Positions 1 through 41,429 of a DNA stretch of 41,429 nt are shown here, one piece after another; position 1 is the stretch's first letter, and the number at the start of each line of letters is the position of its first letter. A program made the position numbers and the translations under genes. Origin of the DNA: Methanoregula sp. GTDB taxonomy: Archaea; Halobacteriota; Methanomicrobia; Methanomicrobiales; Methanospirillaceae. The DNA lies in the NCBI GenBank assembly GCA_013331015.1, contig DUHF01000167.1, forward strand, positions 1 to 41,429, read 5' to 3'. The notes beneath the pieces are model-generated. The model saw nothing but the letters and a program-made list of their open reading frames with translations. It was not told the DNA's origin and searched no databases.

Positions 1-4
1 GCCA

Positions 5-550
5 TTATGCCGCCCCCCGGACAATATCGTAGGCGGTCTTTGCCGCAGCGATGTTCTTTGTCGCAAGCTCACCGGGGAACCGGTGCTTCAGTGCGTTCTC
101 GAGCGCGGAGAACTGGATCTCGCCCGAAGCTGCAGCGAAGGCTCCCATGAGCGTGGTGTTGGTGATAGGCAACCCGAGCGCTTTGAGTGCGATGGACGTT
201 GCATCGATGAGGATGAGTTTCACACCCTCGGGTACGCCAAAGGCTGCGTTCTTATCGGCCGTGTTGACGATGGCGATGCTGCCATTTTTCATACCGGCAA
301 ACACATTGACATCCTTGATGAGGGTGCTGTCCTGCACGATGATGTAGTCCGGCTGGTACACCTGGCTCCGGAGCCTGACCTTCTTGCTGTCAAACCGGAC
401 AAATGCCTGGACCGGCGCACCGCGTCGTTCGACACCAAACGCCGGGAATGCCTGGGAAAAGACGCCGCCTTCAAAAGCGGCAACGGCAATCAGTTCGGCA
501 GCCGTGACCGACCCCTGGCCCCCCCTGCCGTGGATACGTAGTTCTCTCAT
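5..550 (-). CDS. porG: Pyruvate:ferredoxin oxidoreductase gamma subunit
   Basis: N-terminal RIHGRGGQG and FGVERRGAPV motifs typical of 2-oxoacid:ferredoxin oxidoreductase gamma subunits. Confidence 0.9.
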   Translation of the reverse strand: MRELRIHGRGGQGSVTAAELIAVAAFEGGVFSQAFPAFGVERRGAPVQAFVRFDSKKVRLRSQVYQPDYIIVQDSTLIKDVNVFAGMKNGSIAIVNTADKNAAFGVPEGVKLILIDATSIALKALGLPITNTTLMGAFAAASGEIQFSALENALKHRFPGELATKNIAAAKTAYDIVRGAA

Positions 551-592
551 GAAAAAATCCCTAATAATCTTACATGATAAATCAATATAAAT

Positions 593-1465
593 CTAGAGAT
601 CCACCGCGAGCCCAAGAATCTCATTCTTCCCTGAGAAGACGTCCCGGGCGATCCGCGCAAGACCCCGCGAAGCGCACCACTCATCGTACACTGCCACATC
701 ACAACCGAGCAGTTCCCGCACCTCTGGTGCAACTGCCGGTGCAAGGCTGCCGGCAAGGGCGACTTTTGCACTCCGGTTGAGCAGCCGGAGCGCGGCGCAT
801 TCCATGGCAGCAAACATCGCAAGGGCGGGCACGCGTTCTTCTTCCGGCAGGGAGAAGTTCACGCCCGCGTGCTGGAACGCCTCGTTTGCCGTCCACTCGC
901 CCGCGTCAACTTTCCGGATCGCGTCAACATCGAGCGCGCCATGCACCGTGCCTGGCGCAAAGATGCAGGCATCGAATGCCCCAACCAGTTTCCCTGAGGA
1001 AACGAGGAGGGAGACCGTGTTCGAGCTGACATCGGAGATGACCACATCGCCGCCAAGTGCGTGGCAGGCTTCGTAGGCAATACCGATCTTCTCGGGGCTT
1101 GTCTGGTGGGAGTACGCCTTGAACCGGGGATCGGTGGGAGAGCCGCGGTGGAGCCCCGGGATAACGACTGCCGGGATCCCGCTCCCTGCAACGGCATCGA
1201 AGACCGCCGTCCCGCCACCAATGTGCTTACCGGCGCCGTCACGGCTGATAATCCCCCGGTTCTTCACTCTGCAAATATTTGTGACCGCTGCGATATTGTC
1301 GCCCATGGAATAACAGAGGGCGATTCCTTCGATCTCGTCGATTGGGCAGATGCGGGAGAGATCGGAGATGGAGAACTCCTTTGCCGCATCGCGCGCGATC
1401 TTAAAACCGCCATTTTCACCGCCAAACCGCATCGCGGTGGTGCCGTGGTCAATGCCGATAAACAT
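593..1465 (-). CDS. Methanogenesis marker protein 12 (UPF0285-like)
   Basis: Starts MFIGIDHGTTAMRF (ATG 1465); contains YSMGD, GAGKHIGGG and SPEKIG motifs. The longer ORF extension overlaps the divergent epimerase and is rejected. Confidence 0.8.
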   Translation of the reverse strand: MFIGIDHGTTAMRFGGENGGFKIARDAAKEFSISDLSRICPIDEIEGIALCYSMGDNIAAVTNICRVKNRGIISRDGAGKHIGGGTAVFDAVAGSGIPAVVIPGLHRGSPTDPRFKAYSHQTSPEKIGIAYEACHALGGDVVISDVSSNTVSLLVSSGKLVGAFDACIFAPGTVHGALDVDAIRKVDAGEWTANEAFQHAGVNFSLPEEERVPALAMFAAMECAALRLLNRSAKVALAGSLAPAVAPEVRELLGCDVAVYDEWCASRGLARIARDVFSGKNEILGLAVDL

Positions 1466-1504
1466 ACCAGTAATCCTATAGGATCGATGACATATTAGGT
1501 ACTG

Positions 1505-2440
1505 ATGTTTGATGTGGTGACGGGCGGTGCCGGGTTCATCGGCTCCCATCTGGTTGACGCGCTGGTAAAACAGGGCGACGATGTTCTGGTCATCGACTCC
1601 CTTGTTGCCGGGCAAAAGGAGCATATTGCCGGCCATCTGGAATCCGGCAGGGCACGTCTTGTGCAGTGCGACCTGCTCGATGAGGGCTGGCAGGATTCCT
1701 TGAACGGGGCAGACCGGGTCTGGCATCTCGCGGCAGACCCGGATGTCCGCCAGAGTGCGATGACCCCCGATCCCACGTTCAGGAACAATATCGTAGCCAC
1801 GTACCGGGTTCTTGAAGCGATGCGGGCAAGCAACGTCACGGAACTGGTCTTCACCTCCACCTCGACCGTATATGGCAATGCAGCGGTCATCCCGACAGTG
1901 GAGGACTATTCGCCGCTCGAACCGGTATCCGTGTACGGCGCAAGCAAGCTTGCCTGCGAGGCGCTCATATCAGCCTATTGCCACTCGTTTGGGATGCGGT
2001 CATGGCAGTTCAGGTTCGCCAACATCATCGGTGCCCGGAGCGGTCATGGAGTTATTACGGATTTTGTCCGGAAACTGCGGGAGAACCCGGAGGAGCTGGA
2101 GATCCTGGGTGACGGGAAGCAGACCAAGTCCTACCTTGAGGTCAGCGAATGCATACAGGCCATGCAGTTTACCATTGCCCATGCCAGCGCACCGGTCAAT
2201 ACCGTCAATATCGGCTCCGAGGACTGGATCGACGTGAAGACGATCGCGGATGTCGTGGTTGAAGAGATGCAGCTCAAGAACGTCCACTATTGCTATACCG
2301 GTGGGGCGCTCGGCTGGGTTGGCGATGTGCCGAAGATGCAGCTCGCCATCGCACGGCTCAAGGCACTTGGCTGGAAACCGCAGAAGGGATCCCGTGAGAG
2401 CATCAGGATTGCCGTGCAGGCTGCAGTCCGGGGAGCATAA
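1505..2440 (+). CDS. NAD-dependent epimerase/dehydratase (UDP-glucose 4-epimerase family)
   Basis: VTGGAGFIGSH Rossmann motif and YGASK catalytic motif. Confidence 0.9.
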   Translation: MFDVVTGGAGFIGSHLVDALVKQGDDVLVIDSLVAGQKEHIAGHLESGRARLVQCDLLDEGWQDSLNGADRVWHLAADPDVRQSAMTPDPTFRNNIVATYRVLEAMRASNVTELVFTSTSTVYGNAAVIPTVEDYSPLEPVSVYGASKLACEALISAYCHSFGMRSWQFRFANIIGARSGHGVITDFVRKLRENPEELEILGDGKQTKSYLEVSECIQAMQFTIAHASAPVNTVNIGSEDWIDVKTIADVVVEEMQLKNVHYCYTGGALGWVGDVPKMQLAIARLKALGWKPQKGSRESIRIAVQAAVRGA

Positions 2441-2441
2441 G

Positions 2442-3593
2442 ATGAAGTACATCGTTGTCCTTGGCGATGGTATGGCGGATGAGCCGATCGCAGGTCTTGG
2501 GGGAAAAACCCCGCTCGCATATGCAAAGACCCCGAACATGGACCGGATGGCCCGCGAGGGCGCCTGCGGGATGCTCCGGACAATTCCTGACGGCTTTGAA
2601 GCCGGCAGCGACATCGCCAACATGGCAGTCCTCGGGTATGCACCGGAAAAGTACTACACCGGCCGGGGCCCGCTTGAAGCGCTGAGTATGGGGGTTAACC
2701 TTGCGCCGGAGGATGTTGCGTACCGGTGCAATCTGGTTACCATCGAGGAAAACACCATGGCCGATTTCTCGGCCAACCACATTACGAGTGCCGAGGGAGC
2801 GGCGCTTTTTGCCTCGCTCCAGAAGGAGATTCCGGAGGTTGCACTGAAGGCCGGGGTGAGCTACCGGAACCTGCTCGTTGTCCACGGCGGGAAAGGTGCA
2901 GCCACGACCCCACCGCACGATATTGTGGGTCAGGACATCTTCCTCTCCCTTCCCGAGGGCGGCGATGCGGATCTCCTCCTCCGGTGCATGGAGACGAGCC
3001 GGCAGGTCTTTGACGGCCACCCGGTGAATGTCGCCCGGGTTGCCGCAGGAAAACGGCCGGCAACCAGCATCTGGCCATGGAGCGGGGGGCACAAACCCGC
3101 GTTTCCCTTGTTTTTTGAGAAGTACGGGAAGAGAGGCGGGATCATCTCGGCAGTCGACCTTCTCAACGGGATCGCCCGATGTGCCGGAATGGAGGTTATC
3201 ACGGTCCCTGGTGCAACCGGCTACCTTGATACCGATTACGGCGCCAAGGCCCGCTACGCGCTCGACGCGATAAAACGCCTTGACTTTGTCTACGTCCACA
3301 TCGAGGCGCCGGACGAGGCCGGCCATCTTGGGAGTGTTGAGGAGAAGGTGAAGGCGATTGAGCGGGTGGACGGCGTGGTCGGCACGATCCTTGACGAGTT
3401 TGACGGCGTTGTTGCCGTGCTGCCCGATCACCCGACGCCGATCCGCATAAAGACCCATACCCGCGATCCCGTGCCATTCGTGGTACGCGGAAAAGGCACG
3501 GATAATACCGGGTCATATTCGGAAGCAGCGGCAGCAACGGGCGGACTCGGGATGAAGAATGCAACGGAATTCTTAACGTTCCTGTTTGCGTAA
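2442..3593 (+). CDS. apgM: Cofactor-independent phosphoglycerate mutase, archaeal type
   Basis: MKYIVVLGDGMAD, KTPL, GSDIAN, YTGRGPLEA, EAPDEAGH and DHPTP motifs; ATG at 2442. Confidence 0.9.
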   Translation: MKYIVVLGDGMADEPIAGLGGKTPLAYAKTPNMDRMAREGACGMLRTIPDGFEAGSDIANMAVLGYAPEKYYTGRGPLEALSMGVNLAPEDVAYRCNLVTIEENTMADFSANHITSAEGAALFASLQKEIPEVALKAGVSYRNLLVVHGGKGAATTPPHDIVGQDIFLSLPEGGDADLLLRCMETSRQVFDGHPVNVARVAAGKRPATSIWPWSGGHKPAFPLFFEKYGKRGGIISAVDLLNGIARCAGMEVITVPGATGYLDTDYGAKARYALDAIKRLDFVYVHIEAPDEAGHLGSVEEKVKAIERVDGVVGTILDEFDGVVAVLPDHPTPIRIKTHTRDPVPFVVRGKGTDNTGSYSEAAAATGGLGMKNATEFLTFLFA

Positions 3594-3636
3594 AACGAGA
3601 GCGGCATCAGACCCCTGCTTCATCATCAATTCAGTG

Positions 3637-3653
3637 GGGGTAACTTTCATCAT
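3637..3653 (+). repeat. Putative attL core GGGGTAACTTTCATCAT
   Basis: Exact copy at 41258-41274; lies just upstream of the integrase. Confidence 0.8.
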
Positions 3654-3707
3654 TTGCGCACACTTTACAGCGGATACTATGTATTCTCAAACTGTCAACT
3701 ATCATCC

Positions 3708-4871
3708 ATGCCATACCAGATCATCGATGCCGGTGCGTACCTGAACGGGCAGGTCCGGGCTGGAATCATTACCCAGGAAGATGCTGATCTTATCCACGAA
3801 TTTTGCGAAGAGCGGAAAGCAACAAAGCATATCGCTGAGGCAACCGCCCTGGTCACTTCGAAGGGTCTATCAAAGTTTGCGCCATCGATTGCACCCTTCA
3901 AACAGTGTACGACTTTAGACATAATTAAGGGTATCAATTCCGTGGAAACAAAATGGAAACAGAACACCCGGCGGTTACGAATTTACTATCTCAAAGAATT
4001 CGCGCATTGGCTGGTAGATGAGGGGTATAATTCAACCATCAATATCAAGAAACTGGATAGCATCAAACCACCCACGGCAGACAAGGCAACAAAAACCGCA
4101 TCGCAGATGATCTCCGAAGAAAAAATAGATGAAATGATACGGTCCTGCAAGACCTCCCGGGACCGGGCATTAATCGCGTTCATGTATGAAGGGGCACTCA
4201 GGCCGATCGAAGTGCGGGAAGCAACATGGAACCAGATCACCTTTGACCAGTACGGCGCAATATTCAACACCTCTAAAAAGACCGGGAAACCCCGGTATAT
4301 CCGGCTCATCCGCTATTTCGGGTATCTCGCATCGTGGAAGGCGGACTATCACCCGGGAGTTCCCGAAGGTGATGCCCGGGTATTTGTCACGGGTCCGGGC
4401 AAAATCCTATCCCGGCAATATTTCCATGACATTATTGCCCGGGCAGCTCAGGCAGCGGGTCTTAAAGACGTGTTCCCCTACATCATCAGGCATAGCCGGA
4501 TAACTGCAATGGTCACGCAGAAGATCCCGGAATCCGTGATTAAATTGCAGGCGTGGGGCAACATCGCAACACCCATGATGGCAACCTATACCCATCTGTC
4601 CAATGACCAGATGGATGATGTTTTGTTAGAGACTGCCGGGGTCAAGCGGGTAGGACGGCCCAAGGGTCCGAGCATGAAGCCGGTTCAATGCCAGGACTGT
4701 TCGGTAATTAACGTACCGGGGGCACAGTTCTGTTACAAGTGCGGGCGTTCCTTGACCGGCGATAGTTTGACCAAGATGGAACGGATGAAACGGGATGTCT
4801 ATGAAAATCCCGATGAACTCATTGCATTCCTGCAGGACCTCAAAAAGGAGCGGGAGGGGAAGGGTCCATAA
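3708..4871 (+). CDS. Tyrosine recombinase/integrase with C-terminal zinc ribbon
   Basis: RDRALIAFMYEGALRPIE (R), KTG (K), YIIRHSR, MATYTHL (Y); CQDC...CYKC zinc ribbon. ATG 3708 preferred over TTG 3654. Confidence 0.9.
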   Translation: MPYQIIDAGAYLNGQVRAGIITQEDADLIHEFCEERKATKHIAEATALVTSKGLSKFAPSIAPFKQCTTLDIIKGINSVETKWKQNTRRLRIYYLKEFAHWLVDEGYNSTINIKKLDSIKPPTADKATKTASQMISEEKIDEMIRSCKTSRDRALIAFMYEGALRPIEVREATWNQITFDQYGAIFNTSKKTGKPRYIRLIRYFGYLASWKADYHPGVPEGDARVFVTGPGKILSRQYFHDIIARAAQAAGLKDVFPYIIRHSRITAMVTQKIPESVIKLQAWGNIATPMMATYTHLSNDQMDDVLLETAGVKRVGRPKGPSMKPVQCQDCSVINVPGAQFCYKCGRSLTGDSLTKMERMKRDVYENPDELIAFLQDLKKEREGKGP

Positions 4872-4933
4872 TTTTTTCCCTCTGACTCCATCATCAGAAC
4901 GTTCATCGGCTCCGACTGCGACACTACCTTATC

Positions 4934-5353
4934 ATGCCTGATGCCCGGGAGTTGTCCCACAGGGTAGTTGAACTCGCGGAATCCGGTCACTACGATGAGG
5001 CACTCGATCTCGTGAACAAGGGCATTAAACTCGATGGCAACAACGCGAATGTGTGGTATAACAAGGGCATAATTCTTTTCAAAATGTGCAGATACCAGGA
5101 TGCCCTCAATGCATTTGCCCAGGCAGCGGACATCGATCCTGAATTCACGGAGGCGTGGTACAACAAGGGAATGGCCCTCATGAATCTACAGAAATATCAT
5201 GAGGCTATCCGTGCGTTTGACAAAGTTCTGAAGATACATCCGCATGACGACCGGGCACGCGAACAAATGCATCTGGCACAGAAAAAAATTATGGAGTCGT
5301 GTAGTTTCTCTCCGTCGTCTCCGGTAAAGGATCAAACATATTTAATCAAGTGA
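4934..5353 (+). CDS. Tetratricopeptide repeat protein
   Basis: Repeated WYNKG...L...Y..A...F TPR units. Confidence 0.85.
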   Translation: MPDARELSHRVVELAESGHYDEALDLVNKGIKLDGNNANVWYNKGIILFKMCRYQDALNAFAQAADIDPEFTEAWYNKGMALMNLQKYHEAIRAFDKVLKIHPHDDRAREQMHLAQKKIMESCSFSPSSPVKDQTYLIK

Positions 5354-5403
5354 GGGACCGGAGAAATCCGGGTTGTGGATAGGGGAGTATGAGACGCTAT
5401 TTC

Positions 5404-6118
5404 CCCTCCATTATCTGTCGTCGGAGAGACCTGTAATCAAGGGGTAATGACACTGAGGGAAACTAAGCCCAATTCGGGCTCCGTTTGCCGTAACTTTATC
5501 CGGAAAAGCCCGTAAAATCGTCCGATTCCGTGCCCATGAAAAATACCCTCATTTCTCTCCCCGTTTGCCAAAATAAAGGAGGAAACAGTCACTCCCAAAG
5601 CCTACCAAAGCCCCTTAAACCGAGGCATTTTTTACCACTTTACCCCATACGGACCCCGGAAAGGCTGCCGGAATGCGAATATGAGGGTCATTTTTTCCGG
5701 GGTTATCTTAAAAATAGGGTTTTAACCTGGAAATACGGGGAGCCGGTCGCGGAGCGGGGGCGAGCACGGTGAAGCTGTGCGAAGCGTGTGACGCGGGCGG
5801 CGGTTCAAGCGTGTGACAAAATAGAGCGAGAAAATTTACAGTGGAGGTTACACTCAACGGGGCTCCGCCCCTCGCCGCGTGGGCTCCCCCAACGAGATCT
5901 TGTTTTGCTGACATGAAGATCGGTCGAGACTGTTCGTCTCCGCTGCACTCCGGCTCGCTAATGCTCTTCTCCATTCCGCTCCGCTCACAGACTCTCCCTT
6001 GCATTTCCCGGAGTTGTCCGGTTGGTAGGATGACGCCCCTGGCTTGTCGCGATGCTCTTTGCGCCAACGGTTGCTCTCGCCCGCTCCTCACATACCGCTT
6101 CGCGGAATGTTTGTCGCT
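5404..6118 (+). repeat. Long non-coding repeat R1, copy 1
   Basis: Aligns by eye with 27354-28029 and 36008-36704 (shared blocks GCCGGAATGCGAATATGAGGG, GGGGCTCCGCCCCTCGCCGCGTGGGCT, CGCTTCGCGGAATGTT); boundaries approximate. Confidence 0.85.
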
Positions 6119-6216
6119 GGATTACCTTATACCAAAAACCCGAAAATTAAAAAATGAAAGGCAATACTGGATGGATCTGAATGCTTGAGAAAGTACGGGA
6201 AAACTGCGTCATGCAT

Positions 6217-7326
6217 TCATACCGGAATAGGCATACTGGTCGCTTCGAGCTTCCCCTCGATCTCACGTATAGTTTCCAGTTTTGCCTTGGTCGAGGGTCC
6301 TGCTGGCACGGCTTTACACCCGGATGCCGATGATATGGACTCAGTAAACGTCCCGATCACCCGGGCGACCTGTATGGTATCTTCCTTGTCAAACCCGATG
6401 AGCGGACGATAGATCGGGATCTCTGCTGCATCCGTGAGCACGACAAGATTATCAAGCGTCTGGCTGGCCACCTGCCCAATGGATTCACCGGTTACGATCC
6501 CTTTTGCCCCCACCCGGTTCGCGTAGGCCGTTGCCACCCGGTACATCCGGCGCTTGCAGAAGATGCAGGTGTACTTCTCAAGATGCCGGCTTACAAGCTC
6601 GGATTTAGCATGTGCAAGATACGAGTCTGCAATCACCGTCAGTTCGATACCGGGCTGGTACTGGGCCAGCTGCTCAACAACCCGTTTGGCCCGGGCGATC
6701 GTGGTCTCATCGAGGAATGTATCGAGCGCAACAAAGAGCGGGATGATACGGCACCCCCGCTTCATCATCATCCATGCTGCAACGGGTGAGTCGATACCCC
6801 CCGATACCAGCGCGACGAGCGTGCCCTCAACACCCAGCGGGAGTCCCCCGACGGCTTTGGTCACGTTGTCATAAAGATAGACTTCGTTCTTTCGGATCTC
6901 AATATAGATCTCTTTATCCGGGTTCGCGAGATTCACTTTGAGGTGCGGGAATGCATTTCGGAGCAGGTTGCCGTACTCGATCGCTTTGTCGTTCGAGGTA
7001 AAGGTATGGGTGCCGACCCTTTTTATCTTGATGGCAAATGTCTTTGCCGTCTCAATCCCATGCCGTTTGCAGTAATCCGGAAGACCAACATCGATCTCGT
7101 CTAATTTTATATGTTCCACTTCTGAAAATGAGACAATCCCGAAGACTTTTTTCAGCAGTTCGGGTTGAACATCACCGTCAAGCCAGATCCGCCCCCGCTC
7201 GTTTCGTACATGAATGCCCGGCATCGCTTCGAGAATGTTTGCGATGAGCACATTCTCCCACTGCCGGCGAACCGGATCGGATTTTAAAAATATTTCAGAA
7301 TAACGGACAAGCCATTGTTTTTTCAT
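6217..7326 (-). CDS. thiI: tRNA 4-thiouridine synthase ThiI (THUMP plus PP-loop, no rhodanese domain)
   Basis: VRYSEIFLKS, GGLPLG, SGGIDSPVA, CIFCKRRM, GESIGQVASQT and RPLIG motifs. Confidence 0.92.
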   Translation of the reverse strand: MKKQWLVRYSEIFLKSDPVRRQWENVLIANILEAMPGIHVRNERGRIWLDGDVQPELLKKVFGIVSFSEVEHIKLDEIDVGLPDYCKRHGIETAKTFAIKIKRVGTHTFTSNDKAIEYGNLLRNAFPHLKVNLANPDKEIYIEIRKNEVYLYDNVTKAVGGLPLGVEGTLVALVSGGIDSPVAAWMMMKRGCRIIPLFVALDTFLDETTIARAKRVVEQLAQYQPGIELTVIADSYLAHAKSELVSRHLEKYTCIFCKRRMYRVATAYANRVGAKGIVTGESIGQVASQTLDNLVVLTDAAEIPIYRPLIGFDKEDTIQVARVIGTFTESISSASGCKAVPAGPSTKAKLETIREIEGKLEATSMPIPV

Positions 7327-7343
7327 GAAGCTGTTTCACCAAT

Positions 7344-7631
7344 TTATTTTTTCTTTCTCGCGGTTGTGCGGACGCGATCCGCTTCTTCGCAATCTTCTAT
7401 CCGCAGGAGATAGGTCCCGTGGCAGGGTTTGGTATAGGGAAAGACGATCTTTCCTCCGTCAAGCCCGAGCGCAATAGGCGGAAGCCCGATGATGTACTCA
7501 TCGAAGAGCTTGTAGCCGGGATCGACATACCAGACTTCTGAAAAGTTCTTCTCCACGTACTCCCGGCATTCCTTAAACGAAGCCCCCAGCGGGAGGAGCA
7601 TCTCGTACTTCAGGTTCTCGATGCAGCCCAT
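7344..7631 (-). CDS. DUF1894-like methanogen protein
   Basis: MGCIE...SFKECREY...PYTKPCHGT pattern recalled for this family; overlaps the DUF1890 gene. Confidence 0.7.
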   Translation of the reverse strand: MGCIENLKYEMLLPLGASFKECREYVEKNFSEVWYVDPGYKLFDEYIIGLPPIALGLDGGKIVFPYTKPCHGTYLLRIEDCEEADRVRTTARKKK

Positions 7632-8104
7632 CCAAACACCTCGTTGACCTTTGCCTTCAGCTGCATTGGGTTGTGCACCGCTTTTTCCACGATCTTCTCA
7701 CACGGGAAATCGATCGATGCTGCGAGCGGTTCGGGATCCTTGCCGAAGATTACCACCACAAGCCGGCTTTTCGGCAGGAGGTGATGCATCGTTGCCGCGT
7801 ACGCAATCGCTGCATCGTTGTGCGCACAGACAATGCAGAGATCCGCATCCCGGCGCTTTTCAACAATCTCTTCGATGCACTTCTCGAGCACCATCATCGG
7901 ACCGATATAGTGCTTCTCCGGGTCGGAGACCCTGAGCAGGTTCAGAACCGACGGATTGCCGGTGATGAGGAGATCTGATCCCTGTGTGCGCAGCTGGTGT
8001 GACAGGTACAGGGCGATTGCCTGTTGTGCCGGCGCTTCCGGACAACCGAGCAGGAGGAGCGCTTTGGCGGGTATGTTGTTGGAATTTTCAGTAGGTCCAG
8101 TCAT
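7610..8104 (-). CDS. DUF1890-like methanogen protein
   Basis: ALLLLGCPE, DPEKHY, HNDA and AVHNP motifs. Confidence 0.7.
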   Translation of the reverse strand: MTGPTENSNNIPAKALLLLGCPEAPAQQAIALYLSHQLRTQGSDLLITGNPSVLNLLRVSDPEKHYIGPMMVLEKCIEEIVEKRRDADLCIVCAHNDAAIAYAATMHHLLPKSRLVVVIFGKDPEPLAASIDFPCEKIVEKAVHNPMQLKAKVNEVFGWAASRT

Positions 8105-8107
8105 TTC

Positions 8108-8644
8108 TTACTCCGGTTCCGGACACGAACCCATACACCCGGCTGACTGCTGGCAGACATGCACGGCATCTGCTTCCTTGAACGGGTGATGACAGTACGG
8201 GCAGGTGAAGTCGCATTCCGTTCCCTCGTACGGGCAGATCGTCATCGAGAGATCTGCAAGGGGGTGGCCCTTGCCCCGGATCTCAAATTCCTTGTACCAG
8301 CCAAACGGTGCCCGCTTCACATCGATCGATTCTGCACTCAGGGCACGATCGAGTCCCGAGAGGATCGCAAGTGCTACCTGGGGGGAACCAAGCGTGCTCG
8401 TAAGGTGGGCATACGGGTAGATCAAAACCCGATTCACCCCGAGAGTCAACAGCCGCTTCTGAATATTTTTTACTGCACTTGCGATCACATTGTCAGGATT
8501 TTTCTCATCGAGTTTTTCTACGCAGCAGAAGAGGACAACACATTCCTCCATCCGGTCCTCACGGGTGGAGACCGGTTCTGCCATCTTTGTCTTCTGGGTG
8601 GCATGGTACCACATTGAAGTGGCATGGATGGAGAGAATCCTCAT
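8108..8644 (-). CDS. Free-standing archaeal ThrRS editing-domain homolog (Ser-tRNA deacylase-like) with Cys-rich C-terminus
   Basis: [23 protein letters not shown] and KGHPLA match the archaeal ThrRS editing domain; tail CPY..C...CPYC. Confidence 0.85.
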
Positions 8645-10131
8645 CCGTTGCCCCTCCCGACGAGCATGCTGATTGCATCGCTCGTGATAAGGCCGATGAG
8701 GCGCTGGTCTGCATCGACTACCGGCAGTGCTGATATGGAATGCTCCTCCATCTTCTTTGCAGCAGCTTCGATCGGTTCATCCGGTGCAGTTGTGTGCACG
8801 TTCTTCGACATGATCTCATCGAGCCAGAGGAAATTTTTCGCAACCGCTTTTGCGATATCCCACGAGGTCACGATCCCAACAAGATGACCATCGCACGACA
8901 ATACAGGCAGGTGATTGACTTCGAGAGTGATCATCCGGCGTGCGGTGACGGCTGTTGTTGCGCCTTCCTCAATCGTCGGGACATTTTTGATCATCACATC
9001 GCTCACAACCGTCCGTGAGAGGAACTGCGCAATCAGGTAGTTGACCTGGCCGGATTCCAGCAAGAACCCGTCATGGCCGTAGTTGGACCGGATCTCACTG
9101 TACCGAACCTCCCGTTCATTGGCCGTCAGGGCCGACACAATCTCCTGCGACTGGTAGGGCGGATAGAGCCAGTCGGAAGAGACCGAGATGATGAGAAATC
9201 CCGCTTTTGTTTCTGACAGCCCTTTTGCGAGCGAACCGTCTTTTGTCAGGTCGAAGTAATCGATCGCTTTTGTGATATAGAGATACGAGTTCGCATCGAA
9301 CCGCTGGGTGAAGGTATCCCCCTGGTGATGGAGGTAACTCTCAACGGCGAAATCAGTCGAGAAGTCAAACCCGATCCGGTCCCTGGACTGGAGCGAGCGC
9401 CCGAATTTCGCGTGCATTGATTCGTCGGAAAGGTACGTGATGTGGCCGACCATTCGTGCAAGGGCGAGACCCTTGACCGGGCCGGGTGCATCATACGATT
9501 TTGTATCGTAATAATTCCCGCCATTCCATTCCGGGTCCGAGATGATCGCTTTACGGCCCACTTCGTTAAACGCAATCTGCTGGGGCGTGGAGTAACCGGT
9601 TGCCGCGATCACGATCGCCTTTTTCATCCATTCCGGGAAGCTGACCGTCCACTGGAGCGCCTGCATGCCGCCCATCGATCCGCCGGCTACTGCGTAGAGC
9701 TGCGGGATGACGAGATGATCGATGAGCAGTTTCTGGGCATGCACCATGTCCTGGATGGTAATGACGGGGAATTTTGCGCCGTATGGCTTTCCCGTTGCGG
9801 GATTGACGGACGATGGGCCGGTCGATCCCTTGCACCCGCCAATCACATTCGAGCAGATGATGAAATACCGGTCGGTATCAAAGGCTTTGCCGGGTCCGAC
9901 TACCGCATCCCACCAGCCGGGCTTGTCTTCACTTTCCCGGAATCCTGCGATATGGGCATCGCCCGAGAGGGCATGACAGATCAGTATGGCGTTGTTCCGG
10001 TCCCGGTTCAGTTTGCCGTATGTCTCGTATGCAATCGTAAGGGAATGGAGGGAATCCCCGCTCTCCAGTACGAGCGGGGCGGAGTGGTGATAATACTGGG
10101 TTATGACAATGCCAACAGACCCCTTGATCAT
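8641..10131 (-). CDS. metX: Homoserine O-acetyltransferase with C-terminal CBS domain pair
   Basis: [23 protein letters not shown] and GHDGFL motifs followed by two CBS repeats. Confidence 0.92.
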
Positions 10132-10213
10132 CGATATGCACCGTCCCGTAACGTAGTACTCTCTACGAGGCGGTCATGGATTCTATCCGAGGGTCTGAAA
10201 GCAACAGGATTCA

Positions 10214-11548
<1,335 letters not shown>

Positions 11549-11667
11549 TCAGGTTGAATGATTACAGGGAGTGGCATCCTCTCTCCATACAAGAGAGAGG
11601 AGATATTCAGCGTCCCAGTCTTCGTTACTGCTTTTTATGGGGGATTGAATTCATATTCATGCGATCA

Positions 11668-13032
11668 TTACGGGGATACCGTCAGTTCGTATTTTTCTGC
11701 AACTTCGATGAATGCATCAGCGAGATACCGGATTTTCTTATCCGAAAGGCCGTAGGTGTTCAGCTTCCAGGTCCGGGTTGCACCGGCAAACTCGCCCACG
11801 ATCCCACGGGACGAAAGTTCATCGCTGAGGTAGAATCCCCGCCGCTTGTGGGTCTGGGCAATGGTGTCGAAGCTGCCCGTGGTGTCGACCTTGGTGAGCG
11901 TGTGTTTTCTCGGGTACTCGGAGAGCACCCTGCTTCCTGAAATCTTCAGGAGCCGGTCGATGAAGAAGTTCGAACGCTTCACTTCATCCTCCCACTTCAG
12001 GGTCCGGGCCTTGACCGTGGGAAACGATGCCATCATCGAGAGCAGCGTCCCGCCCATCAGCGTGCAGCCGAGCATCTCGACTTCCTTGATACCGAATTTG
12101 CGTTTTGTCAGGTCACCAACCATCGCGGTTGTCCGGAGCGCCTTGGGCGCCCATTCCCCGGTCATCGCCAGTACTCCGGACGGCGCGACCGAGGCCATAC
12201 TCTTGTGTCCGGAGCCAACCACAAAGTCAGCCCCGATCTTCTTGCCATCGACCGGCATGACACCGACCGTATATGCCCCGTTGTACAGGAGCGGGATATC
12301 GTACTGGTGGGAAACTTTTGCAATCGCGGCAATATCGTGCTCGTTTGCAAACTGGTAATCATAATGATCGATCATCGTGAGCACCGGGAGTTTTCCGGTC
12401 TCAGCTTTGACCTCTTCGATCTTTTGTGCTGTTGCTTCTGCGGTCACGAGGTTCTTCTCGTTCAGCGACACTTCCCGGACAATTCCTCCGGCATTTTCTA
12501 CTGCAAGGAACTCGGTGTAGTGGGCGAGCGCTGATACGATCACCGTATCGCCTTTCCCAACCAGCGTACCAGCAACTGCCTGGAATCCCCGCCGGGCCCC
12601 CGGCACCACGCGGGCGATATCCATGTTGACGAACTTTGCAAGCTCGTCATGGAAGTCGGCAATGCCCGGCTTAGAGATCTTATCAAGCCGGAACGGTTTG
12701 CGGCAGGCGTCACACGTGGAGTACCCGTCCCCGTACGAGATGAGGGCCTTTCTGGCCTCGGTTGTCAGTCGCCCTGCCGCCTGGATAGGCTGGATGTTGA
12801 TCGCCTCCTCTTCCCGGGTCCGCAGGTCAATGGAACCTGCAATCTTTGTCACCCTGGGTGTCCCGGTCCCGGCTTCGAGGTCCGAAAGGATTGCCTTCAC
12901 GTCGGCAATCTTCTGCCGGAATGCGGCCTCCTCTTCGGGATCGAAACCGGTTGGTAACGACTCGCGGAAGAGCCCACGGACCTCTTCAAGCGCGAAGAGC
13001 GCTTCGAATGTTTTCTGGATCCTGATATTCAT
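11668..13032 (-). CDS. pscS: Sep-tRNA:Cys-tRNA synthase (SepCysS) with ~65-aa N-terminal extension
   Basis: PIQAAGRLT, GDGYSTCDAC, GARRGF, AHYT, GSGHKSMAS and EMLGCT motifs; AGGTGA RBS upstream. Confidence 0.92.
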   Translation of the reverse strand: MNIRIQKTFEALFALEEVRGLFRESLPTGFDPEEEAAFRQKIADVKAILSDLEAGTGTPRVTKIAGSIDLRTREEEAINIQPIQAAGRLTTEARKALISYGDGYSTCDACRKPFRLDKISKPGIADFHDELAKFVNMDIARVVPGARRGFQAVAGTLVGKGDTVIVSALAHYTEFLAVENAGGIVREVSLNEKNLVTAEATAQKIEEVKAETGKLPVLTMIDHYDYQFANEHDIAAIAKVSHQYDIPLLYNGAYTVGVMPVDGKKIGADFVVGSGHKSMASVAPSGVLAMTGEWAPKALRTTAMVGDLTKRKFGIKEVEMLGCTLMGGTLLSMMASFPTVKARTLKWEDEVKRSNFFIDRLLKISGSRVLSEYPRKHTLTKVDTTGSFDTIAQTHKRRGFYLSDELSSRGIVGEFAGATRTWKLNTYGLSDKKIRYLADAFIEVAEKYELTVSP

Positions 13033-13060
13033 GGTCTTTCACCTTTCTTTTTTAATTTAG

Positions 13061-13132
13061 AGCCAGCGCCCGGAATTGAACCGGGATGTAGCTGATCTGC
13101 AATCAGCCGCGTAACCACTCCACCACACTGGC
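13061..13132 (-). tRNA. tRNA-Cys(GCA), G37, U73
   Basis: Cloverleaf: acceptor GCCAGTG/CGCTGGC, anticodon arm GCTGA-TTGCAGA-TCAGC, T arm CCCGG-TTCAATT-CCGGG. Confidence 0.95.
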
Positions 13133-13139
13133 ACTCTTG

Positions 13140-13181
13140 TTCACGATTGTGAATCTTACCATACTAAATAACAATTGTGAA
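13140..13181. promoter_or_regulatory. Two putative operator sites: TTCACGATTGTGAA (13140-13153) and ATAACAATTGTGAA (13168-13181)
   Basis: Match the recurring palindrome; directly upstream of tRNA-Cys and pscS. Confidence 0.7.
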
Positions 13182-13432
13182 TATTTAATAGTTCGGGCAT
13201 CGGCAGGATTTTCCTGATCATCGTTTTCCGTCGGAAACTGTTTTTATTGCCCTCTTTTTGTATGACCAATGAGGATATTATCCGCGCATCCATATTCATA
13301 TCAGTAATTTTGGGAGCAGTTTCTCATCTTACGTTGAGAAAAAAAAAGTTTTTACATCCATGAATTCCCGGCAGGTTTTTCCCCGTGCAGATTTGTTATC
13401 CCCCATAAGGTTTGATATTCATCAGGATCCAG

Positions 13433-13446
13433 GTAACAATTGTGAA
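13433..13446. promoter_or_regulatory. Putative operator GTAACAATTGTGAA
   Basis: Recurring motif, upstream of nadA. Confidence 0.7.
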
Positions 13447-13533
13447 TATTTATCCCTCGGGAAGGTGGTGTACTAGATATCTGCGATAGTTTTCATTTAA
13501 AAATACCAGAACATTCCCCGGAGGAAATCTACG

Positions 13534-14442
13534 ATGCTGGATGAGACGAAGCTCAGAGAAAAGATTCTGCGGTTAAAACAAAAAAGGCATGCAATTATCC
13601 TTGCACATAATTACCAGCCCGGCGAAGTGCAGGACATTGCCGATATTGTCGGCGACTCGCTGGAGCTCTCCCGCGCCGCTGCATCTCTCGACTGTGAGGT
13701 CATTGTTTTCTGTGGTGTTGACTTTATGGCAGAGACTGCGGCGATTCTCTCCCCGCAAAAACACGTTCTGCTTCCGGCGCCGGATGCGTGCTGTCCTATG
13801 GCGGAGATGATTACCCCGGGTGAACTTACCCTCCTGCGGGAACGGTACCCTGACGCTGCCGTTGTCTGCTACGTCAATACCACAGCAGAAGTTAAAGCAG
13901 GAAGCGATATCTGCTGTACTTCATCGAATGCGGTGAACGTGGTGAACTCGCTCGATGAACAGCGGGTGATATTCGTGCCCGACCGGAACCTCGCACGCTA
14001 TGTTGCGCGATTCACGGACAAGGAAATTCTTCCCTGGGACGGGTACTGTATCGTCCATGAACAGTTTACCCCGGATCATGTGCGGGAGGCAAAACAGCAT
14101 TACCCGAATGCAGAGGTGATCGTTCATCCTGAATGCAGACCGGAAGTGATCGACCTTGCAGATCATGTTGCCAGTACTTCGGGGATCATCAGGTACATCT
14201 GTTCCTCGGATAAACCCGAGTTCATCATCGGCACCGAGGTCGGGATCTTACACCGGATCAAAAAAGAGTGCCCGGAGAAACAATGCTATCCCCTTTCAGA
14301 CACCGCCATCTGCCGGAATATGAAAAAGACCGATCTTACGAAAGTATATGCCGCTCTTTTGCATAACAGCCCCCGCATCACGGTCCCTGAGACTATTGCC
14401 ATAAAAGCACGGGCGGCGATAGATCGGATGCTGGCAATCTGA
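13534..14442 (+). CDS. nadA: Quinolinate synthase
   Basis: LAHNYQ, GDSLEL, FCGVDFMAET, CCTSSNA, HPEC and GTEVG motifs. Confidence 0.95.
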   Translation: MLDETKLREKILRLKQKRHAIILAHNYQPGEVQDIADIVGDSLELSRAAASLDCEVIVFCGVDFMAETAAILSPQKHVLLPAPDACCPMAEMITPGELTLLRERYPDAAVVCYVNTTAEVKAGSDICCTSSNAVNVVNSLDEQRVIFVPDRNLARYVARFTDKEILPWDGYCIVHEQFTPDHVREAKQHYPNAEVIVHPECRPEVIDLADHVASTSGIIRYICSSDKPEFIIGTEVGILHRIKKECPEKQCYPLSDTAICRNMKKTDLTKVYAALLHNSPRITVPETIAIKARAAIDRMLAI

Positions 14443-14502
14443 TTTTTTTAAAATAGTGGTAAAAATGAATGTGCCAGATCCTGACAGGGCATTTTTAAAA
14501 GT

Positions 14503-15504
14503 TCAAAGATCCCTTTGCGGGGTCAAATCGCATCCGGTACATGGCAGGCACATAGTCTGTGCAACCCGGACGTCCAGCCCGTACCGCTCAAGCGCAGATT
14601 TGTTGAGCCGTGCAAGGAGTATAAGGCGGTACGCGGATGGACGTTCAACCACAATCTCTCCTTTTCTCAGGGGGTGTGGCGAGATCGGGCGCAGGTTGGG
14701 GATGATTCCCCGGGAGGCGAGCGTCTCAATTCCTTCCTGAACGCACGCATCGGTTTCACCGAGGCCGATGATGAAGTTCGAGGATACCCGGTTCTTTCCG
14801 AAAACCCGGACAGCATCCTCAAGGGCGGACAGGATATAATCCCGCGAGAGCCCGGGACAGACCCGCTCAAAGATCGCCCGGTTCATGGTTTCGACATTGT
14901 ACTTGATCTCGATGGCACCTGCCGCACGGAGATCTTCGGTGGATGTTGCAGTCGGGTAGATCGAGACACCGATAGGTAAATCGAATCGTGCTGCAAGGTG
15001 TCGTACAATTTCTGTCATATACTGCGCTTCCTTTTCCGGAGATTCTGCGACCCCGCTGGTCAGGGAGATGGCCCGGACCGTCCCCCGCGCCAGTGCCGCC
15101 TCTACGAGCCCGGTGATCTCATCAATCGTCTTCACATGCCCGTTCAGCTTCGGTACCGGGCAGAATTTACAATCAAAAATGCAGCGCTCACTCACTGTAA
15201 TGTAAGCCTGTTCCGGGCAGTGGCAGAGCGGGAGCTCCAGGGTACCATAGGCAATGATCCGCCCTTCTTTCTGTACAGCCACCCCCTCGTTCCAGGGGAT
15301 TACCTTAAGGGAAGATTCCGGTTTTATTGAAAGCCGGACCCGGTGTTCGCCCGAACGGATGAAAAAAGAGGCCCCTCCGGCACCCGGTCCTGCGGTCGCA
15401 GTTGTTTTAAAAACGGCAGGCAGGAGGCGGGGATCAATATCAGCACTACCGATGTTGATCAGGAGAGCTTTTGTTTCAGCAGTAAGGCCCCGGTGCATTA
15501 TCAT
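14503..15504 (-). CDS. Radical SAM protein (biotin synthase-related archaeal family)
   Basis: CIFDCKFC CxxxCxxC motif preceded by HCPEQ; IIGLGET; C-terminal CLPCTGCD. Confidence 0.85.
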   Translation of the reverse strand: MIMHRGLTAETKALLINIGSADIDPRLLPAVFKTTATAGPGAGGASFFIRSGEHRVRLSIKPESSLKVIPWNEGVAVQKEGRIIAYGTLELPLCHCPEQAYITVSERCIFDCKFCPVPKLNGHVKTIDEITGLVEAALARGTVRAISLTSGVAESPEKEAQYMTEIVRHLAARFDLPIGVSIYPTATSTEDLRAAGAIEIKYNVETMNRAIFERVCPGLSRDYILSALEDAVRVFGKNRVSSNFIIGLGETDACVQEGIETLASRGIIPNLRPISPHPLRKGEIVVERPSAYRLILLARLNKSALERYGLDVRVAQTMCLPCTGCDLTPQRDL

Positions 15505-15559
15505 GTACCTCGTGAATTATGAAAAAGATCATACGAGTTTTTATTGAATGGGATTTTTA

Positions 15560-15631
15560 AGCCAATGCCCGGATTCGAACCGGGTTGTAGCTGATCTGCA
15601 ATCAGCCGCGTAGCCACTCCGCCACATTGGC
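15560..15631 (-). tRNA. tRNA-Cys(GCA), G37, U73
   Basis: Cloverleaf: acceptor GCCAATG/CATTGGC, anticodon arm GCTGA-TTGCAGA-TCAGC, T arm CCCGG-TTCGAAT-CCGGG. Confidence 0.95.
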
Positions 15632-15779
15632 ATTGTTTTTGTCAGCGCAATTGCACTGTATCATCGTATGTTCGGGAGCTATTTAGGGGCTGATTTACGG
15701 GCATTTTTTGCCGCAAAGTCCGGGTCGCGGAATTTCCCGGTGTCTGGCGGATCAGTTATGGCAGGGGAAAACGAAATAC

Positions 15780-15793
15780 TTAACAATTGTGAA
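15780..15793. promoter_or_regulatory. Putative operator TTAACAATTGTGAA
   Basis: Recurring motif, 26 bp upstream of the wHTH regulator ATG. Confidence 0.7.
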
Positions 15794-15819
15794 CTCTTAC
15801 GTTGTTATGGTGATCCACT

Positions 15820-16102
15820 ATGAGGGATCGTTTTTGTTGTAAACACAAACGGGAATAATAACATCCGAAGAATCGGGCACCTGCCGCCATCGGCAAAGCT
15901 CGTGTATAAAGTGCTTGAGAATGGTAGCCAGCTGACACAGAAGGATCTCATCCGCGAGACCTCCCTGCCATCCCGGACCGTGCGGTACGCTTTGAACCGG
16001 CTCAAGGATGAACAATTCCTCATCGAGCGTCATTATTTCGTTGATGCCCGGCAGAGCCTCTATGGCCTTATTCAGCCATCGAAGGAGGTGGTTGCGGTAT
16101 GA
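15820..16102 (+). CDS. Winged-helix (MarR-like) regulator, split by a +1 frameshift near 15832-15836
   Basis: GGTGAT RBS (15809-15814) and ATG 15820 give MRDRFCCKHKRE*; the +1 frame gives VVNTNGNNNIRRIGHLPPSAKLVYKVLE...LTQKDL...RTVRYALNRL...DARQSLY, with no in-frame ATG/GTG/TTG before GTG 15902. Confidence 0.75.
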
Positions 16103-16242
16103 TGCGACCCCCCATGTGCCATGCCGGTAAGAAAAACCCGGCCTTTTAGGTGCGGTGCTGATACCTGCACCCCGGCCTCATCTCTCTTTCTCATTATTAA
16201 AAAAGGGGGAGCTCTGGAAACTTTTTCTGAGGTTTTTTTAAT

Positions 16243-17502
16243 TCACAACGGCTGGTCCGTGATTGTGATCCCGGCCGCAACCATCTTCTCGCGTATTATA
16301 TCGGCGACCTCGAACTGCTTCTTTGCCCGTAGCTCTTCCCGGATCTCGTGAAGCACGCTTAATGGTGCACTCGTCTCTTGCAGGAAGTTAATCCCGAGGA
16401 TCGCCCCGTACTCCTTCAATGCCCCAAGATCTCCGTTCGCCGCCAGACGCTGAATCGCTGCCAGCGCCATGGGTGTGTTGAGGTCGGCCTCCATGGCATC
16501 AATGAAAGTTTTCCGGCCTTCCTCATCCGGACCCTTATCTTTCCCGGCAATCGCCCGTATGTGCCCGAGCCCTTTTGCCGCATTGGCGAGTCCCTCATCG
16601 GTTGCCTGAAGCGGGGACCGGTAATGAGAGAGCAGGATAAAATACCGCAGGACCTCCTTGTTCCAGGTCTTCAGGGCATCACGGATGGTGATGAAATTCC
16701 CCAGCGATTTCGACATCTTCTCGCCTTTCACCGTCAGGAATCCCGTGTGCAGCCAGTACCGGACCATGGGGTGTTTTCCCTCTAAAGATTCCATCTGGGC
16801 GATCTCTGCCTCGTGGTGGGGGAAGATCAGGTCAAGTCCCCCGCCATGGATATCGTACTGCTGCCCGAAGTACTTCTCGGAGATTGCTGTATCTTCAATA
16901 TGCCACCCGGGCCGGCCCCTGCCCCACGGAGAGTCCCACGTATATTCCCCGTACTCCCCGGTCTTCCAGAGCGAAAAATCGAGCGGGTTCTGTTTTGTTG
17001 CATCCGTCACGCGGCTGACCCGGTTCGTCCCGTCCTGGCCGGACAGTTCCCCATTGCGCTCGAAGGAGTCCACGTTGAAGTAGACTCCGGTCTCCGTAAC
17101 ATAGGCCACACCACGGGCAATCAGGCGCCCCACCTGATCGATGATTTCGGGGATGTGGGTCGTTGCCCGTGCATAGTAACTGACCGCATCGATACCAAGC
17201 GCCAGCATATCACGGAAATACTCGGTCTCGAACTTCCGGGCAAGGGCCGGCTGGGAGATTCCCTCCTCCGCTGCCCGGTTGATGATCTTATCGTCAACGT
17301 CCGTGATGTTCTGAAGATAGAACACTTCTTTTCCGGTCCACCGGAGGTACTTTGTCAGTACGTCAAAGGCTACATACGTCCGGGCATGCCCGAGATGCGA
17401 GTAGTCATAGACAGTAGGACCGCAGACAAACAGGTACACCCGGTCCGGATGGAGTGTCTCTAACGGTTCAATGGTTCTTGACAACGTACTGTATAATTCC
17501 AT
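16243..17502 (-). CDS. cysS: Cysteine--tRNA ligase
   Basis: CGPTVYD, HLGH, NITDVDDKII, GRPGWHIE, DIHGGGLDLIFPHHE and KMSKSLGN; ATG 17502 (the longer ORF start runs through the tRNA). Confidence 0.95.
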   Translation of the reverse strand: MELYSTLSRTIEPLETLHPDRVYLFVCGPTVYDYSHLGHARTYVAFDVLTKYLRWTGKEVFYLQNITDVDDKIINRAAEEGISQPALARKFETEYFRDMLALGIDAVSYYARATTHIPEIIDQVGRLIARGVAYVTETGVYFNVDSFERNGELSGQDGTNRVSRVTDATKQNPLDFSLWKTGEYGEYTWDSPWGRGRPGWHIEDTAISEKYFGQQYDIHGGGLDLIFPHHEAEIAQMESLEGKHPMVRYWLHTGFLTVKGEKMSKSLGNFITIRDALKTWNKEVLRYFILLSHYRSPLQATDEGLANAAKGLGHIRAIAGKDKGPDEEGRKTFIDAMEADLNTPMALAAIQRLAANGDLGALKEYGAILGINFLQETSAPLSVLHEIREELRAKKQFEVADIIREKMVAAGITITDQPL

Positions 17503-17519
17503 TATAATCTCCCTGGTAT

Positions 17520-17596
17520 TGGACGCCGGTGGGTGGAGTCGAACCCCCAGACATTCGCTTTGCAGGCGAAGGCATTTACCGTTCTGCCACACCGGC
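17520..17596 (-). tRNA. Atypical tRNA-Cys(GCA), A37, 3' end G-T-C-C-A
   Basis: Acceptor GCCGGTG/CACCGGC, anticodon arm TTCGC-CTGCAAA-GCGAA, T arm GGGGG-TTCGACT-CCACC with one G:A mismatch. Confidence 0.85.
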
Positions 17597-17617
17597 TTTT
17601 TTACATCGGTTCAGAGA

Positions 17618-17630
17618 TTTTATATAAAAA
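17618..17630 (-). promoter_or_regulatory. Putative TATA box for tRNA-Cys and cysS
   Basis: TTTTTATATAAAA located 22-34 nt upstream of the tRNA 5' end. Confidence 0.6.
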
Positions 17631-18034
17631 ATTCTTTGGGGTTTTTAAAAAAACCCCCGGATATCACAGCGGGTGCGTGCTGTACTGCATGAGGCGATTG
17701 TGATCGGTCGGGTATGGCGATCCTGCGGCAGTTTGAGACCGCAGGTGAATACCCGGACTGTGAATGAGGACGTGAGTTCAGGACTAAAGTTCAGGAACAC
17801 ATACCATCGACTGCGGATTGTCTGCGGACCCCGCGGTGTTCAGTCATCTGCGTGTATGTGCGTGTGAGCTCCTCAGGACAACAATACTGTCCGGAGCTCC
17901 GGATACCGCTGAACCGTTCGACCGACCGTTCCTGCCCTCTGCGGGAATGATGACGGAGTACAATTCCGGATCGCGCCGGAATTGCTGCGGTTGTTGCGAT
18001 ATTCGCATGGTATGTATTCATGATTTCGTTCCTG

Positions 18035-18048
18035 TTCACGGGTGTGAA
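18035..18048. promoter_or_regulatory. Variant operator TTCACGGGTGTGAA
   Basis: Keeps the TTCAC-N4-GTGAA arms but has a different centre. Confidence 0.4.
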
Positions 18049-18198
18049 CACACAGTATGGATCGGGTTTGCTGATATAGCCTGATTTTGTGTCAGGTTTT
18101 GCCGCAATCTTCATCGCCGCACCGGGCAGGGTATGATAATCCTATTGTCGGGACAGGTAATTTTTGCCGAGACCAAGGTATTTATCATCCTATGATAA

Positions 18199-18212
18199 TT
18201 AACAATTGTGAA
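18199..18212. promoter_or_regulatory. Putative operator TTAACAATTGTGAA
   Basis: Recurring motif, upstream of cysK-cysE-pdxS. Confidence 0.7.
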
Positions 18213-18305
18213 GTCCTGAATGATCCAATCGTATCCCACGGTCGCCCGGCCACCAGACCGGGATTCTTCAATCCCTGATCATTCCTGAGACCTGGAAGTA
18301 TTCCC

Positions 18306-19238
18306 ATGACAAAAATTTACGACAATATTCTCGCAACCATAGGTAACACCCCGCTGGTCCGGCTGAACCGCATAACCGGCGGGGCCGAGGCAACCGTGCT
18401 TGCCAAGCTCGAGTCCTTCAACCCGGGCAGCAGCGTCAAGGACCGGATTGCCGTATCCATGATCGATGCTGCGGAAGCAGCAGGACAGATCAAAGCAGAT
18501 ACGATCATAGTAGAGCCCACCAGCGGCAACACCGGCATCGGACTTGCCATGGTTGCAGCAGCCCGGGGATACAAGTTCACCCTCGTCATGCCGGAGACGA
18601 TGAGCATCGAGCGGCGGAAACTTGCCAAGGCGTTCGGTGCGGAGATCGTGCTCACCCCCGGGGCCGAGGGGATGAAAGGGGCCGTTGCCAAAGCCGAGAA
18701 ACTGGCAGCCGGGAACCCGAACTACTTCTACATCCCCCAGCAGTTCAAAAATCTGGCAAATCCCGAGATCCACCGGAAGACAACCGCTGAGGAGATCTGG
18801 CGCGATACTGACGGAAAAGTCGATATTCTTGTTGCCGGCGTGGGGACCGGCGGGACGATCACCGGCATCGCGGATGTCATCGGGAAGAGAAAACCCTCGT
18901 TCCGTGCCATCGCGGTCGAACCTGATGCATCACCGGTCCTCTCCGGCGGATCCCCCGGCCCGCACCGGATCCAAGGGATCGGTGCTGGTTTTGTACCGGA
19001 CAACCTCCAGCGCGATCTTATCAGCGAGATCATCCGGGTGAAGAACGAGGATGCTTTCGACACCGCCCGCAGGCTTGCACGCGAGGAGGGCATTCTTTCC
19101 GGGATTTCCGGCGGGGCTGCCCTGCATGCTGCACTTAACGTTGCCTGGCGTCCCGTAAACAAGGGAAAGACCATTGTTGTCATACTGCCCGACAGCGGTG
19201 AACGCTACCTGAGCATCCCCGATCTTTTCCTGGAGTAA
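18306..19238 (+). CDS. cysK: Cysteine synthase A
   Basis: [45 protein letters not shown] and DSGERYLS motifs. Confidence 0.95.
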
Positions 19239-19249
19239 GAGGGTCCGAC

Positions 19250-20215
19250 ATGGTGTTTGACCGAATCCGGGAAGATATTTCTGCAATCTACGGCAAGGAC
19301 CCCGCAGCCCGATCCACGCTGGAGATCCTCTTCTGCTACCCCGGGCTCCATGCCCTCTGGTTCCACAGAAGGGCCCGCTGGCTCTTTGTCCATAACCTGA
19401 AATTCTGGGCCCGACTCGTCTCGCACATCAGCCGTTTCCTGACCGGTATCGAGATCCACCCCGGAGCAATGATTGGCCGCCGCGTGGTCATCGACCATGG
19501 CATGGGTATCGTCATTGGGGAGACTGCCGAAGTGGGGAATGATGTTCTCATCTATATGGGCGTTGTCCTGGGCGGCACGGCACTTGAAAACGTCAAGCGT
19601 CACCCGACTATCGAGGACGGCGTTATCCTTGGATCGGGTGCGATTGTCCTTGGCCCTATTGTTATCGGGAAAGGGGCCAAAGTGGGGGCTGGATCGGTTG
19701 TAGTCCGATCCGTTCCACCCGGGGCAACCGTTGTGGGTGTGCCAGGCAGGATTGCAGGACCCGAACCGGGTTCCCGAGGAGAACAGACCGAAGAGGTCAT
19801 GCCGGATCCAATGCTCCGGGTCATCAGCAGGCTGCTTGACCGGCAGAACCAGCTTGAGGAACGGCTTCGCACCATCGAACAGGCAAGGCCTCACACGGGC
19901 CCTGACGCACTGCCGCAGGAAGTTGTCTGTGAGAACGAGATCCGGAAGGCATTGAAGGACGTGATTGATCCTGAGGTTGGCATTGATATTGTGGACCTCG
20001 GGCTCATCAAGGAGATCCGGGTTACCGGAAACCGGGTGGAGATCGACATGGTCCTCACATGTAAAACCTGCCCCCTCTCTGATCATCTTTCCGACCAGGT
20101 GAGGAGAAAAGCACAGGGTGTCTGCGGCATTGATCAGGTGACGGTGAATGTCCTTGATGAGCCGTGGAACTGGGACCGGTTCGTGAAACAGCGGGGCAGC
20201 CTCCGCCAGATCTGA
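19250..20215 (+). CDS. cysE: Serine O-acetyltransferase fused to a C-terminal DUF59/SufT-like Fe-S assembly domain
   Basis: [19 protein letters not shown] and KRHPT hexapeptide region; C-terminal [20 protein letters not shown]...LT..TCP...PW. Confidence 0.9.
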
Positions 20216-20277
20216 TATCACTCAGATATTGCCAATTTTTTTTAAAAAATTTCTATACAAACGAAAGGAGAATCGAA

Positions 20278-21174
20278 ATGGAATTATCAGAACTCAGGCA
20301 TGGCACCGAACTCCTCAAACGGGGTTTTGCTGCCATGCAGAAAGGCGGCGTGATCATGGATGTCGTGAATGCCGAACAAGCAAAGATAGCAGAAGAAGCC
20401 GGTGCCGTTGCGGTGATGTCTTTAGAACGCGTGCCGTCTGATATCCGTAAGGCCGGAGGCGTTGCACGCATGGCGGACCCGGAAAAAGTCGTCGAGATCA
20501 TTGACGCGGTCTCCATCCCGGTGATGGGAAAGGTGCGGATCGGTCATTTTGTTGAGGCACAGGTACTGGAGGTACTTGGCGTGGACATGATCGACGAAAG
20601 CGAAGTCCTGACCCCGGCTGATGAGGAGTTCCACATCGAGAAGACAAAATTCACCGTCCCGTTCGTCTGCGGTGCCCGGAATCTCGGCGAAGCGCTCCGA
20701 AGAATCAACGAAGGTGCGGCCATGATCCGGACGAAAGGCGAGGCCGGCACCGGCAACGTGGTCGAGGCAGTGCGCCACATGCGGGCTATCCAGGGGGGTA
20801 TACGGACAATCCGGAAACTCGAATTGCAGGAGATTGTCGCATATGCCCGCGAGATCGAAGCGCCGATCGATCTTCTTGTGGAGACCGCAAAAAGGGGGCG
20901 GTTGCCGGTCGTGAACTTCTCGGCTGGCGGTATTGCGACACCCGCAGATGCAGCCCTTATGATGCAGCTTGGCGCTGACGGGGTATTTGTAGGATCGGGG
21001 ATCTTCAAGTCCGAGAACCCGGCCCGTCGGGCAAAAGCTATTGTCGAAGCCGTGAATCACTATACTGACGCGACAATCATTGCAAACGCGAGCCGGAATC
21101 TCGGTGAAGCTATGCCCGGGCTGGATGTGCATTTGCTGACTAAGGAAGAGACGCTTGCAACACGCGGGCGGTAA
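20278..21174 (+). CDS. pdxS: Pyridoxal 5'-phosphate synthase subunit PdxS
   Basis: [27 protein letters not shown] and [13 protein letters not shown]; ATG 20278 after AAGGAG. Confidence 0.95.
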
Positions 21175-21314
21175 TTTTTGGTTGGTGAAGGAATGACTGA
21201 ACAAGAAAAGAGATAAAAAAATGTGAAAGGGAGATCGAATGATCATTCCCCCTTTTATGATGTAAATTCTGAACTAAAAAAAAAGGAGCAGGAGAAAATC
21301 TGCAGGACATTTTT

Positions 21315-21734
21315 TTACAGTTTCCCTGCCCCATGCCCGTGCTCGCCCGGCACCCAGCGCCCACCATCTTTGGTCAGTTCCTTCTTCCAGATTGGGACGC
21401 TCTTCTTGATCTCTTCGATGATATACCGGGATCCTGCATACGCCTCGGGTCGGTGACCGGCACTGACAACGATGATGAGGATGTTATCTCCCACCCGGAG
21501 CCGCCCGATACGGTGGATGATATCGACATGCAGGAGCCGGAACTGCTCCGTTGCTGCTCTTGCGATCTTCTCCATCTCGGCAACCGCAACCTCCGCGTAG
21601 GCTTCGAGTTCCATCTCAGTGATGTCGTCATCCCGGACGATCCCGTCAAAGAGGACGACCGCACCGGTCCCGGGCCTCTTTGCCGCCTCGATGAGGGCGC
21701 CGATATTCACGTCTTCTGCCTGAACCCGGATCAT
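21315..21734 (-). CDS. moaE: MoaE-family protein (molybdopterin synthase large subunit-like)
   Basis: GAVVLFDGIVR, HRIGRL, HRPEA and PIWKKE motifs. Confidence 0.9.
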   Translation of the reverse strand: MIRVQAEDVNIGALIEAAKRPGTGAVVLFDGIVRDDDITEMELEAYAEVAVAEMEKIARAATEQFRLLHVDIIHRIGRLRVGDNILIIVVSAGHRPEAYAGSRYIIEEIKKSVPIWKKELTKDGGRWVPGEHGHGAGKL

Positions 21735-21745
21735 TGTCCTCTTCC

Positions 21746-22024
21746 TCACCCACCAGCAACCGGCGGGAAGACCGCAATCTCGTCGCCATCGGCAACCGTG
21801 ATTGTTCCGGCCTCGGCAGTCTCCACACGCTTCCCATTCCGCATCAGGATCACGAACTCGCGAAACGTTCCCTGTTCATCGAAGATCGCAGCATAGCCGT
21901 CCGTGTTTTTCCGGGCAACCTCTGCAACAAGGGCCGCGAGCAGGGTGCCGTCATGGGGCTCAACAATAATATCCGTCCCGAGTAGCTCACGGAACCGCGC
22001 AAAAAACCGTAATTTTACCGTCAT
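21746..22024 (-). CDS. moaD: MoaD/SAMP ubiquitin-like sulfur carrier
   Basis: LRFFARFRE start and C-terminal DGDEIAVFPPVAGG. Confidence 0.9.
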   Translation of the reverse strand: MTVKLRFFARFRELLGTDIIVEPHDGTLLAALVAEVARKNTDGYAAIFDEQGTFREFVILMRNGKRVETAEAGTITVADGDEIAVFPPVAGG

Positions 22025-22779
22025 CTCATCATCCCTGCTGGCAGTTCTGTACCAGTCCCGCTCCCGCATACCGGGCAGACGGGGTTCTTCTCAATTGCAA
22101 TTTCCTCTGACGTTGCCGCAAGACCGTCCCAGATGAAGAGCCGGCCGACCAGCAGCTCACCCTGTTTTGTGAGATACTTGATAACCTCGGTTGCCTGTAC
22201 CGTCCCGATGACCCCGGGCGTTACCCCAACTACCGGGAAGACCTCCTTTGGGGGAGCCCTGGGGAAGATACACTCAAGACATGGGGTCTTTCCCGGGATG
22301 ATGGTCGTCGCCTGCCCGTAGAATCCCCGGATGGCCCCGTGAAAGAACGGGACCTTCATCTCCAGCGCAACACGGTTGAGCAGGTAGCGGACCGGGTAGT
22401 TGTCCATCGCGTCAACAATTCCGTCAGCCTGTCCCACCAGCCTGCGGATATTGTCAGCGGTGATGGTGGTATCGATCGCGTTGATGATGATATCCGGGTT
22501 ATACTCCTGGAGTTTCGCGATGGCCGAGACCGTCTTCTTCTTCCCGATATCCCGGTCATAATGGAGGATCTGCCGGTTTAAGTTGCTCTGCTCAACGGTA
22601 TCCATATCCACAACCGTGATCGTCCCGACCCCGGCAACCGCGAGATAGATGGCTACGGGCGAGCCAAGGCCGCCGGCCCCGGCTATGAAGATGTGCGAAG
22701 ATTTCAACCGTTCCTGCCCATCGTTTCCGAAAAGCAGGATTTGCCGCTTATAGCGTTCAAGTTCGCGTTCTGATAACAT
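22021..22779 (-). CDS. ThiF/MoeB/UbaA E1-like adenylyltransferase
   Basis: RYKRQI, GAGGLG, SNLNRQ, PCLEC and CPVC motifs. Confidence 0.9.
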   Translation of the reverse strand: MLSERELERYKRQILLFGNDGQERLKSSHIFIAGAGGLGSPVAIYLAVAGVGTITVVDMDTVEQSNLNRQILHYDRDIGKKKTVSAIAKLQEYNPDIIINAIDTTITADNIRRLVGQADGIVDAMDNYPVRYLLNRVALEMKVPFFHGAIRGFYGQATTIIPGKTPCLECIFPRAPPKEVFPVVGVTPGVIGTVQATEVIKYLTKQGELLVGRLFIWDGLAATSEEIAIEKNPVCPVCGSGTGTELPAGMMR

Positions 22780-22941
22780 TCCTCACCTTGGGTTCAACAG
22801 GAAAACCGGATCACTGGCAAAACCCGGCATACCGGGATGCGGATCGTGTTGTTCCATTCTCACCTTTGCCGGGTACGGATAAATGGGATCATATTTCGGC
22901 AATTTTTTCCTCATTGCTGACGGCCCGGGCACGGTACCACG

Positions 22942-23373
22942 TTAATGTTCGCAGGCCGAATCCTCATGTTCATGGGAGTGCGGGTTCTTCTCCTCCCATT
23001 CGGGGAGTCCCTGTTTCTTCCGGTAATCATTGATTGCCTTGTGGATTCCTTCCTCGGCAAGCACCGAGCAGTGCATCTTGATCGGGGGAAGTCCTTCGAG
23101 CGCTTCGGCCACCGCCTTGTTGGAGATCTCCCAGGCATCCTCCAGCGTTTTGCCCCGTACCAGTTCCGTTGCCATGCTGCTCGACGCGATGGCAGCGCCG
23201 CAGCCGAACGTCTTGAACTTCGCGTCGGTAATCACGTTGTCATTAACCGAAATGAAGATCTTCATGATGTCGCCGCAGACCGGGTTGCCGACTTCGCCAA
23301 CCCCGTCAGGATTCTCTATCTCCCCCACGTTACGGGGATTTTTGAAATGGTCCATGACCTTGTCGCTATACAT
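22942..23373 (-). CDS. iscU: Fe-S scaffold protein IscU/NifU
   Basis: MYSDKVMDHFKNPRN, GNPVCGD, FGCGAAIASSS and KMHCS motifs. Confidence 0.95.
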   Translation of the reverse strand: MYSDKVMDHFKNPRNVGEIENPDGVGEVGNPVCGDIMKIFISVNDNVITDAKFKTFGCGAAIASSSMATELVRGKTLEDAWEISNKAVAEALEGLPPIKMHCSVLAEEGIHKAINDYRKKQGLPEWEEKNPHSHEHEDSACEH

Positions 23374-24559
23374 TGCTATTTTCCTCCTTCCCGCCCTTGT
23401 ACAGGGGGGACATCTCGCGAAGACGGGATACCACCTTCGGCAGGACCTCCAGTACGAAGTCCACGTCCGCTTCCGTGTTTGCATCACCCAGTGTCAGCCG
23501 GAGGGAGCCATGCGCAATTTCGTGCGGAAGGCCGATTGCCAGCAGGACGTGCGAGGGTTCGAGCGATCCCGAAGTACAGGCACTGCCGGTCGATGCACAG
23601 ATCCCCTCATCATCGAGCCAGAGAAGCATGGATTCACCCTCGATGAATTCGAAACTGATGTTGATGTTGCCCGGCAGCCGTTTCTCCGGGTGCCCGTTAA
23701 GACGGGCATGGGGGATTGTTACCAGGATCCCGTTCAGGAGCCGGTCCCGGAGAGTCCGGATATGCGTATTGTGCCATTCAATATCCGCCGTTGCGAGTTC
23801 GATTGCTTTCCCCATCCCGACGATCGCGGCAATATTCTCGGTGCCTGCCCGGCGCCGGTTTTCCTGGCCCCCGCCGTGGATCAGGTTGTCAATCTTTACG
23901 CCCTTACGGATGTAGAGCGCCCCGCAGCCCTTTGGCCCGTAGAACTTGTGGGCAGAGAGCGAGAGCAGGTCGATGTTCTGCGTCCGCACATCGATGGGCA
24001 CATTGCCGATTGCCTGCACGGCATCGGTGTGGAAGGGAATCTTATGCTTCCGGGCAATTGCGCCAAGTTCCGCAACGGGTTCGATGGTACCGATCTCATT
24101 GTTGGCGTACATAATCGAGATTAGGATCGTCGTGTCCGTGATCGCACGTTCAAGGTCTGCTGGATCGATAAGCCCATATTGATCGACAGGGATGTACGTG
24201 ACCGCGAACCCCTCTCTCTCAAGATACTGGCACGTATGGAGAATGGCATGATGCTCGATTGCTGATGTTATGATATGGTTTCCCTTTTTCCGGTTGGCAA
24301 AGGCAATACCTTTGATCGCCCAGTTGTCGGACTCACTTCCTCCCGATGTAAAATAGATCTCGCCGGGTTCTGCACCGAGAGCCTTTGCAACCTGTGCCCG
24401 GGCGGTCTCGATTGCGTTCCTTGATTCACGGGCGATGCGGTAAATCGATGACGGGTTGCCAAAATGATTATTCAAGTAGGGCCACATGGCATCCGCGACG
24501 GAAGGTTTCACCGGCGTGGTTGCAGCATGATCCAGGTAAATGGTGCGTCTCTCTCCCAT
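23366..24559 (-). CDS. iscS: Cysteine desulfurase IscS/NifS
   Basis: YLDHAATT, GNPSS, SAHKFYGPKG, RAGTEN and STGSACTS motifs. Confidence 0.95.
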   Translation of the reverse strand: MGERRTIYLDHAATTPVKPSVADAMWPYLNNHFGNPSSIYRIARESRNAIETARAQVAKALGAEPGEIYFTSGGSESDNWAIKGIAFANRKKGNHIITSAIEHHAILHTCQYLEREGFAVTYIPVDQYGLIDPADLERAITDTTILISIMYANNEIGTIEPVAELGAIARKHKIPFHTDAVQAIGNVPIDVRTQNIDLLSLSAHKFYGPKGCGALYIRKGVKIDNLIHGGGQENRRRAGTENIAAIVGMGKAIELATADIEWHNTHIRTLRDRLLNGILVTIPHARLNGHPEKRLPGNINISFEFIEGESMLLWLDDEGICASTGSACTSGSLEPSHVLLAIGLPHEIAHGSLRLTLGDANTEADVDFVLEVLPKVVSRLREMSPLYKGGKEENSNV

Positions 24560-24624
24560 GACTCCTCCCACAACAATTCCGGATAAGCGGGATGTTACGG
24601 TATATTTTTGTAGTTCCGAAACGT

Positions 24625-24640
24625 ATTCACAATTGTGAAT
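24625..24640. promoter_or_regulatory. Perfect palindromic operator ATTCACAATTGTGAAT
   Basis: 16-bp perfect palindrome between divergent iscS and an HTH regulator. Confidence 0.75.
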
Positions 24641-24686
24641 GCAATGTATATTGTCACCATTGACAAAATAAAAAGGTTGTGATGTG

Positions 24687-25016
24687 ATGGAATCCCCTTG
24701 TCAGAGAATTGTCTGGGATGTGTTGCCCGCTATCCGGGCGGCGATTGCCGTTGAACTGGTGAAATGTGGTGTGGCACAGGTTGAAGCGGCGCGGATGCTC
24801 GAGATTGCTCCGTCCGCCGTGTCCCAGTACCTGTCCGGCAAACGTGGGTACCGCATCGAATTCGAGAACGATGTGAAACGGTCGATAGAACTTCTTGCGG
24901 AAGATCTGAAGGACGGGAAAAAGGTCAATCTTGTTAAGCGCACCTGCGAGATCTGCCGGCAACTGCGTGATGGCGACGAACAGTGCGGCGGCCCGTCCGG
25001 TACAACATCGGAATGA
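24687..25016 (+). CDS. Archaeal HTH transcriptional regulator with conserved cysteines
   Basis: PCQ..VW.VLPAIR, QVEAARMLEIAPSAVSQYLSGKRG HTH and CEIC motifs. Confidence 0.8.
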   Translation: MESPCQRIVWDVLPAIRAAIAVELVKCGVAQVEAARMLEIAPSAVSQYLSGKRGYRIEFENDVKRSIELLAEDLKDGKKVNLVKRTCEICRQLRDGDEQCGGPSGTTSE

Positions 25017-25067
25017 TGCGGTACATAACAAAATAATCTGCCCTTTTTACCACGTATCCGGTGTTTC

Positions 25068-25868
25068 ATGGACATAATCGGGAAGCAAAGACTGCTTATA
25101 CAGAATATCAGGGAGCGGGGATCGATGCTTGTAGCGTTCTCCGGTGGCGTGGACAGCACGCTCCTTGGAGTACTGGCAAAAGAGGTTCTTGGTGACAGAA
25201 GCCGGTGCGTCCTGCTCGACAGCCCGGTCGTGCCGCGTGCAGCGGTGGAACAGGCCCGGAAGATTGCCGGGGATTATCATCTCGGGCTCGATATCATATC
25301 CGTCCCGCAGATGGACCATGAAGAGTTCCGGAAAAACTCTTCCGATCGCTGTTACTATTGTAAAAAAATCTCGGCACAATCCCTGAAACACCGGGCAGGC
25401 GAACTGGGGTTTACGAGCATCGCAGACGGCATCAATGTCTCGGACACCCATGAACACCGGCCCGGGCTTGTTGCATCGAACGAGGAAGGGATTTGCCATC
25501 CGTTCATTGAAGCCGGAATCACCAAGCAGGATATACGGGAGATTGCCCGGGTATCCGGGCTTCCCGTTTGGCAGAAACCTTCTGCTGCCTGCCTCTCTTC
25601 CCGCATCCCGTATGGCGACGCGATCACCCCGGAAAAACTGAAGATGATTGAGGAGGCCGAAGCGTTCCTTTCAGCTCAGGGTTTTTCCCAGCTCCGGGTC
25701 CGGCTGCACGGTTCCGTTGCCCGGATTGAAGTACTGCAAGAGGATTTACCGGAAATTCTCTCAATACGGAATGATGTTGTAAATGCCCTTAGGTCGATCG
25801 GGTTTGCCTATGTCACACTCGACCTTGAAGGATACCGGAGCGGGAGTATGGACGAGGTACTAAAATGA
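25068..25868 (+). CDS. larE: LarE-family ATP-dependent sulfur transferase
   Basis: AFSGGVDS, RCYYCK, RPG, ACLSSRIPYG, RVRLHG and DLEGYRSGSM motifs. Confidence 0.9.
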   Translation: MDIIGKQRLLIQNIRERGSMLVAFSGGVDSTLLGVLAKEVLGDRSRCVLLDSPVVPRAAVEQARKIAGDYHLGLDIISVPQMDHEEFRKNSSDRCYYCKKISAQSLKHRAGELGFTSIADGINVSDTHEHRPGLVASNEEGICHPFIEAGITKQDIREIARVSGLPVWQKPSAACLSSRIPYGDAITPEKLKMIEEAEAFLSAQGFSQLRVRLHGSVARIEVLQEDLPEILSIRNDVVNALRSIGFAYVTLDLEGYRSGSMDEVLK

Positions 25869-25982
25869 TCGCCTGTTTCACCGCGATGCAGTGCCTGGAT
25901 AGTCGAATAATTTCTCATCCTCCACCATTTTTACATGGATTGCAGAGATATATCAGAAACCCCAACCAGGAGAAAGTAAACA

Positions 25983-27209
25983 ATGCATACCCTTATTGAA
26001 CAGGCACGGCTCGGGAAGATTCCCCGGCAGGTGGTATCAGTAGCCGCGGCAGAAGGAATTGATGCGGAACTCTTGTGCGAGAGAGTTGCAAAAGGAAGCG
26101 CGGTCATTATGCAGCGTGGCAACCGTTTTACCGGTATCGGGAAAGGACTCTCTACAAAAGTCAATGTCAATCTCGGCACATCAACCAGTAAAGTTTGCGT
26201 AGAGGATGAGATCGCAAAAGCTCATATTGCCGAACAATATGGAGCGGATACCATAAGTGATCTCTCCATGGGCGGGGACATCAGCGCAATCAGGGCTGCA
26301 ATAATGGCCAGTACAACGCTTCCGATAACCACTGTACCGGTATACCAGACGGTTGTGGAAAACGGCTTAAAAGAGATGACTGCCGAAGACATCATGGCAA
26401 CCCTTACGATGCAGGCAGAGCAGGGTATCAGTTCGTGCGTGATTCATTGCGTGAGCCATACCATGCTGCAGGAATTCCGGAGGAAAAAACGGATCCTCGG
26501 TGTTGTTTCAAAAGGTGGTTCGATCACCAGTGCCTTCATGCTGATACACCAGTGCGAAAACCCCTTCATCGAACACTTTGATGAGGTTCTCACTCTCTGC
26601 AAAAAATACGATATCATACTTTCACTGGGGAATACTGCGCGAAGCGGGTGTATCCATGACCAGCGCGATAAAGCACAAATTGAAGAGATACGACAGAATG
26701 TCGCGCTCGCACATCGCGCCCATGAAAATGGGGTTCAGGTAATTATCGAAGGGACGGGAGGGCATATACGGAGCGATCGGATCGCTCCGTACGTCCGGTA
26801 TCAGAAACGGCAGTCACCGTTTCCCCTGTTTGTTGCCGGGCCTCTGCCGGTTGATATTGCCGTAGGGTATGACCACATCGCTGGCTGTGCAGGTGCAAGT
26901 ATTGCGAGTGCGGCAGGAGCTGATTATCTCTGTTATATCACGCCCGCCGAACATCTTGGGCTCCCCGGTCCTGAATCGGTCAAGGAAGGTCTCATCGCCT
27001 TCCGGATTGCTGCACATATTGGTGATACGGTAAAATACAAAAATGTGGGAAACGACAAAAAGGTCGCACTGATGCGTGCGGCTCTCGATCGGGAAGGTCA
27101 GATATGTTGTGCGCTTGATCCTGCACGAGCACGGGAACTCGCGGATGGCGAAACTGAGTGCACGATGTGCGGTGAGTTTTGCGCGATTAAGATTATGCGG
27201 GAATTTTAA
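25983..27209 (+). CDS. thiC: Phosphomethylpyrimidine synthase ThiC family (divergent; BzaA/B-like function not excluded)
   Basis: KVNVNLGTS, GADTISDLS, VSKGGS, GYDHI, CYITPAEHL and CTMCGEFC motifs. Confidence 0.8.
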   Translation: MHTLIEQARLGKIPRQVVSVAAAEGIDAELLCERVAKGSAVIMQRGNRFTGIGKGLSTKVNVNLGTSTSKVCVEDEIAKAHIAEQYGADTISDLSMGGDISAIRAAIMASTTLPITTVPVYQTVVENGLKEMTAEDIMATLTMQAEQGISSCVIHCVSHTMLQEFRRKKRILGVVSKGGSITSAFMLIHQCENPFIEHFDEVLTLCKKYDIILSLGNTARSGCIHDQRDKAQIEEIRQNVALAHRAHENGVQVIIEGTGGHIRSDRIAPYVRYQKRQSPFPLFVAGPLPVDIAVGYDHIAGCAGASIASAAGADYLCYITPAEHLGLPGPESVKEGLIAFRIAAHIGDTVKYKNVGNDKKVALMRAALDREGQICCALDPARARELADGETECTMCGEFCAIKIMREF

Positions 27210-27353
27210 GGTTATTCCTTCTGACCCTCCTCAGTAAATCCGGAAAAACGTGGGAGGGGAAAAAATCCCCCATTCTTCCGGGGTAAATTATTCTTGTCTG
27301 TTTTTTACTGCATTGCCTTTGGATGTATGGAATGCCTGATACTGGATATAAGA

Positions 27354-28029
27354 GAAAATACGACCAATTAGGGCTCCTTTTCCTTCCCGGGTATGCAGGT
27401 CAATACCGGAAAACCCCGATAAATCCTTGTTTTCAGTTCCTGTGGAAAATAAACCCATATAACGCTCTGTTTGTCAAAATAAGGCTGAAAAACCCCTCTC
27501 CTAAAGCCTGTCAAGGGCCATTAAATCGAGGCAATTTTTTCCACTTAGTTTACCCCATACGGACCCCTTAAACCCTGCCGGAATGCGAATATGAGGGGCG
27601 TTTTTTCCGGGGATGTCTGAAAAACAGAGTTTTAGCCTGGAATATGAGGAGCCGGTCGCGGAGCGGGAGCGAACACGGCGAAGCTGTGCGAAGCGTGCGA
27701 CGCGGGCGGCGATCAACACCGGGACCCGTTCAAAAGAAATTGAGTTTTTTTCTTGAGGATGTTACGCTCAATGGGGCTCCGCCCCTCGCCGCGTGGGCTC
27801 CCCCAACGAGATCTTGTTTTGCTGACATGAAGATCGGTCGAGACTGTTCGTCTCCGCTGCACTACGGCTCGCTCCGCTCTCCTCCATTCCGCTTCGCTCA
27901 CAGACTCTCCCTTGCTTTTCCGGAGTTGTCCGGTTGATACGATGACGCCCCTGGCTCATCGCTCCGCTCCATCGCCAGCGGCTGCTCTCGCCCGCTCCTC
28001 ACATATCGCTTCGCGGAATGTTCGTCGCT
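27354..28029 (+). repeat. Long non-coding repeat R1, copy 2
   Basis: Aligns with copies 1 and 3; more diverged at its 5' end. Confidence 0.85.
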
Positions 28030-28568
28030 GTTGATCGTACTCATGTCGAACGCTCATTGACACCTTCACCCCGACCTCGCGCTGATGCACTCGCCCGGTG
28101 CGAACGTGGGCTGCTGCGGCCTGACAGCCACCCCTCTTATTCTATCGAAAATCGCGTGTTCGATACCTGGCAATTCGAGTACTCATTGTTTCACGCTATC
28201 CACACAATAATTGCTGATAAATAGATGTATGGGTGCGCAGTGTGAAAGTGATTTACATGCGCCGTTTACGATTTGAAGCCCGTATAACCCCTAAAACCAA
28301 AACCTTAAATTTCAAATAAACCCATCTTAACAAATCGGGTCCAGGGGCTTACCAGAAATCCTGCAATTTTAGGACGTTTTCCCCCGTAAAACCCGGTCAG
28401 AAGGAGTTCTGTATGAAAAAATCTGAAACCATAGGAAAAGATCACGCACTCACTCGCCAGGTGAAACCGTGAAGGATAAAGAAGGAAAAGCAGGGGCCAC
28501 CGTCGCTAAACAAATCGCCCCTGCAACCACCCACCGAATACCAAGTAAAACAGTAGGGGCTGACTCAA

Positions 28569-28751
28569 ATGTTGTACGGGAAGATTAATGATTCTTGTTC
28601 TAACTACACTCCCCTTCGGGTAACGCGCGAAGATATTGCAGCGTTTGAAACCCAGACGGGATTTTTCGGTCTCGGCCAGCGAATGGTCCGGGCCGGTATC
28701 TGGACTATTGTTAACGAAGGGGAAGGATATGCCATCAAAGCCCGGGCCTGA
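28569..28751 (+). CDS. Small hypothetical protein
   Basis: 60-aa ORF at the head of the apparent replication operon, overlapping the next ORF. Confidence 0.45.
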   Translation: MLYGKINDSCSNYTPLRVTREDIAAFETQTGFFGLGQRMVRAGIWTIVNEGEGYAIKARA

Positions 28752-29034
28752 AACCAGTACCGGTGCTGATGCTCCGCGAGCTGTCGTGGAGCCCGGTGAA
28801 ACGGATTCTCCTGAAATCGCATCGGAGCAGATCGAAGGCATCCCGCTCTATCTTATCCCGCGAACTATCGCGGACCAGATCCAAGAGAAGCGTGAAGCGG
28901 TTGCCAGTATTGATGTGCGGCAGGGTGTCGGACATTTCTACACGATCACGATAATGACATCAGGGCCCCGTGTGCTCCGGCGCAAGCGTAGAAAAGAGAA
29001 GGCAGCAAAGACCGGAGGAGAGACCGGTGAATAA
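28729..29034 (+). CDS. Hypothetical protein with basic C-terminus
   Basis: ATG 28729 after GGGGAAGG; directly upstream of the primase-helicase. Confidence 0.5.
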   Translation: MPSKPGPETSTGADAPRAVVEPGETDSPEIASEQIEGIPLYLIPRTIADQIQEKREAVASIDVRQGVGHFYTITIMTSGPRVLRRKRRKEKAAKTGGETGE

Positions 29035-29084
29035 CCACTCCTTCTTCCGGACAACCAGCAGCGGCCAGAGCCCAAAGGTGAACT

Positions 29085-32000
29085 GTGGATGAACTGCTCC
29101 GTGAAGCAGTTGCCCGGATAGCCGGGCCGGGGCAGGTCGTCGAGGTCCGTGCGCTTGCGGACCTGAACACGCACAGCGGGTACTTCAATGACTTTGACGC
29201 GCTTGTGCGCCAGGTTGATGCTCTGGGTACTGACTCCTCAATCCAGGGCATCTACATCACTCTCAACGAAGTGAACCCCGCGCTCTTCTCACGGAGGGCG
29301 AACCGGATTAAGATGCGGCTCGGGAAAAAAGACAGTTCAACGAGCGACGCGGATATCTTGCGCCGCCGCTGGCTGCCCATCGACATCGATCCGCTGCGAC
29401 CGAGCGGGGTATCGAGCACTGATGAAGAGCACGGGCTGGCGCTGGCGAAAGCCGATGAGATTGCCCGGTGGATCACCGGGCTCGGCTTCCCGGACCCGGT
29501 CCGGGCGGACTCGGGCAACGGTGCGCACTTACTCTACCGCATCGACCTGCCGAATGATGATGCTGCAACGGCGCTCGTGAAGGCGTGCCTCACGACGCTT
29601 GACACGCTCTTCTCGGACGAGCGGGTGAGCGTGGATACGGCGAACTTCAACGCGGCCCGCATCTGGAAGCTCTACGGGACCGTATCCCGGAAGGGTGACA
29701 GCACTTCCGAACGTCCGCACCGGAGGAGCCGCATTATCTCGGCCCCGGATGTGCCCGGTGTGGTGACCTGCGAACAATTGGCAACAATTGTCGCCCGGCT
29801 CCCGACCGAGGCCCAGGCAACGCAGCCGCCCAAGGCAAAAGACAAAGGCATTGACCTGCGCCGATGGTTATCCGATCACGGGGTTGGCGTGCAGTCCGAT
29901 AAGCCGTACAGTGGCGGGACGCTCTACACGCTCGACCAGTGCCCGTTCTCATCCGCACATAAGGACGGGGCCTTTGCGATCCAGTTCGGGAGCGGTGCGA
30001 TCTTTGCGGGATGCAAGCACGCATCCTGCGGGGGTGGTACTCAGCGGTGGCAGGAATTGCGGGAGAAGTATGAGCCGGGAAAGAAGCGTCCCGTATCCAA
30101 ACCGGAGAGCCCCCCGCCCGGGATCCTGCCGGGTCCCGCACCGGGCCCCGAGGATAAACACGCGGATGAGGCCCTGCTGGTGCTGCGGTCCGGTAACCCC
30201 ATCCGGACCATGCTCCGGACCTTCGCGCTCGATCACGAAGGCGACGAAACAGTGGCCGAGTGCCTGATCATGTCGCTTGCATCCCGCTCGGTCCTCAACA
30301 CGACCGGATTGCATGTCTCCGTATCCGGGGAGAGCGGGAAGGGAAAATCGCACGCCTTCTCGACCCTGATCCGGCAGGTTCCCGAGCGTCACCTGTTGGC
30401 CGGCTCGATGTCGAACAAGGCCCTGTTCTACATCGACAATCTCCAGCCCGGTACCGTGATCGTGCTCGATGACACGAGCCTCTCGGACGATATGACCGAG
30501 ATCCTCAAGGGTGTCACGACCTCATTCAGAAAACCCTTCATGTACCGGACCGTGAACAAGGACCGGAAAGGGTTCGTCTGTACTATTCCGGAGCGGTGCG
30601 TCTGGTGGGTGGCGAAGGTCGAAGGCAGCGGTGACGACCAGGTATTCAACCGGATGCTCACCTGCTGGATAGATGATACGATCGAACAGGACAACCGGGT
30701 CCTCACCCGGATTCTGGAGGACAGCGAGGCCCTGCCCGAGCACGGCGAAGAGGAGCGGCCCGATGTGCTGATGTGCCGGTCCATCTGGGAAGCACTCGGG
30801 CGCGAGCGGCTGCATGTCGTTATCCCCTTTGCAAAACGGATCCGGTTCCAGAGCCAGACGAACCGCCGGAACCCGGAGATGCTGCTGGGCCTGGTGAAAG
30901 CCCATACCCTACTCTTCTCGCTCCAGCGTGAACGGCAGGAAGTGAATGGGGTGCCCTGCATAACAGCGACCCGGGCGGATTTCGACGGCGCAGCCCGGCT
31001 CTATAGTCTGCTGAACGGCTCGGCCGGTGGGCAGACCACGAAACTTACGAAGATGGAATCGGACCTGGTCGGGGATATCTCAACCCTGCACTGGATCGAG
31101 TTCACGATCCCGATGCTCCAGAAGGCCACGGGCCTGTCGAACGCGGTTCTGCACCGGCTGATCCACGGCTACACGAGCCGGGGTGCTACTTATTCCGGGC
31201 TGCTGGAGAAGTGCCCGGCGATCGCGTACACTGACCGCACGGTTGTCTCGGAAGATGAGCAGACCGGTTATTCCACCCGGCGGAGGACGAATGCATACAC
31301 GTTCGATCACGAATTGTTCAAAATATGGATGGCAGGCGGCACGGTCTGGCTCGATGACAGCCAAGGTCCGGACCGTGATGACCCTACGGAATCACGGCAG
31401 TCCAGCTGCACTATTACGGAAGGTTCCGTGAGATCGAAAGCCGCTGATTCCAGCGGGGAATCTGATGTACTTTGTACAAATACTTCTTTTAGTGTACAAA
31501 AGAGTGAATCCGGTGGAAAAACGGATCTCACTAATGGGGATGTAGCAGCGGGTCCATCTGCATGTTCATACGCTTGTGACTCCGGAAATTCCGTGATACC
31601 GGAATCGAAAACCGAGCCGGGGCTGCGGAACGGTGAACCGGAAGGTCCCAAGCCTTCGATTACCTCACGGAAACCTGCAGAACACTCCGCCGGTATGGGT
31701 ATTTCTGCTGCCGGACCGGAAAACCGACCGGTGGCCGGCAATCCCACGGAACGCCGGTCCATCAAGGCAACCGATTACAAAAAACTCGAGATCCCGGAGG
31801 GGCGAACAGTCTGTTATTGTTGCAATCGGAAGGGAGCCTTGTATGTTGAGAAATTTACTGCCGAGCGGAAGGCTCGCCCGAAGGACCAGCAGGACGCCCG
31901 CCGGGTCTGCAAAGCCTGCTACAATGCCGCAGTCCAGAAGAAGCGGACCGAATCCCCGCCCCTGCCCGGGACAATTCCCCTGGCATCGATGCAGCGGATC

Positions 32001-32159
32001 AGCAGCAGCGTAGGCCGGTGCTCGGTCTGTGACCTGGCCCCTGCCGTGTATCTCGACCGCGAGACCGGTATCCGGCTCTGTGAGCCCTGTTATTCGCGGG
32101 AAGCGATGCAGCAGACGCAGCGGCTTGCATCGGTATCTCCACCGGGAGGCGGGGGATAA
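29085..32159 (+). CDS. Putative replication protein: AEP-type primase, Zn finger, P-loop helicase-like ATPase and C-terminal Cys-rich domain
   Basis: WLPIDID, DSGNGAHL, CPF...H...CKHASC, Walker A GESGKGKS, Walker B IVLDD, CYCC/CKAC/CSVC/CEPC; AGGTGA RBS before the GTG. Confidence 0.75.
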   Translation: MDELLREAVARIAGPGQVVEVRALADLNTHSGYFNDFDALVRQVDALGTDSSIQGIYITLNEVNPALFSRRANRIKMRLGKKDSSTSDADILRRRWLPIDIDPLRPSGVSSTDEEHGLALAKADEIARWITGLGFPDPVRADSGNGAHLLYRIDLPNDDAATALVKACLTTLDTLFSDERVSVDTANFNAARIWKLYGTVSRKGDSTSERPHRRSRIISAPDVPGVVTCEQLATIVARLPTEAQATQPPKAKDKGIDLRRWLSDHGVGVQSDKPYSGGTLYTLDQCPFSSAHKDGAFAIQFGSGAIFAGCKHASCGGGTQRWQELREKYEPGKKRPVSKPESPPPGILPGPAPGPEDKHADEALLVLRSGNPIRTMLRTFALDHEGDETVAECLIMSLASRSVLNTTGLHVSVSGESGKGKSHAFSTLIRQVPERHLLAGSMSNKALFYIDNLQPGTVIVLDDTSLSDDMTEILKGVTTSFRKPFMYRTVNKDRKGFVCTIPERCVWWVAKVEGSGDDQVFNRMLTCWIDDTIEQDNRVLTRILEDSEALPEHGEEERPDVLMCRSIWEALGRERLHVVIPFAKRIRFQSQTNRRNPEMLLGLVKAHTLLFSLQRERQEVNGVPCITATRADFDGAARLYSLLNGSAGGQTTKLTKMESDLVGDISTLHWIEFTIPMLQKATGLSNAVLHRLIHGYTSRGATYSGLLEKCPAIAYTDRTVVSEDEQTGYSTRRRTNAYTFDHELFKIWMAGGTVWLDDSQGPDRDDPTESRQSSCTITEGSVRSKAADSSGESDVLCTNTSFSVQKSESGGKTDLTNGDVAAGPSACSYACDSGNSVIPESKTEPGLRNGEPEGPKPSITSRKPAEHSAGMGISAAGPENRPVAGNPTERRSIKATDYKKLEIPEGRTVCYCCNRKGALYVEKFTAERKARPKDQQDARRVCKACYNAAVQKKRTESPPLPGTIPLASMQRISSSVGRCSVCDLAPAVYLDRETGIRLCEPCYSREAMQQTQRLASVSPPGGGG

Positions 32160-32414
32160 CTATTCCGTTAGCTCTCGCACGAGAGCACCGAGCACTACAC
32201 TCACCAGTACGTGCTCGATGCGGTGGATACTTTCGCTTCGCACCGGATATACTATCGATTTATAGGTAAGACGATAATATTCACATAACCACGACAAATT
32301 CACGGTTATCCTAAAGGTGCTCTTGAATGAACGATACAAAATTTTTGAACAAGATCTCCCGGTAGGATTGTAACAATCACGATTATGACCATGATAACAA
32401 CCACAAGCCGGACA

Positions 32415-33884
32415 ATGGCAACAATCCGCATATTTGTCAGCGGTGTGCAAAAGGAATTGAAAGCGGAGAGGGTGGCGGTCCGTGATTACATAAGAGCGGA
32501 TCCGCTGCTCAAGCGTTACTTTGAAACATTTCTTTTCGAAGATCTTCCTGCACTTGATCGTAAACCGGATGAATTGTATCTGAATGAAGTCGATGCATGC
32601 ACGATATACCTGGGAATTTTTGGTAATGAATACGGTTCTGAGAACGAACGGGGCATTTCTCCTACAGAACTTGAGTTTGACCGTGCAACGGAGAAAAGCA
32701 AATACAGGTTAATTCTTGTGAAGGGGAAAGATGAGATTAAACGTCATCCGAAGATGCAGAATCTTATCAATAGGGCAACACCTCATGTTGTGCGACGACG
32801 TTTCATCAACAGAGAGGGTTTGAAAAAGGAATTGTTGAATGCATTAGTTCAATTTCTGTGCGACAAGAAAATAATCCCCAGTACTCCCTTCGATGAATAT
32901 CCCTGCACCGGAGCGACGTTAAAAGATATCTCCGATGAAAAAATTGCCTGGTTTATTCCGGTGGCAAGAAAAGAAAGGAAATACCCCTTAACGATTGGTA
33001 CCCCGACCGAACGTGTTCTGGAGAAACTCGAACTTATGGAAGGGACAAAACCCAACAATGCAGCAATTCTCCTCTTTGGGCTTACTCCTCAAAAATTTTT
33101 GCCATCTGCCGAGATAAAATGCCTACACTTTCATGGAACCGTAATCGCAAAACCGATTCCTTCTCATCAGGTGTTTACAGGATCTGTATTTGATCAAGTT
33201 GATCAAGCAACCGATTTTGTCATGTCAAAACTCTATCGTCGTGTCCCGCCCCGTGATACAACTCCTGTCAGTGACACGGAATATGAGATTCCAAAAGAGG
33301 TAATCAATGAAGCCATTGTCAATGCCATCGCTCACCGGGATTATTCATCCCAGGCAAGTGTTCAGGTGTATGTTTTTTCCGATCGCGTTGAGGTCAGGAA
33401 TCCCGGCGAGCTTCCACGGGACCTTACCTTTGAAAACCTGAAAGTTCAGCATAACTCCCGTCCCCGCAATCTCCGTATTGCGCGGGTGTTATTCCTCGCT
33501 CATTATATCGAAACAATCGGGTACGGGACGCTCCAGATGATTGACGGGTGTAAGGCTGTCGGCCTGCCGGAACCGGATTTTGCCCAAAGTGGCGGTGAGT
33601 TTGTTGTTACGATCTGGCGGGACTGGCTTACAGACTCGATTATAGCGGGACTGGGACTCAATGAACGACAGAAGAAGATCATTGTCTTTGTTAAAAGCAA
33701 TGCCAGGATTTCAAATACTGAATGTCAGAATCTTACCGGCGCAACCCGGAAAACGACGAGCCGTGATCTCGAAGATCTTGTAAACGCCGGTCTTCTGATT
33801 CGTGTCGGAGAGAGACGCGGAGCTCATTATGTACTTTCCCGGGTAAAAAACAAAGAACCGGTCAGAGAAGATTTTACGTCATGA
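32415..33884 (+). CDS. DUF4062 plus HATPase_c_4 plus wHTH protein (RecG-C-like annotation class)
   Basis: RIFVSGVQKELKAER...YGS...SPTELEF (DUF4062); EAIVNAIAHRDY, DRVEVRNPG and RN..IA (HATPase_c_4); LNERQ...SRDLEDLV HTH. Confidence 0.8.
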   Translation: MATIRIFVSGVQKELKAERVAVRDYIRADPLLKRYFETFLFEDLPALDRKPDELYLNEVDACTIYLGIFGNEYGSENERGISPTELEFDRATEKSKYRLILVKGKDEIKRHPKMQNLINRATPHVVRRRFINREGLKKELLNALVQFLCDKKIIPSTPFDEYPCTGATLKDISDEKIAWFIPVARKERKYPLTIGTPTERVLEKLELMEGTKPNNAAILLFGLTPQKFLPSAEIKCLHFHGTVIAKPIPSHQVFTGSVFDQVDQATDFVMSKLYRRVPPRDTTPVSDTEYEIPKEVINEAIVNAIAHRDYSSQASVQVYVFSDRVEVRNPGELPRDLTFENLKVQHNSRPRNLRIARVLFLAHYIETIGYGTLQMIDGCKAVGLPEPDFAQSGGEFVVTIWRDWLTDSIIAGLGLNERQKKIIVFVKSNARISNTECQNLTGATRKTTSRDLEDLVNAGLLIRVGERRGAHYVLSRVKNKEPVREDFTS

Positions 33885-33909
33885 AAGATTGAAGATCAGG
33901 AAAAATAAT

Positions 33910-34043
33910 ATGGGACATTTATGGGACATATGAGACATGCACCATATTATTCCCGGAAAAATGGTCACATAAGGGCCTAAGGGACCACGAGAAATCAGGA
34001 TAAATGAGATTAGAATGGGACATTAATGAGACATATGAGACAT
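33910..34043 (+). repeat. Six copies of ATGRGACAT in two identically spaced triplets
   Basis: Copies start at 33910, 33921, 33930 and 34015, 34026, 34035. Confidence 0.75.
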
Positions 34044-34209
34044 TGCTCCACGGATATACCGGCTGGTGTATTGTACATAACCGGTAATCGTCCGTTCACC
34101 CCCGCTTAACTCCTCTCAACAATCACCCACACTCATCATCAAGTCACGCTTATATCACTGTGAGTAATATGAGAATATAGCCCACGGGCCCGGGGCTGGA
34201 GAAAAAAGT

Positions 34210-34713
34210 ATGGCAGATTTCGTACAGAACTCACAGACCAAGAGCGCAATCCGCGAACTCGCGGAACCAATCGCAGACGTTGCGACGTTCAATTCAATCG
34301 TCCAGTCGGTCATCACCGACAACCCGTTTGCATGCGTATTGTATATGTCCGCCGGGGTGACCCATGACCCGGTTGAAAAGACCAAGGAAGGGTACACGGT
34401 GAAGGTTATCTACCAGGATACCGATGCAAAGATTGTCGGCAACCTGTCGGACAAGTTCAGCACTATCGCCGGGTTCAATGCAGGGGCCACTGCGATTCTC
34501 GCAAACACGGCCCTCTCGACCGCTCACGGCGGCACTCCCGTTCGTGACACTGACAACGAAGCGTTCAGCGCGACGCTCAAGTGCCACGACCCGAACGGCG
34601 AACTGTACATGGTGAACTTCAGCCGTGGACGAGTCACCCTCACGTCCTACTCGGATGAAGCCATCCGGACCCGGGTCGAGACCTGGGCGGACACCGTAAC
34701 GGCACTCGCCTAG
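34210..34713 (+). CDS. Hypothetical protein
   Basis: 167-aa ORF with GGAG upstream and a terminator-like hairpin downstream. Confidence 0.75.
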   Translation: MADFVQNSQTKSAIRELAEPIADVATFNSIVQSVITDNPFACVLYMSAGVTHDPVEKTKEGYTVKVIYQDTDAKIVGNLSDKFSTIAGFNAGATAILANTALSTAHGGTPVRDTDNEAFSATLKCHDPNGELYMVNFSRGRVTLTSYSDEAIRTRVETWADTVTALA

Positions 34714-34735
34714 AATCGCCTGACGATAAGACACG

Positions 34736-34769
34736 GAGGGGAGGCGACCCTTCGGTCCCCTCTCTTTTT
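34736..34769 (+). terminator. Hairpin followed by a T tract
   Basis: GAGGGGA...TCCCCTC followed by TCTTTTT. Confidence 0.5.
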
Positions 34770-34799
34770 GGTCCTCTCGTCTTTGTGCGGAGGACCGTT

Positions 34800-34964
34800 A
34801 TGGACACTGAAACATTAGGGATTCTTCTTGGAGTTGTGCTCCCGCTGTATCCCGTGCTGTTTGCCATCCATCAGAAGATCGGCAAATATGATGAGATCGT
34901 TGAGGAGTTCAAGAAACTCCGGAGCGAACACGAACGACACAAGGAGAACTATCATGGAAACTGA
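34800..34964 (+). CDS. Small single-pass membrane protein (54 aa, below the ORF track cutoff)
   Basis: GGAGG RBS; MDTETLGILLGVVLPLYPVLFAIHQKIGKYDEIVEEFKKLRSEHERHKENYHGN; overlaps the next start. Confidence 0.6.
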   Translation: MDTETLGILLGVVLPLYPVLFAIHQKIGKYDEIVEEFKKLRSEHERHKENYHGN

Positions 34965-35436
34965 AATGAGAACACAGCCGGTTGCAACCGTGACCGGTCT
35001 GTACCGGGGCAAATTCGGCGGGCTTGAACCGCTCACCGTAGACAAGCCGCTCACCCGGGATGAAGTGCGGCGCAATCCTATCTTCTACGAACTGGACCTG
35101 CACCCGGAGCAGGGCGATGAGAACCTGATCATCGATGTGATTTACGACAACCTCGCGCCCATGCGGTTGCAGGACCTGCGCCGGGGTACGGATATCCCGC
35201 GAGGAGTCCGGTTCTGGCCGGACTGGTTCGATATTCCTCCCTATGAGGAGATGCATGACATCGATGGTCGCCGTGTTTACCCGCGATCGCCAGGTATCCA
35301 CACGGTCCAGATCCGGACCGGTCGGCGCAAGTTTGCTCAGATGGGGCGGGTCCGGGACTTCAGCCCGGAGAATGGCGGATACACGAGCCCGGTGTTTGAG
35401 ATCCGGATTGCGGAGAGTACCGATGTTCGAGAATGA
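34954..35436 (+). CDS. Hypothetical protein
   Basis: ATG 34954 after AAGGAG; overlaps both neighbours. Confidence 0.65.
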   Translation: METEMRTQPVATVTGLYRGKFGGLEPLTVDKPLTRDEVRRNPIFYELDLHPEQGDENLIIDVIYDNLAPMRLQDLRRGTDIPRGVRFWPDWFDIPPYEEMHDIDGRRVYPRSPGIHTVQIRTGRRKFAQMGRVRDFSPENGGYTSPVFEIRIAESTDVRE

Positions 35437-36007
35437 GCTGCAAACCCGGGCCGCCATCTGCGGGACCGGGGTCCTGCTCGGGATTGTTTTTGTCCTGGCA
35501 CATCTTCCCCTTCTGCTTCTCATCGTACCGGTCGCGGTGCTGTTTCTTGGTCTCGTTTCGGACCCGGAAGAAACGCACGCGGTTTGGTACGGGATGCTGA
35601 ACACGTTCGGCATCTTTGATTTTTCTGCGCTGACAGATGCGGAACGAGTGAACTACACGCAGAAAAAACATTACTTCTGGTTTGGGGAGGTCGGCATGGC
35701 GGCTGTGCTGGCCGGTGTGTTTGCGGTCCCGGTCGGGATCTTCCTTGCAGACCGGGCGGAGATCTCCCTGGCATTCATCAGCGCTGCGGTTCTGTTCCTG
35801 CCGCTGTTTGTGTTCCTGCCTAAGCTGATGCAGTGGGCAATGAAGGCGGACACGGATGCGGTGATTAATATGTTCGGGAAGAACGAGCAGGTCAAAAAAG
35901 TATTCTGGACCTTGTTCGTGATGATGGCCGGTCTCGTGCTGGCCCGGGTGGTGGACCCGGTGACAGCTCAGCAGGTGGTCGGGATTATTGCGGGGATGGG
36001 GATATAA
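35423..36007 (+). CDS. Multi-pass membrane protein
   Basis: ATG 35423 after GGAG; several long hydrophobic segments. Confidence 0.65.
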   Translation: MFENELQTRAAICGTGVLLGIVFVLAHLPLLLLIVPVAVLFLGLVSDPEETHAVWYGMLNTFGIFDFSALTDAERVNYTQKKHYFWFGEVGMAAVLAGVFAVPVGIFLADRAEISLAFISAAVLFLPLFVFLPKLMQWAMKADTDAVINMFGKNEQVKKVFWTLFVMMAGLVLARVVDPVTAQQVVGIIAGMGI

Positions 36008-36704
36008 CCCTCATTTATCCTTCGTCGGAGATGCCTATAATCAGGAGGTAAGAACCCTGAGGGAAAATAAGCCCAATTCGGGCTCCGTTTGTCATACCCT
36101 CATCTAGAAAACCCCGTAAAACCGTCCGTTTCGGCACTTGTGAAAAATACGCTTAATTATCGCTCTGTTTGCCAAAATACGGCAGAATTCCATCTCTCCT
36201 AAAGCCCGCCAAAGGCCCTTAAATCGATGCTATTTTCGCCCCTTAATTTATCCCATCCGGACCCCGAAAAGGTTGCCGGAATGCGAATATGAGGGTCGTT
36301 TTTTCCGGGGATGTCTAAAAAACAGGGTTTTAGCCTGGAATAAGGGGAGCCGGTCGCGGAGCGGGGGCGAGCACGGCGAAGCTGTGCGAAGCGTGCGACG
36401 CGGGCGGCGGTTCAAGCGTGTGACAAATACAGCGAGAAAATTTACGGAGGAGGTTACACTCAACGGGGCTCCGCCCCTCGCCGCGTGGGCTTCCCCAACG
36501 GGAACTTGTTTTGTGGTTCATGAAGATCGGTCGGTCATGTTCACTCGTCCTCGCTTCGGCTCCGGCTCGCTTCACATCACCTCCCTTGCTTTTCCGGAGT
36601 TGTCCTGTTGAGATGTAGTACGCCCCTGGCTTGTCGCGCTGCTCCGGCGCCAGCGGCTGCTCCCGCCCGCTCCTCACATACCGCTTCGCGGAATGTTTGT
36701 CGCT
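36008..36704 (+). repeat. Long non-coding repeat R1, copy 3
   Basis: Aligns with copy 1 along its whole length, e.g. TAAGCCCAATTCGGGCTCCGTTTG. Confidence 0.85.
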
Positions 36705-36822
36705 TTGTATGTTTTGAAGGCGACAACAGTACAAAAATGTGCGGATATCATTCAACCATCCTAAAGAATTTGGTAAAAAATGTGTTGGATTTAGTAAAAC
36801 GCTCGTCATCATAACTTTTAAC

Positions 36823-37614
36823 TTACTTCTCTTTTTGGTAAGGATGGTTTTCACTAAACCAGTCAAAAAAATCTAAACTATGCTGAAATTTCGGTTTTGC
36901 GATTTCAGGTTGTGGAATTTTAATTAAATCTTTTAATAATGCATCCCTAGGCGTGTCTTGTTGTTTATCTGTAGAAGAAAAATATTTAACCGGCCATGCA
37001 ATACTTAAAAACTTTTTAGTATTTTCACCCGTCGAACTGTGGGATAATGGCACGTCATAGAGAACTAATTCTTTTTCAAGGTTTTTCAAAGATATTTCGC
37101 TTGAATTATATCTCGGTTTTCGTTTTTCTTCTTCGATCACAGAATCTACCCACAATTTTGATTTTGGAGAGAAAATTACCCCAAACCAATTAGCGGATTC
37201 ATACCATTCATGAGCATCAAATATTGCCGGGCCAAGTACGGTAGTCCCTAAATCATTTTTTTCAAAAATATAATCTCCAACTGAAATGCACCCTCTGAAT
37301 AAAATCCCATTCTCAATGCCCCATTTTATTATATGATTTGTTCTGCTGACTACTTCGTACAATTTGAAATATTTACAATTTTTTTCATCGTGTTGCCAAC
37401 AAATAATTATTGTATCTCCAAATTCGGATATCTGAATTTTTTCAGTATAGACTTCCCCAAAGACAAATTCATACATTCCTTTTATCAATTGTATAGTAGT
37501 GTTTAGGGTAGCTCTCTTCTCTAAAAATTGAATACATTGCTTATTTGTGAAACCAGAAATCCCCAAGGCATCTATCATTAAAACGATTCCAAAATTCTCT
37601 TGAATTTCTGCCAT
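36823..37614 (-). CDS. AT-rich orphan with class III nucleotidyl cyclase-like motifs
   Basis: IDALG, FGDT, FRGCISVG and GPA..DA...E resemble the adenylate/guanylate cyclase fold; visibly more AT-rich than its flanks. Confidence 0.6.
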   Translation of the reverse strand: MAEIQENFGIVLMIDALGISGFTNKQCIQFLEKRATLNTTIQLIKGMYEFVFGEVYTEKIQISEFGDTIIICWQHDEKNCKYFKLYEVVSRTNHIIKWGIENGILFRGCISVGDYIFEKNDLGTTVLGPAIFDAHEWYESANWFGVIFSPKSKLWVDSVIEEEKRKPRYNSSEISLKNLEKELVLYDVPLSHSSTGENTKKFLSIAWPVKYFSSTDKQQDTPRDALLKDLIKIPQPEIAKPKFQHSLDFFDWFSENHPYQKEK

Positions 37615-37742
37615 CTCAATATAATTCTATACTCTAAACACTTCTTAACATTTGTCGAAAAATTATCTATTTCGCTTGTTAATTCGGTGGCATCAGTCAC
37701 TTCTCACAACGGACTCGATACTTATCTTTCTGAATCTGTATA

Positions 37743-38083
37743 ACGCTCAGTGACTCGTCCGCACGACGCATCAGGGGCTCGGACTCACCGCTGATGCGGT
37801 TCGTTACCTTCGCACCCTGAAGCGGTGCTCCCTCGGGCCGCTGGGCCGGGACAGGATAGCCCCCTGATGGGGGCACGGGATCGGTGTACGGGGGGGAAGA
37901 CAAAGCGACGGTTACCGGACGCATCAGCGGACGGTCGCTCGCTTTGTCGGGCGGGTCCTGCTCTGGCGATCGCATGCCAACAGGACAACGTAAAAATTTC
38001 CTGCAGCGTGGGCGGGTCATGGCTACACGGCGCGGTTACGGGGCGCATCAGCGACCTGTCGCGCTGTGTGCCTGGGCGGGCCA
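37743..38083 (+). repeat. Structured repeat R2, left copy
   Basis: Matches the reverse complement of 40358-40807. Confidence 0.85.
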
Positions 38084-38195
38084 AGCGTAAACAAAATTCT
38101 ACGCAAAAACGTTATTTCGTAAATCGGGCAATGCAGCGCTTTCACTTTCACACTGCGCACGGCGGAGACATATAAGCGCTAACGTCTAAGAATGT

Positions 38196-38585
38196 ATGGT
38201 GAAAAACACCATGACTCCAACAAAAAACACAGATGTAAAGTTCGAGCACATAGGGGCCGCGCGCCTCTATAACGGCTCGGTCCGTATCGATGTCAAGACC
38301 ATGCAGGCAGTTATCCCAGCCGGGGAAGTCCGAAGGCTCGAAGACCACTGGCCCGCACCGGTCTTTGACATATCTGATGTAATGAAAAACTCGGAAGCGG
38401 CACCGGTCGGGAAGGCATGGATCACCCGGTCCGGTAAAGCGGTGATGATCACGATCAACGATGTGCAGTATGTCTCCCCGCTCGCGCAGGTAAAAGGCAT
38501 GCTCCGGGGTGAGCGAAAATACGCGAACGTTTCAAGCATGCAGCCCGTGACCACAGCCTCCCAGCCCGCCGGGGTGCACGCATGA
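38196..38585 (+). CDS. Hypothetical protein
   Basis: 129-aa ORF coupled to ardC by an ATGA overlap. Confidence 0.65.
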   Translation: MVKNTMTPTKNTDVKFEHIGAARLYNGSVRIDVKTMQAVIPAGEVRRLEDHWPAPVFDISDVMKNSEAAPVGKAWITRSGKAVMITINDVQYVSPLAQVKGMLRGERKYANVSSMQPVTTASQPAGVHA

Positions 38586-39493
38586 AAGCCGCTGATGTAA
38601 AAGCGCAGATCAACGAGCGGATCATAAAAGCGCTCTCCGAAGGAAAAATCCCCTGGTTGAAACCGTGGACCGAAAACGGCCCGCGAAATCTTTTCAGCAG
38701 CAGGGCATACACCGGGCTTAACCGGTTAATTCTCGGGCTCAGTCCCTATCCTCTTCCTTTTTGGGCAACCTACCGGCAGTATCTCGCCGCAGGGTTACAG
38801 GTCCAGAAGGGAGAGCACGGCTACGGGATTATCTACGCAGGGCGGACCGTAAAGACCGAGACGAAGACCGATAAGAACGGCAAGGAAACGGAGAACAAAA
38901 AACAGATCCGGTTTCTGAAAGCCTTCGTTGTCTTCAACGTAGCACAGACCGATTACATAGAGCAGGGGTACAAACTCCCCGATGTGAAGGAGAATCTCCA
39001 CCTGCTCGGATGTGATGCAGTCGTTCACGACTACACAGACCGACACTCAATAAAAATCACGGCAGGAGACCGGGCCGCATTCCTCCCGCAGATGGATATT
39101 ATCACTATCCCGGATATCTGCCAGTTCAGAACCTCGGAGCACTATTACGCCACGATGTTTCATGAATGCGTTCACTCCACCGGGCCACGGCTCGACCGGT
39201 TCAAACGGACCGATCCGGTCTGCTTTGGTTCCGACACCTACGGGCGCGAGGAACTGGTCGCCGAGATCGGGAGCGCTTACCTGGCAGCTCTCACCGGTAT
39301 CGATTCATCGGCGATTGTCCAGAATCAGGCAGCCTATCTCCAGAACTGGGCAACGGCGATCAAGGCAGATGCCGATCTCGTGATGTATGCAGCAGGCCGG
39401 GCAGAAAAGGCAGCGGATTTTATGATCGGGGCTCCGGCCCCGGTCCCTGCCAGCGCCACCGGGACCGATGCGGCGGAAGGGGTGACGGCATGA
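38582..39493 (+). CDS. ardC: ArdC-family anti-restriction protein (ssDNA-binding domain plus zincin-like domain)
   Basis: PWLKPW, YTGLN, WATYRQ, QVQKGE, VFNVAQT, HECVHST and YGREELVAEIGSA motifs. Confidence 0.88.
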   Translation: MKAADVKAQINERIIKALSEGKIPWLKPWTENGPRNLFSSRAYTGLNRLILGLSPYPLPFWATYRQYLAAGLQVQKGEHGYGIIYAGRTVKTETKTDKNGKETENKKQIRFLKAFVVFNVAQTDYIEQGYKLPDVKENLHLLGCDAVVHDYTDRHSIKITAGDRAAFLPQMDIITIPDICQFRTSEHYYATMFHECVHSTGPRLDRFKRTDPVCFGSDTYGREELVAEIGSAYLAALTGIDSSAIVQNQAAYLQNWATAIKADADLVMYAAGRAEKAADFMIGAPAPVPASATGTDAAEGVTA

Positions 39494-39771
39494 ACACTAT
39501 TTTTGATGCTATGCCGGTAAAGGTCCTCGAAGAACTCGAACGCATCGAGATCACGATACACGAGAAGGAGCAGCGGGCTTTTCTGGATCAGGCAGATGCG
39601 CAGGATCTCCGCAGCAGGCACGATGAGATCATCGCTTCATGGAAAGCCCGGGCCGAGCGGGAAGGGCTCGACAACCTTATCGCAGAACGGCAGCGGCAGG
39701 ATATGATCGCATGGGTCTGCGATCCGCTGCCGAGCGGGATCCCCGCAGAGGCACAGGGGCGGGAGCGATGA
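39490..39771 (+). CDS. Small coiled-coil hypothetical protein
   Basis: GGTGA RBS; ATGA overlaps on both sides. Confidence 0.6.
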   Translation: MNTIFDAMPVKVLEELERIEITIHEKEQRAFLDQADAQDLRSRHDEIIASWKARAEREGLDNLIAERQRQDMIAWVCDPLPSGIPAEAQGRER

Positions 39772-40133
39772 TCGCAGCATTGGATCTAAAATCCTCCCTC
39801 TCCCATTTTACCGGGACTTCCCGGTACATCCGCGACCCGTTCACCGGTCTGATGCACACGGACGGGATCGGGCACCTGGCCGACCGTGCGGAGGCACACT
39901 GGCTGCTCTCCGATATCGGCGCAGTCTTCGGGCATCACCCGAAAGTCAAAGAAATGCCGTTCCAGCTGTGGGCGCTCGTTGTCGATGAGGACAGAAAAGC
40001 GATCCTTACCTGCCGGGAAGATTGTGATACACCGGTAATCTACGAGCAAAATTACGAGTACACGGATTTCCCGGTCGGAACCTGGAAGATGTACCTTATC
40101 GATGGCGTGCTTATGCTGCCATCGGAGTACTGA
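39768..40133 (+). CDS. DUF6876-like protein
   Basis: FTGT, TDG...LA....HWL, FQLW, YTDFP and LPSEY pattern recalled for this family. Confidence 0.65.
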   Translation: MIAALDLKSSLSHFTGTSRYIRDPFTGLMHTDGIGHLADRAEAHWLLSDIGAVFGHHPKVKEMPFQLWALVVDEDRKAILTCREDCDTPVIYEQNYEYTDFPVGTWKMYLIDGVLMLPSEY

Positions 40134-40357
40134 GGGGGCAGCATGCTACGCATGAAAGAGATACGGCAGCATAAAAGAAACCGGATAACCATCTGGGGAC
40201 TGTTGAAATATGCGGAATGGTGGCTGCACCGGATGAAGAAAAAAATCCTTTTTCGTTGCGGGTAAACGGTGGCCCGGACAGGGACACCATGACTCCTCAA
40301 GAGCCCTGCCGGGTTGGTCTAATATTCGTAGTCCGGCATTATCTTTTTTGTTCATGC

Positions 40358-40807
40358 TGGCCCACCCAGGCACACAGCGCGACAGGTCGCTGATGCGCCC
40401 TGTAACCGCGCCGTGTAGCCATGACCCGCCCGGAATGCTGCCGTGTGCCTTTCCTGTTGAGCCGCTCTGATCTTCCCTGACCCACCCGATGCTCGCGCGA
40501 CACGGCGAAGGTCGCCGTGTTCCGGCTCGCATCCTCCCACCCGGACCGGGGCCCGGTTCCGGTTGATCGGAAAATGTGATTTGTATCGGTTGTACCCACC
40601 CGACAAAGCGATCGACAGGTCGCTGATTCGCCCTGTAACCGTCGCTTTGTCTCCCGCCAGTACAAGAAGCCCGTCCTCCCATCAGGGAGGCTATCCTGAC
40701 CCGGCCCAGCGGCCCGAGGGAGCGCCGCTTCAGGGCGCGAAGGTAACGAGCCGCATCAGCGGTGAGTCCGAGCCCCTGATGCGTCGCGCGGACGAGTCAC
40801 TGAGCGT
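40358..40807 (-). repeat. Structured repeat R2, right (inverted) copy with a longer central segment
   Basis: Inverted match to 37743-38083. Confidence 0.85.
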
Positions 40808-40827
40808 ACCGCATGAGTACGATCAAC

Positions 40828-41027
40828 AGCGACGAACATTCCGCGTAGCGGTATGTGAGGAGCGGGCGATGGCAGCCGCTGGCGCAGGAGCAGCGCGACA
40901 AGCCAGGGGCGTACTGCATCTCAACCGGAAGCCGATCGGGAAAAAGCAAGGGAGGTGATGTGAAGCGAATCGGAGTGCAGTGAGCGCAAGCGAGCGGAAC
41001 GCAGATGAGTGAACATGACCGACCGAT
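40828..41027 (-). repeat. Partial R1 copy 4 (3' part, inverted)
   Basis: Matches the reverse complement of about 36526-36704. Confidence 0.8.
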
Positions 41028-41257
41028 ATCCGGTCAACCGGACCTGATGGTTCCCGCCCTCGGGGTGGTGGGCGGGACTCCAGGGTGGGCGGTCCGGAAG
41101 ATTATCCCCGTTTAATCCCGCGCATATGTTGCGATCGCGTTAGAACGAAATACGGTCCTCTTTTTTTAAAAAACATTGTCGGAACAAGAAAATGGGTAGG
41201 GAATCCGGGCTCAATTTGAGCCCTAAAAATACATAGTTACTCCCCACAAAATTAGAT

Positions 41258-41274
41258 GGGGTAACTTTCATCAT
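41258..41274 (+). repeat. Putative attR core GGGGTAACTTTCATCAT
   Basis: Exact copy of 3637-3653; preceded by an imperfect inverted arm AGTTACTCCCCA at 41235-41246. Confidence 0.8.
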
Positions 41275-41429
41275 CGCCGCTGGTTAGTGGTCGATAACCA
41301 GCAATTTATTTCTTTTTACCCGGGGATGCGGAGGCAGTGCCATCCTCTCTGTTGGGCAGGGGGGATCCTTTCTCCTTTTTGCTCCGTACACCGGGCCCGG
41401 ATATACAAACGATGTCCAATGCAGTTATT

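Follow-up and report, generated by a model that had tools for sequence, protein, structure and literature searches.

How is a regulator translated when the Shine-Dalgarno (SD) sequence and ATG in front of it open a different reading frame? The question is posed by a winged-helix (wHTH) gene of Methanoregula that lies within the window, the term used here for the whole 41,429-nucleotide stretch of DNA that was analysed. Our answer, built on comparative sequence analysis, is that ribosomes starting on a short leader very probably shift by +1 at a YUU-UGY site to yield the regulator and, given the slip, that its likely purpose is to sense Cys-tRNA.

An out-of-frame leader precedes a winged-helix gene

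The genome from which the window comes is a draft, 66% complete; among named relatives a Methanoregula MAG is the closest, with 96% protein identity. The features of the leader and regulator gene are as follows.

15772-15787, + strand: putative promoter of the regulator gene, conserved in orthologs and overlapped by the operator; by eye, from the archaeal consensus, we take it to be a BRE/TATA element
15780-15793, no strand: operator TTAACAATTGTGAA, a variant of the palindrome TTCACAATTGTGAA
15809-15816, + strand: initiation SD GGTGATCC, kept before the leader ATG and complementary to the 16S end found in five of five relatives
15820-15858, + strand: zero-frame leader ORF, translated as MRDRFCCKHKRE and stop (ATG 15820, TAA 15856-15858)
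15822-15829, + strand: SD-like internal segment GAGGGATC, a candidate stimulator, whose last base is the first of the predicted E-site codon
15824-16102, + strand: +1-frame ORF of the winged-helix regulator, from frame reading and profile match, predicted to be translated from 15836
15832-15837, + strand: predicted +1 shift site from conservation, P-site TTT (CTT in relatives) and A-site TGT (Cys)
15838-15840, + strand: second Cys codon, unconserved (Cys in 92 of 223 leaders, stop in 39)

Sequence and translations agree with an earlier note on this DNA that the SD and the ATG at 15820 open a short zero-frame ORF while the wHTH lies in the +1 frame. TGA 15821-15823 closes the +1 frame, which is then open from 15824 to 16102 and, as the note had also stated, has no early standard start, the first being GTG 15902. 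The predicted point at which the new frame resumes is GTT 15836, and taking TTTT as a single Phe step gives a computed product of 93 residues with the junction F-VVNTNGNNNIR. An upstream ATG at 15807 (MVIHYEGSFLL and stop) was considered as the start and rejected, since neither this ATG nor its phase is conserved.

The window has a T5 run at 15831-15835, and the earlier note had raised the prospect that reads or relatives would have T4 there and thus a continuous ORF. No relative examined has such a continuous T4 ORF, and no indel occurs at the run among contigs (assembled contigs rather than raw reads) from eight public runs. Contigs of X1, X2, X4 and X8 cross the run without a gap; so does an RNA-library contig, X19 (15822-16086), which is weak evidence because it begins only 9 bases before the run. 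The RNA runs, X19 and X20, are represented by contigs of a relative and are uninformative on level, start and strand. Together with conservation of the arrangement in 223 of 255 family ORFs, the contigs of the eight runs rule out an assembly error or a T4 at this position.

The product matches Pfam family HTH_24 (PF13412) above cut-off. A structure model (pLDDT 78) has three helices and a wing, with residues 1-12 disordered. Its best fold matches are wHTH proteins of the MarR type, although these cover only about half of each chain (target-normalised TM 0.40-0.47 for the top hits), a sequence search of solved structures returned weak MarR matches only, and the MarR profile search with this protein (P0001) gave no match. 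The regulator is thus a wHTH protein by profile and fold, but at 93 residues, against roughly 135-160 with long terminal dimerisation helices, it falls outside the MarR family proper. The family label is presumably COG2522.

The leader arrangement is conserved across the family

We gathered 369 loci from relatives, species genomes, metagenomes and pattern searches, and among them are 255 distinct stop-to-stop ORFs of the wHTH family: 223 have the out-of-frame leader and 23 begin with an in-frame Met, while the other 9, which were truncated, broken, or without the anchor motif, were left aside. Near-identical strains are included among the 255, so that these counts overstate independence. The out-of-frame leader with the HTH in +1, for which the earlier note had proposed a comparison of orthologs, is kept in 223 of the 255, and because the same arrangement recurs in so many distinct ORFs it is not a chance product. 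The out-of-frame leader is confirmed as real and widely conserved.

Named carriers of the leader are Methanoregula, Methanosphaerula, Methanoculleus, Methanospirillum, Methanocella, Methanothrix/Methanosaeta, Methanococcoides and Methanosalsum, genera that belong to four methanogen orders; complete genomes of named isolates are among the carriers. Cultured carriers with names are Methanospirillum purgamenti J.3.6.1-F.2.7.3, Methanococcoides vulcani SLH 33, Methanoculleus palmolei DSM 4273 and Methanosphaerula subterraneus EG. The in-frame group takes in haloarchaeal homologs and a paralog, about 50% identical, that is common in the order. Carriage is patchy, with the gene in 94 of 401 genomes of the order (E 1e-22), and in genus g63 it was found in 24 of 59 genomes and not in the other 35. 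Plasmid matches are partial, none covering 80% of the query, and the ten matches listed are haloarchaeal paralogs. Gene callers miss the leader, and database entries begin at downstream codons, many as forms of 66-84 residues. Within its own genome, the exact SD-ATG-YTT-TGY pattern finds only the cassette of the window; a loose scan of that genome gave 31 matches, and the five others with a long +1 frame were checked, none resembling a second case.

In 183 of 183 distinct leaders, the ATG shares the phase of R-D-R-F-C but not that of the wHTH. Where leaders carry one to three extra codons (MTRRDRFC, MAERDRFC, MHPRSDRFC, MNSRRNRLC, MRSGRFC), the start is still in the phase of the Cys codon, which excludes a slip tied to the start codon. 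A four-base AUGA start and a slip at codon 2 were rejected on the same leaders and on those with other first codons.

A few loci depart from the pattern. Two near-identical ones (L058 and L169) have CGT at the slippery position with the domain intact, and L199 has a TTG start, TGT at the slippery position, and an altered domain. In L197 the leader is in frame with the domain through a linker one base shorter than that of relatives; it could reflect an error in assembly or a genuine loss, in which case the gene would be a constitutive variant. Methanosalsum natronophilum has an in-frame ATG version and another Methanosalsum has the leader. The Methanosalsum loci with in-frame ATG (L101, L274) and with leader (L108, L276) all lie behind a palindrome with a 3-nt spacer and form a natural gain-or-loss pair. 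Locus L102, titled Candidatus Dojkabacteria, is a near-exact match to L101 of M. natronophilum over the stretch shown and is likely a misbinned contig. One Methanocella genome (L256, L100) has tandem copies, two with the predicted frameshift leader and one with an ordinary in-frame start. In genus g63 (L325-L351) most leaders stop at once (MRDRFC, then stop).

Constraint is concentrated at the predicted shift site

The search pattern left both the P-site and the A-site codon free. Across the 223 leaders the A-site codon is nevertheless Cys in every one (TGT 182, TGC 41), so that orthologs do keep an out-of-frame Cys codon as the earlier note had expected. The P-site codon is TTT in 179, CTT in 41, CGT in 2 and TGT in 1, and YTT precedes the Cys codon in 220. 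These two YUU codons, UUU and CUU, are precisely the ones from which a tRNA could move on by one base and pair again with the overlapping UUU. The note had proposed that tRNA-Phe re-pairs from UUU to UUU; this step suits the 179 leaders with UUU, but the site is not UUU alone, since 41 have CUU. It had also taken two successive Cys codons as the signal, of which the first is kept in all 223 and the second is not: at that next codon 92 leaders have Cys, 43 have Arg and 39 have a stop, and tandem Cys was accordingly rejected. The constraint stops directly after the first Cys codon.

Substitutions were counted on a tree of 199 sequences. The T-T-G core of the shift site has undergone no changes on this tree, while third positions of conserved residues have undergone 13 to 63. 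The third base of the Cys codon has changed 8 times, always between T and C, an exchange that is silent in the zero frame and swaps Val and Ala in the +1 frame. The first base of YTT has changed 12 times, again only between T and C, though any base would be possible at this position as the wobble of a +1-frame Val codon. Conserved residues of the domain itself vary at synonymous sites on the same tree. UGU is used 3.5 times and UGC 12.1 times per 1000 codons in this genome; the rare U-starting codons TTA, TCT and TTG, and stop codons, never occur at the A-site position in the 223 leaders.

Downstream of the shift site, the distance to the LPP motif ranges from 10 to 28 codons and is always in phase. 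Not one of 122 distinct leaders has a +1-frame stop in this linker, against 56.6 expected by shuffling, whereas 114 have stops in the zero frame and 116 in the +2 frame. No locus was dropped from the set for a +1 stop; the 11 without a leader are two cut contigs and nine in-frame homologs. By this pattern of stops, the linker is probably coding sequence in the +1 frame, and its openness lends indirect support to a trans-frame product.

No ATG, GTG or TTG precedes LPP in the +1 frame in 152 of 223 leaders, no conserved alternative start was found there among the leaders, and GTG is the first +1 codon in 39 of the 223. Two starts that the earlier note had named as counter-explanations fail: a protein begun at GTG 15902 would have its first predicted wHTH helix (residues 22-31) cut into, and the position of CTG 15881 is CTT, CTC, CTA or TTA in 46 of 223.

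Candidate stimulatory elements

Just upstream of the site, the leader codons form a candidate internal SD-like segment that could pair with the 16S end and assist the slip. AGG-GAT-CGN and AGT-GAT-CGN are each the four best anti-SD pairings among 72 synonymous encodings, at -11.5 kcal/mol (AGG) and -9.2 kcal/mol (AGT), with medians near -4.8. The third base of AGG toggles only between G and T, with 14 changes on the tree of 199 sequences. Pairing with the anti-SD is predicted to reach the first base of the E-site codon, which leaves two bases before the P-site codon, and the spacing from internal SD to P-site codon is 8 nt. In a crude start set of 909 ORFs from this genome, ordinary starts have spacings of 7-11 nt. 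The 8-nt offset falls in that range and gives no sign of compression of the prfB kind, so the segment may hold the ribosome in place and exert no push. No stimulatory structure was found in the 60 nt after the site (median z 0.23 against mononucleotide shuffles).

Cysteine and sulfur genes surround the leader gene

The window contains three tRNA-Cys genes, sepCysS, cysS, cysK, cysE, iscS, iscU, metX, metY, thiI and moaD/moaE/moeB, which bears out the placing of the regulator gene amid a cysteine cluster. Its main context features are as follows.

11668-13132, - strand: tRNA-Cys and Sep-tRNA:Cys-tRNA synthase (regulon context)
16243-17596, - strand: tRNA-Cys and cysteinyl-tRNA synthetase (context)
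18306-20215, + strand: cysK and cysE (regulon context)
22942-24571, - strand: iscS and iscU (regulon context)

Each of the tRNA-Cys genes (13060-13132, 15560-15631 and 17524-17596) stands directly before a protein gene on the same strand, in order sepCysS, a radical SAM gene, and cysS; the third tRNA-Cys is strongly unlike the other two in sequence. The cysE gene (19250-20215) has a C-terminal extension that resembles a SUF-associated Fe-S assembly domain (TIGR02945, below cut-off). A tyrosine recombinase-like gene (3654-4871) lies near one edge of the sulfur cluster; taken together with how patchily the cluster is carried, this may point to mobility.

The association extends beyond the window. 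A core sulfur gene or tRNA-Cys lies near the leader gene in 39 of 52 Methanomicrobiales loci and in 54 of 86 further loci, the latter including a few in-frame homologs, whereas paralog loci, which are shorter, have one in 0 of 12. In a panel picked by hand from high-quality genomes, 27 of the 33 that have the leader gene also have cysK, against 3 of the 32 that lack it, kin not being independent, and a close cysK is lacking in 6 of the 33. The contrast recurs within genera g1, g4, g5 and g6.

The enzyme SepCysS needs a sulfur donor, and it would follow that an empty A site at UGY reports sulfur supply. It is encoded in these organisms and makes Cys-tRNA from Sep-tRNA (PMC5424206).

A shared operator and a second regulator

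The palindrome TTCACAATTGTGAA and its variants occur in six copies in the window. Besides the copy before the leader gene, the mapped features are these.

13140-13181, no strand: two operator copies before tRNA-Cys and sepCysS
13433-13446, no strand: operator copy before nadA
18199-18212, no strand: operator copy before cysK-cysE
24626-24639, no strand: operator copy between iscS and the Cys-rich HTH gene
24687-25016, + strand: Cys-rich Cro/XRE-type HTH gene, divergent from iscS (HTH_3 below cut-off; four invariant Cys)

Of 217 leader genes, 180 have an operator in the 160 nt before them. Genus g63 has none within 75 nt before the gene, and in its complete genomes the nearest lies some 200-600 nt upstream. 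At L262 an operator variant (TTCACTATTGTGAAG) is repeated head to tail upstream of the leader, in three copies or more. Mapped operators overlie or just follow TATA-like boxes, judged by eye, at cysK, tRNA-Cys-sepCysS, iscS, nadA, thiI, metX and the leader gene. As read from the sequence, these positions have the geometry of a repressor.

The likely ligand of the operator is the Cys-rich HTH protein (24687-25016), a candidate Fe-S or sulfur-sensing repressor of the cluster. Its gene is present in 58 of 65 panel genomes and usually stands directly behind the palindrome. Operator strand-hits have a median of 8 in the 33 genomes with both regulators, 2 in the 23 with only the Cys-rich HTH, and 0 in the 9 with neither regulator or only a distant copy. 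In genomes without the leader gene a site often lies directly before the Cys-rich HTH (G001, G008, G019, G034, G044, G046, G048, G053, G105, G244, G273), and perfect sites persist in such genomes that are complete (G044, G048). No hidden leader gene was found in five genomes that keep operators and lack the gene (by profile search in four). In G403 the leader gene is present with neither a close Cys-rich HTH copy nor a site, and in G574 the Cys-rich HTH is present but an exact site is not.

Genomes with the leader gene also have many more operators (7-18 against 0-4 per strand in genus g63), and so the wHTH may bind operators itself. An in-frame wHTH paralog is directly followed by a Cys-rich HTH paralog in 10 of 13 cases, which suggests that the two families work as pairs. 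At G000:C1:4115-4710 an in-frame wHTH paralog behind a GTTAAC-N3-GTTAAC palindrome is followed by a second Cys-containing HTH, a candidate parallel two-regulator module.

The earlier note had placed the regulator gene behind the shared operator. The gene does sit there, but the site positions are repressive and the Cys-rich HTH is the likelier binder, so the part of the wHTH appears less direct than implied. Our first choice, held tentatively at slightly under even chances, is that the wHTH is an anti-repressor or co-activator. That the two proteins have separate targets is a lesser possibility, and direct repression by the wHTH is rather unlikely.

Proposed mechanism and alternatives

We consider it likely, taking the sequence evidence as a whole, that the leader slips at UUU-UGU, probably when Cys-tRNA is scarce, and so yields the regulator. 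In the first step, which we hold with high confidence, tRNA-Phe or tRNA-Leu in the P site would re-pair from YUU to UUU and decoding would resume at GYN, giving MRDRF-VVNT... (93 residues). The slip would then compete with the arrival of Cys-tRNA and in this way report its supply, translation ending at the zero-frame stop when Cys-tRNA is plentiful; this second step we judge likely. The AGG/AGT-GAT-C segment would pair with the 16S end and assist, by holding the ribosome or disturbing the E site, a step that we favor modestly. In the last and most tentative step, put at a little less than an even chance, the Cys-rich HTH would repress the cluster and the leader gene through the palindrome, and the frameshift product would relieve this repression or co-activate, for a two-step control by sulfur status and Cys-tRNA. 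In this scheme the frameshift product would help to switch on the cysteine cluster.

Several other explanations were weighed. A real slip might merely set a fixed ratio that keeps the regulator scarce, with the Cys codon doing no more than being slow. UGU is indeed rare here, and Ty1-type sites, as described, use a constitutively slow A-site codon (PMC5009743). But the commoner UGC serves in 41 of 223 leaders, TTA, TCT, TTG and stops, equally rare, never take the position, and the gene travels with cysteine genes; we regard a fixed ratio as improbable, at about one chance in nine.

The slip might instead answer another signal or have the opposite sign, responding to Sep-tRNA(Cys), to a nascent RDRF-C peptide, or to sulfur plenty, with the wHTH as the operator's repressor. 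Such a scheme would suit the repressive operator positions, the rise of operator number with the leader gene, the site over the gene's own promoter in 180 of 217, and the near-invariant leader peptide. Against it, we found no re-pairing route that needs a ribosome-bound Cys-tRNA (UGY cannot re-pair on GYN), perfect sites persist without the leader gene in complete genomes (G044, G048), and in G048, G053 and others the Cys-rich HTH gene has a site immediately in front of it. Under Cys-tRNA sensing, the wHTH as operator repressor is a paradox as well, because a repressor of cysteine synthesis made during cysteine shortage would work backwards. We give another signal or sign a somewhat smaller chance than a fixed ratio.

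There might also be no slip at all, the wHTH starting at a non-AUG codon in the +1 frame (ATC 15827, the GTG variant, or CTG 15881) and the leader acting as a cysteine-sensing uORF that gates it. AT[C/T] is near-invariant at the position of ATC 15827, GTG is the first +1 codon in 39 of 223, and mycobacterial Cys-codon leaders are described as gating downstream translation (10.1101/834739). Yet 152 of 223 leaders lack any ATG, GTG or TTG before LPP, the ATC lies inside the SD-like segment, where a ribosome paused at the Cys codon would cover it, and a start at CTG 15881 would not keep a linker of 10-28 codons free of stops. Toggling of YTT between the two re-pairing codons would also go unexplained, and initiation of this kind appears quite improbable. 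Slippage of RNA polymerase, or editing, that drops one U to give an in-frame mRNA could draw on the T5 run and on RNA data that consist of contigs rather than raw reads; it is very improbable given that 41 of 223 leaders have CTTT, a run of three T, that the sole RNA-library contig over the site is gap-free (weak evidence), and that synonymous change in the Cys codon would have no explanation. An assembly error or decayed pseudogene, for which the 66% completeness of the draft could be cited, is refuted to near certainty by conservation, the same break occurring in 223 distinct ORFs including complete genomes of named isolates, with no indel in the contigs of eight runs and with conserved domain residues that vary at synonymous sites.

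Relation to known systems

With Cys-tRNA-dependent slippage as the preferred reading, the closest counterpart is prfB. Sites in prfB have CTTT (TTTT is rare) along with a slow A site and an internal SD, and SD pairing is described as displacing the E-site tRNA (PMC12421855). Both systems have a short zero-frame ORF, CUU or UUU in the P site followed by U, a protein encoded in the new frame, and just upstream a purine-rich SD-like segment (here a candidate stimulator), with a slow A site as the (here predicted) driver of the slip. The differences, as far as prfB is described there, are several. The A-site codon is Cys UGY in 223 of 223 methanogen leaders and a UGA stop read by RF2 in prfB; the predicted signal is Cys-tRNA rather than RF2; the protein made is a transcription factor; the host is an archaeon; the majority form is UUU; the site lies at codon 5-8 rather than 25-26; and the anti-SD pairing is in a GAUC register at an 8-nt offset within the range of ordinary starts. 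The methanogen cassette would thus work like prfB, yet it is not a member, because its A-site codon is Cys and its product a regulator.

Antizyme likewise uses a frameshift as a sensor to make a regulator, as predicted here, and in Ty1 a P-site CUU is followed by a slowly decoded sense codon at the A site (PMC5009743). In that account, the antizyme, Ty1, Ty3, ABP140 and EST3 sites are eukaryotic, unlike the methanogen cassette; antizyme senses polyamines at a stop codon rather than at a Cys codon; and no sensing of a single amino acid is described for the Ty sites (PMC5009743). The mycobacterial polycysteine attenuators, leaderless sORFs, share the (here predicted) pausing at Cys codons in a short leader and an association with cysteine genes, but in the description available they free a downstream RBS through Cys tracts and RNA structure, and frameshifting plays no part (10.1101/834739). 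Methanogens keep one Cys codon in a leader predicted to be fused to the product: there is no Cys tract (92 of 223 have the second Cys), 152 of 223 lack a standard start, and no 3' structure was found in 60 nt.

For archaea, a 2021 review gives fucA1 (-1) as the only demonstrated cellular frameshift (PMC8211752), and other cases in these accounts are magnesium chelatase (-1, predicted) and haloviral tail genes including that of HSTV-2 (+1) (PMC8211752, PMC5009743, PMC3711429). The archaeal frameshifts so recorded include no cellular +1 event, none that senses an amino acid or controls a regulator, and none described across several orders. A search confined to the open literature found no description of the leader (MRDRF) or of the operator sequence. 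On balance we think it probable, though less so than the slip itself, that this four-order +1 frameshift is a dedicated Cys-tRNA sensor for a transcription factor, that with the Cys-rich HTH repressor it controls a previously undescribed cysteine/sulfur regulon, and that it is the first cellular +1 and first amino-acid-sensing frameshift in archaea.

If so, a widespread cellular +1 event with a sensory purpose would join the one demonstrated cellular archaeal frameshift, and starvation-driven slippage, usually deemed an error, would have been put to use for reading the supply of one amino acid. The locus offers a handle on how methanogens control cysteine synthesis and sulfur trafficking, with one operator and two candidate regulators named. 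The 18-base cassette is also a natural test of archaeal internal SD pairing during elongation, open directly to reporter assays.

The isc2 cluster of Methanosarcina acetivorans groups iscSU with metX, metY, nadA and the XRE-like HTH protein MA2719, and the published account, in the part available, gives no function for MA2719, no operator and no frameshifted regulator (PMC7585200). The window likewise clusters iscSU, metX, metY, nadA and an XRE-type HTH, and by position and type the HTH gene at 24687-25016 is possibly the counterpart of MA2719.
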